Assembly (NCBI GenBank): GCA_944363605.1
Contig: CALVUM010000026.1
Span: 1-50,954 of the forward strand
DNA: 50,954 nucleotides
Source: an uncultured Bacilli bacterium
Lineage (GTDB): Bacteria; Bacillota_I; Bacilli_A; RF39; UBA660
Direction of reading: 5' to 3'
Both the position numbers and the translations under genes were made by a program. Below, piece after piece: positions 1-50,954 of the stretch. How positions within the stretch are numbered: position 1 is the first letter of the stretch; every line of letters begins with the position of its first letter. The notes beneath the pieces were generated by a model that worked only from the letters and a program-made list of their open reading frames with translations, had not been told where the DNA came from and searched no databases.

Positions 1-1
1 A

Positions 2-283
2 GTTGGTAGTGGTGTATATAAAGCAAGCATAGCAGAAATGAAACATGAAAAAGATGCCTTAGAGTACATTGAATTACTGCAAGAAAAGTATGACTTTGAT
101 GTTGTTGATTATTTAGATGAAGAAGACTATTTTGTTAATCCGTGGTTGTTTAAAATTATTAAAGTTAACCCTAAGAGTTGCATTGAAAAATCAAAAGTTT
201 TTGGTTTATGGTTATTAGATGTTGGAAATTTTAATAGTTATTATGAAGAAAGTTCACAGAAGAATATAATTACTATTGTTTAA
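2..283 (+). CDS. hypothetical protein, probably the C-terminal part of a gene starting upstream of the window
   Basis: The frame of ORF 38..283 stays open back to base 2 with no stop. No recognisable motif. Confidence 0.4.
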   Translation, partial: VGSGVYKASIAEMKHEKDALEYIELLQEKYDFDVVDYLDEEDYFVNPWLFKIIKVNPKSCIEKSKVFGLWLLDVGNFNSYYEESSQKNIITIV

Positions 284-381
284 ATCAATTAAAAATGGTA
301 AAATAGTTATAGATTTTGTAAAGAAAGTCTTTGGCGTTAAAAATTTGGAAACTCGTTCAGTTTCCGTGCCATATGTGAATG

Positions 382-406
382 AACTCCAAGTTATTTGGAG
401 TTTTTA
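382..406 (+). terminator. rho-independent terminator candidate
   Basis: AACTCCAA / TTGGAGTT 8-bp stem followed by a T-run. A second hairpin (GGAAACT/AGTTTCC) lies just upstream at ~345-363. Confidence 0.5.
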
Positions 407-432
407 TATAAAAAGATTTGAGTGAGACTATT

Positions 433-1194
433 ATGGATTATAATTTTGATAAAGATGTAAAACTATTTATGATATTTGATATATTAGGTGATACCGTCAG
501 AACCGGTCCACAGCTTTGGCATATTGATAGAGAAAGACTTGAAGATGTCAAAAATCATATATTAGATTTGTTGTTAATAATAAGAATTTTAAAAAAGTAT
601 TTTCCATTAAAATTAAATATAGATTATGACAAAGTTAATGATTACATAATATGTCATGATTTGCCAGAGGCGATTACAGGGGATATTACTAAGTTTGAGG
701 GAGTTCCCGATGAAGAAATAAAAAGAGTAACTAAAATTGCTATTGAGTATTTATCAAATAAATTTGGAAATGTATTAGATCTTTCTAATATATTGAATAA
801 TTATGAGAGTAGAAGTGATATCGAAGCAAAAATAGTTCATATGATAGATAAGATTCATTCAGCTATTCCTTTTATGAAATATCAAAGTGAGAAAGATATT
901 AATATGGAAGATTCAAGAATTATTCCTGAATTAAGATATCATCCATTTGTTGTTAGAAAAATAGAAGAAGGTAAAGATTTAGCGGATATTTTTTTCGAAT
1001 TTCATTTAAAATCTGTTGATATTACAGATGAAGAATGTAAAAAATATAATATTACAAGAGAAGAAGCTAATAATATTACTGGAATTATAAGGTCTTTTGC
1101 TAATGAATTTCATATGCAAAAAGTCAATGGTAATTTGTTGAAAGTAGAAGATGACTTTCCAAATGAAGCTATGAAGTATAATCGAAAAAAATAG
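433..1194 (+). CDS. HD-domain metal-dependent phosphohydrolase (YfbR-like 5'-deoxynucleotidase type)
   Basis: ORF 418..1194. HD signature ...ICHDLPEAITGDI... with an upstream His (KNHILD). First ATG at 433; the TTG at 418 is an alternative start. Confidence 0.7.
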   Translation: MDYNFDKDVKLFMIFDILGDTVRTGPQLWHIDRERLEDVKNHILDLLLIIRILKKYFPLKLNIDYDKVNDYIICHDLPEAITGDITKFEGVPDEEIKRVTKIAIEYLSNKFGNVLDLSNILNNYESRSDIEAKIVHMIDKIHSAIPFMKYQSEKDINMEDSRIIPELRYHPFVVRKIEEGKDLADIFFEFHLKSVDITDEECKKYNITREEANNITGIIRSFANEFHMQKVNGNLLKVEDDFPNEAMKYNRKK

Positions 1195-1339
1195 GATTAT
1201 GAGTTTGTTTTCTACACTGTATGTTCAATATATTTCATTTTATTTAAGATTTAAAAATTGAAAAAATTTAATTTTATAAGTACTTTGAACATTTAGATAA
1301 ATGTATGATTTAATTATTAGTAAAATGAGGTGAGTAATT

Positions 1340-1869
1340 ATGAATGAAATGGATAAAAAAAGTTTAGAAAATGCAAAAAAATTATTTTTGATATCAAAAA
1401 TATTTTAGCTGGTACAACAAAAGGATTACAACAAATCTATAAATATTTATTTGATGGATTATATGATTTTTCTGGTAAGATTCGTAAAGAAAATATTTCT
1501 AAAGGAAACTTTAGATTTGGAAATTCTTTATACTTAGAAGAAATGTTAGAAAAAATTGAAACTATGAGTGAAGATACTTTAGATAAAATTATAGATAAAT
1601 ATGTTGAAATGAATATTGCTCACCCTTTTTTAGAGGGAAATGGTTGTAGTACGAGGATTTGGTTAGATTTAATTTTAAAAAAGAATTTAAATAAAATTGT
1701 TAGTTGGGAAAATATTGATAAAAAGCTTTATTTACAAGTAATGGAAAGAAGCCCAGTAAACACTTTAGAAATCAAAACTTTAATTGAAAATAATTTAACC
1801 GATGATTTTAGTTTAGAGAGTTTTTTTAAAGGGATAGAAGCATCATATTATTATGAGATTAATGAGTAG
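1340..1869 (+). pseudogene. Fic/DOC family protein, frameshifted in an A7 run, with a degenerate Fic motif
   Basis: GAGGTGA RBS + ATG at 1340, stop after 22 codons at 1406-1408. The next frame continues ...[37 protein letters not shown]... into ORF 1543..1869, which contains [12 protein letters not shown] (canonical HxFx[DE]GNGRxxR). The frame change maps to the A-run at 1375-1381. Confidence 0.8.
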
Positions 1870-1910
1870 AATTTGAATATTCTATAAATTTAGGGTTAAG
1901 GAGGTTAGTT

Positions 1911-2435
1911 TTGATTATGGAAGATTATGGTAAAGCTTTTGACTTTTTTTGGAAAGTTTATCATAAAGACTCTGATTTTCAAAAAAAGATTGATGAAAAT
2001 TTAGCAAATGGAAAAATTCGTTTTTTTAATGATGATGAGTGGGACAAAATTAAAAATCAAAATTTTGTTTCTCCTTCAAATGAAATGAAAGAGTTTATAG
2101 ATATGTTTTTATTAGGATATAATGGTGGTAATTGCGTCGGAGCATCTAGACAATTAAGTTATTCCTATCGTAATGTTGATATTGTATCTGGTATTTTACC
2201 TGTTTTAAAAGGAACTTTAAATGCTGAAAAAGAAGGCGGACATTGTTGGTTAGAAACACCTAAAACAATAATTGATACTTCTTTGATGTTAGTTATTGAT
2301 AAATCCTTGAAAAGTGATTTAGGATATATAGAGGAACAAAGATTAACTTCATATGAGCTTGCTACTTCTCCAACTTATCAGGCACGAAAAGAATTTGTGA
2401 ATGATAGAAATTTAAGGAGTAATAGAGAAAAATAA
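1911..2435 (+). CDS. hypothetical protein with a possible transglutaminase/papain-like Cys-His-Asp core
   Basis: AAGGAGG RBS 7 nt before the TTG at 1911. Spaced motifs GGNCVGAS ... GGHCWLE ... IIDTS resemble a Cys/His/Asp thiol-peptidase core. This is a weak by-eye call. Confidence 0.4.
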   Translation: MIMEDYGKAFDFFWKVYHKDSDFQKKIDENLANGKIRFFNDDEWDKIKNQNFVSPSNEMKEFIDMFLLGYNGGNCVGASRQLSYSYRNVDIVSGILPVLKGTLNAEKEGGHCWLETPKTIIDTSLMLVIDKSLKSDLGYIEEQRLTSYELATSPTYQARKEFVNDRNLRSNREK

Positions 2436-2466
2436 AAAAGCAGTTTTAAGACTAATTTGCTTTTTG
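2435..2466 (+). terminator. rho-independent terminator candidate
   Basis: AAAAAGCA ... TGCTTTTT stem followed by T residues, immediately after the stop at 2435. Confidence 0.5.
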
Positions 2467-2597
2467 TGTTATTTAAATTATTATTGGAAAATATTTTTTT
2501 AAAATGTATATAAAAGCAAAGGCATTTTTATTTATTAAAGTGTCTTTTTTTTGTGATTTTATAAGTTAAATGTGTATCTATTAAAACCAATTATAAC

Positions 2598-2625
2598 TTG
2601 AAAAATATAAGAAAATGTATATAAT
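2598..2625 (+). promoter_or_regulatory. sigma-A type promoter candidate for the giant surface protein gene
   Basis: TTGAAA - 16 nt - TATAAT (2620-2625), ~60 nt upstream of the AGGGGGA RBS / ATG at 2687. Confidence 0.45.
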
Positions 2626-2686
2626 AGTAGGCAAAAAATGTACTTTATGTGTAATTTCATAATATGAAGTAGGGGGAATTATAATT

Positions 2687-5600
2687 ATGAAAAAGATGTT
2701 ATGTAGAATATTTCTATTTTTATCATTTATATTTTGTTTAAATACTACACAAGTTGTTTATGCTGAAGTTAATATGAACGTAGGAGTTATTAGTAATGTC
2801 CAAGAGGTAAAGGAAAATGAAGAAATAGTTGTGACTTTACGTTTAGATGATTTTGTAGATATTAAGAAAGGGATTAATGCTTATAAAGCAACACTTTTTT
2901 ATGATGCTTCTATATTTGAAGAGGTAAAGACGAGCGATTTTACAAATTTAAATCATTGGGAGTATTTAAAATATAATTCTGAAACACATGAGATAGTTGC
3001 TATCCATCGTGCTGGAATGAAAGAAGCAAACGATGTTCTTTCTGTTCGCTTAAAAGCTAAAGAAAATATAACACCAACAAATACTATTGTTGCTTTTCAA
3101 AATGTAGTTGTTTCTGAAGGAAAAGAAGATTTGTATTTGGAAAGTGATGAGACGTTTATTGCAGTTATTAAAGAACAAATTGCTGTTCCTGTTTTTCCTA
3201 GCGAATCAAATCAAGATGAAAATGGAAATGAAAGTAATGAAGTAGACTCTCCATCTGATTCTTCTAAAGAACCAGAGACTGGTGAGCAAACAAATGATGA
3301 AGAAAGTCCCTTAGATAAAGAGGATATGGAACTATCTGGAAAAAATACTATTTGGTTTTGGATTTTATTTTTTGCGGTTATTGATTTATTCTTTTTAGCT
3401 TATTATCTTTATAAAAGATATGATAAGGATAAACAACATAAATATAAAAAATTTCTATTTCTTTTGACACTTAGTTTATCTTTATTCCAATTTGTTGGTA
3501 GTTCTTTTGCGACCATGATTAACTTGGCAATGCTTGGTGAATTAAATGGTGATGGTAAAATTAATTATACGGATGTAGAGATTTTAGAACGTTATTTGAT
3601 TCATTTAGAAGAGTTAGATAAGATCTATTTAGAAAACGCTGATATGAATGCGGATAAAAAAATTACGGTAACGGATTTAACTCTTTTAGTGCAAAAATTA
3701 GAAAAAAATCTAGATTATGATGTAGAAATTTTTGATTCTGAATTTGAAACGGTTTATTTTCATAAGAATGAGGATATACTTTTAGAATTTCGGGCTTCTG
3801 TTAGTTATGGTGCGAATATAGAATTTCTTAAAATAAATGGACAAAGTTATCTAGTTACTAAAATTTGTGATGAACTTTATTCTTTTTCTTTTCATACGGA
3901 GAGTATTGCTGGAATAAAAGAACTTAAGATTTCGGAAGCCGTTTTGGATAATGGAAAGTCTATTAAATTAAATCATACATTTCAAATTGATATATTAAAA
4001 GATTTGCCAGAATTTAAAAATTATGTAGTCACTTCTGATATTAATTTATCAAAGCAAATTATTGATTTTGATATTCTTGATCCAGATGCTAGTGTTACCA
4101 ACGCGACTTTACTTGTGTATCAAGAGGATGAAATAATTCGTCAATTTGAACTTCAAAGTGGTCATAATAAAGTTGAAGTTCCAGTCGAAGATGGTGTTCT
4201 TTATGATGTTTCTATTATTATTGATTATGATTTAAAAACTTTAGAGTCATTAAATGGAGATCATGAGGGGCAGTTTGTTTTTGAAAAAGAATTATTATTA
4301 AATATTGATTATCAATTTTCTTTATCTAATATAAAAACGTATAATCAAGATAACGTTGAGGTTACTGAGTTTGAAAAATACAAAACAATAGCTATTGGTT
4401 TTGATAGCACAAATCTTACTATTCATGATCCAGTAAGTGTTAAGATTAATGGAAAAACTTATGATGAAATTCGTAAAGTGAATAATCGTTATTATGTGAC
4501 TATTGATGGTTTTACGGAGTTAGGGACCTCAGAAATTAGAGTAGAAGAGGTAACTCTTGCTAATGGGAAAGTGTTTGTTTTAGAGGAAAATAACACGATA
4601 AATACAACAATTATTAAAAGAAAACCTATTTTATCTAATTTTTCATATGAAGAGAATAAAGAAACGAATCAAATGCAAGTGGATTTCCAATTGCAAGATG
4701 AGGATAAAAGTATTCATTCTATTGAAATACAATTGTTAGATGGTTATGACAATGAAATTTCAAAAGTGATTTTGAATGGGGAAGAACTAAACTCTAATGA
4801 AATCTCTCAATTATTAGATACAAAAGTGACGGATAAATATCGAGTAAAAGTTCTTGTTTCTTATATTCAAAATGAAGATATTCAAAGTGAAGTATTCCTT
4901 GATGAAGAAGTTGAGGCATTACCTCGTGTAGAAATTCAGAAGATTTCAACAGATAAGATTTATTATGAAAAAGAAGAAGTTATGAATGTTGTCTATGAAA
5001 TTGAGACAAATAAAAATGCAGAAATTCGTTTTATAAGACTTAATAATGTAGACTGTATTGTGACGTCTTTAGGTAATGGAAAATATCAAATTCTTGCTAA
5101 TGCTCCAACATCAAGTGGAGTACAAGATTTGGTTACATCTAAAATTATTTTTACAGATGAAAGTGAAATAGAAGTTTCTAAAACAGTAAAAATTGAAGTT
5201 TTAAAATCCGTTCCAAGTGTATTGAATGTTAAACAAGAAGATGATTTAAATAATGGAGCTATAAAGTTTAGTTTTGAAATTTTAGATGAAGACGATAGTT
5301 TGCTAACCAGTAAAGCTATAGTTATAAAAGAAAATGATGGAACGGCTAGGGAGTTTAGGGTACAAAAAGGGCATAATGAACTTGTTATTCCAGTAGAAAA
5401 TGCCGAGATATATCAATTAAATTTACAAGTTTCTTATGATCGTGATACTAATACATTTACAACTGATGATAATCTTTATGAAAATGTTCTTTTAGCAAGT
5501 TATGATTTACAATTGTTAAACAATTATGAGTTAACGGTTTCAAACATTCAAACTTTTAATCAAGGAATAGAGACAAAATATTTTAATAAAAATGAAGCTA

Positions 5601-6634
5601 TTTTGGTTCGTTTTGAAAGCTCAAATATTAGTCAATTTAAACCAGTTCAAGTGGTTATCAATGAAAAAACTTATTCTTTAAGCGAACAAGAAAACTATTA
5701 TCAAGTAGAAGTACCAGGTTATAACGATTCAGGAATAGAAACTTTAAATATTGAAAAAATTATTTTAAGTAATACTTACGAAGAAGAAATCAAGGATAAA
5801 AGTGTATCAGTTCATATCTTAAAAGATGCTTTATCAGTTACTAATTTTGGGTATGAAAGAACAACACAAAATAAATTAAAAGTTCATTTTACTGTTTTGG
5901 ATGCAGAAAATACTTTTGTAGATGGAACAGCGCGTATTGCGATAGGCGAGAATGTGCTACTAGAACAAGCAATTCAAGTTGGAGAAAATAGTTTTGAAAT
6001 TGATATCTTGGGTAATGATATAACTGAATATCATGTGTCTGTTCATTCTTCTTATAATTTAGATCCAGCTAAAGATAGTGAAAATATACTTTCTAATGTT
6101 TTAGTTTTCAATGAAAAAATTACTTTATCTTCTTATGCAGTAGAATTGAAAGACGTTGTATCAAATAAGTTATTTTATAAAAATAATGAAGTGACAACTC
6201 TTGATATTACCAATCAAATTCCTACTGATTTGGAAAATTATTATGTAAAAATTGAAATGAAAAACTTGCCAACTTATTATGCCGATGTAGAAAAGTTTGT
6301 GCTTGATAGTGATGCAAATCGACTTTATGTTGTTCTTCGGCAAACAGATTTTATTCAATATACGGAAAGCAATGATGGTTTTGATCGACTACAGTCTTAT
6401 TCTTTTCCAATTGCTTATCAAAATAGTGAAGGTGTTCATCCTTTATATACGAGTGCTATAGAGTTATTTGAAGCGATGGCGGAAAATCCAACAGGGACAT
6501 TTGTTTTAGATGAGGATTTAGATGCATCAGAAGTACCTTCGAATAACGCGGCGGTTAATGTGACTTTTAGTGGTACCTTAGATGGTCAGGGGCATAAAAT
6601 CATTGCCAACTGTATTATTCGCGACTTTAAATAG
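2687..6634 (+). CDS. giant surface protein, fragment 1 of 3: signal peptide, cohesin-like domain, acidic linker, TM hairpin, dockerin, repeated Ig-like modules
   Basis: N-terminal signal peptide (LFLSFIFCLNTTQVVYA). Cohesin-like segment (...INAYKATLFYDASIFEEV...). Two hydrophobic helices around nt 3349-3510. Dockerin duplicated Ca-loop motif LNGDGKINYTDVEILERYL ... ADMNADKKITVTDLTLLVQKL. Recurring ~350-aa modules. Ends in GTLDGQGHKI, then goes out of frame. Confidence 0.85.
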   Translation: MKKMLCRIFLFLSFIFCLNTTQVVYAEVNMNVGVISNVQEVKENEEIVVTLRLDDFVDIKKGINAYKATLFYDASIFEEVKTSDFTNLNHWEYLKYNSETHEIVAIHRAGMKEANDVLSVRLKAKENITPTNTIVAFQNVVVSEGKEDLYLESDETFIAVIKEQIAVPVFPSESNQDENGNESNEVDSPSDSSKEPETGEQTNDEESPLDKEDMELSGKNTIWFWILFFAVIDLFFLAYYLYKRYDKDKQHKYKKFLFLLTLSLSLFQFVGSSFATMINLAMLGELNGDGKINYTDVEILERYLIHLEELDKIYLENADMNADKKITVTDLTLLVQKLEKNLDYDVEIFDSEFETVYFHKNEDILLEFRASVSYGANIEFLKINGQSYLVTKICDELYSFSFHTESIAGIKELKISEAVLDNGKSIKLNHTFQIDILKDLPEFKNYVVTSDINLSKQIIDFDILDPDASVTNATLLVYQEDEIIRQFELQSGHNKVEVPVEDGVLYDVSIIIDYDLKTLESLNGDHEGQFVFEKELLLNIDYQFSLSNIKTYNQDNVEVTEFEKYKTIAIGFDSTNLTIHDPVSVKINGKTYDEIRKVNNRYYVTIDGFTELGTSEIRVEEVTLANGKVFVLEENNTINTTIIKRKPILSNFSYEENKETNQMQVDFQLQDEDKSIHSIEIQLLDGYDNEISKVILNGEELNSNEISQLLDTKVTDKYRVKVLVSYIQNEDIQSEVFLDEEVEALPRVEIQKISTDKIYYEKEEVMNVVYEIETNKNAEIRFIRLNNVDCIVTSLGNGKYQILANAPTSSGVQDLVTSKIIFTDESEIEVSKTVKIEVLKSVPSVLNVKQEDDLNNGAIKFSFEILDEDDSLLTSKAIVIKENDGTAREFRVQKGHNELVIPVENAEIYQLNLQVSYDRDTNTFTTDDNLYENVLLASYDLQLLNNYELTVSNIQTFNQGIETKYFNKNEAILVRFESSNISQFKPVQVVINEKTYSLSEQENYYQVEVPGYNDSGIETLNIEKIILSNTYEEEIKDKSVSVHILKDALSVTNFGYERTTQNKLKVHFTVLDAENTFVDGTARIAIGENVLLEQAIQVGENSFEIDILGNDITEYHVSVHSSYNLDPAKDSENILSNVLVFNEKITLSSYAVELKDVVSNKLFYKNNEVTTLDITNQIPTDLENYYVKIEMKNLPTYYADVEKFVLDSDANRLYVVLRQTDFIQYTESNDGFDRLQSYSFPIAYQNSEGVHPLYTSAIELFEAMAENPTGTFVLDEDLDASEVPSNNAAVNVTFSGTLDGQGHKIIANCIIRDFK

Positions 6635-7877
6635 GGCTACCATTCAGAATTTGGTTATTGAAAATGCAAATATTACGAATAATTCTAAAGGAATACTTGC
6701 AAATACTATTGAAAATAACTCTATAGTTATAAATACACATGTTTTGAATTCAAGTATCAGTAATGATCAGTCTATGATAGGTGGAATTGTTGGGGAGATT
6801 AAAAATTCAACAATTAAGCAAAGTTCTGTTGTTGATATATCGATAAGAGTAAGTAATACGGCTGGTGGTATTGCCGGACAAATGAGTAGTGGAAGTGTTG
6901 TGGAAGACTGCTATGTCACAGGTAGCATTACAGGAACTATCACCTATGGTATGGGAGCTCGTGTTGGTGGTATTACAGGTTGGGCAAGTGGAACGAAAAT
7001 TGATCGTGTTTATACGAAAGTTAATTTGTCTGGCTTAACTAGTTTAGGTGGATTAATTGGAGGGCCAAATGGCCAAAATCCTGTAATTACTAATTCAGTA
7101 AGTTTTGGAAATGGTGGTTATCGTCTTTCTGGTTATGGAAAAATTGCTAATATGGTAAATGTTTATGAATATGCTAATTCTACAGCTATTTCTCATATTG
7201 ATAGTATGGTAACAAATATTAAAGAAATCGATACGATGTATGATAAATCTTTCTATCAAGGTGTTTTAGGATTTGACGAGAATATTTGGTATTTTGATTT
7301 AGTTGGTTATGAGATTTTACCTATGTTAAAAAATAGTCCGCTTCCTCATGATATTGCTTCTTATGAAATAGAAACAAATCCAAATAATATTCCAAATTAT
7401 GCTGAGGTGAGAAAAAGTAGTGTCTATAAAGCTGAAAATGAAATTTTATATTATAATTTGTCAAAACTAAAGCCTTTCTCGGATACAAGAACTTGGTTAG
7501 AAATGGCTAATGCATACAGTGATGATTCTTTAATGGCCAAAGAAAAGATTTCCTTTATTGTTCCATTGAATGAAAATAATGAAAATGTTTTAGGATTAAC
7601 AAAAGAAACTGTAAGTTCGATTACTAAAATTCGGGTTGTTTATGAAAATAAAGAAAGTGAAACTTATGAAGTTGAACATTTTCTTAATGTAGAAAATTTA
7701 ATTGCTACTTATAAGATAGAAGGAACAAATTTAGAGTATGAGTATGATAATTATCTAAAAACTATTGATGAAAGTTTATTGACTCAGATTTTTGCTGTAG
7801 CTTCAAATTTAGACTATGCTACAGATATTGCCACTCTTACTAGTGAAGAGGAGTCGCTTGTATGTGGATTTCTATAA
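6582..7877 (+). CDS. giant surface protein, fragment 2 of 3: GLUG-motif repeat region
   Basis: GLUG-type repeats GGIVGE, GGIAGQ, GGITGW, GGLIGG. Continues fragment 1 if one A is removed from the A4 run at 6596-6599 (GHK-SLPTVLFATLNRATIQNL). Confidence 0.85.
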   Translation: MVRGIKSLPTVLFATLNRATIQNLVIENANITNNSKGILANTIENNSIVINTHVLNSSISNDQSMIGGIVGEIKNSTIKQSSVVDISIRVSNTAGGIAGQMSSGSVVEDCYVTGSITGTITYGMGARVGGITGWASGTKIDRVYTKVNLSGLTSLGGLIGGPNGQNPVITNSVSFGNGGYRLSGYGKIANMVNVYEYANSTAISHIDSMVTNIKEIDTMYDKSFYQGVLGFDENIWYFDLVGYEILPMLKNSPLPHDIASYEIETNPNNIPNYAEVRKSSVYKAENEILYYNLSKLKPFSDTRTWLEMANAYSDDSLMAKEKISFIVPLNENNENVLGLTKETVSSITKIRVVYENKESETYEVEHFLNVENLIATYKIEGTNLEYEYDNYLKTIDESLLTQIFAVASNLDYATDIATLTSEEESLVCGFL

Positions 7878-10800
7878 TGAAAGCGTTAAAGATAATTTAC
7901 GCGAAATATTTATAAATTATCTATTAAATGATATGGATATCCCGTTGTATAGTTCTAATTCTTATGTAGCAGAAATGATAAGTAATGCCTTTACAGAGGA
8001 TTTTATCAAACAATTCTTGTATGCTTATAATTATTATGAAAAATGGTATCATTTGGATTTAGATGGAATTAAGTTAAGTGATTTTCTATTCTTTAATGGA
8101 ACGAAAATTTCTAGTTCATTAAATACGAATTATCTTATTACGAGTGTTTTAAATACAAGTGAAAGCAACCGTGCGACAAATAATACAGTGAATTTTTATA
8201 ATGCTATTCTTAAAGGAAAAGTAAATATGAATTTCCAGGATTTCTTGCCTTATGTTTTTAAAACATTGAATGGCTATGATGATCCAAGTGATTGGATAGT
8301 GGATCATTTTGAAGGAATTTTATATGAGCAATCTGCGACTGGAACTTATAGTGATGAAGTTATTTATCGAATTTGGCCAATTATGGCAAGAAATCATATG
8401 CATGTTGTTTTGCCAATTCTTTCGGCACCTCAAGAGGATATGTACATTATTACTTGCCCATCACAATTTATTATTGGTAGTTTGAATCGTTATTCTACTT
8501 ATCTTAATAAAGACGGGAACGAAAGAACAAGAATGTATGATATTATTGTTCGTTATGCGAATGCTTTAGGAGATTTTTATGGTATATCAGCTGGATTTAT
8601 TCCAAATGCTGTAAATCTTTTAAATACTAATCGAGTAAATATTCAATACGATACTCGGTTCTATTTTCCAGCTAGTGATAAGGCTGATGAAGGAACACAG
8701 TCGGCTGGAACAACAAGAGATCCTGTCATGAAATGGGTTTATGAAGCAATAGGTGGTGCATGGGCAGCTGCGAATGGTGCGGGAGCTTATGCTACTGGAT
8801 ATGATGTTTGGTGGGTTGTTGATAGTGCTTTAGGTGATATTAATCGTTCAATTCATGTATTCACGCATGAAACTGCTCATAATCAGGATGGCTCTTATTT
8901 CTACGGTGGTAATGGTAGAAGATGGTATACCGGAGCTGAAGCTCATGCTGATGGAGTTATTGCTCAAGAATTTGGAAGTAATGCACAATTTTTCAATGTG
9001 ACTAATAATTTTGCAATAGAAAGTGATTATACTACTAATTTAACTTATGAACGAATTAATACTGAGGAAAAGATAGATAGCTACTATCGAGAGATGTTTG
9101 AAACAAAATATGTACTAGAATATTTAGCTGCTCAGGCCTTCTTACGTTTATCTTATGAAGAACAAGCTAAAGTAGCAATTCAACTTCAATATAGTACGAC
9201 AAGTACGAGTAATGCTACAAGTTATGTCAGATTAACTGCTGAAGATTTTGAAAATATGGATTTACAAACGGTTGCTGATTTATGGGATAACCAAATCGCC
9301 ATTCGGGGTACTGGTTCTTCTCCATCTGCTCAAAACGGAAGTTATGGGTTTGACTCTTTCTATAATTTCTATTTCCATATTCCAAATAATCCTAAAGGAA
9401 CTTCAGATACTAATACTTTTAAAAATACCGGGTATGAGATGTTAGGTTTTGCTGGATATGATAAAGGATTTATTACTTATATGTCGAGAAGAAGTACGGA
9501 CGATTTAGATGCTATTCAAAAAATTACTGGGGATAGCACGATGACTTGGAGAACTTATAAATTAAACCGTTATGCAAATGTTGAAAATAATTTAAATAAA
9601 ATTACCTATTTTGATACAGATGAGATTATTAATCTTTATGAAAGTGCTTTTAAAAAGGATGCAAGTAATAATAATTTAAATTCTTCTGTTGCCGTGACGA
9701 AGTTATATTATGGGATTATGAAAAGAGCAACTAATGATTTTAGAACTGGTGGAATTTATAGTAATCCAGAACCAACATCTATTACGACGGCTGAACAACT
9801 TATTGAAGCGATTAACAATAATTCTATTGGAAATTATCGGATTGATGCAGATTTAGATTTTAGTAATATTTCTCCAGTTGAAGGAAAGACTTATTATATT
9901 GAAAACCGTTTTTTTGGAACTATTGATGGTAATGGTCATAAGCTTTTAGGGATGAAGTATACTTTGTTTAATTCTGTTACTTATGCTCATATAAAAAATA
10001 TTACTATTCTATCTCCTGAATATTCTGAAAATATCGAGGCAACGCTTGCTTTAAATAGTAATAATGTCGTTGTATTTAATTATAATGTTACCGATTCAAA
10101 CTTAAATATACCGGCGATAAAGAATAAATCTGGTTCAATGTTTAGTTTGGGCACCAATGATTTTACTATGCGAGTTCATTATATCAATTCTTTAGAAGAC
10201 TTCTTGGCAATTGATGACTCCAATATTAGTCGAGCAAGTAAATATGTTTTGAATACGGATCTTGATTTTTCTTCTTTTAGTAAAGAAAGTGGACAAAGCG
10301 TGATAACTGGTATTTTTACTGGGATAATTGATGGAAATGGCTACACAATTAAAAATTTAAATAATTATGCTTTGTTTGAACATTTTAGAGGAAGTGTTCG
10401 TAATTTAACGATTCAAGATTTTCGTAATGTAAAAACTGGCGATGAGGTGGCTGCTTTTGCCAGAAATTCTTCTAATGCAACATTTAGTGATATGCGTTTT
10501 ATTAATATTACTTTAGAGGGTAGACATCGTGTTGCGCCTGTTGTCGCGCTTGATAATTCTGGTTCTACGTTTGAACGTATAAGTGTTACAAATATTAATG
10601 TTAAGGGAACAGGTTTTTATATTTCAGGTCTTGTTGGTCGTAAGTACGGTGGAGTAATCCAAGATGTCTATGTTGATGGGGATATCGAAATTTATACAAC
10701 TGCTAATGGAGGAATTGCAGGGTCTTTTGAAAGAAATGTAACTGTTTCTCGGGTAATTTCTAATGTGAATATTAGCCGACCAAGGAGTACTGATTCAAGA

Positions 10801-11145
10801 TTACAAAATGGTGGTTTTGTTGGTTATTTGTATCAAAATAATAGTCGTGTTTCTGATTCAATTTCGCTTGGTAATATGACTGGATTCATGCAAGATGGTA
10901 CAGAAATTACTTCTGGAAAGTTTGTAGGACTTCAAAATACGAGTGAGTTTATTCCATTTACTTTTAGTAATTGTTATGAATATGCATTAGCTACAGGTGT
11001 ATCAGGATTAGTCGAGGATGCCATTAAAGAAGCAAGCAATGAAGATATTTATAATCAAAATTTCTATAAAGATATTCTTCATTTTGATGAAACTATTTGG
11101 GATTTTGATAGTGTTTCAGAAAAAGGGTATCCACAGTTAAAATAA
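7816..11145 (+). CDS. giant surface protein, fragment 3 of 3: ZmpA/B/C-like (peptidase M26 type) zinc metalloprotease domain plus C-terminal GLUG repeats
   Basis: HExxH at nt 8866-8880 (VFTHETAHNQDG ... GAEAHADG). Repeated G(T/I)IDGNG(H/Y) and GLUG-like motifs (GLVGR, GGIAGS, GGFVGY). Joins fragment 2 at ~7850-7858 (..TSEEES / RLYVDFYNES..). Confidence 0.85.
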   Translation: MLQILPLLLVKRSRLYVDFYNESVKDNLREIFINYLLNDMDIPLYSSNSYVAEMISNAFTEDFIKQFLYAYNYYEKWYHLDLDGIKLSDFLFFNGTKISSSLNTNYLITSVLNTSESNRATNNTVNFYNAILKGKVNMNFQDFLPYVFKTLNGYDDPSDWIVDHFEGILYEQSATGTYSDEVIYRIWPIMARNHMHVVLPILSAPQEDMYIITCPSQFIIGSLNRYSTYLNKDGNERTRMYDIIVRYANALGDFYGISAGFIPNAVNLLNTNRVNIQYDTRFYFPASDKADEGTQSAGTTRDPVMKWVYEAIGGAWAAANGAGAYATGYDVWWVVDSALGDINRSIHVFTHETAHNQDGSYFYGGNGRRWYTGAEAHADGVIAQEFGSNAQFFNVTNNFAIESDYTTNLTYERINTEEKIDSYYREMFETKYVLEYLAAQAFLRLSYEEQAKVAIQLQYSTTSTSNATSYVRLTAEDFENMDLQTVADLWDNQIAIRGTGSSPSAQNGSYGFDSFYNFYFHIPNNPKGTSDTNTFKNTGYEMLGFAGYDKGFITYMSRRSTDDLDAIQKITGDSTMTWRTYKLNRYANVENNLNKITYFDTDEIINLYESAFKKDASNNNLNSSVAVTKLYYGIMKRATNDFRTGGIYSNPEPTSITTAEQLIEAINNNSIGNYRIDADLDFSNISPVEGKTYYIENRFFGTIDGNGHKLLGMKYTLFNSVTYAHIKNITILSPEYSENIEATLALNSNNVVVFNYNVTDSNLNIPAIKNKSGSMFSLGTNDFTMRVHYINSLEDFLAIDDSNISRASKYVLNTDLDFSSFSKESGQSVITGIFTGIIDGNGYTIKNLNNYALFEHFRGSVRNLTIQDFRNVKTGDEVAAFARNSSNATFSDMRFINITLEGRHRVAPVVALDNSGSTFERISVTNINVKGTGFYISGLVGRKYGGVIQDVYVDGDIEIYTTANGGIAGSFERNVTVSRVISNVNISRPRSTDSRLQNGGFVGYLYQNNSRVSDSISLGNMTGFMQDGTEITSGKFVGLQNTSEFIPFTFSNCYEYALATGVSGLVEDAIKEASNEDIYNQNFYKDILHFDETIWDFDSVSEKGYPQLK

Positions 11146-11175
11146 AATGTGAACGATGATGTTTGCATTTTTTTT
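11146..11175 (+). terminator. rho-independent terminator candidate
   Basis: AATGTGAAC / GTTTGCATT stem (two G-U pairs) followed by a T8 run, right after the stop at 11145. Confidence 0.5.
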
Positions 11176-11277
11176 AAGGAAGTTTTTATTAGTTAAGTAG
11201 TATAAAATATTTTAATTACATTAAAGGAGTGTAGATTAAGGTATGTTTTATGTGGTAAAATTTGTATGGATGGTGAT

Positions 11278-11610
11278 ATGATGAAAAAACAAACTGCAGG
11301 AAGAAATCAACTTGGCAATTTGGCACCTAAATTTGCTGAATTAAACGATGATGTTTTATTTGGAGAAATATGGTCTAGAGAGGATAAGTTAAATTTACGA
11401 GATAGAAGTTTAATTACTATTTCTGCTTTGATGGCAATGGGTTTATATCCTCAATTAAAAAGTCATCTTATTATGGGGAAAGAACATGGATTAAAAAAGG
11501 AAGAAGTAGTTGAAGTAGTTACACAACTAGCTTTTTATGTTGGTTGGCCAAAAGCTTGGAGTACTTTTCCTTTAATTTTAGAAGTTTATGGAACGGATGG
11601 TGAAGAGTAG
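11278..11610 (+). CDS. carboxymuconolactone decarboxylase (CMD/AhpD-like) family protein
   Basis: ORF 11266..11610. ...LRDRSLITISALMAMG...EEVVEVVTQLAFYVGWPKAWS is typical of the CMD family. Start likely ATG at 11278/11281 after GGTGAT. Confidence 0.75.
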   Translation: MMKKQTAGRNQLGNLAPKFAELNDDVLFGEIWSREDKLNLRDRSLITISALMAMGLYPQLKSHLIMGKEHGLKKEEVVEVVTQLAFYVGWPKAWSTFPLILEVYGTDGEE

Positions 11611-11612
11611 TT

Positions 11613-11854
11613 ATGGAAAATAAAGGAAACGGTGGTTTTTTCGGATTAGGAAACCAAATGATGGTTATGCAAAATATTTTATTGGACAAAGTTATTTGAA
11701 TCCTTTGACTGAAAGTGAGGATTATGTTGCAATTGCTAATGTTACTTTTGAACCAAATTGTCGTAATAATTGGCATGTTCATAAAACGAAGTATCCGGTT
11801 GGGCAAATACCTATTGCAGTTGATGGTTTAGGAGTTTATCAATTGAAGTACTAG
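11613..11854 (+). pseudogene. cupin-domain protein, 5' fragment (frameshifted, then truncated by an insertion)
   Basis: ATG at 11613 (MENKGNGGFFGLGN), then a 1-nt frame change near 11650-11656 into ...PNDGYAKYFIGQSYLNPLTESEDYVAIANVTFEPNCRNNWHVHKT..GQIPIAVDGLGVYQ, followed by a stop at 11852-11854. Confidence 0.75.
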
Positions 11855-11924
11855 AAGAGAACACATATAATGAATGGTGTGAGCCTGTAATGTATAAAGA
11901 ATATAATAAGTTAGGAGGAGAATT

Positions 11925-12431
11925 ATGTTATTTTTAAAAGAGGCAAATTTAGAAGATTGGCAAAAAGAATATGAAGCGATAAAGCAAATGCCCAAAAATG
12001 AGAATGGTTTTGAAAACATGTATTACGATAAAACAGAAGAAGAATTTAAAGAACAAGTAATTCCTGAGTTGATAAATCATTCGAAAGGAATCGGACTTCC
12101 AAGCGGATATGTCCCAGATACTTATTATTTTTTATGGGAAAACGATGAGATTGTTGGTTTATTTAAAATAAGACATTATTTAAATGATTTTTTAGCAAAA
12201 GGACCGGGACATATAGGTTATAGCATTCTTTTTAAGTTTAGAGGGAAAGGATACGCGACTAAAGGATTAAAACTAGCGATTGATAAATGTAAAGAGATAA
12301 TTTCTGAAAATGAAATTTATTTATCTGTACATAAAGATAATCCAAGCTCTTTAAAGGTTCAGCAAAATAATGGGGCTTACATAGTAGGAGAAACAGAGGA
12401 AGAATATTTAACAAGAATAAAAATTAGATAG
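11925..12431 (+). CDS. GNAT family N-acetyltransferase, sitting inside the disrupted cupin gene
   Basis: AGGAGG RBS. GNAT core ...IVGLFKIRHYL...FRGKGYATKGLKLAI.... Confidence 0.85.
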   Translation: MLFLKEANLEDWQKEYEAIKQMPKNENGFENMYYDKTEEEFKEQVIPELINHSKGIGLPSGYVPDTYYFLWENDEIVGLFKIRHYLNDFLAKGPGHIGYSILFKFRGKGYATKGLKLAIDKCKEIISENEIYLSVHKDNPSSLKVQQNNGAYIVGETEEEYLTRIKIR

Positions 12432-12660
12432 GCCCGCAAAAATACTTGCCTTTTATCAAGAAGAGGGAAAAAGTCCAGTTATTATGAAACCAGGAGATAT
12501 TATAGAAATTCCTAGTGGGGTAAAACATTGGCATGGGAGTTATCCAGGTAATTGGTTTTCACATTTAGCTTTTTCACGGCCCGATGAAAAAAGTAGTACG
12601 GAATGGTTAGAAGAAGTGAGTGATGAAGAGTATAATGAGATTTCTAAAACAGTTTATTAG
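12432..12660 (+). pseudogene. cupin-domain protein, 3' fragment
   Basis: Translates as ..FYQEEGKSPVIMKPGDIIEIPSGVKHWHGSYPGNWFSHLAFSRPDEKSSTEWLEEVSDEEYNEI.. with no start codon. This is the continuation of the cupin barrel begun at 11613. Confidence 0.75.
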
Positions 12661-12676
12661 AATGTGATGGATTGTT

Positions 12677-13576
12677 ATGAAAGAAAAATTTGCGATTATT
12701 GAAATAGGAAGTAATAACACAAAGGTTCATGTTTATTTTAAGGGCAAAAGCATTTTTGAAAGTACAACAACTATTGAATTTAAAAAGAATTATGGTATTC
12801 ATCAAAAAATTGTTTCTGAGGATTTAGAAAAATTATATCAAGTAATTGAATTGACTTTAGAAAAAACAGAGGAAATTTATATTTATGGATGTAGTATTTT
12901 TCGAAAAATTTCTGCTCAGGAATTACAGGCTATTAATAATGAACTTTTTGCTAAGTATCAGGTAAAAATTCAAGTTGTTTCTCAAGATAATGAGGCTTTA
13001 TATACAGCTTATGGATGTTATGGAGACATTTCTTATCCTAAAGATTTGTGTATTTTTATTGGAGGTGGTGGCTCCATTGAACTTATTTTTGTTAAAAATA
13101 AAGAAGTTTATGATTATAAATATTTTGACTTTGGAGTGGTTGATGTTACAAATACATTTCCTTCTTTAAAAGATGATTATGCTACTTGTAGTTTTGATGA
13201 GGTAAGTGAATATGTTTCTTCGCTAATTGGAGAAATAAAGCTTTCGTGTGATGTCCTTATTTTAGCAGGTGGCGATCATTTATATTGGTATAACAATGCT
13301 GGTTATTCGCTTATAGAAAACACATTATACCAAAGTGAAAAACAAAAATATATGCTTACTATTGATAAAAGTGATGAATATGATCATGATGCTTTAAAAA
13401 CCTCTTTAGATGCAATTCGGAATCGAAGTGATAATCCCTTATGGTTTGATGGCTCAAGAGCAATGAAAGTTATTACAAATGTTATCTCTCATAAAGTACA
13501 AGCTAAGTATATTATTCCAACAAAAATAAATATGGAAGATGGAATATTCGAAGAAATTTTTCATATAGAAAAATAA
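12677..13576 (+). CDS. Ppx/GppA-like (ASKHA fold) phosphatase family protein
   Basis: AIIEIGSNNTKV (phosphate-1 like), GCSIFRKISAQE, IFIGGGGSIELIF motifs in the order expected for the Ppx/GppA N-terminal domains. Confidence 0.55.
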   Translation: MKEKFAIIEIGSNNTKVHVYFKGKSIFESTTTIEFKKNYGIHQKIVSEDLEKLYQVIELTLEKTEEIYIYGCSIFRKISAQELQAINNELFAKYQVKIQVVSQDNEALYTAYGCYGDISYPKDLCIFIGGGGSIELIFVKNKEVYDYKYFDFGVVDVTNTFPSLKDDYATCSFDEVSEYVSSLIGEIKLSCDVLILAGGDHLYWYNNAGYSLIENTLYQSEKQKYMLTIDKSDEYDHDALKTSLDAIRNRSDNPLWFDGSRAMKVITNVISHKVQAKYIIPTKINMEDGIFEEIFHIEK

Positions 13577-13614
13577 TTTCTTTTTTTTCGAATATATTAT
13601 AAGGAAAGATAGTT

Positions 13615-13851
13615 ATGGATTTTTTTGATTTTTTATTTTTTATGTATGAAAAAGCTGTAAAGGAGCGTAAAAAAGGCTTGTTTTTTCTCTATTTGTTTTT
13701 TACAAGCTTTCTTTTTCTTGGACTTCTTTGTTTGACAATTTTTTGTTTTATTTATAAAAAGTATTTTTATGGAGTGTTTTTAGGTATTATAACATTCGGA
13801 TATTTTCTTTTGTTATTAGTACCTATATTTGAAAGAAATAGAAAAAAATAA
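13615..13851 (+). CDS. small two-TM membrane protein
   Basis: 78-aa ORF with two long hydrophobic stretches and Lys/Arg-rich ends. Confidence 0.45.
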   Translation: MDFFDFLFFMYEKAVKERKKGLFFLYLFFTSFLFLGLLCLTIFCFIYKKYFYGVFLGIITFGYFLLLLVPIFERNRKK

Positions 13852-13861
13852 TGTAAGAGGA

Positions 13862-14215
13862 ATGCTTATGTTTGATTCGAATTTTCCCCCAAATATTGAT
13901 CCACAGTCCTTTTCTTTGTTGGCAATAGCTGTTGGGGCGGCTGTCGTTGGAGATTTAAATGCTAATGAACAAAATAGTGTTGGTAACTGGTTAGAACTAG
14001 TTGGACAATATATTTTAACTCATGCTGCTCATCAACAACTTATTGAGTCTAGAATTGAAAATTTTAATATTAATATTAATAGTCAAAAATCTAAGTCTGG
14101 AAATGGTCCGTTTGTTAATGGGGATAAAAGTAATCAAACACAACGAGCAGAAGTCGATTATTTATTAGATGTTTTAGCTAAAATGCAAGAAGAGTTAAAG
14201 AATTATAAAAACTAA
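13862..14215 (+). CDS. hypothetical protein
   Basis: ORF 13829..14215. AAGAGG RBS at 13855-13860 favours ATG at 13862/13868. No recognised domain. Confidence 0.5.
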   Translation: MLMFDSNFPPNIDPQSFSLLAIAVGAAVVGDLNANEQNSVGNWLELVGQYILTHAAHQQLIESRIENFNININSQKSKSGNGPFVNGDKSNQTQRAEVDYLLDVLAKMQEELKNYKN

Positions 14216-14745
14216 TTGTGATATGTGTTTTCAATTAGTTTTTTTATATATTCAATAATACTTTCTTCTGTTTCTTTCATTCCTCTTTTAAACCAGTCAT
14301 TAATAATCGCAAATACTCCATGAACATAAAAAGTTGCGACATAATAAATTGGAATTTGTTCTTCTTTAATGTTTTTTTCTAAGTCTTTTATAAACATATT
14401 TATTAAAATATTCGTGCATAAGTTATCGATATCGTTGCTTAAAAGTTGGCGATATAGGTTTTCGTTTTCTTTAATATTTGTCATATAAAGTTTTGCTAGT
14501 TCAATATAATAGTCTAAAACATTTTGGGTAATGGGAAGTTTTTCTAACATATCTTTTTGAATTGTTTGGATAGAATATTTTAATAAATCATATTTATCTT
14601 TGAAATGACTATAAAATGTTGTTTTGTGAACCATAGCTCTTTCACAGATTTCATTTAGTTTTATTTCGGAAAATGGCTTTTTTTCTAATAATTCAATTAA
14701 AGCTTCCATTAATAGTTTTTTCGTTTTTCTGATTCGTAAGTCCAT
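14212..14745 (-). CDS. TetR/AcrR family transcriptional regulator
   Basis: N-terminal HTH ...FSEIKLNEICERAMVHKTTFYSHFKDKYDLL.... Divergent from the MMPL transporter gene. Confidence 0.9.
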   Translation of the reverse strand: MDLRIRKTKKLLMEALIELLEKKPFSEIKLNEICERAMVHKTTFYSHFKDKYDLLKYSIQTIQKDMLEKLPITQNVLDYYIELAKLYMTNIKENENLYRQLLSNDIDNLCTNILINMFIKDLEKNIKEEQIPIYYVATFYVHGVFAIINDWFKRGMKETEESIIEYIKKLIENTYHN

Positions 14746-14901
14746 ATAAAATCACCTTATTTATTATATCATTAATATACTTTGGTAGGATAAATAAAAA
14801 AACTACCTTTTTATACAAAAGTAGGATATTTATATTTTCTTTTGTTTTTTTCTCTGTAATTTTTTTCAATAATCCATATAATGAACTGTGGGTGATGAAA
14901 T

Positions 14902-17133
14902 TTGAAGAAAAAAAATGAAAGAACATTTTTAATGAAAGTGGGAGATTTCATTGTTGATTTTCGATATCTTTTTTTGATATTGTTTCTCGCTTTAATAAGC
15001 CTTAGTGTTTATAATTTAAATAATGTTCAGGTTAATTATGATATTACATCTTATCTTTCCGATGAAACGGAGACAAAAAAGGGTTTACAACTGATGGAAG
15101 ATGAATTTGGTAAGATAAATGAATTACAAGTTTTAGTTACGGATGTAACTTATGAGGATGCCTTACAACTTAAAGAAGATTTGGGAGAGCTTTCTCATGT
15201 AGAAGAAATATCTTTTGATGAAACAGAAAATTATTATAAAGATAATCAAGCATTGTTTGTCCTTTTACTTGATGATGTTTCTGATGAAGAAAGAAGTACA
15301 ACTGTAGATTCAGTTAAGGATGCACTTCAAAATAAGGAATATTATCTTTATGTAGAAAATGGCGAAGATGTAGTTGAAGGTATGAATTTGATTTTAGTCT
15401 TAGCTATTTTAATTATTGTTATTGTTCTATTTTTAACTACTACTTCTTATTTTGAAATTGTCTTAGCTTTTTTCGTATTTGGTGTTTCAATTTTACTTAA
15501 TATGGGAACTAATTTCTTATTTGGAGAAATTTCTTATATTACGCAGTCTATTGCTATTATTTTGCAACTTGGTTTGTCTTTAGATTATTTTATTATTTTT
15601 ATGAATCATTATATGAAAGAGAAAAATGATACGAAAGATATTTATTTAGCTATTAAAAAAACGATATCTAAATCGATACCAGAAATATTTGCAAGTAGTT
15701 TAACGACGATTGCAGGCTTACTTGCACTTGTGTTTATGCAATTGAAAATTGGAGCAGATATTGGGGTTATTTTGTCTAAAGGTATTTTATGTAGTATGTT
15801 AACAGTTTTATTATTGTTGCCTTTTTTACTTGTTCTTTTTCATACATGTATTGATAAAACAGAGCATAAGGTGAAAATACCTAATGTATCTAAGTTAGCT
15901 AATTTTATTATTTCTAAGCAAAAAATTCTATTAGGTATCTTTATGATTTTCCTAATTGGAAGTTGTATCTTACTTCCTAAATATGATTATGTGTATAATA
16001 TTTATTCAGTAAAGGCTTTTCATGAAAGAGAAAATCAAATTGCTTTAGAGAAAATTGAGGAGACTTTTGGTTCGACAAATCGTTTAGTTGTCGTATTTGA
16101 ACAAGAAAATAAGGATTATAATAAAGAACTTTTGTTAACACAAGAGTTACTGCAAAATGAAAAAATTGCTTCTGTTACTTCTTTAGGAGGTTATGCGTTT
16201 AAAAACGGTCTTTATTTAGGAACAAATCTTTCTTATAAAGACTTTAGTCAAATATTTCAAATTCCGATGAAGGATTCTCTACAGTTATATGGTTATTATT
16301 TACAAGAGATGGGCTTAGCTCAGGATATAGAAACAATAAATCTTTCTTTAATTGATCTAATTTATTTTTTGAATAGTCATAGTGATAAACTTTTACTTGA
16401 TGAGTCTTTGAAAGCAACAATTTCTAGTTATTATACAAAGCTTCAGGAGAGTATTTCCTTACTTGAAAGTCCCAATTATTCTCGAATGATTTTAGAATTG
16501 AAAGTGCCAAGTGAAGGGGAAGATGCTTATCAGTTATTAGAAAGTGTACGAGATACGACCTATTCTTATTATAATAATGTTTTGTTAGTTGGTGAAAGTG
16601 TAAGTGCCAAAGATTTACATAATTCATTCTCTCAGGATAATTTGGTTATCACTCTTGTCACGGTTTTATTTATTGCTCTTATTATTTTTGGAACATTTAA
16701 ATCAATACCGATTACGCTTCTTTTGATTTTTGTGATAGAGGGAAGTATTTTAATGAATTTTGGCGTGCAAACTTTATTAGGAAACGAAATTTTCTTTATT
16801 AGTTATATTATTGTTTGTGCTATTCAAATGGGCGCAACTATTGATTATGCAATTGTTCTTACGAATCGTTATTTGCAATTACGTAAGAAAAATGAACGAA
16901 GGGAAGCACTTATAATGGCAATTAATGATTGTTTACCAACAATTGTTACAAGTGGCTTTATATTAACTATAGCAGGATTTTTAATTGGTTTTATTTCAAG
17001 TTCAGGTGTTGTTTCTTCTATTGGCTTTTTCTTGGGATTTGGAACTTTGATATCTATGTTAATAACTATCTTTGTTTTGCCGACATTTTTATATATGGGA
17101 GATTCGGTTTGGAAAAGAGAGAAAAGAAAATAA
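14902..17133 (+). CDS. MMPL/RND-superfamily membrane transporter
   Basis: 743 aa with two blocks of ~5-6 TM helices separated by a large soluble loop. Sits next to a divergent TetR regulator. Confidence 0.8.
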   Translation: MKKKNERTFLMKVGDFIVDFRYLFLILFLALISLSVYNLNNVQVNYDITSYLSDETETKKGLQLMEDEFGKINELQVLVTDVTYEDALQLKEDLGELSHVEEISFDETENYYKDNQALFVLLLDDVSDEERSTTVDSVKDALQNKEYYLYVENGEDVVEGMNLILVLAILIIVIVLFLTTTSYFEIVLAFFVFGVSILLNMGTNFLFGEISYITQSIAIILQLGLSLDYFIIFMNHYMKEKNDTKDIYLAIKKTISKSIPEIFASSLTTIAGLLALVFMQLKIGADIGVILSKGILCSMLTVLLLLPFLLVLFHTCIDKTEHKVKIPNVSKLANFIISKQKILLGIFMIFLIGSCILLPKYDYVYNIYSVKAFHERENQIALEKIEETFGSTNRLVVVFEQENKDYNKELLLTQELLQNEKIASVTSLGGYAFKNGLYLGTNLSYKDFSQIFQIPMKDSLQLYGYYLQEMGLAQDIETINLSLIDLIYFLNSHSDKLLLDESLKATISSYYTKLQESISLLESPNYSRMILELKVPSEGEDAYQLLESVRDTTYSYYNNVLLVGESVSAKDLHNSFSQDNLVITLVTVLFIALIIFGTFKSIPITLLLIFVIEGSILMNFGVQTLLGNEIFFISYIIVCAIQMGATIDYAIVLTNRYLQLRKKNERREALIMAINDCLPTIVTSGFILTIAGFLIGFISSSGVVSSIGFFLGFGTLISMLITIFVLPTFLYMGDSVWKREKRK

Positions 17134-17146
17134 TTTCTCTTTTTTT
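17118..17146 (+). terminator. weak rho-independent terminator candidate
   Basis: AGAGAAA / TTTCTCT stem overlapping the stop codon, followed by T7. Confidence 0.35.
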
Positions 17147-17228
17147 GTCAATTTGAAGTCAAGCCTTCTTCTTTTTTTCTTCAATATATTTAATTTTTGA
17201 TACTATTAAAGTAAGGATGTGATATGTA

Positions 17229-18257
17229 ATGAAATGTGTTCAATTAAAAGGAAAAAGAGAATTTGAAATTGGGAATATTGAAGAACCAGTAAGTCGAGAT
17301 GGCAGTGTTATTATTGATGTAAAAAAAGCTGGAATATGCGGTTCTGATATTCACTACTGGGATATGGGAGAGCCTAAAGGTCTTGTTATGGGACATGAGT
17401 TTTGTGGAGTGGTAACGAATCCCGGAAGTAGAGAGGATTTGAATGTTGGAGATCGAGTAACTGCTTTACCTATTTCTCCATGTGGGCATTGTCAAGCTTG
17501 TTTAACAGGAAATCCTCAATATTGTCGGGAAACTTGGACGTATGCTACAGGACTTTCTTTGACAAATCCGGGAGCTTTGGCACCTAAAATGGCGATTCGT
17601 CCTGATATGGTCTTAAAAGTTCCAGATAATGTAACTGATGAAGAAATGGCTATGGTTGAACCAACGGCAGTAGGTCTTCATGCAATTCATTTGGCTGACA
17701 TAAAAGTTGGGCAAAAAGTTTTGGTTATTGGTGGTGGAATTATTGGTCTTGTTTCAGCTATGTTTGCTAAGAAAGAAGGAGCAAGTTTAGTTGTTGTAAG
17801 TGAGACGAATTTAGAAAGAGCTAAAAAGGCTGTTTCATTTGGTGTAGCGGATAAGTATTATGACGCGACTAGCGAAAATATGATGAAAGAAGTTATGGAA
17901 GACACTTTAGGAAATGGGTTTGATGTTGTTATTGAATGTTGTGGTAATGACAAGGCTGTTTCTAGTGCACTTATGACTTGTAAGCCAGGTGGAACTATTG
18001 TTTTGGTTGGGGTAGCACTTGGAGCGATTACAATTCCAACAGTTGTAGGTGTTATGAGTGAGTTAACAATTAAAGGGGCAATTGCTTATACAAAAGAAGA
18101 ATTCCAAACTTGTATTGATTTAATTTCGAATAAGCAAATTGAAGTTATGAAATTTGTATCAGACATTGTTTCTTTAGAAGAAGTGCAGCATGCTTATGAA
18201 AGACTTACTAGTGGTGTTGATGATGCAATTAAGATTTTAGTGGATCCAAGTAAATAG
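17229..18257 (+). CDS. zinc-dependent medium-chain alcohol/polyol dehydrogenase (sorbitol/threonine dehydrogenase-like)
   Basis: GHEFCGVV zinc motif, structural-zinc Cys cluster CGHCQACLTGNPQYC, Rossmann motif VLVIGGGIIGL. Confidence 0.9.
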   Translation: MKCVQLKGKREFEIGNIEEPVSRDGSVIIDVKKAGICGSDIHYWDMGEPKGLVMGHEFCGVVTNPGSREDLNVGDRVTALPISPCGHCQACLTGNPQYCRETWTYATGLSLTNPGALAPKMAIRPDMVLKVPDNVTDEEMAMVEPTAVGLHAIHLADIKVGQKVLVIGGGIIGLVSAMFAKKEGASLVVVSETNLERAKKAVSFGVADKYYDATSENMMKEVMEDTLGNGFDVVIECCGNDKAVSSALMTCKPGGTIVLVGVALGAITIPTVVGVMSELTIKGAIAYTKEEFQTCIDLISNKQIEVMKFVSDIVSLEEVQHAYERLTSGVDDAIKILVDPSK

Positions 18258-18262
18258 AGATT

Positions 18263-19096
18263 TTGGATATGGATAAAAATGATTATTTAAAAATAGCCAA
18301 AAAGAAAATAAAAAAGAGAAAACAAAAAAAGATTTTACTAGATCAAATTGAACTTTATTATTCTTTAAATATTACATTTGTTCCTAAACACCATTATAAA
18401 TTAGGGGATGATGTTTTTTTGACAAAATCCACTTTGTTACATGGAACTTATAAAAATATAGATGGTTTAAGAGAAATTGCATTTAATGGCTTAATTGCTG
18501 GAGCGTTTGCAGGTGGTAGAAACTCTAAATATCCTTTTGCCGTGGGTGTTTGGAATTTAAAAAATGACTACTTTTTAAGAGATTATGTTGATTTTTATAG
18601 TGGTGGCACAATTGGATATGAAGATTCTTCTAGACAGGTTTTTAAAACAGAAGTAATTCCTTATTCTAAAATGAATTCTGCTTTTTCGAATATAAAGAAA
18701 AATAATACTTTTAGATGGAATATGGAAGAAACAAAAGAAGCAAGATTTATGCCAAGTTTAATTCAGGATGAGGTACAGGTTGCTGTAATTTTTGATAGTG
18801 AAAACTTAAGTGAATTATTAGAAAAAGATCTTCTTGATGTTTCTTTTTCTGATGAGGATGTAAAAGTTTTTGTCAATAAATGGTACTATTCTAAATTTAT
18901 TCGTGACCGAAAACAAAAGAATGATTTTTTTACGGATAGAGAAAGCGCTATATTATTTGGAATACCTTCTAATTTTATCAGTGGCGTTTTAGTGGGAAGA
19001 AAGTATGAAAAAGATAAAAAAATCTTAGATGAAATTAAGAATTTATTACCATGGGTTTATATTTGTAATTTGGATGGTAGAGTATTAGTTATTTAA
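18263..19096 (+). CDS. hypothetical protein
   Basis: 277-aa ORF with a Lys-rich N-terminus and no recognised motif. ATG at 18269 is an alternative start. Confidence 0.5.
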   Translation: MDMDKNDYLKIAKKKIKKRKQKKILLDQIELYYSLNITFVPKHHYKLGDDVFLTKSTLLHGTYKNIDGLREIAFNGLIAGAFAGGRNSKYPFAVGVWNLKNDYFLRDYVDFYSGGTIGYEDSSRQVFKTEVIPYSKMNSAFSNIKKNNTFRWNMEETKEARFMPSLIQDEVQVAVIFDSENLSELLEKDLLDVSFSDEDVKVFVNKWYYSKFIRDRKQKNDFFTDRESAILFGIPSNFISGVLVGRKYEKDKKILDEIKNLLPWVYICNLDGRVLVI

Positions 19097-19116
19097 TTTT
19101 AAATTTAGTTTAAAGT

Positions 19117-19563
19117 ATGGTGGAAATGATGTATTGTTTACGGAAACCTTTAGAAAGTGATAAAACCACTTTAGAAAAGTGGAAATTAGAAACTATTCTT
19201 ACAGATATCAATTTTATATCTTTAAATGAGAAACAACGAATAGTAAAGTATGTTCATGCTGAAATAGAAAAGGAATATGAAAAATATCGTATTATTCAAG
19301 TTCGTAAAAAAGATATTGGTTGCCTTTTTGTAAGACCTTATGAAGATGGAGCGTTGTTATCTGAAATTTATCTTTTAGAAGAATATCGTAATCAAGGAAT
19401 TGGAACTTCATTGATTAAGGATGTTTTAAATCAATATAAAATTGTATATTTATGGGTTTATAAGGAAAATATTAAAGTAATTTCTTTATATGAAAAACTC
19501 GGGTTTAAAAGAAAAGAAGAAACCGATACAAGAATTTTTATGAAATGTATTCCTGTTTCTTAA
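19117..19563 (+). CDS. GNAT family N-acetyltransferase
   Basis: ...EEYRNQGIGTSLIKDVL... acetyl-CoA binding motif (Q/RxxGxG/A). Confidence 0.8.
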   Translation: MVEMMYCLRKPLESDKTTLEKWKLETILTDINFISLNEKQRIVKYVHAEIEKEYEKYRIIQVRKKDIGCLFVRPYEDGALLSEIYLLEEYRNQGIGTSLIKDVLNQYKIVYLWVYKENIKVISLYEKLGFKRKEETDTRIFMKCIPVS

Positions 19564-19741
19564 AATTTTTGACAGAAAGACTATTGTAATATTTAATAGT
19601 ATAAAAAGGTTTATTATGTTTTATATTGATGATAAAAATTTGAAAGTTTTTAGGCAAGAAATTTTTGTTGGCAAATTTATTAATAATGGCGATAATGGTT
19701 ACAATATTTGTGTTAAATTAGAATTTATTAATAATTAAGCA

Positions 19742-20032
19742 ATGAAAAAGGGATATATGTATTTAAATGCGGGGTTTGAAAAAAATGATGATATAAATGC
19801 TTTTGTTAATAAAAAATATGAGGGGATACCTTTTTCAAATGATAATGCTTTTCTATTTTTTGATGTGTTTGACACGGAAAGATTTTTAGATATAGAAATA
19901 GAAGGTAATATAACATTAAATTTAACAAATGTTAAAAATAATAAAGTTAAAGCTATATTTGAAGTTAATGATAAGTTAATAAAAATTAAATATAATGGAT
20001 ATTTAAATATAGTTGATAGACCAAATAATTAA
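19742..20032 (+). CDS. hypothetical protein, possibly the distal part of a 19616..20032 gene with an in-frame TAA
   Basis: 96-aa ORF. An in-frame 40-codon ORF with its own TTGACA-17-TTTAAT promoter and RBS starts at 19616 and ends at TAA 19736-19738, one codon before this ATG. Confidence 0.45.
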   Translation: MKKGYMYLNAGFEKNDDINAFVNKKYEGIPFSNDNAFLFFDVFDTERFLDIEIEGNITLNLTNVKNNKVKAIFEVNDKLIKIKYNGYLNIVDRPNN

Positions 20033-20197
20033 AAATAAAAGGAAAGTTTAATTTAATATTTTGGAAATATTTGCATTATTTATTTTAATTAACAATTTTT
20101 ATGCACTTGCTATAGAAACTTTATCAAAATATAGACACGATTCCAATTCTGTGATATATTAATAGCACATAAGAAATTATGTTGTGCAAAAATTGCA

Positions 20198-20203
20198 TAT
20201 AAT
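20198..20203 (+). promoter_or_regulatory. -10 box (TATAAT) candidate for the toxI-toxN transcript
   Basis: TATAAT lies ~10 nt upstream of the first 37-nt repeat. The palindrome TGCAAAAATTGCA is immediately upstream. Confidence 0.4.
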
Positions 20204-20212
20204 ATTAAAATA

Positions 20213-20329
20213 AAAAAGCAGGTGAAGCCAGCCTTTTAAATGGCAATAAAAGAAGTGAGTGAAACCAGCTCTATAAATGGTAATTAAAAAAGTGAGTGAA
20301 ACCAGCTCTATAAATGGTAACTAAAAAAG
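20213..20329 (+). ncRNA. ToxI/antiQ-like type III antitoxin RNA: three tandem 37-nt repeats
   Basis: The CCAGC landmarks at 20228, 20265 and 20302 give an exact 37-nt period. Units 2 and 3 differ at one base and unit 1 matches 27/37. The repeats sit directly upstream of a ToxN/AbiQ-family ORF. Confidence 0.8.
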
Positions 20330-20364
20330 AAGGTTAGAGAGCAAACTCTAGCCTTTTATTTTTA
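20330..20364 (+). terminator. intrinsic terminator between the antitoxin repeats and toxN
   Basis: AAGGTTAGAG / CTCTAGCCTT 10-bp stem (one G-U pair), 6-nt loop, then TTATTTTTAT. Confidence 0.65.
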
Positions 20365-20401
20365 TAAAAAATAGTATATATTGGGTTTGTGAGGTAATGC
20401 T

Positions 20402-20914
20402 ATGTATAGAAAATTAAAAATTGTTAAAGTTGATGTCAATTATTGTGATTATTTAAGAAATTTCGATAGTAGAGTATCTTATAATGCAGGTTCAAAAGAG
20501 TTAAGACCGTTTGTTGGTGTTTTATTTATGATAGATAAATGTCAATATTTTGCACCTTTATCAAGTCCTAAACCAAAACATAAAACATTACGAAATACAT
20601 TGGATGTTTTTAAAATAAATGATGGTAATTATGGAATTGTAAATTTTAATAATATGATACCTGTAAATGAAAGCAATTATGTTGAATTTGATTTAAATAA
20701 GGAAACAAATGATAAAAATGAGAAAGCAAGAATTAATTTGATGAAGAATCAATTAAGGTTTTTAACAAAAAATAGGAAAGAAATCTATACAAAATCAGAA
20801 CTTTTATATAATTTGTATAAAAATGACAAATTGCCTAAAAATGTCAAATCTAGATGTTGTAATTTTATGTTATTAGAAGAAAAATGTAGGGAGTATAATA
20901 CTGTCAAAGAATAA
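20402..20914 (+). CDS. toxN: ToxN/AbiQ family type III toxin (endoribonuclease)
   Basis: 170 aa, GAGGTAA RBS. The landmarks ..CQYFAPLSSPKPKH.. and ..CCNFMLLEEKCREY.. match ToxN (..YLAPLTSPKKWH.., ..CNFSLLEEKYRDF..) in the same order and spacing. Confidence 0.9.
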   Translation: MYRKLKIVKVDVNYCDYLRNFDSRVSYNAGSKELRPFVGVLFMIDKCQYFAPLSSPKPKHKTLRNTLDVFKINDGNYGIVNFNNMIPVNESNYVEFDLNKETNDKNEKARINLMKNQLRFLTKNRKEIYTKSELLYNLYKNDKLPKNVKSRCCNFMLLEEKCREYNTVKE

Positions 20915-21129
20915 TCTTTAGATACTAAATGTCCAGAATAAAATTATTTTAATAAACTTTAGCAAATTTAAGAAAATGAATGTCTTATTTAAAAGGTTTT
21001 ATTTGATATCGTTTTCTTGAGTTTTTTAATAGTGGGTTAAGGAAAATATATAAGCAATTTATATGTCAGTAAATATCTATCTAAAATAAAGAAAAATTGT
21101 TATAATATTGTTGTAAAGGAGATGTTTTT

Positions 21130-21594
21130 TTGACAGTTTTATCAGAATTCTTAATTGAAGCTAAAAAACAAACTTATGCTAATGAAAATGTGAAAAAACA
21201 GCTTTCATCTAGGAAAGGTTCATATGATTATGAATATAGCAATGGAAGAATGTTATATCATGATACTTATTTTGGTGGAACTGATTTTATGGGAGAAGAA
21301 GTGGTTTATGAACAAGATGATACGCCTATATGGGGAATGAATTACTATGGCATTACTTTAGATAAGTCATTATGTGAGGAAGCTATGGACAAAGCTTTAA
21401 GACCGGCATTAATGCAAGTTGGAAGTGACGATACTATTCCAGTCAGAGGCCCAAAAGAGTATGTAAATGGTAAATACAAATATATTTTTGATGTATCGGG
21501 TAGTCTTGATAATTTTGAAGGAGAAGAATCAATTTATATAGATGATAAAAAGGTCTATGTTTTAAAATGCCATGGTGGAATAATAAAAAGATAA
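21130..21594 (+). CDS. hypothetical protein (DUF5680-like, weak)
   Basis: TTG start after AAAGGAG. The pattern ..KQTYAN...Y.DTYFGG..F.GEEVVY....PIWGMNYYG recalls DUF5680. By-eye call only. Confidence 0.45.
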   Translation: MTVLSEFLIEAKKQTYANENVKKQLSSRKGSYDYEYSNGRMLYHDTYFGGTDFMGEEVVYEQDDTPIWGMNYYGITLDKSLCEEAMDKALRPALMQVGSDDTIPVRGPKEYVNGKYKYIFDVSGSLDNFEGEESIYIDDKKVYVLKCHGGIIKR

Positions 21595-21607
21595 GGAGAA
21601 TATAAAA

Positions 21608-21985
21608 ATGAATTTATTTCATTATAAGGATTTAATTGATGGTAATCCTATTCATATTGCAACAGTAAATAGTAGTAATAATCCTAATTTATCAGTTGCT
21701 TCTGATGTTAGAGTAATTAAAGAAAACGAAATAATAATATCAGTTAATGAGATGAGTAATACTCAAAAAAATATTGAGCACAATTCAAATATAGTTATAA
21801 CAGCTTTTAATTCAGAATGGATTGGGCTGAGAATTTTTGGTAAAGGGCAGTTTTATACCGATGGAAAGTATTATGATTTTTGTAATAAAACATTTTTCTC
21901 AAATGGTGAAGTTACTCCTTTTGGTGCTACACAGCCAAAGGGTGCTATTTTAGTAAAAGTAGATAAAATTGAAGAGTTTAAATAA
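21608..21985 (+). CDS. pyridoxamine 5'-phosphate oxidase-like (split-barrel flavin-binding) family protein
   Basis: 125 aa, AAGGAGA RBS. N-terminal ...PIHIATVNSSNNPNLSVASDVRV... is typical of small PNPOx-like proteins. Confidence 0.5.
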   Translation: MNLFHYKDLIDGNPIHIATVNSSNNPNLSVASDVRVIKENEIIISVNEMSNTQKNIEHNSNIVITAFNSEWIGLRIFGKGQFYTDGKYYDFCNKTFFSNGEVTPFGATQPKGAILVKVDKIEEFK

Positions 21986-22071
21986 AAGTGATTTAAAAGT
22001 AGTTATTAGATTCTATAATAAATGTATTTATAAATTTTAATTTTTAATAAATTAAGAAAGCGTAAATATTT

Positions 22072-22875
22072 ATGGAACATGTGATGAAGTTAAATGCTTC
22101 TAGTTTTGAAGATTTAAAACTTGGTAAGAAGAAGCGGGAATATAGACTTAATGATGAAAAAAGAAAGCTAGTTAGAGTAGGAGATACAATTCGATTTTTA
22201 AAACTTCCTAATTTAGATGAAGAGTTTTTGGTTGATGTTTTAGATGTAGAGGTTTTTAAAGACTGGTATCAGTGTTATTCAAAGTATTTTGATGAAGATT
22301 TTAAAAATTCTTATAAGAACGTAGAAGCAGTAGTTCAAGATACTTTTGATGGTGGTTATTATACGGAAGAGGAATCCAAAGAAAATGAGTGTGTTGTTTT
22401 TTCAATAAAAAAGCATAGAGTTGCTCATTATAATTCGACCGTATGTTATTTAAAAAAAGATGATAAAGTTTTGATGATTAAGTTTTCGAAAAAATGGGGA
22501 TTTGTGTATGCTCCACCGGGTGGGAAATTTGAAGAAGGTGAAACACCGCTTGACTGCATTACTAGGGAATTTTATGAAGAAACGGGATTAAATTTAATTA
22601 ATCCTAGATTACAAGGTATATCTTATTGGAAAGACAATAAAAATAAAAAGGGAATTATTTTTATTTTTACTGCAGAAGATTTTACAGGAAATTTAATTGC
22701 AAGTTCTAACGAGGGTAATTTAGAATGGATAAATTTTGATGAATTACAAAATATATTACAGTTTGATCAAAATCAGAAGTTTACATCTTATTTATTTAAA
22801 AAAGATTTATTTGAAGGAAAGTTCTTAATTGATGGTCATTGTAATGTTTTAAATTATGAAATAAGAAAAATGTGA
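22072..22875 (+). CDS. ASCH domain - Nudix hydrolase fusion protein
   Basis: The N-terminal ~110 aa is ASCH-like (..GKKKREYRLNDEKRKLVRVGDTIRF..). The C-terminus carries the Nudix box GGKFEEGETPLDCITREFYEETGL. Confidence 0.75.
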   Translation: MEHVMKLNASSFEDLKLGKKKREYRLNDEKRKLVRVGDTIRFLKLPNLDEEFLVDVLDVEVFKDWYQCYSKYFDEDFKNSYKNVEAVVQDTFDGGYYTEEESKENECVVFSIKKHRVAHYNSTVCYLKKDDKVLMIKFSKKWGFVYAPPGGKFEEGETPLDCITREFYEETGLNLINPRLQGISYWKDNKNKKGIIFIFTAEDFTGNLIASSNEGNLEWINFDELQNILQFDQNQKFTSYLFKKDLFEGKFLIDGHCNVLNYEIRKM

Positions 22876-22891
22876 TAAGTAAATTTTTAAT

Positions 22892-22935
22892 AAAAAAAGA
22901 ATAGATATTTTGGATAAATTTGTCTATTCTTTTTT
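22892..22935. terminator. bidirectional intrinsic terminator between convergent genes
   Basis: AGAATAGA / TCTATTCT stem flanked by an A-run (left) and a T-run (right). Confidence 0.6.
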
Positions 22936-25900
22936 ATTCTAATTTTTTTATTGTATTTGATAGAATGCTAAATAAATAAGTATTTACTGGAATGTTTTTT
23001 AGACTTTCAATATACTCTTTATAACCATGTAGTTGTTTTAAATAAGCTTCATCTGTTATTTCATTTAGTTTGTAATCAATGATGTCTATATGGTCATTGT
23101 ATATTAACATTAAATCGATGATTCCATGATATTCTTTTCCTTCTTTTTTATAAATAAATTCATATTCTTGATATATCGTAGCATTTTTACTATCTTTTAA
23201 AAGAGGATTTTTTAAAAGATTTTCGATTACTTTAGCTATCCAAGAATCTTCTATCTTTGATATATCGCAGTTTGCTAAGTCAATTAGTTCTAAAGTTTCA
23301 TGAAATTTTGTTCCTAAATCCATATTTTTTTTGGTTTGTTTGTCAATAATGTTTGGTATACTTTTTGAAAAAGTAAGGGGTATGATTTCTTTTTCTGTAA
23401 TGTTTATTGGGGTTATGTTCATTTTTTCTTTATTATTTTCTAAATTGTTTTCTAAATCTTTACGGATTAAATAGTCTTTTGTTAATTCAAGCTCTTGTAA
23501 GTCTATTTTCTTTTTGTATTTTTTTAGTTCTATTGGTATCGAGTAAAGAATGTCTGCTAAAGATTTGTAGTTGTAGCGAATTCGATTAATAATGACGCCA
23601 TTTTCATTTTTTATTTCCTTTATCTCTTCTTTTTCTGGAAGGATAAAAATCATTTTTTCTTTCGCTCTTGTTAAGGCAACATAGAAAAGGCGTATTTTTT
23701 CTGAAATATCTTCTTTTTTCATTTTTTCATTTATTAATACTTTGATAATGGTTTCTTTTATTCCCTCATTAAAGATAGGAATATAAATTGGACTATCTTT
23801 TTCATAAATAAGGAGACTCGTTAAGTCTTTTTTACTAAATGACTTGTAAAGGCCACAGAAGTAGCATATAGGAAATTCTAGTCCTTTTGATTTATGAATA
23901 TTCATTATTTTGACACTATTGTTGGAAGAGGTTCCTAAGTTGTATTTTATTTTTTCCTCTTTTTTTAATAGTTCATTTAAAAAATCTTGAAATTCATAAA
24001 TCGTTTGTCCCATTTTATTATAGTTTTCAGAAAGTTTTGTGATTTGGTCTATTCTAGTAATGGTTTCTTTTATGTTACCAATGGTAATAATCTTTTCATA
24101 AAAGTTTGTAATTTCTAAGACTTCTTCTATTATTTCTTTAATTGATAAGATATCTATTTTTTTGGCTAAGGGTTCTAAATCTTGATAAATAGGGGAGCTT
24201 TTAAATGTAAATCCTTTAAAATACTCAAAAATTTCTTCATCTTCTAAATGATAGAGATAGCTTCTTGCTAGACTTAAGAAAGCATGCTTAAATTTTTCAG
24301 TAAAATTATGTTCTTTTATTTCAATTAAAAGGGTTAGAATGTTTTTTATTAATAAGATATCTGTACTGATATTTAGTTCCTCATCTTTGTATAAAGTGAG
24401 GGGAATATGTAGGTATTCAAAGATTTTTTTGGTTAAATCAAAAGTAGCATTTCGATCCATAATGATACAAAAATCTTTAAATTCGGCTTTTTTAAGACTT
24501 CCAGTTTTCATGTTAAAAATTGGTTCTTCATTTTGAATCTTTTTTAGAATGTCTTTGCCAATGGTAAAAATCTCTATTTCTTCTTTTGAGAAAGTAGTAT
24601 CTTTTGGGTCGTAAGTTTGGATTTCCATTTGATGAGATGTAGTTGTTTTTCCTTGTTCTTCATAGCTCATATTTCCAAAAACCATTTGGTGTGTTGTAAG
24701 ATAATCTGCTGAACCGATTTCTTGATCCATAATGGGATTAAAAATAAGATTAATGTTTTCAAGTACTTCTTTTCGTGAACGAAAGTTTTTTACTAAATCA
24801 ATTTTAATTCCACCTAGATTTTGGCTATAAGCATCATATTTTTCTTTAAAGATATAGGGATTTGCATTTCTAAAACGATAAATACTTTGTTTAATATCTC
24901 CAACCATATAGACATTGTTGTTACTAATTAAGGAAATAAAGGCTTCTTGAATATCTGAAGTATCTTGATATTCGTCGACCATGATTTCTTTAAATTCTTG
25001 TTTTAAAGTGTTTCTGATTTCATCTTGTTCTTTAACAAGGTTAAGAGACATTTTAGCAATATCTTGAAAATCAAATAAAAAGTTTTCTTTTTTGTATTTT
25101 TCTAATTGATAAAAATATTTTTGTAAAATTTCGATTAAGATTTCTAGTAAATCTTTGCTTTGGATGTAGTCTTTTTTTATGGTTTCTTCATTCTCAAATA
25201 TTGTATATGTTTTTATTTCTTTGACAAGAGCGTTTATTTTTTCTTTGGCTTCTTTTGTTTCTTCGTCACTTCCTCTAGGCAGAATGGGTAATTTTAGTCC
25301 TTTAATTTTGGCTAATAAATTATCTAGGGGTTGTTCTTCTAGTAAAGGAAGTAAGGTATTTTTTATTTTTTGTAAATAATCTTGTTCAAAATAGTTTTGA
25401 ACATTTTCCACTTCGTCTAAAATTCCATAAGCTTTTTCTTTAACGATTTCATGAAAAGTATTTATTAATTCTGTTATTTTTTCTTCACTATAAAAGTTTT
25501 TTATATAAGAATTTAGGTATTCTTCTAAATCTATTCTAATTTCTAATTTGTTTGTTAGATTTATAATGGTATTTTGTAATTCTTCATCATCTTTGATACA
25601 TGTCGTATAGATTAATTCTTTAAACAGGGAATTATTATCTTTTTCGTAATATTCGTTAAAGATATTGTTTAAAATTTCTCTTTTTTTCATATTTAAAAGT
25701 GAAGAGTCGGTTATTTTAATATCTTTTGGAATGTTTAATAGATAATGATATTTTTTTACTAAAGAGAGGGCAAAAGAGTCAAAGGTTGTAATATAAGCAA
25801 CGTCTAGAAGTTTTAGTTCTTCTAAGAGATTTTCTTTTTCAATGTTTTGTTTGATACGTTCTTTCATTTCCGCTGCTGCGGCATTTGTAAATGTTAAAAT

Positions 25901-26050
25901 GAGTAGTTCATTTATATGAATATTCCTTTTTAATTTTTCTAGAACTCGGGTAGTTAAAACGGCGGTCTTTCCAGAACCAGCACCTGCCGAGACGATGATG
26001 TTTTGGCCACTTTTTTCAATTGCTTTTATTTGTTCACTCGTCCAAGCCAT
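22934..26050 (-). CDS. addA: helicase-nuclease AddAB subunit A (UvrD-like helicase + C-terminal PD-(D/E)XK nuclease)
   Basis: Walker A AGAGSGKTAV, DEYQDTS, helicase motifs, C-terminal GIIDLMLIY..IDIIDYK nuclease motif. Overlaps the addB stop by 17 nt. Confidence 0.9.
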   Translation of the reverse strand: MAWTSEQIKAIEKSGQNIIVSAGAGSGKTAVLTTRVLEKLKRNIHINELLILTFTNAAAAEMKERIKQNIEKENLLEELKLLDVAYITTFDSFALSLVKKYHYLLNIPKDIKITDSSLLNMKKREILNNIFNEYYEKDNNSLFKELIYTTCIKDDEELQNTIINLTNKLEIRIDLEEYLNSYIKNFYSEEKITELINTFHEIVKEKAYGILDEVENVQNYFEQDYLQKIKNTLLPLLEEQPLDNLLAKIKGLKLPILPRGSDEETKEAKEKINALVKEIKTYTIFENEETIKKDYIQSKDLLEILIEILQKYFYQLEKYKKENFLFDFQDIAKMSLNLVKEQDEIRNTLKQEFKEIMVDEYQDTSDIQEAFISLISNNNVYMVGDIKQSIYRFRNANPYIFKEKYDAYSQNLGGIKIDLVKNFRSRKEVLENINLIFNPIMDQEIGSADYLTTHQMVFGNMSYEEQGKTTTSHQMEIQTYDPKDTTFSKEEIEIFTIGKDILKKIQNEEPIFNMKTGSLKKAEFKDFCIIMDRNATFDLTKKIFEYLHIPLTLYKDEELNISTDILLIKNILTLLIEIKEHNFTEKFKHAFLSLARSYLYHLEDEEIFEYFKGFTFKSSPIYQDLEPLAKKIDILSIKEIIEEVLEITNFYEKIITIGNIKETITRIDQITKLSENYNKMGQTIYEFQDFLNELLKKEEKIKYNLGTSSNNSVKIMNIHKSKGLEFPICYFCGLYKSFSKKDLTSLLIYEKDSPIYIPIFNEGIKETIIKVLINEKMKKEDISEKIRLFYVALTRAKEKMIFILPEKEEIKEIKNENGVIINRIRYNYKSLADILYSIPIELKKYKKKIDLQELELTKDYLIRKDLENNLENNKEKMNITPINITEKEIIPLTFSKSIPNIIDKQTKKNMDLGTKFHETLELIDLANCDISKIEDSWIAKVIENLLKNPLLKDSKNATIYQEYEFIYKKEGKEYHGIIDLMLIYNDHIDIIDYKLNEITDEAYLKQLHGYKEYIESLKNIPVNTYLFSILSNTIKKLE

Positions 26051-28376
26051 TTGGCACCTCCTTTTTTAAAAAGTCTTTTACTGTATTTATATAGACATTG
26101 TATTTAGGACTATGAAAACAGATGTCTTGATAAGGACAAAAAGGGCAACTTGCATTTTCTTTATTGTCAACGATTTTCGGGTTTATCAGAAAATTTCCCT
26201 CTTCAATATTTTTTAGACAATTGTTGATGTTTTTTTCAATTAATTCTTTCATTGTGCTAAGTGTTTCTTCATCGAGAATTTTACTTGTTTGATAGAAGTT
26301 GCCATCTTTTTTTTCTTTTAATCCGGCGATGATTTTTGATGATGAGAAACTGTTATCCACTAAACCTAATATTTCTTTGTTCGGGTTACTATAGCCTTGA
26401 AGCTTTAGGCATTCTTTTTTTTCGGCTTCATAGTTTTTTTCGGGATTCTGTTTTATTTTAGGAAGAATGATTTTTTGAAGATAGAAACCACCGATGACAA
26501 TGTTTTCTAAATTTGGTATTTTGGTTGCGAGATAAAGATAAATAGGTAGTTGTAGGTTTAATCCTATAGGATAATAAGATGGTAGAATAGCTGTACTTCC
26601 TGTTTTATAATCTGTTATGTTGATAACTGTTTGGTTATTCACTTTTTTATAGCTTAATTTATCGATTTTTCCTTTAAAAGTAATATCTAAATTGCTTGGA
26701 ATTTTTATTTCAATAGGTACTTCGGTCTTTATTTCGGTTAACGATGAGAAAGTTTCTTGTTCTTTTATGGTATTTATAACAAATCGTAATTCTTCTTTTA
26801 GTTTTTTTAGGAAAAAAAGTTCTTTGCAAGTCCATTCATTTTCTTTGATTTCATGCTCATAAATATAATCAAAATCAAATTCTTCTTCATGTATCTGTTC
26901 TAAAACTTTATGATATAAATTTCCCAATTTTAAATTGAAATTTTCTTCTTTAGGAGATATTTTTATGATGTTGTTTAAAAAGAAGGCAAATGAACATTTA
27001 TTAAAAGTGTCTAGACTTGTATAAGACAATGTTAATTTGTTTTTTATAAAATCAAAGATTTTTTGAGGTGGGATTTTCCTAAATTGTTCATCGTATGTTT
27101 GATAGGGTAGGGAATAAGAATTGTTTAGTTTTAAAAGAGTAGGGGTAATGGTACTGTATTTGTTATAGTCATCTAAAAGACTTGCTAGCTCTAATTTATT
27201 GTATTCATTAGAGTATGTATATGTCGGTTGTTTATTTGTGATTATTTTTCCATTTTCTAAAAGAGGGGATGGGTAACATGGTTTTCCGTTTTGTTCTTTT
27301 TTATAGGTTATGAAAGTATTTTTGTTTCCATACATTATTTTTAATAGAGTTTCTTTTTCTTCTAGGTTTTTTTCTTCGGCTGTTGAAAATCCTAAGTATT
27401 TTTTTTCTTTATCTGTTAAATATTCTTCATCTTTAAATGTTTTTGGAATGTTGTTATTAAATCCTAAAATAAAAATGTAATCCTCTTCATTCACTTCTTC
27501 TTTTAGATTAAGTTCATGGATAGCATTTTCTTTTAAAATTTCTTTTTTGGTTTTTGTGGATAACTCTTTTTTTATAAACATTTTTTTTGATTTTAAATCT
27601 GTATATTTATTTAGAGTTTCAATTATCATTTTGATAATTTCTTGATTTTCAGGAAATTTTTTTTGTTCGTTTAAATAATCTATTCCTAAAGTTTCTTCTT
27701 GTTCGTATAAATGAAGAAATTTGGTAACAAGCGGTATTTCTAGAAGCGTTGTTCTTTCTTTTAAGGCTAAAGGTATTTTGAGGAGTTTAAAAATTCTTTT
27801 TAATGATGGTATGTATTCATCGGTAATGTTTTTTAAATATATTTGGTTAATGTTTACGCCTTGATTTATAAGTTCGCATATCATCTCGCCAATGATTGTT
27901 ATTTCTTCGTCTATATTTTGACATTCATAAATTTGAGGAATAAAGTTTTTTTTCTCTTCTTCTATAAATTCTATATTTGGAAATTCGTTAAATATTTTTT
28001 TCAAGGTTGTAGAGGGATAAAGGTTTTCGATTTGTATTTGACTTTTTTCTAGTTTTTCCTTTAATAAGATATTATATGTTAAAAGATTTTTCTCTAATAA
28101 TTTTTTCTTTAAGTTGGAAAGAAAAATTCCTTTTTCTGTTGGAAGATTTTCAACTGGATATAAAGTGAGTGTAGATAAGTATATTTTGGCAACATCTAAA
28201 ATCACGTTTTCTTCTTCACAGATAAATTCTAAAGTTTTATTCGTATATTGATAGGGATATATGTTAAGTAATTCATTTATTGAATAAAATTTTATTTGTT
28301 TAAAAGGCGTAGTTTCTCTTATTTCTTTTATTTTTCTTTTTTTGTTAAAATTATTGGTTATAAGAATTGTGGCCAT
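26034..28376 (-). CDS. addB: helicase-nuclease AddAB subunit B (inactive helicase fold + Fe-S nuclease domain)
   Basis: Position upstream of addA. Nuclease motif GKIDKL..ITDYKTG. Cys cluster FNKCSF ... CPFCPYQDIC as in the AddB iron-sulfur staple. Confidence 0.85.
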   Translation of the reverse strand: MATILITNNFNKKRKIKEIRETTPFKQIKFYSINELLNIYPYQYTNKTLEFICEEENVILDVAKIYLSTLTLYPVENLPTEKGIFLSNLKKKLLEKNLLTYNILLKEKLEKSQIQIENLYPSTTLKKIFNEFPNIEFIEEEKKNFIPQIYECQNIDEEITIIGEMICELINQGVNINQIYLKNITDEYIPSLKRIFKLLKIPLALKERTTLLEIPLVTKFLHLYEQEETLGIDYLNEQKKFPENQEIIKMIIETLNKYTDLKSKKMFIKKELSTKTKKEILKENAIHELNLKEEVNEEDYIFILGFNNNIPKTFKDEEYLTDKEKKYLGFSTAEEKNLEEKETLLKIMYGNKNTFITYKKEQNGKPCYPSPLLENGKIITNKQPTYTYSNEYNKLELASLLDDYNKYSTITPTLLKLNNSYSLPYQTYDEQFRKIPPQKIFDFIKNKLTLSYTSLDTFNKCSFAFFLNNIIKISPKEENFNLKLGNLYHKVLEQIHEEEFDFDYIYEHEIKENEWTCKELFFLKKLKEELRFVINTIKEQETFSSLTEIKTEVPIEIKIPSNLDITFKGKIDKLSYKKVNNQTVINITDYKTGSTAILPSYYPIGLNLQLPIYLYLATKIPNLENIVIGGFYLQKIILPKIKQNPEKNYEAEKKECLKLQGYSNPNKEILGLVDNSFSSSKIIAGLKEKKDGNFYQTSKILDEETLSTMKELIEKNINNCLKNIEEGNFLINPKIVDNKENASCPFCPYQDICFHSPKYNVYINTVKDFLKKEVPNGLDE

Positions 28377-28474
28377 AATACTTCACCTTGTTTTATTATA
28401 ACATGAATGGGAAAAACTCAAAAGCAAGGGTTTTGGATGATTTTTTATTTAAAAAATTTGTCGAACGTTTTTTG

Positions 28475-28502
28475 TTGCAATTTGTAAGAAACTATTTAGA
28501 AT
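28475..28502 (+). promoter_or_regulatory. sigma-A promoter candidate for small-peptide mRNA (copy 1; equivalent at 28830-28857)
   Basis: TTGCAA - 16 nt - TAGAAT, conserved in both copies. Confidence 0.55.
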
Positions 28503-28604
28503 AAAGCTCGTTATCTATTAGGTGGTAACGTCTACTTCATTTATTAGTAGATTTAATTCTACTGAATTTTCTCAGGGGGGTTAAATGAAAGTAGGTGAAG
28601 TTAT

Positions 28605-28679
28605 ATGAGCAAGGAAAAAAAGTACTTATATCATATAATATTTTTATTACTATTAGTTATTATACTAATTTTAATATAA
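28605..28679 (+). CDS. 24-aa hydrophobic peptide MSKEKKYLYHIIFLLLLVIILILI, type I toxin-like (copy 1)
   Basis: AGGTGA SD 6 nt upstream of the ATG. A charged N-terminus is followed by a single hydrophobic helix. Copy 2 encodes the identical peptide with one synonymous difference. Not in the ORF track because it is too short. Confidence 0.6.
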   Translation: MSKEKKYLYHIIFLLLLVIILILI

Positions 28680-28760
28680 AAAAAGGACGTTAGCTTTATA
28701 TAGCATAACGTCTATACAATAATGGTAGACGCTATCCACCAAGATGGATAACATTTACAA
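28680..28760 (-). ncRNA. candidate cis-antisense (antitoxin-like) sRNA, copy 1
   Basis: Minus-strand promoter TTGCTT-17 nt-TATACT (plus coordinates 28765-28793). The transcript would contain the hairpin GUUAUCCA/UGGAUAGC and end at GACGUUA...UAACGUC + U7, a terminator oriented for the minus strand. Confidence 0.4.
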
Positions 28761-28959
28761 GATAAGTATATGATATCTTTTTTATAAAAGCAACACAAAA
28801 CTTCCGCAGATTTTGTCGAATACTTTTTGTTGCAATTTGTAAGAATTTATTTAGAATAAGCTTCGTTATCTATTAGGTGGTAACGTCTACTTCATTTATT
28901 AGTAGATTTAATTCTACTGAAGTTTCTCAGGGGGGTTAAATGAAAGTAGGTGAAGTTAT

Positions 28960-29034
28960 ATGAGCAAGGAAAAAAAGTACTTATATCATATAATATTTTT
29001 ATTACTATTAGTTATCATACTAATTTTAATATAA
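28960..29034 (+). CDS. 24-aa hydrophobic peptide, type I toxin-like (copy 2)
   Basis: Same SD, uORF and peptide as copy 1. The single difference is ATT>ATC, which is synonymous. Confidence 0.6.
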   Translation: MSKEKKYLYHIIFLLLLVIILILI

Positions 29035-29115
29035 AAAAGGACGTTAGCTTTATAATAGCATAACGTCTATTAAAAATCGGTAGACGCTATCCATCGAAAT
29101 GGATAACATTTACAA
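29035..29115 (-). ncRNA. candidate cis-antisense sRNA, copy 2
   Basis: Minus-strand TTGTAT-17 nt-TATACT (plus 29120-29148) and the same terminator hairpin + U-run. Confidence 0.35.
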
Positions 29116-29208
29116 GATAAGTATATGATATTTTTTTTATAAATACAACAATAAACTTCTGCTTTTTTTAGGTTCTTAATTTGCTTAATTAAAATGAAAT
29201 TTATATTG

Positions 29209-30408
29209 CTACTTAGTTTTTTTTATAATTGAACCGTCTTTTGAAATTTTATAATTATTATTAAATAATATGTTTGCTGATATTAACTGATATATTGACG
29301 AACTGATTTGTCCAAGTCCTGTACAAAAAGGGGTTTTTAAAAGTGAAACTAGTGTTCTTAAAATATTTGCTGCTGTTTTATTTATTGTTGTTTTAATTGC
29401 TGAATATTCAAGTTGCAAAAAGCATGTTTTTATTGTATAAAGTGGATAAATAGAGAAATTGATTATCTCAAAACAAAAATAAATCATTACTAATAATATA
29501 TTTAATTCATAAAAACTGTATAAAGCTATAAACAAAATAAATATCGTAATAAATAAGATTAATAATAGCTTATAAGAATTGTTCTTGTGCTCTTTATAAT
29601 TAAATTTATTTTTACTTATGTCAATTTTGGCTACAGTAGAAATTGCATCAAAAACATCCCATTGAGTATCTGTTATTAGTGCTATAAAAGTTAAAGCTAA
29701 TGTAAATTCTTCACCAAATTCTGTTGTGTTACTTAATCCAAATAAAAAGATAAAGAAAAATGCTAAATTATTAAGTAATTCTGTTGAATCATATTTTATA
29801 CATTTTAAAATGTTAAAATGAAATTTAAATTTATTACGTGATTTTATTGCAACATATATTGTGTAACTAAATATAGATAATAATGTTATACTTATTGAGA
29901 TTACTTGGTTTTTTATTAAAAGTGAAGTACCAATTAACATAGTACAATTTAAAAGACTAAATTTTAAAGAATATTTATTTGCAATATTGTTTTTATCTTC
30001 ATAATATAGTTTTTCCATTATAAATATAAATAATAACTGTATATTCAGTTGAATAACTGAATATATGGTAAATGTTTTATATGTTGATATATCCATATGC
30101 ATAAAATTTATATAATTTTCTATATTTATTATTATAAATCCGAAAATGATTAATGAGATAATACTTCCAATTATTATTCCGGACATAACAATATTGTTGT
30201 CCTTATCTTTTTCTTTACTTATGTTAGCACCTGTAGAAAATATTGATTTTAAAATATAATTGATAAATTGAATGGGATAAGTTAATGTAAAAATATTTAT
30301 TAAATTTTTATCAATTATTAGACTTAAACAAAACCAAGATAATACGGGTGTAAAGGATAAAAGTGCTAGATCTAAACTTATTTTTAATAATCTTTTCATT
30401 AAAATCAC
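29209..30408 (-). CDS. polytopic membrane protein (~12 TM; possibly MOP/Wzx-like flippase fold)
   Basis: 399 aa, almost entirely hydrophobic helices. Extremely AT-rich and Ile/Asn/Lys/Phe-biased. No clear motif, so the function call is weak. Confidence 0.5.
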   Translation of the reverse strand: MILMKRLLKISLDLALLSFTPVLSWFCLSLIIDKNLINIFTLTYPIQFINYILKSIFSTGANISKEKDKDNNIVMSGIIIGSIISLIIFGFIIINIENYINFMHMDISTYKTFTIYSVIQLNIQLLFIFIMEKLYYEDKNNIANKYSLKFSLLNCTMLIGTSLLIKNQVISISITLLSIFSYTIYVAIKSRNKFKFHFNILKCIKYDSTELLNNLAFFFIFLFGLSNTTEFGEEFTLALTFIALITDTQWDVFDAISTVAKIDISKNKFNYKEHKNNSYKLLLILFITIFILFIALYSFYELNILLVMIYFCFEIINFSIYPLYTIKTCFLQLEYSAIKTTINKTAANILRTLVSLLKTPFCTGLGQISSSIYQLISANILFNNNYKISKDGSIIKKTK

Positions 30409-30453
30409 CTATTATGTATACAAAAAACTAAAAACAGTATATCATAAGAAGTA

Positions 30454-30484
30454 ACTAGTTTTATTAAATAAATATCATTTTTGT
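30454..30484. repeat. 31-bp perfect direct repeat, copy 1 (actagttttattaaataaatatcatttttgt)
   Basis: Identical 31-mer at 30743-30773, spaced 289 bp apart. Confidence 0.9.
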
Positions 30485-30524
30485 GATTTATATTTTAAAA
30501 TGTCATATTTTTAGATAAGTATTT

Positions 30525-30735
30525 ATAAGTTAAAATGTCCTATTGCCAATTATAGCAATTCCTTATTTATAATAGGCAATGGTATGATAGGCTTAATTGC
30601 CAAAGGCTTATAATTACAGCCTTTGCAAGCCATTAAAATCATATCATTGGGTTCCTGTTGTAAATGAGGAATTGTAGTAAGAGTAGGACATTCTAACTTG
30701 TAAACGCAATTATATTTTAGGACATTTTAACTTAT
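30525..30735. mobile_element. MITE-like palindromic element (~211 bp) with 18-bp perfect terminal inverted repeats, no ORF
   Basis: ATAAGTTAAAATGTCCTA (30525-30542) is the reverse complement of TAGGACATTTTAACTTAT (30718-30735). The interior is a nested set of inverted repeats. A second degenerate IR copy lies at 30684-30700. Confidence 0.45.
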
Positions 30736-30742
30736 CAGTCAC

Positions 30743-30773
30743 ACTAGTTTTATTAAATAAATATCATTTTTGT
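30743..30773. repeat. 31-bp perfect direct repeat, copy 2
   Basis: Identical to 30454-30484. Confidence 0.9.
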
Positions 30774-30965
30774 AAATTGTAAGTTATTTTATGTCAAAAA
30801 TCTTTTTAATAAATTCTATTTTTTAGTGAAAGTTTCGCTGTTTTTAAAAGCTGATTTGTCATAATTATACCGGAAATCATATGTACTAGTTATTTTTTAA
30901 AATTGAGATTTTTTCTGTTTTTTTAGGAAAATAAAAACTTTTATATTTATTAAAATCTAGAAGCT

Positions 30966-31529
30966 TTAAATAGATTTTTTGGGTTGTTTTGCATTGTCTC
31001 GAGATTTTAGATAAGTAAAATATTTTTGATTATAATCATCAATGGCTTTTAGTGTTGTAATGTGTATTATTTTTACAGTGCTTCCTTTTTTATTTGATGC
31101 TACAATACCCGAAAAATTTCTTGGGATAGAAAGTGTTTGATAATACTGAGATATGTTTATTGTTTCACTTTCTAAAAATTCATCTATTAAATCTGTTAAA
31201 AATTGATTATGTAAGATGTGAGCATGATCAGTTGTAATTCCTAAGTTTAGATGCCTTTCAAAATTTTTTTCAGGAACATAAATATTTAAAGTACACATAC
31301 TTAAGTTATTTATTTTGGCTGAATCAAATTCTATTATGCCGTTTACTTTTATAGGATCGGTTAGTATTTGAATAATATATTCAATAATTACTTTAGATCT
31401 TTCTTTAGCTATTTTTTCTGCTTCTATTTTTATTTTTTTCTTTCTATTTCTGTTTATATTTAAATAGAGCTGAAGGTCTATGTCCAGCACCTGTTTGAAT
31501 TTGATCTGTTTTTTCGACTTTGTTTGCAA
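30966..31529 (-). CDS. hypothetical protein (last gene of the NAD operon)
   Basis: 187-aa ORF. The only ATG start (31529) overlaps the nrtR 3' end by 86 nt. No recognised domain. Confidence 0.45.
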   Translation of the reverse strand: MQTKSKKQIKFKQVLDIDLQLYLNINRNRKKKIKIEAEKIAKERSKVIIEYIIQILTDPIKVNGIIEFDSAKINNLSMCTLNIYVPEKNFERHLNLGITTDHAHILHNQFLTDLIDEFLESETINISQYYQTLSIPRNFSGIVASNKKGSTVKIIHITTLKAIDDYNQKYFTYLKSRDNAKQPKKSI

Positions 31530-32280
31530 TAATTCTACGAAAAGCTGGGTCTAATAATTTTTTGTTTAAGATAACTTCATAAACTTGCTGTAATTCTCCT
31601 AATGTAAAATATTTTGGCATCATGTTAAAGACGATGTCTGTGTAGCTTATTTTATTTTTTAAACGTTCTAATCCAGAGAGAATCACTATGTCATGATCAA
31701 AGGCTATTTCATGATTTTTAATTGATTTAAATTCATAACGATCTGTTGTTTTTTCTTTTAATGTTTTTTTAATGTTTAAGTTAATCATTGTTTCATCATT
31801 CGTTAAAGTTATTTTTACTGTATTGTTTTTTTCTTCAAGGAAAAGAATATCAAACCAACTTGCATTTGAATTTATTTTGTCTGTTAACCTTTTTTTGTCA
31901 ACTAAAGCCATATAAGCTGTAGAGATAACTCTGGTTCGTGGATCTCTTTTTAGATCGTCAAATGTATAAAGTTGTTCCAAATAAATATTTGAAAGATTTG
32001 TTTCTTTTTTTAAAATTCTTTTAGCACATTCTTCTAAAGTTTCGGTATTGGGATCTAAAAAACCTCCTGGTAAACACCATTTTTCTTTATATGGATAATC
32101 ATCTCTTTTAACTAATAGAATACTCATCATTTTTTTGCTTGTCTTACGATAATTTGCTTGTTCTTGATCGGAAACGCTTATTAATAAAATATCAGCTGTC
32201 ATAGATAATTGATCAAATTCTTTAGAATTATAGGCCTTTAAAAATTCTTCTTCTGTTTTGTATTTTTGCATGAATAACAC
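31444..32280 (-). CDS. nrtR: NrtR-type Nudix-related transcriptional regulator of NAD metabolism
   Basis: N-terminal Nudix-like fold (..WCLPGGFLDPNTETLEECAKRILKKETNL..) plus a C-terminal winged-helix-like part (..YFTLGELQQVYEVILNKKLLDPAFRR..). Embedded in a NAD gene cluster. Confidence 0.75.
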   Translation of the reverse strand: MLFMQKYKTEEEFLKAYNSKEFDQLSMTADILLISVSDQEQANYRKTSKKMMSILLVKRDDYPYKEKWCLPGGFLDPNTETLEECAKRILKKETNLSNIYLEQLYTFDDLKRDPRTRVISTAYMALVDKKRLTDKINSNASWFDILFLEEKNNTVKITLTNDETMINLNIKKTLKEKTTDRYEFKSIKNHEIAFDHDIVILSGLERLKNKISYTDIVFNMMPKYFTLGELQQVYEVILNKKLLDPAFRRIIANKVEKTDQIQTGAGHRPSALFKYKQK

Positions 32281-32333
32281 CTCAATCTTTGTTTTATTAT
32301 AACATTAATTGAATATCTTTTCACTTTAAAATA

Positions 32334-32795
32334 TTATAGAAGTTCAAGCAATTTCTTACCTATGAAGTTTACAAGAGCTTTTTTGTTTTTCAAACGGGTT
32401 TTATAAGGAGCAAGGAATGTAAAGTCGTAAGAATTTTCTTGAAATAAAATGTTTATAAATACTTGATTATCTTTTCCAAAAGCATTTTGGGGATCTTTCT
32501 TTGCCAGTTTTCCAGTAACACCGATTCCTATATCTGCATTCGCGAATATTTTGATGTTTTTAGCCATTTCCCTGGCCGTTTCGATACTGTATACAGAATA
32601 TTTTTTTATTGTTTTTTTGTTGACACCCATTTTTATTTTATATTCGTTACTATAAGTTATTGCACTAAAAAGTAAAATGTTACTGGCTCCTTCAATATTT
32701 GTGATTTCATTTACTAAAGACCCACCGGTACATGATTCCATTGTAGCTATAGTTAAGTTTTCTTTTTGTAATTTGTCTACGATTTCTTTAAACAT
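32334..32795 (-). CDS. pncC: CinA C-terminal domain / nicotinamide-mononucleotide amidohydrolase PncC
   Basis: ..LTIATMESCTGGSLVNEIT.. signature of the CinA/PncC family. Confidence 0.8.
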   Translation of the reverse strand: MFKEIVDKLQKENLTIATMESCTGGSLVNEITNIEGASNILLFSAITYSNEYKIKMGVNKKTIKKYSVYSIETAREMAKNIKIFANADIGIGVTGKLAKKDPQNAFGKDNQVFINILFQENSYDFTFLAPYKTRLKNKKALVNFIGKKLLELL

Positions 32796-33372
32796 AATTT
32801 TTTTCCTTTCGATATAATTTTTTTTGATAAATATATGTTTCTACTTCTTTTGGAACATATTTTTGAATATTTTTCTTTTGAAATATTTTTTCTCTTATTT
32901 TTGTTGAAGATATGGAAGTGCATCTCATATTTATGTATGTTATGTTTTCTTTCTTTAAAATTTCTGGCTTAATTTTTTCTTTTTTTCTTTTTATTACTAA
33001 AATAGGGAATTTTTTGATTTCTTCTGGTTTTTTCCAAGAATCAAGATAGTTTATGTTATCGGTGCCACATATAAAATAGATGGTGTCGTTTGGATATTTT
33101 TTTTGAAAATAATTTAAAGTTTCGTAAGTATAAATCATTTTGTCTTGTAATTCGAAATCGCTAGATGAAAGATTCGGGTATTTTTTGATAGCAAGATTTA
33201 TCATATCTAAGCGATATTTTCCTTTGACCATATTTGGTTTGTATGAGTAATAATCTCCTGTTGGTACGAATATGATTTTATTGACAAATTCTTTTTTTAT
33301 TAGATATGTTGCAATTTTTACATGCATGTTATGAATTGGGTTAAAACTACCACCAAAGATACCTATTTTCAT
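32788..33372 (-). CDS. nadD: nicotinate-nucleotide adenylyltransferase
   Basis: GIFGGSFNPIHNMH (HxGH-type nucleotidyltransferase motif) and C-terminal ..SISSTKIR... Confidence 0.9.
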   Translation of the reverse strand: MKIGIFGGSFNPIHNMHVKIATYLIKKEFVNKIIFVPTGDYYSYKPNMVKGKYRLDMINLAIKKYPNLSSSDFELQDKMIYTYETLNYFQKKYPNDTIYFICGTDNINYLDSWKKPEEIKKFPILVIKRKKEKIKPEILKKENITYINMRCTSISSTKIREKIFQKKNIQKYVPKEVETYIYQKKLYRKEKNYV

Positions 33373-33388
33373 TATGATTCTCCTTTTT

Positions 33389-34396
33389 CTATAAATCTTC
33401 TATATTTTTATTTTGATTAAGAGTTTTAATAATTTTGGCTAAATATTTTGAACAATCTACTTTTACAAGCCATTTTTCTTGTTCTATTTCTTTAGGAATA
33501 TAAGATAAATTCGTCGTGTAGAGTTTTGTAAAAAGTTGTTTTTTATAAGCTTCTTTAAAGAGGTTTATTCCTTCTGTAAATAGAGCAAATGTGGCGATTA
33601 AGTAAATGTTTTTCGCACTTTTTTCTTTTAATTTTTCGGCTACTTCAATCATGGAAGTGCCACTTGCTATCATATCATCAACGATTAATATATCTTTTCC
33701 TTTTGGATTTGTTCCCATGTATGTGTGTTCAACAATAGGATTTTTACCATTTATGACTTTTGTTAAATCTCTTCTTTTGTAAAAAACACCAACATCACAT
33801 TTTAGTACTTCGGCATAATATCTTGCACGTTCGGTAGCTCCCATATCTGGAGCGATTACGAGAAGTTGTTCTGGATGCTCTTTTTTGTTAAGTTGTTCTA
33901 GTATTGTGTTTGTAGGATAAAAATTTTCAAAAGGAAGGCGAGGAATAGCATTACAGATGCTTGGGTCATGGGCGTCAAAGGTGATGATATTTGCTACTCC
34001 CATTTTTTCTAATTCTTGTAAAGCAATCGCACAGTCTAGAGATTCATTTCCTTTTCTTTTATGTTGTCTAGATTCGTAGAGTAGGGGCATGATTACGTTT
34101 ATTTTTTTGGCATGGCCACTTGTTGCAGCGATTACTCTTTTAATGTCTTGAAAATGTTCATTTGGAGACATAGCGTGTTCTTTGCCGTGAAGATTATACG
34201 TAATACTGTAGTTTCCCACGTCACTTAAAATGTAAAGATCGCTTCCATTTGCGTTTTTTTTCATTGTGATTTTTCCTTCCCCATTACTAAATCGGTTGTT
34301 CGTGATGGGGATACGTATATCTTTTTTTAAGTGTTTGACAATTTTTTCTCCTAATTCTTGGCTGTTTTCTAATACAATTAATTTTAAATCTTTCAT
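33389..34396 (-). CDS. prs: ribose-phosphate pyrophosphokinase
   Basis: PRPP-binding loop ..DILIVDDMIASGTSM.. and an N-terminal Prs-like fold. Confidence 0.85.
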   Translation of the reverse strand: MKDLKLIVLENSQELGEKIVKHLKKDIRIPITNNRFSNGEGKITMKKNANGSDLYILSDVGNYSITYNLHGKEHAMSPNEHFQDIKRVIAATSGHAKKINVIMPLLYESRQHKRKGNESLDCAIALQELEKMGVANIITFDAHDPSICNAIPRLPFENFYPTNTILEQLNKKEHPEQLLVIAPDMGATERARYYAEVLKCDVGVFYKRRDLTKVINGKNPIVEHTYMGTNPKGKDILIVDDMIASGTSMIEVAEKLKEKSAKNIYLIATFALFTEGINLFKEAYKKQLFTKLYTTNLSYIPKEIEQEKWLVKVDCSKYLAKIIKTLNQNKNIEDL

Positions 34397-34405
34397 GATA
34401 TCCTC

Positions 34406-36328
34406 CTAATTTTCAAAATTTGTCCAAATGCTAGCGTCCGCATCACTTGGCATTCTAAGGTCTCCTCTTGGGGAGACGCTGATGGTTCCTACTTTTACTC
34501 CGTCTGGCAAACAATTTCTTTTAAATTGTTGACTAAAAAATCTTTGAAAGAAAAACTTTAACCATTTATTAATTTCTTCTTTTGTATATATTCCTTGAAA
34601 GGTTTGTTCTTCTAAAAATTGAATTTTTTTTGCAGAAGCTCCGTATCGTAAGAAATGGTAAATTGTAAAATCGTGTAATAAATAAGGGCCTACAATATTC
34701 TCAGTTTTTTGTGTAATATTTCCATTTTTGTCTGGTGGTAAAAGTTCTGGACTAATAGGTGTATCTAAGATGTCTAATATAGCTTTTTTTGCTAAGTTGT
34801 TATCTTCTTTTTCGGCAAAATAATTTACTAAATATCTAACTAGTGTTTTAGGGATGGAAGTGTTGACGCTATACATTGAGATATGATCTCCGTTATAAGT
34901 ACACCAACCTAAAACTAATTCTGATAAATCTCCTGTGCCTATGACAAGTCCCTCTTGCATGTTGGCTATATCCATAAGGATTTTAGTTCGTTCACGAGCT
35001 TGGGCATTTTCATAGGTTACATCTTTTTTAGATGTATCTAAGCCAATATCTTTATAATGGACGAGGCTTGCTTTTTTTATGGAAATTTCTAATCCAGCAA
35101 CGTTGTATGCCTTAATTAGATTTAAAGAGTTTTTTAAAGTTCTTTTGCTTGTTCCAAACCCAGGCATAGTGATGGCAAGACAGTTTTTCGGGTCGATAGA
35201 AAGAATTTTAAAAGCTTCCATAATTACTAGGAAAGCAAGTGTTGAATCAAGTCCTCCTGAAAGTCCTAAAACGCATTTTTTTATACCTGTTGCTTTCATT
35301 CTTTTAGCAAGTCCAGAGGCTTGGATACGAATGATTTCTTCAAAACGTTCGTTTTTTTTGGAATCATCTTTTGGGACAAATGGCATTTTTTCGTATTTTC
35401 TTAAAAAATCTTTGTTTTTATCGATAATTGTAATTGGAATGATTTGTGCTTGGTTTGTCTTTTGCTCGTGAAAACTTGTATTTTTTCTTCGATCGCTTGC
35501 TATTTTTTGAACATCTAAATCGGTAAAGATGTGATTTGTTTCAAATTGAAAACGTTCATTTTCTTGAAGTACGCTGCCACTTTCAAAAATTCCAGCAAAT
35601 CCTGAGAAAACTAAATCTGAACTTGATTCATTTACTCCACTAGATGCGTAGATGTAACCACATATGTTTTTAGCAGAAGTTGTTTTTAATAAATTTTTGC
35701 GATATTCATATTTACCAATTACTTCGTTACTTGCCGATAAATTAAAAATCATTGTTGCACCTTGTAAAGCGAGTGGGGTACTTGGCGAATCGCTTGCCCA
35801 AATATCTTCACAAATTTCGATTCCAAAAGCAATTTCTTTTTTTTCGGTATCTTGAAAAATTAAATCTGTTCCAACTGGTATGACTTCTTTGTCTAAAACA
35901 ATTTCTGTAATTTGCAAATCACGTCCACTGGAAAACCATCTTGCTTCATAAAACTCTTGATAATTTGGAATATGGGTTTTAGGAACAATTCCTAAAATTT
36001 TTCCATTAGATATGAGAATAGCACAATTGTAAAGTTTTCCTTTTAGACTTAGAGGAGCACCAACTATAAGATGAATGTTTTTGTTTTTGGTCGCTTTCTT
36101 TAACTCTAATAAACATTCAAGAGCTTTTTTTAAAAGTGTGTCTTGTAAAAATAAATCTCCACATGTGTAACCTGTTATACTTAGTTCGGGAAAAAGGGCA
36201 ATTTGAACACCCTTTTTCTCTAAAATTTCCATTTCTTTTAAAATAATATCGGTGTTAAAGCGTGGATTAGCTACTTTTATTTCGGGAACTACTGCTCCAA
36301 CACGTACAAAGCCAAATTCTTTATTCAT
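34406..36328 (-). CDS. nadE: glutamine-dependent NAD+ synthetase (nitrilase-like domain + synthetase domain)
   Basis: N-terminal CN-hydrolase (..ICEDIW..), C-terminal PP-loop ..VLGLSGGLDSTLA... Confidence 0.9.
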   Translation of the reverse strand: MNKEFGFVRVGAVVPEIKVANPRFNTDIILKEMEILEKKGVQIALFPELSITGYTCGDLFLQDTLLKKALECLLELKKATKNKNIHLIVGAPLSLKGKLYNCAILISNGKILGIVPKTHIPNYQEFYEARWFSSGRDLQITEIVLDKEVIPVGTDLIFQDTEKKEIAFGIEICEDIWASDSPSTPLALQGATMIFNLSASNEVIGKYEYRKNLLKTTSAKNICGYIYASSGVNESSSDLVFSGFAGIFESGSVLQENERFQFETNHIFTDLDVQKIASDRRKNTSFHEQKTNQAQIIPITIIDKNKDFLRKYEKMPFVPKDDSKKNERFEEIIRIQASGLAKRMKATGIKKCVLGLSGGLDSTLAFLVIMEAFKILSIDPKNCLAITMPGFGTSKRTLKNSLNLIKAYNVAGLEISIKKASLVHYKDIGLDTSKKDVTYENAQARERTKILMDIANMQEGLVIGTGDLSELVLGWCTYNGDHISMYSVNTSIPKTLVRYLVNYFAEKEDNNLAKKAILDILDTPISPELLPPDKNGNITQKTENIVGPYLLHDFTIYHFLRYGASAKKIQFLEEQTFQGIYTKEEINKWLKFFFQRFFSQQFKRNCLPDGVKVGTISVSPRGDLRMPSDADASIWTNFEN

Positions 36329-36341
36329 ATTTTTCCTCCAT

Positions 36342-37801
36342 TTATAATTTTTTTGTTAAAGATATTCCTTGATTTTTAGCACTTAAAAGTAATTCTCTTT
36401 TTTTTCTGATTAATTCTTTTGTCATATCTACAAAGTATTTTTGGGGTTTTTCTAAACGTTTGATTTCTGTAGGTAATGTTTTTATCTCTTTATCGCAATA
36501 ATCTTTTTTGTTAAAAATGTTCGGGTCTTTATATACTAATTTTCCGTTTTCAAAAATTGGTACTTGTAATTCTCTAACCGAATAATTTTCAATAGTTGTT
36601 TGATTTATTTCATTAACTGGATCAATCAGTGTAAATGTGTCTTGGGGAATAATTTCGTCATGGAATGCCAGTACGTCTCCAAGTGCTAGATTGTTTTCTT
36701 TATTGTAGAAACGATATACTTTTTTATATCCTGGAGTAATTGCTTTTGCTTCATCATTGCTCGCTTTAATTTTGGAAATAAATTCTTTGCTGCCATTTTT
36801 TTGTAGAGCAACATTTTTATAAACGACGCCCACTTTCGCTTCACTTGGTAAGACAATGTTGTCTCCAACTCCGAAGAAATCGATAGGAGCTTCTTGATTT
36901 AGTAATGAGCGGATTGTTTTTTCGTCTAAGCCGTTTGAAACACAAATTTTTGTGTCTGCAAGGCCTTCTTCATCTAGTAATTTTCGTGCTTCTTTAGAAA
37001 GTTTTGCTAAATCTCCTGAATCAATGCGGATTGCTTGTAGTTTATAACCGTTAGGAATTAAAAAATCTTTTGCTACTTTAATCGCGTTTGGTAAACCACT
37101 TGTTAAAACGTCATAGGTATCTACCAGAAGAGTACAAGCATTAGGATAAGCTTTGGCATAAGCTAAAAATGCTTCATATTCACTATCGAAAGATGTAATC
37201 CAACTATGTGCGATGGTACCACTTACAGGGACTTTATACATTTTTCCTGCTAAAACGTTGGAGGTTGAAGAACAACCGGCCATGATGGCACATTTACTTG
37301 CATCTAAACCGGCGTAAGGTGTTTGACTTCTTCTAAGACCAAACTCACTTATTGCTCGATTTTCACTTGCTTCAACGATTCTTTTAGAAGCCGTTGCCCA
37401 ACAAATGTGAGAATTTAAATAACTTAGTAAAGTACTTTCAATAATTTGAGCTTCTATAATAGGTGCTTTTACCGTAACTAGTGGTTCTCCTTCAAAGACG
37501 ACTGTTCCATCTGGTATGGCATAAATACTTCCATGAAATTTGAAATTTTGTAAATAGGTTAAAAGGGTTCTGTAAAAAGATGTAAACTTCTTAAGTATTC
37601 TATATCTTCTTTTGCAAAATGTAAGTTTTTAATATATTCGATAATTCGATCTAAGCCTGCCATAATTGCATAGCCAGAACCAAAGGGATTTTTTCTAAAG
37701 AAAGCATCAAAAACGGCGATTTCTTCAGTTTTCTTTTCGTTAAAATATCCTTGGCTCATTGTTAATTCATATAAATCTGTTGCCATAGTTAAATTTTCCA
37801 T
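36342..37801 (-). pseudogene. pncB: nicotinate phosphoribosyltransferase, interrupted by a 1-nt frameshift
   Basis: N-terminal fragment 37559..37801 (..ATDLYELTMSQGYF..) and C-terminal ORF 36342..37283 (..GTIAHSWITSF..). The intervening 37284-37558 reads on as PncB (..LTYLQNFKFHGSIYAIPDGT..) if one base is added to the run at 37561-37564. Confidence 0.85.
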
Positions 37802-37802
37802 A

Positions 37803-38399
37803 TTAATTCATCTCCCTTACTAAACGAATGCCATTTCTTTTCATGACTTCGAATCCAAATTGATTTGCTTCTTCTTTTTCATGAATTTTTGGTATGTGAT
37901 AAGTATCTACTGCATTAATTGGTACCTCGATTTTTACATCAACGTTCCATTCGTCCATGAAGTTTCTTAGAGCTAGTGTAAAATTCATAATGCAAATATC
38001 GGTACAACATCCAGTGATGATAATCTTTTTGATATTTTTCATTTTTAATAAAGTTTCCATTACGCCTGGTGCAAAGATGCCACAGGTAGAGTTTTTATAA
38101 AATACATTTGTAGCATATTTTTCAAAAATTGCTAATTCTTTAATTGTTTTTCTTTCTTCTGGTGTTATGCAATGACTACCATAGCCATTTTCTCTTGTAA
38201 GCTCTACACTTTTCTCTGTATGACAGTCATTTATAATAAATAAACCGCCATTTTTTCTTATTAATGTATTCATAATTACTTTTCTAATATTTGGAACGAT
38301 CCTTTTTATACTTGGGTCGGCAAGTTTTCCTTTTTCGCAAAAGCCGTTGTTCATATCAATTACAAAAACAGCTTCCGTTATTTCTTCTAATTTTCTCAT
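37803..38399 (-). CDS. pncA: isochorismatase-family cysteine hydrolase, probable nicotinamidase
   Basis: ..FVIDMNNGF.. and catalytic Cys region ..ITGCCTDICI... Sits directly upstream of pncB. Confidence 0.7.
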   Translation of the reverse strand: MRKLEEITEAVFVIDMNNGFCEKGKLADPSIKRIVPNIRKVIMNTLIRKNGGLFIINDCHTEKSVELTRENGYGSHCITPEERKTIKELAIFEKYATNVFYKNSTCGIFAPGVMETLLKMKNIKKIIITGCCTDICIMNFTLALRNFMDEWNVDVKIEVPINAVDTYHIPKIHEKEEANQFGFEVMKRNGIRLVREMN

Positions 38400-38414
38400 A
38401 TTTATCTCTTCTTT

Positions 38415-38437
38415 CTTATTATCTATATGTTAATAAC
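38415..38437. promoter_or_regulatory. candidate operator box B (upstream of pncA)
   Basis: On the gene-sense strand it reads GTTATTAACATatagaTAATAAg. It shares GTTATTAACAT...TAATAA with box A. Confidence 0.35.
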
Positions 38438-38447
38438 ACAAATTAAA

Positions 38448-38861
38448 TTAATGAGTTATTTTCATTAAATTTCTAGATTGATTCATTGGCATTACATCTA
38501 CATCAATCCCGCTAAAGTAAGCTTTTTTTACAGTATGCTCTCCCAGCCCATAACCTTCTGTAGAAGTTGTTAAACCTGAATCATAGGAAACATATCTAAC
38601 TTCCATTTCTTCTAGAGCTAGCATTTCTTTACAGATTTCTTCTAATTTTTCTTTTGTAATCGTTTCCTCAAAAGGATAAGTATTTCCTGCTAGAGACATT
38701 TGACCTTTAGCTAGAATCTCTACTAAACACCCTTTCTCTTCATAATATCCTACACAATCTTTTGTGGCTTTAATAGTTACATTTATTTCCATATTATAGA
38801 ACCTTTGATAGTATTGTTTTATGATATTTTTTATCATTTCACGATTTAATTTAATTGTCAT
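38448..38861 (-). CDS. hypothetical protein embedded in the NAD operon
   Basis: ORF 38448..38870. The GGGTGA RBS favours ATG at 38861. No recognised domain. Confidence 0.5.
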   Translation of the reverse strand: MTIKLNREMIKNIIKQYYQRFYNMEINVTIKATKDCVGYYEEKGCLVEILAKGQMSLAGNTYPFEETITKEKLEEICKEMLALEEMEVRYVSYDSGLTTSTEGYGLGEHTVKKAYFSGIDVDVMPMNQSRNLMKITH

Positions 38862-38879
38862 TATTTTCACCCTCTCTTT

Positions 38880-38902
38880 CTTATTAACAAAATGTTAAAA
38901 AC
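38880..38902. promoter_or_regulatory. candidate operator box C (between the Nudix gene and the unknown gene)
   Basis: Gene-sense strand GTTtTTAACATTtTgTTAATAAg, matching 18/23 positions of box A. Confidence 0.35.
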
Positions 38903-38916
38903 ATATTTTAAAAAAA

Positions 38917-39540
38917 TTATAATAAATTATTTTTTTCTAATTTTAAAGTCATATATCCAATTTTAGAATTTGCATCTCGCATCCCAATTTCGGTTAATAA
39001 ATCTCCTTTTTTTCTTTGTAAAAACTCTCGAATATCTTGATCATCTACTTCTATGTAAGTTAAATTTTCATCAGGATCTAAATTTTGTTCTTGTAATTTT
39101 TTACAACCTTCTGCAACATATGTTGTAATTAATGCTTTACTACAACCTTGATCTTGATAGTGACTTTCTAAAAAATAAATATTTTTTGGAACATAACCTG
39201 TTTCTTCTACTAGTTCTCTAATTGCAGCATTTTCATTTTTTTCATTTTTGTCTACCATACCTGCTGGAAACTCAATTGCAATTGTTTCTTCAGTATTTGG
39301 CCTTGCTTGTACAACTACAATATAATTTCCTTCTTCTGTAATCGGGATAATGACTACCGCATCTCCATTGTCTTTCCTTTTAGTTATTTGTTCACAAGGC
39401 ATTTTCTTGCCATTTTCTGTCGTGACTTGAAATTTTTTGATTCCTAAATATCCTTTTTGATACTCTTCGATGAATTCTTTTTCTTTAGTTTTAAAATCTT
39501 TTAAAGCTTGAATTGCTTTTATTCTTTCTTCTGGTTTCAT
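38917..39540 (-). CDS. Nudix hydrolase, ADP-ribose pyrophosphatase-like
   Basis: Nudix box ..PAGMVDKNEKNENAAIRELVEETGY... AAGAGGAAAAAT precedes ATG at 39540, so I prefer this start to 39606. Confidence 0.75.
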   Translation of the reverse strand: MKPEERIKAIQALKDFKTKEKEFIEEYQKGYLGIKKFQVTTENGKKMPCEQITKRKDNGDAVVIIPITEEGNYIVVVQARPNTEETIAIEFPAGMVDKNEKNENAAIRELVEETGYVPKNIYFLESHYQDQGCSKALITTYVAEGCKKLQEQNLDPDENLTYIEVDDQDIREFLQRKKGDLLTEIGMRDANSKIGYMTLKLEKNNLL

Positions 39541-39608
39541 ATTTTTCCTCTTTCTAATTAATGTTTTGTTAAAAACAAAAGCTATTTTTTTTAACAGTTT
39601 GGCCACCT

Positions 39609-39631
39609 GTTATTAACATTATATTAATAAC
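39609..39631. promoter_or_regulatory. candidate operator box A: perfect palindrome GTTATTAA-N7-TTAATAAC upstream of the operon
   Basis: 8-bp perfect arms. Lies ~70 nt upstream of the preferred start of the first gene of the NAD operon. Confidence 0.4.
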
Positions 39632-39956
39632 ACATAAATTTGTCAACCACTTTTTAACAAAAAATTAATAAGAACTTTTTTCCTTATAATTTTGAATAAA
39701 GAAATAGCGTTATTTTTTCTACATCTTTAGGAAGTATATATATATTTTTTTATGTAATTAAATGAAAAACGCATTAAACTGATTTTGAGAAAATTTTGGT
39801 TGAAATCGCAAAAAAAGTTTTTTTTGAAAGTTTTGCGATTATATCTGTAAAACTTGTGTCGCTTTTTAATCGTTTTTTGTTTTAAGTTCTTTGGGACATC
39901 ATCTTTTTTTCATTGGAAAAGTGTGCTATAATTTTGATAGAAAATGGGTGATTTTT

Positions 39957-40658
39957 ATGGCTTTTATTGAAGTGAAAAATTTATCTAAAACTTATCAAAT
40001 GGGAGAAGTAACGATTAAAGCTATTGAAAATATTTCTTTTTCCATTAATGAAGGAGAGCTTGTTGTTATTTTAGGACCTAGTGGTGCTGGAAAAACGACT
40101 GTTTTAAATATTCTTGGTGGCATGGATATTCCTTCTTCTGGTTCGGTAATTATTGATGGAAAGGATATTGCAAAATTTAATCGAAAGGCTTTAACTGATT
40201 ATCGGCGTTATGACATTGGATTTGTTTTTCAATTTTATCATTTGGTTTGGAATTTAACGGCTTTAGAAAACGTTAGTTTGGCTAGTCAAATTTGTAAACA
40301 TCCAAAAGAAAGTTTAGAAACTTTAAAGCAAGTTGGTTTAGGAGATAGAAGTGGACATTTTCCAGCTCAGTTATCTGGAGGAGAGCAACAACGGGTTAGT
40401 ATTGCAAGAGCTTTAGCAAAGAATCCTAAATTGCTTCTTTGTGACGAGCCGACAGGGGCACTTGATTCTAAAACAGGAAGAATGATTTTAGAGTTGTTAC
40501 AAAATACTTGTCATAAAGAACATATGACAACAATTATTATTACTCATAATGCAGTTATTAGTGAAATGGCGGATAAAGTTATTAAAATTAAAAATGGTAA
40601 AGTGGATGATATTCTTATTCAGAAAAATCCAAAACTTGTAAAGGATATTGATTGGTAA
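39957..40658 (+). CDS. ABC transporter ATP-binding protein (MacB/FtsE-like)
   Basis: Walker [10 protein letters not shown], signature LSGGEQQR, Walker B LLLCDEPT. Start at MAFIEVKNL.. (ATG 39957), downstream of an extended -10 TGCTATAAT at ~39925-39932. Confidence 0.9.
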
Positions 40659-43600
40659 TGTTGTTGTTTAAAAATAGTTTTATAAAAATCCGTAAATCTT
40701 TAGGCCGTTTTTTTTCATTAATATTTATTGTTGCTTTAGGAAGTGCTTTTTTTGCTGGAGTAAGAGAAACTTCATCTGATATGATTAAAACTGCAGATGC
40801 GTATTATGACGAATATCATTTGATGGATTTTCGAATTGTTAGCACAATGGGACTAACTGATGATGATATTCTTTCTTTAGAAGAGTTAGAAAATGTAGAA
40901 AAAGTTGTACCAGGGTATTCTTTTGAAACAGTGGTCAATGGAGAGGCTTCAAAAATCTATGGCTATTTAGAAGATATAAATAAGGCAAAACTTGTTGAAG
41001 GAAGATATTTAGAAAATGAGAATGAAATTTTAGTAGAAAAAGGAACATATCATTTAGGTGACACGATAACTTTAGAAAGTGATGCGTTAGATTATGTGAA
41101 AAATACCACTTATACGGTGGTAGGAATTGTCGAATCTCCAATGTATATTTATGAGAATAAAGGGATTTCTACTGTTAGTGATGGAAAATTAGATACGTAT
41201 ATGTATATTTTACCGTCTAATTTTACATTGGAAGTTTACACTGAAGTTTATTTAACTGCGAAAGATAGTATTTCTAAGACAGCTTATCAAAGTGATTATG
41301 CAGATACAATTTCAAAATTGAATGCAGAGTTAACGGAATTAAAACCTATTCGGGAAACAGCTCGTTATGAAGAAATACTTGCGGAGGCTATGAAAGAAAT
41401 TTATGATGCGGAAGAAAAACTTCAAGAAGAAAAGAGTGTAAATGATCAAAAATTTGCCGAAGCTCAAAAAGAAATTTTAGATAATGAGGCAAAACTAAAG
41501 AATGGTTGGGCCCAATATAATAATGGTAAGAACTCTTTATCTTCTACTAAAGATTCGATGGAGCAAATGTTTAAAGAAAAGGAACAAGAAATTTCCAATG
41601 GAGAAAAAACGATTTTTTCTGGTTTAGAAACTTTTGGAATTACGATTTTAGATGTCCCATTAACTATTGAAACTTTAAACGGTCAAATTGCCCAGTTACA
41701 AGCTATGCTTAGTATGTTATCTCCAGATAGTGAAGAGTATATAAAACTAGATAGCCAAATAAAGACTTTGCAAGCAAGTGTTAATTCTTTAAATGAATTA
41801 ACAGTCGCTTATCAAACTTTGCAAAATGGTAAACTTGAGCTTGCAAATGGAAAAAAAGAGTGGGAAGACGAGTATAACAAAGCTTTATCCACTTTAAATT
41901 CCTCTTATCAACAATTACTTGATGGAGAAAAAGAACTAGCAAGTGGTAAAGCTAGTTATGAAGAAAATTATGCTACTTATCAACAAGAAATTTTGAAAGA
42001 AGAACAAGAGATTGCAGATGCTAGAGAAGAGGTAGCAAATTTAGAGAAACCGGTGTGGTATTTATTTGACCGGGAAGATAATTCAGGTTATACAACTTTT
42101 TATGATTCAGCGACGAAAGTTGATTCGATCGCGGCTGTATTTCCTTTGTTCTTTGTATTAGTAGCTTTTTTAATGGGTATGAATACAATGACGAGAATGA
42201 TTGAAGAAGAAAGAGGAGAAATCGGCTTATTTATTTCTTTGGGATATTCTAAAGCCAAAATTATTTTAAGTTATCTTTTCTATGTTTTAATTGCCACGGT
42301 TATTGGCCTTATAATTGGATTAAATATTGGGTACTTTGTTGTTCCGCTTATTATTTACCGGGTATATGTTTCAATGTTTTTGCTACCAGATCTGCAACTC
42401 TATTTCAATTTTGGAGTCAGTATTTTGATTATTTTGGTTTGTTTTGGGGCAATGGGAATTGTTACTTTTCTTGCTGTGAACAGAAATTTTAAATATATGC
42501 CTGCGAATCTACTTCGTCCTGAAGCTCCTAAAATGGGTAAGAAAGTATTTTTGGAAAAAATTCGTTTTTTGTGGAAACGTTTAAGTTTTACTTGGAAAGT
42601 TACAGTTCGTAATTTATTTCGTTATAAAAAGAGAATTGTTATGACTTTGATTGGAATTTCTGGATGTACGGCTCTTTTGTTAACTGGGTTTGGAATTCAA
42701 GATAGTATTGGGTCTTTAATGAATAAACAATTTGGGGAAATTGAAGATTATGATGCGATTATCTTTTTGAATGATGAGGTACATGAAGTAAATAATGATA
42801 TAGATGAGGTTTTAGCACAAAATGCTATTTCTTCATCTGTATATTTAAATATGGAAAGCTTTAAATTTTCTGTAGAGAATAAAAATGTGGATATTTATTT
42901 GATGGCTTTTGAAGATGATGTTATAATAGATGATTTTATTCATTTAAGAGATAGTGATGGGAATTCGATTTCTTTGAGTGATAATGGAGTAGTTATTTCA
43001 GAAAAGACGGCTCGAATGCTTGGGGTTTCTTTGGGTGACACTTTTGGTATTCGTAATAGTGATAATGAACTTTTTGTTTTAAAAGTTTCTCAGATTAGCA
43101 AAAACTATGTAAATCATTATGTTTATATGAATGAAAGTTATTATGCTCAAGTTTTTGGCGAGAAAACTTATAATGCGATTATGACGACGATGGATGAAGA
43201 AAAAACACAAGAGATAGGGGATGCTCTTTTAAAAATAGACTATTTTAGCAATATTCAGTATACAACAGATAGTATGAATATGTTTCAGGATATTATAAGG
43301 AGTTTAAATGATATTGTTTTTCTTATTCTTGGTTTTTCTACTTTTTTAGCAATTACGGTGTTATATAATTTAACGACTATTAATATCAGCGAAAGAACTA
43401 GGGAGATTGCTACATTGAAAGTTTTAGGCTTTCATAATAATGAGGTAAGTGCATACGTTTATCGTGAGACTTTGGTTTTAACTATTTTTGGTGTCCTTAT
43501 TGGTTTAGGATTAGGCGTTTTATTAAATCAGTTTGTTATGACAGTTGCTGAAACTGATGAAATCTTATTTGTAAAATATATCTATCCTATGAGTTATCTA

Positions 43601-43705
43601 TATACTTTCCTAATCATGACATTGTTTACTGTAGTCGTTCAGTTTATTACGTATTTTATTTTAAAAAGAATAAATATGATCGATTCATTAAAATCTGTGG
43701 AATAG
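40658..43705 (+). CDS. ABC transporter permease with two FtsX-like domains and a long coiled-coil extracytoplasmic region
   Basis: ~1015 aa. The ATG overlaps the ATPase stop (TAATG). Two 4-TM FtsX-type blocks are separated by large soluble segments. Confidence 0.8.
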   Translation: MLLFKNSFIKIRKSLGRFFSLIFIVALGSAFFAGVRETSSDMIKTADAYYDEYHLMDFRIVSTMGLTDDDILSLEELENVEKVVPGYSFETVVNGEASKIYGYLEDINKAKLVEGRYLENENEILVEKGTYHLGDTITLESDALDYVKNTTYTVVGIVESPMYIYENKGISTVSDGKLDTYMYILPSNFTLEVYTEVYLTAKDSISKTAYQSDYADTISKLNAELTELKPIRETARYEEILAEAMKEIYDAEEKLQEEKSVNDQKFAEAQKEILDNEAKLKNGWAQYNNGKNSLSSTKDSMEQMFKEKEQEISNGEKTIFSGLETFGITILDVPLTIETLNGQIAQLQAMLSMLSPDSEEYIKLDSQIKTLQASVNSLNELTVAYQTLQNGKLELANGKKEWEDEYNKALSTLNSSYQQLLDGEKELASGKASYEENYATYQQEILKEEQEIADAREEVANLEKPVWYLFDREDNSGYTTFYDSATKVDSIAAVFPLFFVLVAFLMGMNTMTRMIEEERGEIGLFISLGYSKAKIILSYLFYVLIATVIGLIIGLNIGYFVVPLIIYRVYVSMFLLPDLQLYFNFGVSILIILVCFGAMGIVTFLAVNRNFKYMPANLLRPEAPKMGKKVFLEKIRFLWKRLSFTWKVTVRNLFRYKKRIVMTLIGISGCTALLLTGFGIQDSIGSLMNKQFGEIEDYDAIIFLNDEVHEVNNDIDEVLAQNAISSSVYLNMESFKFSVENKNVDIYLMAFEDDVIIDDFIHLRDSDGNSISLSDNGVVISEKTARMLGVSLGDTFGIRNSDNELFVLKVSQISKNYVNHYVYMNESYYAQVFGEKTYNAIMTTMDEEKTQEIGDALLKIDYFSNIQYTTDSMNMFQDIIRSLNDIVFLILGFSTFLAITVLYNLTTINISERTREIATLKVLGFHNNEVSAYVYRETLVLTIFGVLIGLGLGVLLNQFVMTVAETDEILFVKYIYPMSYLYTFLIMTLFTVVVQFITYFILKRINMIDSLKSVE

Positions 43706-43706
43706 A

Positions 43707-43740
43707 AAATAGTAAGTCTTTTGAAGATTTACTATTTTTT
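43707..43740 (+). terminator. rho-independent terminator
   Basis: AAATAGTAAGTCTT / AAGATTTACTATTT 14-bp stem (one G-U pair), 3-nt loop, T-run. Confidence 0.6.
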
Positions 43741-43824
43741 GTTAATTTCTTTGTTAATATACTGTCAATCAGCTTGAAAATCCTATTCTTTTTTGAGTTT
43801 TTTTTGTTATTCTATTTATGGTAG

Positions 43825-44271
43825 GTGGTAGGAGTGAAAGCAGAGTTTAAACTTGCTTCTTTTGAAGATTTAGACGCTCTTATAAAATTGTGCGATGAGT
43901 GTTTTGATGAGAGAATTGATGAAGTAAAAGCCCGTAGAATGTTTTTTAAAGCTCAGCATGATGAAAATCAAATTTATTTAGTTGGTTATGTAAACGATGA
44001 ACTTGTTGCTCATACAAAAATTACGATTATTCCAACAATTTATGAAGAAATGGGAACATTTGCTATTTTAAATCATGTTTGTGTAAAAGAAAGTTATCGA
44101 CGACATGATATTGCATTAGATATGCTAAATAAAGTGGAACAAATAGCTAGGAATAAAGGATGTAAAACACTTAAATTGTGGTCGGCTAATTTTCGAATTC
44201 CAGCACATAAATGTTATTTAAAATTTGGCTTTGAAAAGTTTGATGCATCTTTTTTTCAAAAGGAGTTGTGA
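43825..44271 (+). CDS. GNAT family N-acetyltransferase
   Basis: ..VCVKESYRRHDIALDMLNKVEQIARNKG.. acetyl-CoA binding region. Confidence 0.8.
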   Translation: MVGVKAEFKLASFEDLDALIKLCDECFDERIDEVKARRMFFKAQHDENQIYLVGYVNDELVAHTKITIIPTIYEEMGTFAILNHVCVKESYRRHDIALDMLNKVEQIARNKGCKTLKLWSANFRIPAHKCYLKFGFEKFDASFFQKEL

Positions 44272-44277
44272 GGTAAT

Positions 44278-44859
44278 ATGAAAATAGATAGTATTTATAT
44301 TGGTGGATGGTTTCAAAGAACAATGCTACAACTTTCTGAAATTTATGATTTTTTACGTGGGAATGGAAGTCATTTAGATTTAGATAAAACTAAATTAGAT
44401 GAATATCGAAAAAATTTAAATATTGGTAAAATTATTTATGCGGTTTCGGGAATGGAATATGTTGAATATACAACATCTTTAAATATTACGGTAAAGATTT
44501 TTGAAGATGGGCTTATAGTATTAAGAAATGATGAAGTAAGTGAGAATACTTTATTTGCAGATATGGATAAGGTAAAAGATTATTATGAGAATTGTTTATC
44601 TAAAGCGATCAACTATTTGTTTAGTTTAGGTGCACCTGTTCCTAAGGAATTAGCAAATATTGAAAGTGTTTATCCTTATTTTATTGTTTGTGATGATGTT
44701 TTAAAAGAGTCTATTTTTTCTTTATTAAATCAAACAGAGAGACAAAAATACTTTGAGTTTGAAAATTCTAAATATAGCGTGATTCGAGGAGATAAGTATT
44801 ATTTTATTAATGATAAAAAGAATTCAAAAGCTGAAATAGAACGTTATATAGAAGAATAA
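44278..44859 (+). CDS. hypothetical protein, N-terminal part of a gene interrupted by an in-frame TAA
   Basis: GAGGTAA RBS + ATG at 44278. Stops at TAA 44857-44859, but the same frame stays open for a further 200 codons. Confidence 0.6.
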   Translation: MKIDSIYIGGWFQRTMLQLSEIYDFLRGNGSHLDLDKTKLDEYRKNLNIGKIIYAVSGMEYVEYTTSLNITVKIFEDGLIVLRNDEVSENTLFADMDKVKDYYENCLSKAINYLFSLGAPVPKELANIESVYPYFIVCDDVLKESIFSLLNQTERQKYFEFENSKYSVIRGDKYYFINDKKNSKAEIERYIEE

Positions 44860-45459
44860 ATTTTTATTCGTGAATTTAAAGGACAATTACATCGTTATTT
44901 AAATATCCATCGTATTGTTTGGGAAAAAATTGATAAAGTTAAAGAAAATGCCAATGTTAAGGGTAGCGATATTGTTAAATTTACTTCTAAGTTAGAGGGT
45001 TATGCAAAAACAATAAATTTAATTGATGGACGAATTAAGCAAATGAATACGTATTTGCCAACTAGAGAAAAAATTGCTAAACAAGATAAAGAATTGAGTG
45101 AATTTTTGGAAATTTCAGGATATCGATATGAAACTTTACGAGATACTTTAGAGTATATTCAAGATTTATGGGATGTAACGAAAAATTATGTTTCTTCTGC
45201 TCAAAAACTATTTGATGGTTTAAAACAGGATGTTACAAGTAAATCCGTAGATAGTTTAACTATTGTAACTTCTATGAGTGCAGGGGCATCGATAATTGCT
45301 TTATTAACTGAAACTGCTCCTGAGTTTACCATATTTGGAGTTATTTATTTCTTTATTTTAGCAGCACTTGGTTGGGGAACAACAAAGATCATGCATTTTC
45401 TATCAAATAGAAGAACCTATGAGGTTTCTGATATAGAATATGAAAAGAATATAAAATAA
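44860..45459 (+). CDS. C-terminal part of the same gene (coiled-coil region + C-terminal TM hairpin)
   Basis: 61 stop-free in-frame codons with no ATG/GTG/TTG and no RBS precede the ORF-track start at 45043. The C-terminus has two hydrophobic helices. Confidence 0.5.
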   Translation: MFIREFKGQLHRYLNIHRIVWEKIDKVKENANVKGSDIVKFTSKLEGYAKTINLIDGRIKQMNTYLPTREKIAKQDKELSEFLEISGYRYETLRDTLEYIQDLWDVTKNYVSSAQKLFDGLKQDVTSKSVDSLTIVTSMSAGASIIALLTETAPEFTIFGVIYFFILAALGWGTTKIMHFLSNRRTYEVSDIEYEKNIK

Positions 45460-45460
45460 A

Positions 45461-45488
45461 AAATATCGGAGTTATTTCGATATTTTTT
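45461..45488. terminator. bidirectional intrinsic terminator between convergent genes
   Basis: AAATATCG / CGATATTT stem, A-run upstream and T-run downstream. Confidence 0.5.
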
Positions 45489-46671
45489 ATATATAATTTT
45501 CTATTATTGTTTTTAAATTTTCGTAGCTTAATGCTCCAGGAATTTTTTCTTTTATTTCATTATTTTGAATAATAAAAGTATTTGGATAAGAAGTGATGTA
45601 ATAATCACTGAAAACTTTATTATCTTCATCTATTAAAACTGTAAAAGTATATTTGTTTTCTTCAATATATTCTTTTATTTCTTCTAATGTTTTTTGGCTT
45701 TCTTTAGGACTTACAATTGTTAAAATAATTATGTCTTGGTTCTGGTATTCTTGGTAAAGTTTTTCAATACTTTTTAACTCGTCTTTGCAAAGTTTACATG
45801 TCATAGACCAAAAGTTTAAAAATATTGGTTTATCTTTTATTTCATTTAACGTAAATTCTTGGTTCTTTAAATCTTTTACTATGAAATTTGGAGCAATTTT
45901 TAAATCAATATGATTTTCAGTTCCACAGTTAGATAAACCATTTTCGTTTACTGTGCAGCTGTTTAAAGATTTTTCCTTTATTGAATTAAACCCATTGTAC
46001 AGTAAAGTTATGCCAATGATAATTAATAATAATCCTCCTAATTTTACTAAATTTATTAAAGTTTTTTGATGTTTTTTTAGTATATTAAGGGCTTCATTTG
46101 TAAATAGTCCTAAAATTAAAAACGGAATAATAAATCCTAGTGCATATAGTAAAACATAAAGGTTTCCTATCAAAGCATTTTCTTCACTTGAAGCCATCAT
46201 TAATACTGAAGATAAGGCTGGTCCCACACAAGGAGTCCAAGCAAAGCTAAATAAAAATCCTAAAAGAAAAGCAAGAAAGGGATTTATTTTTTTCAAATTT
46301 AAATTGGCTTGTATTCTTCTTTCTTTTTGAAGTGTTTTCACTTTTATTAATCCCATTTGAAATAGTCCCATAATAATTATGATTACTCCACATATTAATA
46401 AGAGAATGTATTTTGTTTGGTTTAGAAAGTGTCCTAGTGCTGTAAAGGAAAGCCCTAAAAGAAAAAAGGAAACTGAGATGCCTAAAACAAAAAAGAAGGT
46501 ATAAAAGAGTGTGGTCTTTCTTTGATAGGTAATTGTTTGGTCTTTATTTACTTTTTTGGCATTACCTGCAAGGTAGCTCATATATAAAGGGATAATTGGA
46601 AGAATGCAAGGTGAAAAAAAGGAGATGAGTCCTTCTATAAAAACTGTAATCAGCTGAATATTTTCTAGCAT
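45487..46671 (-). CDS. CcdA/DsbD-like thiol-disulfide transporter fused to a TlpA/ResA-like thioredoxin domain
   Basis: N-terminal multi-TM domain with ..FSPCILP.. and ..WTPCVGP.. Cys motifs. C-terminal thioredoxin fold with WSMTCKLC (CxxC). Confidence 0.8.
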   Translation of the reverse strand: MLENIQLITVFIEGLISFFSPCILPIIPLYMSYLAGNAKKVNKDQTITYQRKTTLFYTFFFVLGISVSFFLLGLSFTALGHFLNQTKYILLLICGVIIIIMGLFQMGLIKVKTLQKERRIQANLNLKKINPFLAFLLGFLFSFAWTPCVGPALSSVLMMASSEENALIGNLYVLLYALGFIIPFLILGLFTNEALNILKKHQKTLINLVKLGGLLLIIIGITLLYNGFNSIKEKSLNSCTVNENGLSNCGTENHIDLKIAPNFIVKDLKNQEFTLNEIKDKPIFLNFWSMTCKLCKDELKSIEKLYQEYQNQDIIILTIVSPKESQKTLEEIKEYIEENKYTFTVLIDEDNKVFSDYYITSYPNTFIIQNNEIKEKIPGALSYENLKTIIENYI

Positions 46672-46727
46672 AAAATGCCTCCTTTGTGCCTTTGGTATTT
46701 TAGCAAACTTTTGGTTTTTTGAAAAGA

Positions 46728-47816
46728 CTATTTTAGAGCAAAACTATTGTTAATAACTGGGACACTGTAAAGTAATAGGATATCTTGATTTTCATGCCAT
46801 TTGATTTCTTCAATATTTTCTATGTAACTGCTACTTAAATAACGTAAGTCTATAACGGTTATTTTTTGGTATTCTTCGATAAGTAAAGGAATTAATGAGC
46901 TTCCAAAAGAATCTCTAAATACAATAAGTTCTTTTTGGCTTGTGGCATTTTTGTTTTCAATTATTTGTAGGGCACTTGCTCCACTTAAAAAGACATCGTA
47001 TCCATCTATGTTATGAATATTTTCTTTGGTATAAACTTTTTCAAACTTTTGTTTTTCATAGTTATAAACTGTTGCATTTTCTATTATTTCATTAGTTAGA
47101 TATTCAATAGTTTCTGCTTCAATATTATTAGGTATTCGTGAGTCTAAAGCTCCATAAAATGGTGAAACACTTAGCTTGGTATAGGAAGATTCTTCTGTGG
47201 ATAAGTGCATTTCTTTTTTTAGCTTTTTTAGAACTTCAGTTAGTTCGGTCTGCTTCCAATGAATATCTGTTTGGTAATAACTTTCTTTGTTTAATTCATC
47301 AAATAAAGAAATGTAGGTATATTCTTGAAATTCTTTTTGAATTAAAGCAGTTAATGTTTCATAATCTAACCTTGGAATGGTATCATCTTCTAAGTAATAG
47401 TTTTTGTCTGGGATAATACTGTAATAGATATTATTAGTTAGACTATATTTGTTTAGCGTTTCATTTAATAAATTTGTAAAATGTAAAATGGATTTTTCAT
47501 TTAAAGGATCGTTTAATGCATAAAGACTATTTTCCTTTATGATTACTCCGTTTTCTTCTTTCTTTTTAAAGATGTTTAATGAAACCATTCCTTTTATTGT
47601 TCTAAATTCATTTCTAAGAGGAAACTGATCGGTAAAATAATCGGTCCATTTTGAAAAATATGTATTATCTAAAATACTTTCTATTTTTAAAGTAGGTATT
47701 TGAGCAAGATTTCTTCTTTCTTCTTTTGATATTTCTCCTGGGTTTTTGAATAAGCCCCAGAAGAAAAATAAAAACATCGGACCTATTAGGCAAATAATTG
47801 TTAATTTTTCTTTCAT
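46728..47816 (-). CDS. DHHW-family (AlgX/DltD-like) protein, partner of the MBOAT acyltransferase
   Basis: N-terminal TM anchor, a ..YYQTDIHW.. motif (DHHW-like), and position immediately downstream of the MBOAT gene. Confidence 0.6.
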   Translation of the reverse strand: MKEKLTIICLIGPMFLFFFWGLFKNPGEISKEERRNLAQIPTLKIESILDNTYFSKWTDYFTDQFPLRNEFRTIKGMVSLNIFKKKEENGVIIKENSLYALNDPLNEKSILHFTNLLNETLNKYSLTNNIYYSIIPDKNYYLEDDTIPRLDYETLTALIQKEFQEYTYISLFDELNKESYYQTDIHWKQTELTEVLKKLKKEMHLSTEESSYTKLSVSPFYGALDSRIPNNIEAETIEYLTNEIIENATVYNYEKQKFEKVYTKENIHNIDGYDVFLSGASALQIIENKNATSQKELIVFRDSFGSSLIPLLIEEYQKITVIDLRYLSSSYIENIEEIKWHENQDILLLYSVPVINNSFALK

Positions 47817-47826
47817 ATGTCAACTC

Positions 47827-49221
47827 CTAAAATCTAAAATATAAAAATGGGTTATACGAATCATCAATGATAAAGCCAGTAATTACAAATAATAATATCA
47901 TTAAAGCAATGGGTTCTAAAATGATTAAAACTTTTTTTCCAATAAAATGATTATTGATTTTATGGTAAAGGTTTTTCATCCATGGGCCCATTCCTATTAT
48001 GGCTATAAGTAGGATAACTAAATAATTTTTTAAATAAAAAATTGTTTCAATGTTGGTAATAGGTAAATGGTTAAGATTTATTAAATTTTGGAAAAATGTG
48101 TTTATTTCGGTTAAGGATTCAAATTGGAAAATCACAAAACTCATAAGGATTAAAATAAACGTGGATACATGGGCAAATATCGGATGCTTGTCTAGGAAGT
48201 TTTTCCATACAAATTTTTCTAATAAAAGTAAGATAGCAAAATATAATCCCCAGAGAATAAAATTCCAACTTGCTCCATGCCATAGTCCGGTTGTTAACCA
48301 AACAATTAGAATGTTTTGAATTTGTTTTCTTTTTCCTTTTTTATTTCCACCTAAAGGAATATAAATGTAGTCTCTAAACCAAGTGGATAAAGACATATGC
48401 CAACGTCTCCAAAATTCCGTAATGCTTTTGGAGATAAGTGGATAATTAAAGTTTTCGAGAAAATGAAAGCCAAATATTTGGCCAAGTCCAATTGCCATAT
48501 CGCTGTAACCTGAAAAATCATAATATATTTGGAATGTGTAAGCGATTATTTCTAACCAGTAGCTTAATAGTGATGTATTTGGTAAGGCATTTAATTCGTT
48601 ACATAAAGCTCCAAGTAAATTGGCGATTAAGACTTTTTTTCCTAGGCCAATTAAAAATCTTCTAAGCCCGTTTGCAATTTGTTCGTAGGAATGTTTTCTT
48701 GTTTTTAGTTCCTTCTCCACAGTTTCATAACGCACTATGGGGCCAGCTATAAGTTGAGGAAAAAGGGTTAGATATGTAGCAAAATCAAAAACGTTTTTGG
48801 CTGGTTTTACTTCTTTTTTGTATACATCAATCACGTAACTTGCCGCTTGAAAAGTGAAGAAACTTATTCCAATTGGTAGAACGATTTCTAGGAAAGCAAT
48901 GTTTGTTTTAAAAAGGTTATTGATATTGTTCAGTGCAAAATTAAAGTATTTAAAGTAGAAAAGCATTCCAAAATCGATGAGCATAGTGATGATTAAGAGA
49001 AGTTTTCGTTTTTCTTTGCTTTTATTTATGAGTACAGCCATGTAATGATTAAAAATACAAGAGAAAATTAGTACAAGAATATATTTAGATTCTCCATAAA
49101 AATAAAAAAATAAACTGCATAAGAGTAAAACTTTGTTACGATATTTGTTTGGAATAAGAAAGTAAAGTAAAAAACAAATAGGTAAAAAGTAATATAAAAA
49201 TGTAATACTTGAAAAGACCAT
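47827..49221 (-). CDS. MBOAT family O-acyltransferase (AlgI/DltB-like)
   Basis: 464-aa polytopic protein. ..FWRRWHMSLSTWFRDYIYIPLGG.. and ..WHGASWNF.. with the conserved His. Confidence 0.9.
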   Translation of the reverse strand: MVFSSITFLYYFLPICFLLYFLIPNKYRNKVLLLCSLFFYFYGESKYILVLIFSCIFNHYMAVLINKSKEKRKLLLIITMLIDFGMLFYFKYFNFALNNINNLFKTNIAFLEIVLPIGISFFTFQAASYVIDVYKKEVKPAKNVFDFATYLTLFPQLIAGPIVRYETVEKELKTRKHSYEQIANGLRRFLIGLGKKVLIANLLGALCNELNALPNTSLLSYWLEIIAYTFQIYYDFSGYSDMAIGLGQIFGFHFLENFNYPLISKSITEFWRRWHMSLSTWFRDYIYIPLGGNKKGKRKQIQNILIVWLTTGLWHGASWNFILWGLYFAILLLLEKFVWKNFLDKHPIFAHVSTFILILMSFVIFQFESLTEINTFFQNLINLNHLPITNIETIFYLKNYLVILLIAIIGMGPWMKNLYHKINNHFIGKKVLIILEPIALMILLFVITGFIIDDSYNPFLYFRF

Positions 49222-49257
49222 GTAATTCTCCTTCTATAAAAAAAAGCCTTAATAGGC

Positions 49258-49716
49258 TTATTCTAAACTATCAAAATTTTCTTCGATTGGTTTGGCTAGT
49301 TCATTTGACATGATTACTAGAATTAAGTTTCCTTTATTTTTTACAATGACATTTTCAGCTGTAACACAAATCCATTTGTTTGGGTTTATGCTATTTTGAA
49401 TTTTTTCTTTTACTTCTTCAATGTCTTGTCCTTCCTTAGTACGAATTAACATTACAGAGTGAGCAATTGAACCAACCATGGATTCAGATGCTAGGGCACT
49501 TTCAAATTCGATATCTGTAGCACCAAGGAAACCCACCATATTGTCGCTTGTTATTTCTGTGTTTGTTAGAGCCATTGGTAATTCGTCTTCACTAATTCCT
49601 TCATAAAGTTTTGTCATGATGTCTTCTAGACTTCCTTCAATGTTTTTTTCTTTTGGTGTACAACCTGTTAAAAAAATTGCTCCAACAACTAATAAAGCTA
49701 GCAATATTTTTTTCAT
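49258..49716 (-). CDS. lipoprotein (DUF4358-like)
   Basis: Lipobox LTGC after a signal peptide. Its position upstream of the MBOAT/DHHW pair is typical of DUF4358 proteins. Confidence 0.5.
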   Translation of the reverse strand: MKKILLALLVVGAIFLTGCTPKEKNIEGSLEDIMTKLYEGISEDELPMALTNTEITSDNMVGFLGATDIEFESALASESMVGSIAHSVMLIRTKEGQDIEEVKEKIQNSINPNKWICVTAENVIVKNKGNLILVIMSNELAKPIEENFDSLE

Positions 49717-49840
49717 TTTCTACCTCCCGGGCATAATTTTATCATAGGAGTAAAATAGAGTCTATAAAAATTTTTGTATCTTTACTATTTTCTAATATGG
49801 TTGTAATTTGTTATACTATCATCAAGTAGGTGAAAAAGTT

Positions 49841-50368
49841 ATACTTAGTCCAGTTATTGAAACAGAAAGGCTTTTATTGCGTAGATTTAAAGAATCAGAT
49901 ATTGATGTTTTTTATGCTATTTTGCATGATAAAAAATTGGCAAATTATGTATAGTTTCCTAAGTTAACAAAAGATGAAGAATTTGCGTATATTAAAAGTT
50001 CTATAAATGAAGCAGATACAAGTAAATATGAGAAGTGGGCAATTGAGTTAAAGAATAGTGGTGTAGTAATTGGAAATATTTCCGTTAATAGCGTGAATAA
50101 ACATAATAATTATTGTACTATCGGATATGTTATATGTTATGAGTATTGGGGAAACGGTTACGCTGCTGAAGCTTTAAATGCTGTTTCAAATTATTTACTT
50201 ACTGAGCGTGATTATTTTTTAATAGAAGCCAGCTGTCACGAATTAAATACGCAGTCCATTCGAGTTCTTGAAAAATGTGGATTTAAAAAAGATGGTTATA
50301 TTGCAAATAGAAGACTTAATGAAGATGGGACTTATTCAGGAGTTAATTTTTTTAGTAAGATTTTGTAA
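49841..50368 (+). pseudogene. RimJ/RimL-like GNAT acetyltransferase with an in-frame TAG and no canonical start codon
   Basis: The frame reads (I)LSPVIETERLLLRRFKESDIDVFYAILHDKKLANYV*FPKLTKDEE...NKHNNYCTIGYVICYEYWGNGYAAEAL... TAG lies at 49952-49954. An AGGTGA RBS sits 7 nt before ATA at 49841. Confidence 0.7.
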
Positions 50369-50457
50369 AATTTTGTGTTTTAGCTTTTTGTATTTTTTGT
50401 ATAATTGTTTTATATTTGATTTTATGATATCATTGATTATAGAATTGGGGTGTACCT

Positions 50458-50823
50458 GTGAAAGAAAATTTTGAGCAAGCATGGCAAAAATTTAAAGATT
50501 TTGTTTTGGAATATATGCAAAATTTACAAGGACAAAAAAGTCAATTAGATAAGGCTATGGAGAGTGAGAAAATTATAAGTTCTCTTAGTAAGGAAAAAAG
50601 TTTGAAAGCTGTTTTAGAAGCTAGAGATGTTTTGACTTTTTTAGATCCGTCTTTAAAGTTAGATATAGAAATGCTTGCTTTTTTTGAAGCAAATCAAGCA
50701 ATTCTATTACCTCAAGTCACGGAGATACTAGAAAAAATTTTGAGTAGTCCTATTATTTTAAATTACGCTGAAAATACTTTAGAAAATCAAAAAAAATTAC
50801 AAATGATTAAAGCAAATATATAG
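50458..50823 (+). CDS. hypothetical protein (helical, Lys/Glu/Leu-rich)
   Basis: 121-aa ORF with a GTG start. No recognised domain. Confidence 0.45.
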   Translation: MKENFEQAWQKFKDFVLEYMQNLQGQKSQLDKAMESEKIISSLSKEKSLKAVLEARDVLTFLDPSLKLDIEMLAFFEANQAILLPQVTEILEKILSSPIILNYAENTLENQKKLQMIKANI

Positions 50824-50954
50824 ATAAGCAAAATAAAATAATAAAAAAAGAAAAATATTCGTCAAATTAATTTGTAGAATAAGAAAAGTGTATGATAAAA
50901 TAAAACGCAAATTTCATGCACTTTTTTGTATGTAGAAAGTAGATGAAGGCAAAA

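Follow-up and report, generated by a model that had tools for sequence, protein, structure and literature searches.

Type I systems closest to the locus

Type I toxin-antitoxin systems have been reported from few phyla only (PMC12390103), and most type I data derive from homology to toxins already known (PMC8594479). The par system (Fst / RNA I-RNA II) of Enterococcus faecalis and other Firmicutes has convergent promoters and an antisense RNA that is located 3' of the ORF and does not overlap it (PMC8594479); the Shine-Dalgarno sequence is masked by an intramolecular stem-loop, and a helix termed 5'-UH sequesters the toxin mRNA at its extreme 5' end (PMC7472228). All of these properties are predicted for a 355-bp unit that occurs twice in a 50,954-nt stretch of DNA from an uncultured Bacilli bacterium (the window), and par is in our best reading the closest architecture. 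[quoted passage not shown] There are also clear differences. Fst carries a PXXXG motif and a long charged C-terminal tail, whereas the family peptides have neither and contain no Pro or Gly motif; the Fst/Ldr models of Pfam and NCBIfam match neither the window peptide nor 13 relatives. Instead of the one shared bidirectional terminator of par, separate terminators are predicted here, with ~80-115 nt of 3' UTR overlap. In place of repeats complementary at the translation start, antisense-leader pairing outside the overlap does not rise above shuffles. RNA II has ~40 nt compared to 80-125 nt for the antisense RNA predicted here, and no Rfam antitoxin-RNA covariance model, including that of RNA II, is matched at gathering score.

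Among the chromosomal Gram-positive systems, txpA/RatA and bsrG/SR4 of Bacillus subtilis likewise place a convergent antisense RNA over the 3' end of the toxin mRNA. Decay is RNase III-dependent in both, SR4 also affects Shine-Dalgarno accessibility, and we know of no covarying 5'-3' closing helix described for either. Their antisense RNAs overlap the ORF (PMC8594479) and their toxins have 38-59 aa, while the antisense RNA predicted here ends at the stop codon and the family peptide is unrelated to these toxins in sequence. The pair sprA1/SprA1AS of Staphylococcus aureus shares a 3'-side antisense RNA without ORF overlap (PMC8594479) and a toxin of ~30 aa. However, SprA1AS acts in trans, through a non-overlapping domain, on the translation start region, for which no significant pairing was found here, and PepA1 belongs to the Fst family, which the family peptide does not match. 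With hok/Sok of plasmid R1 and aapA1/IsoA1 of Helicobacter pylori, only the 5'-3' closing helix of a translationally inert mRNA is held in common (for aapA1: PMC5416894, PMC6733600). These Gram-negative systems direct the antisense RNA at the 5' region and require 3' processing for activation; here, the predicted antisense gene is situated 3' of the ORF and its RNA would target the 3' partner of the closing helix, the peptides are unrelated, and Pfam HOK_GEF is not matched.

Organisation of the two copies in the window

The repeat lies in a gap of 832 bp between an addB-like gene and the next ORF. A previous reading of the letters without database searches (the sequence-only reading) had given ~830 bp and two head-to-tail 355-bp units, which agrees with the single array returned by Tandem Repeats Finder for the window (28457-29159, period 355, 2.0 copies, 93% matches). 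The parts are as follows.

26034-28376, minus: addB-like gene (PDDEXK nuclease), flanking the repeat gap
28475-28502, plus: copy A peptide-mRNA promoter TTGCAA-16-TAGAAT (sequence match; family equivalents at the same relative place)
28509-28537, plus: copy A long-distance helix, 5' strand, with the extreme 5' end and the motif GGTAACGTCTAC (duplex energy, MFE fold)
28593-28598, plus: copy A Shine-Dalgarno sequence AGGTGA, 6 nt before the ATG (read directly)
28605-28679, plus: copy A ORF, 24 aa, MSKEKKYLYHIIFLLLLVIILILI (translation; family homologs, coding signature)
28676-28758, minus: copy A predicted antisense (antitoxin) RNA, ~82 nt (ends placed from promoter and terminator)
28685-28713, no strand assigned: copy A hairpin H1, immediately past the stop codon, followed by a U-run on the minus strand; predicted antisense terminator (hairpin plus U7)
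28723-28753, plus: copy A long-distance helix, 3' strand, inside the 3' UTR (duplex energy, MFE fold)
28759-28785, plus: copy A weak AT-rich hairpin (AAGATA/TATCTT) and T-run, the likely end of the peptide mRNA (last MFE hairpin, read directly)
28765-28793, minus: copy A predicted antisense promoter TTGCTT-17-TATACT (-35 at 28793-28788, -10 at 28770-28765)
28830-28857, plus: copy B peptide-mRNA promoter TTGCAA-16-TAGAAT
28864-28892, plus: copy B long-distance helix, 5' strand (duplex with 29078-29108, -30.1 kcal/mol)
28948-28953, plus: copy B Shine-Dalgarno sequence AGGTGA, 6 nt before the ATG (read directly)
28960-29034, plus: copy B ORF, 24 aa, MSKEKKYLYHIIFLLLLVIILILI (translation; one synonymous difference from copy A)
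29031-29113, minus: copy B predicted antisense RNA, ~82 nt (homology with copy A)
29039-29067, no strand assigned: copy B hairpin H1, predicted antisense terminator (comparison with copy A)
29078-29108, plus: copy B long-distance helix, 3' strand (duplex energy)
29120-29148, minus: copy B predicted antisense promoter TTGTAT-17-TATACT (promoter motif)
29209-30408, minus: next ORF past the gap, converging on the module

The mRNA start was placed near 28509-28510, as the 7th nt after the -10 hexamer; in the family, the corresponding promoters read TTGCAx or TTTACA-17-TATAAT. The near-consensus promoter and the Shine-Dalgarno site of each unit had been recognised before, as had the single synonymous base between the two ORFs, which is a change of ATT to ATC. 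The structured leader, previously put at ~100 nt, has 96 nt in the window and a predicted fold that hides the Shine-Dalgarno site. It had also been noted that unpaired spacers vary between the copies, and indeed the differences are concentrated at the edges of the unit and in the loops of hairpins (28714-28722, 28738-28743), with identical stems. The H1 arms of copy B are nearly identical to those of copy A, with one inserted A beside the loop, and loop and flanks differ. A search of genome contigs with an exact 20-mer of the leader gave only three chance matches (Maribacter, Leptospiraceae). An alignment of the two window peptides matched 599 stretches, of which none passed a tblastn filter owing to the shortness of the peptide.

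Peptide family, mRNA structure and predicted antisense gene

A first, looser degenerate DNA pattern gave mostly random sequences among the matches listed and was replaced by a tighter one. In a complete scan with the latter, 61 of 64 matches were short ORFs behind strong Shine-Dalgarno sites that encode M[NTKRS]K[RN]EKxxYxIIxLLFxxxFxLLxK, where the invariance of M1, K3, K6, Y9, I11 and I12 is imposed by the search pattern. The family counts ~60 modules in ~35 MAG species, labelled uncultured Bacilli, Tenericutes or Erysipelotrichaceae, and extends to gut metagenomes, in which 26 further stretches match the pattern and ~18 of these are family ORFs, including some from human gut. No family modules were found in viral contigs. 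The hosts are uncultured gut Bacilli with chromosomes of 1.3-1.5 Mb, probably of RF39/RFN20-type lineages, and these MAGs are represented in samples from chicken, rabbit, mouse and human. The window unit is a divergent member of the family. Since a profile built from related modules of other genomes only matches both window copies (E = 1.4e-7 and 8.9e-7), the window ORF did not arise by chance from AT-rich sequence. That the ORF escapes gene calling, as the sequence-only reading had stated, applies to the family in these MAGs, because the ORF has only 75-78 nt.

The ~60 family ORFs, with 16-31 aa and strong Shine-Dalgarno sites, carry a coding signature: in frame, a fraction of 0.42 of the codon differences is synonymous, compared to 0.15 and 0.05 out of frame, and a peptide identical in three species is encoded with 4-6 synonymous and 0 non-synonymous changes. 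By these codon comparisons, the family peptide is under purifying selection. Copy number and conservation, which had been left to homology searches, are those of a multi-copy, often tandem element with a selected peptide. Tandem pairs occur in the window and at three further loci (L084, L154, L166), partial second copies at two others (L066, L074), and some MAGs hold up to 4 copies. Besides, there are decayed forms, namely truncated ORFs of 16-21 aa, an orphan 3' half and, at L087, one copy without leader and Shine-Dalgarno site. Conservation is confined to a block that begins at the mRNA start and ends with the antisense promoter. Synteny with addAB is shared by the window and the loci L063, L087 and L006, and no other neighbour gene is conserved. 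Such a position beside addB, kept in several species, would also fit a housekeeping micropeptide.

The predicted 277-nt mRNA of the window folds with -79.2 kcal/mol (z = -7.5 against shuffles), and the predicted unpaired probability in copy A is 0.15 for the Shine-Dalgarno sequence and 0.00 for the AUG. The long-distance helix of copy A reaches -31.9 kcal/mol (z = -5.7 against shuffles), while the best partner from another subgroup reaches -20.4 kcal/mol. Across the family, duplexes between 5' end and 3' UTR range from -25 to -40 kcal/mol (z = -5.7 to -9.4), with a mean of -33.4 for cognate strands compared to -18.4 for partners from other subgroups. This helix is recovered by RNAalifold; 95.1% of cells pair, as opposed to 32-44% with slid partners, and 18 of its pairs show double changes, a result that 0 of 500 shuffles attained. 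A helix equivalent to H1 also covaries across the family. As many of the G-U pairs in these helices would be A-C on the opposite strand, it is the plus-strand RNA that is under constraint. In a MAFFT alignment with the family the window sequence was misplaced at its ends, and covariation was therefore counted without MAFFT. The window holds only two near-identical copies of its subtype, and therefore its own helices are argued from energy and family analogy and not from covariation within the subtype; the subtype pattern (K-E-K-K) had no match in metagenome contigs, so that no close relative provides covariation for the window variant itself. When the 3' UTR was blocked in silico, the 5' end became exposed and the Shine-Dalgarno sequence was still paired. 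Several G1 members are without an obvious plus-strand terminator.

On the minus strand, a promoter motif TTGnnn-17-TAnnnT follows the stop codon at a fixed distance. It was present in 18 of 18 modules at first and then in 46 of 56, where its position is kept within ~15 nt. The motif is found 112-126 nt past the stop codon in most modules and 85 nt past it in the window, and its background of 8e-4 per nt gives an expectation of 0.0096 per 12-nt interval. TTG, the 17-nt spacing and the -10 element are retained, and the spacer and the flanks vary. The predicted antisense RNA opens with a 6-bp 5' hairpin, and in 31 of 39 distinct sequences its loop is a GNRA tetraloop. The hairpin stems covary, and some stems include G-U pairs that are valid on the minus strand only. 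At the other end, a hairpin with U-run abuts the stop codon, and the A-run preceding this hairpin on the plus strand is present in nearly all modules. Together, these conserved signals predict an antisense RNA of 80-125 nt over the 3' UTR. Hence, promoter, strand-specific GNRA hairpin and terminator point to an antisense gene as expected of the type I class, and the candidate antitoxin RNA, which the sequence-only reading had not placed, would lie over the 3' UTR and not over the 5' leader.

The window variant is atypical, with a leader of 96 nt compared to ~60 in the family and a predicted antisense RNA of ~82 nt compared to 115-125 nt in most relatives. It has no GNRA 5' hairpin and weak -35 hexamers (TTGCTT, TTGTAT). 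The predicted antisense RNA of copy A folds into two hairpins plus U7 (-25.8 kcal/mol, z = -5.4), and its complementarity to the 3' UTR takes in the 3' strand of the long-distance helix. Pairing of the whole antisense RNA with the leader (RNAduplex) was not above shuffles (z = 0 to -2.8), and we dropped trans pairing at the translation start as in Fst or SprA1 because this duplex was no better than shuffles. In the window, a 9-bp perfect match of UAGACGUUA with UAACGUCUA exists between antisense RNA and leader.

Proposed mechanism, rival explanations and significance

[quoted passage not shown] The type I-like character suggested earlier gains support from the selected hydrophobic peptide, the multi-copy state, the leader hiding the Shine-Dalgarno site and the convergent antisense signals. 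The short ORF is hydrophobic, of membrane-spanning type and has its own ribosome binding site, and tandem or multi-copy organisation, frequent in the class without being obligatory, served as a search criterion for type I loci in one study (PMC2887945). On the comparative level, support comes from selection on the peptide, covariation of the long-distance helix and of H1, and conserved promoter and terminator signals on both strands.

According to this model, a sigma-70-type promoter on the plus strand would drive a ~275-nt mRNA whose 24-aa product is a membrane peptide with a single helix. Roughly the first 29 nt of this mRNA would pair with the 3' UTR of the same molecule, closing it and burying its 5' end, and with Shine-Dalgarno sequence and AUG in local helices, the full-length mRNA is predicted to be stable and poorly translated. 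From the conserved downstream promoter on the minus strand, a convergent RNA (~82 nt here, 115-125 nt in most relatives) would run to an intrinsic terminator abutting the peptide stop codon. As a perfect complement of the 3' UTR, and with it of the strand to which the mRNA 5' end is paired, it could bind there and displace the 5' end from the closing helix. The freed end would be open to attack by RNases that depend on the 5' end, for instance RNase J or Y, and the long antisense-mRNA duplex would be a substrate for RNase III, so that the peptide mRNA would be destroyed as long as antisense RNA production continues. In its central part, the predicted antisense RNA is almost identical in sequence to the initial ~30 nt of the predicted toxin mRNA. 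We tentatively raise the possibility, which is far from assured, that the antitoxin mimics the mRNA 5' end, competes for the 3' UTR strand and opens the closing helix by strand displacement. If so, the mRNA would be switched from a protected closed form to an open degradable form, a logic unlike blocking of the ribosome binding site (Sok, IsoA, RNA II) or simple 3' duplex cleavage (RatA).

A different reading, which we regard as unlikely though worth serious attention, is that the peptide is a membrane micropeptide which is non-toxic and of use to the cell, perhaps as part of a membrane complex or as its regulator, and which is tuned by a cis-antisense RNA and does not belong to a toxin-antitoxin pair. 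The very strong conservation of the peptide, with some species sharing an identical one, and the synteny next to addAB would suit such a role, but beyond addAB no partner gene accompanies the modules, and up to 4 copies, tandem duplicates, truncated or decayed copies and an orphan 3' half fit selfish, duplicating type I loci better. The predicted double lock on translation and 5' end also resembles that of known toxin mRNAs. The absence of the family from viral contigs, and of blastn matches of the 355-bp unit in plasmid or phage collections, may likewise speak for a micropeptide; however, descent and duplication rather than horizontal transfer are reported for chromosomal type I loci as well (PMC2887945).

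The minus-strand signals could also be explained without an antisense RNA. Both in the window (29209-30408) and at L006, the module faces a converging minus-strand gene, so the minus-strand terminator could serve that gene too; the hairpin and U-run would then terminate the neighbour, the promoter motif would be due to chance, and control would lie in the mRNA structure alone. Promoter-like hexamers are indeed common at 25% GC (13 found, 7.5 expected). Chance does not readily account for a motif kept at the same position in 46 of 56 modules, with its essential elements intact amid varying sequence and next to a covarying hairpin whose GNRA loop and G-U pairs are sensible on the minus strand only. 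Moreover, internal tandem copies (copy A of the window, L084a) have the full signals and no adjacent converging gene, which makes this explanation quite improbable. Least credible of all is that there is no gene module, and that a mobile-element end, a leader-peptide attenuator or a structured non-coding repeat contains an incidental ORF. A tandem repeat within an intergenic gap, at which other assemblies of the same organism break exactly, may evoke such an element, yet in the window no plus-strand gene follows the ORF and the neighbour converges. The clear coding signature, the lack of plasmid, phage and viral matches, and the confinement of conservation to the module also argue against it.

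As to novelty, Pfam and NCBIfam contain no toxin family matched by the window peptide or the 13 relatives (E up to 1-10), and Rfam gave no match at gathering score for the window and 14 related loci; matches to PreQ1, RsaJ and GibS in an Rfam scan at E up to 10 were far below gathering scores and were treated as noise. The family peptide sequences were not found in the literature searched. This bears out the earlier impression that the peptide resembles no known type I toxin, and the idea of an undescribed family stands as far as Pfam, NCBIfam, Rfam and the literature search go. The polarity by which it had been argued does not: a charged N-terminus without charged C-terminal tail is true of the window peptide, but most family peptides end in Lys, and polarity is no basis for novelty because short toxins with a charged N-terminus exist (ShoB, Ibs, TisB).

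No toxin or antitoxin in the catalogues is detectably related in sequence to the module family, and the comparative record of the family is unusually clean. With ~60 modules, a covarying 5'-3' closure of the mRNA and a strand-specific predicted antisense gene, the RNA mechanism becomes directly testable, and pattern and profile can now be used to annotate these MAGs. If the peptide is toxic, it would offer a compact kill-switch or a scaffold for antimicrobial peptides from a lineage without genetic tools.

The duplicated unit and its family

Tandem Repeats Finder reports a single array at 28457-29159 (period 355 bp, 2.0 copies, 93% identity), in agreement with the two head-to-tail units (copies A and B) described in the sequence-only reading. 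The promoter TTGCAA-16-TAGAAT, the AGGTGA Shine-Dalgarno sequence 6 nt before the ATG and the identical 24-codon ORF, MSKEKKYLYHIIFLLLLVIILILI, were likewise found in both units, and comparing the copies reproduced the one synonymous base by which the ORFs had been said to differ. Most of the remaining differences lie in the loops of hairpins or at the edges of the units.

Copy number and conservation, which that reading had left to homology searches, could be followed with a degenerate DNA pattern derived from the window peptide and from the peptide MNKREKSFYLIIILLFIIVFILLFK of an analogous module, which lies downstream of addA in a related MAG (L006). The scan yielded 59 loci in species-representative genomes, and 61 of 64 genome matches are 16-31-aa ORFs preceded by strong Shine-Dalgarno sites. 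Metagenome contigs, human gut among their sources, contributed 26 stretches, of which about 18 have family ORFs, and viral contigs contained no member detectable by the pattern. As a nucleotide profile made without window sequences matches both copies (E = 1.4e-7 and 8.9e-7), the window units are, by sequence, divergent members of this family.

According to the labels given by the MAG depositors, nearly all genome matches belong to Bacilli, Tenericutes, Erysipelotrichaceae or “Firmicutes bacterium CAG:822”. Complete MAG chromosomes that carry family members measure 1.34-1.54 Mb, a size from which we infer that the hosts fit RF39 and RFN20, gut lineages with small genomes (PMC7301438). Several MAGs carry 3-4 copies each, three loci (L084, L154, L166) contain tandem pairs about 350 bp apart, and decayed or partial copies are found as well. 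Two modules (L018, L162) are located on contigs assigned to Muribaculaceae (Bacteroidota) by their MAG labels; since all other hosts are Bacilli-type MAGs, mis-binning is probably the better explanation than inter-phylum transfer.

Among distinct 78-nt ORFs, the synonymous share of codon differences is 42% in frame vs 15% and 5% in the other frames, and substitutions cluster at codon positions 3 and 1. One identical peptide is encoded in three species, whose ORFs differ by 4-6 synonymous changes and by no non-synonymous change. This pattern of substitutions indicates that the family ORF is a gene; the residues M1, K3, K6, Y9, I11 and I12 were preset by the search pattern, so that their invariance is uninformative.

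A predicted closed mRNA and its putative antisense gene

The first ~30 nt after the predicted start, which was placed from the promoter, pair in each subgroup with ~36 nt of the 3' UTR, at energies between -25 and -40 kcal/mol (z = -5.7 to -9.4). The sequences vary from subgroup to subgroup (GGAUACAUUUGAA..., GGAAUGUUUAAUAA..., GAUAUAUCUAGUUA..., and GUUAUC...GGUGGUAACGUCUAC in the window), and cognate 5'-3' pairs are far more stable than cross-subgroup pairs (window -31.9 vs -20.4 at best). RNAalifold, applied to 13 non-window mRNAs, recovered the helices P1a and P1b of this long-distance pairing together with H1, the hairpin directly after the stop codon. In this structure 95.1% of cells pair vs 32-44% with partners slid by 1-3 columns, double changes are present in 18 of 32 pairs, and none of 500 shuffles attained the observed values. 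Many G-U pairs in the helices would be A-C on the opposite strand, which argues that the constraint acts on the plus-strand RNA and not on DNA.

The earlier suggestion of a structured leader is supported by the predicted window mRNA (28510-28786), which folds at -79.2 kcal/mol (z = -7.5) and is closed by the 5'-3' helix. At its inner end, this helix abuts, in all subgroups, a hairpin pairing the Shine-Dalgarno sequence (CCCUUUCU/AGAAAGGG, CCAAUUC/GAAUUGG and others). Folding predicts that Shine-Dalgarno site and AUG are for the most part paired. As a subtype-specific pattern found no close relatives of the window subtype in metagenome contigs, its helices rest on folding energy and family analogy.

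On the minus strand, a TTGnnn-17-TAnnnT promoter motif, often with an extended -10 (TGn), is positioned 112-126 nt past the stop codon in most modules and at 85 nt in the window. It is present in 18/18 modules of the first set and 46/56 of the full set, at a background of 8e-4 per nt in family genomes; TTG, 17-nt spacing and -10 are conserved across subgroups, spacer and flanks are variable. In the predicted minus-strand RNA, the region just past the -10 folds into a 6-bp hairpin with a GNRA loop (GAAA, GCAA, GUAA, GGGA) in 31 of 39 distinct sequences; the stems covary, and some hold G-U pairs that exist on the minus strand only. The 3' end of this RNA consists of H1 followed by a U-run overlapping the stop codon. 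The window antisense RNA has no GNRA hairpin and is predicted to form two hairpins plus U7 (-25.8 kcal/mol, z = -5.4):

~28758 to 28677, minus strand: predicted antisense RNA of copy A, from promoter and terminator signals
~29113 to 29032, minus strand: predicted antisense RNA of copy B, predicted as in copy A

Some copies depart from this organization. The L087 copy (leader region at L087:2880-2930) has kept ORF, 3' UTR and antisense gene, but its leader is unrelated and lacks both a Shine-Dalgarno site and the 5'-3' helix (-8.4 kcal/mol); L135, L140 and L168 have an alternative leader in common (GGTAAAAGAGTTTAGAT), with 16-aa truncated ORFs in two of the three. All four give the impression of decayed or rebuilt modules. 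At L066:1489-1582 (minus strand), immediately upstream of a complete module, there is an orphan 3' half that comprises no more than the 3' UTR and the antisense-gene region (nhmmer E = 7e-13) and could be a stand-alone antitoxin gene or the remnant of a tandem copy.

Proposed working and relation to known systems

The predicted antisense RNA shows perfect complementarity to the strand of the 3' UTR with which the mRNA 5' end pairs, and therefore its central segment is nearly a copy of the first 30 nt of the mRNA. Short matches between antisense RNA and leader are present, and in each subgroup H1 repeats the leader motif; nevertheless, trans pairing with the leader, of the Fst or SprA1 kind, has no statistical support. 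When the 3' UTR was constrained as occupied, the unpaired probability of the 5' end rose from ~0-0.13 to 0.1-0.7, and the Shine-Dalgarno site showed no consistent change. We infer antisense-triggered opening and decay of the mRNA: the closed form would be stable and poorly translated, binding of the antisense RNA would open it, expose its 5' end and create an RNase III substrate, whereupon the mRNA would decay. Both RNAs are predicted from sequence signals, and the peptide is a putative toxin. The model draws by analogy on two precedents. One is antisense-induced decay of the RatA/SR4 type. The other is the 5' “upstream helix” with a protective role in Fst RNA I (PMC7472228).

Searches of Pfam and NCBIfam assigned no toxin family to the window peptide or 13 relatives, Rfam gave no match at gathering score for the window and 14 related loci, and the peptide sequences are absent from the literature searched, consistent with the undescribed family suspected earlier. 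The modules resemble Fst/RNA II and SprA1 in the 3'-side antisense RNA without ORF overlap (PMC8594479), par in the intramolecular helices concealing 5' end and Shine-Dalgarno site (PMC7472228), and hok and aapA1 in 5'-3' mRNA closure (PMC5416894). They lack what defines these systems, namely toxin homology, a shared bidirectional terminator or a 5' antisense target, and are therefore classed as a new type I toxin-antitoxin family. Both the tandem repeats and the spread by descent or duplication agree with a report on type I loci (PMC2887945).

Genomic surroundings

Upstream of the array, genes for an addB-like PD-(D/E)XK nuclease and an addA-like UvrD helicase are located on the minus strand. 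As in the window, the modules of L063 and L087 lie upstream of addB and divergent from it (AddB 63-65% identical). A promoter-like TCGACA-16-AATCAT (28437-28464, minus strand) points to addB, its -35 being within the left edge of copy A; TCGACA recurs at the A/B junction (28814-28819), there without a -10. Downstream, a 399-aa multi-pass membrane ORF (29209-30408, minus strand), without Pfam match and with its exact sequence absent from the protein collection, converges on copy B. No plus-strand gene follows the window ORFs, which excludes the ordinary leader-peptide role considered in the sequence-only reading. GC content of the window is 24-33%, and its nearest genomes are MAGs deposited as “uncultured Bacilli bacterium”.

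A further locus at 20209-20914 (plus strand) is probably a type III toxin-antitoxin system: 3.3 tandem copies of a 37-nt unit (20209-20329; no Rfam match at gathering score) precede an ORF (20402-20914, plus strand) matching ToxN (PF13958, E = 9e-47). Together with the following genes, up to 22875, it may constitute a small island adjoining addAB, with a defence or accessory role:

21130-21594, plus strand: DUF5680 protein, just downstream of the ToxN locus
22072-22875, plus strand: NUDIX protein with DUF3850 N-terminal domain, downstream of the ToxN locus

Two other, independent metagenome assemblies of the same organism with identical AddB (L004, L005) have contigs ending 104-129 nt upstream of addB, inside copy A, indicating that the tandem duplication breaks short-read assemblies. 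Such breaks would conceal loci of this kind in many MAGs.
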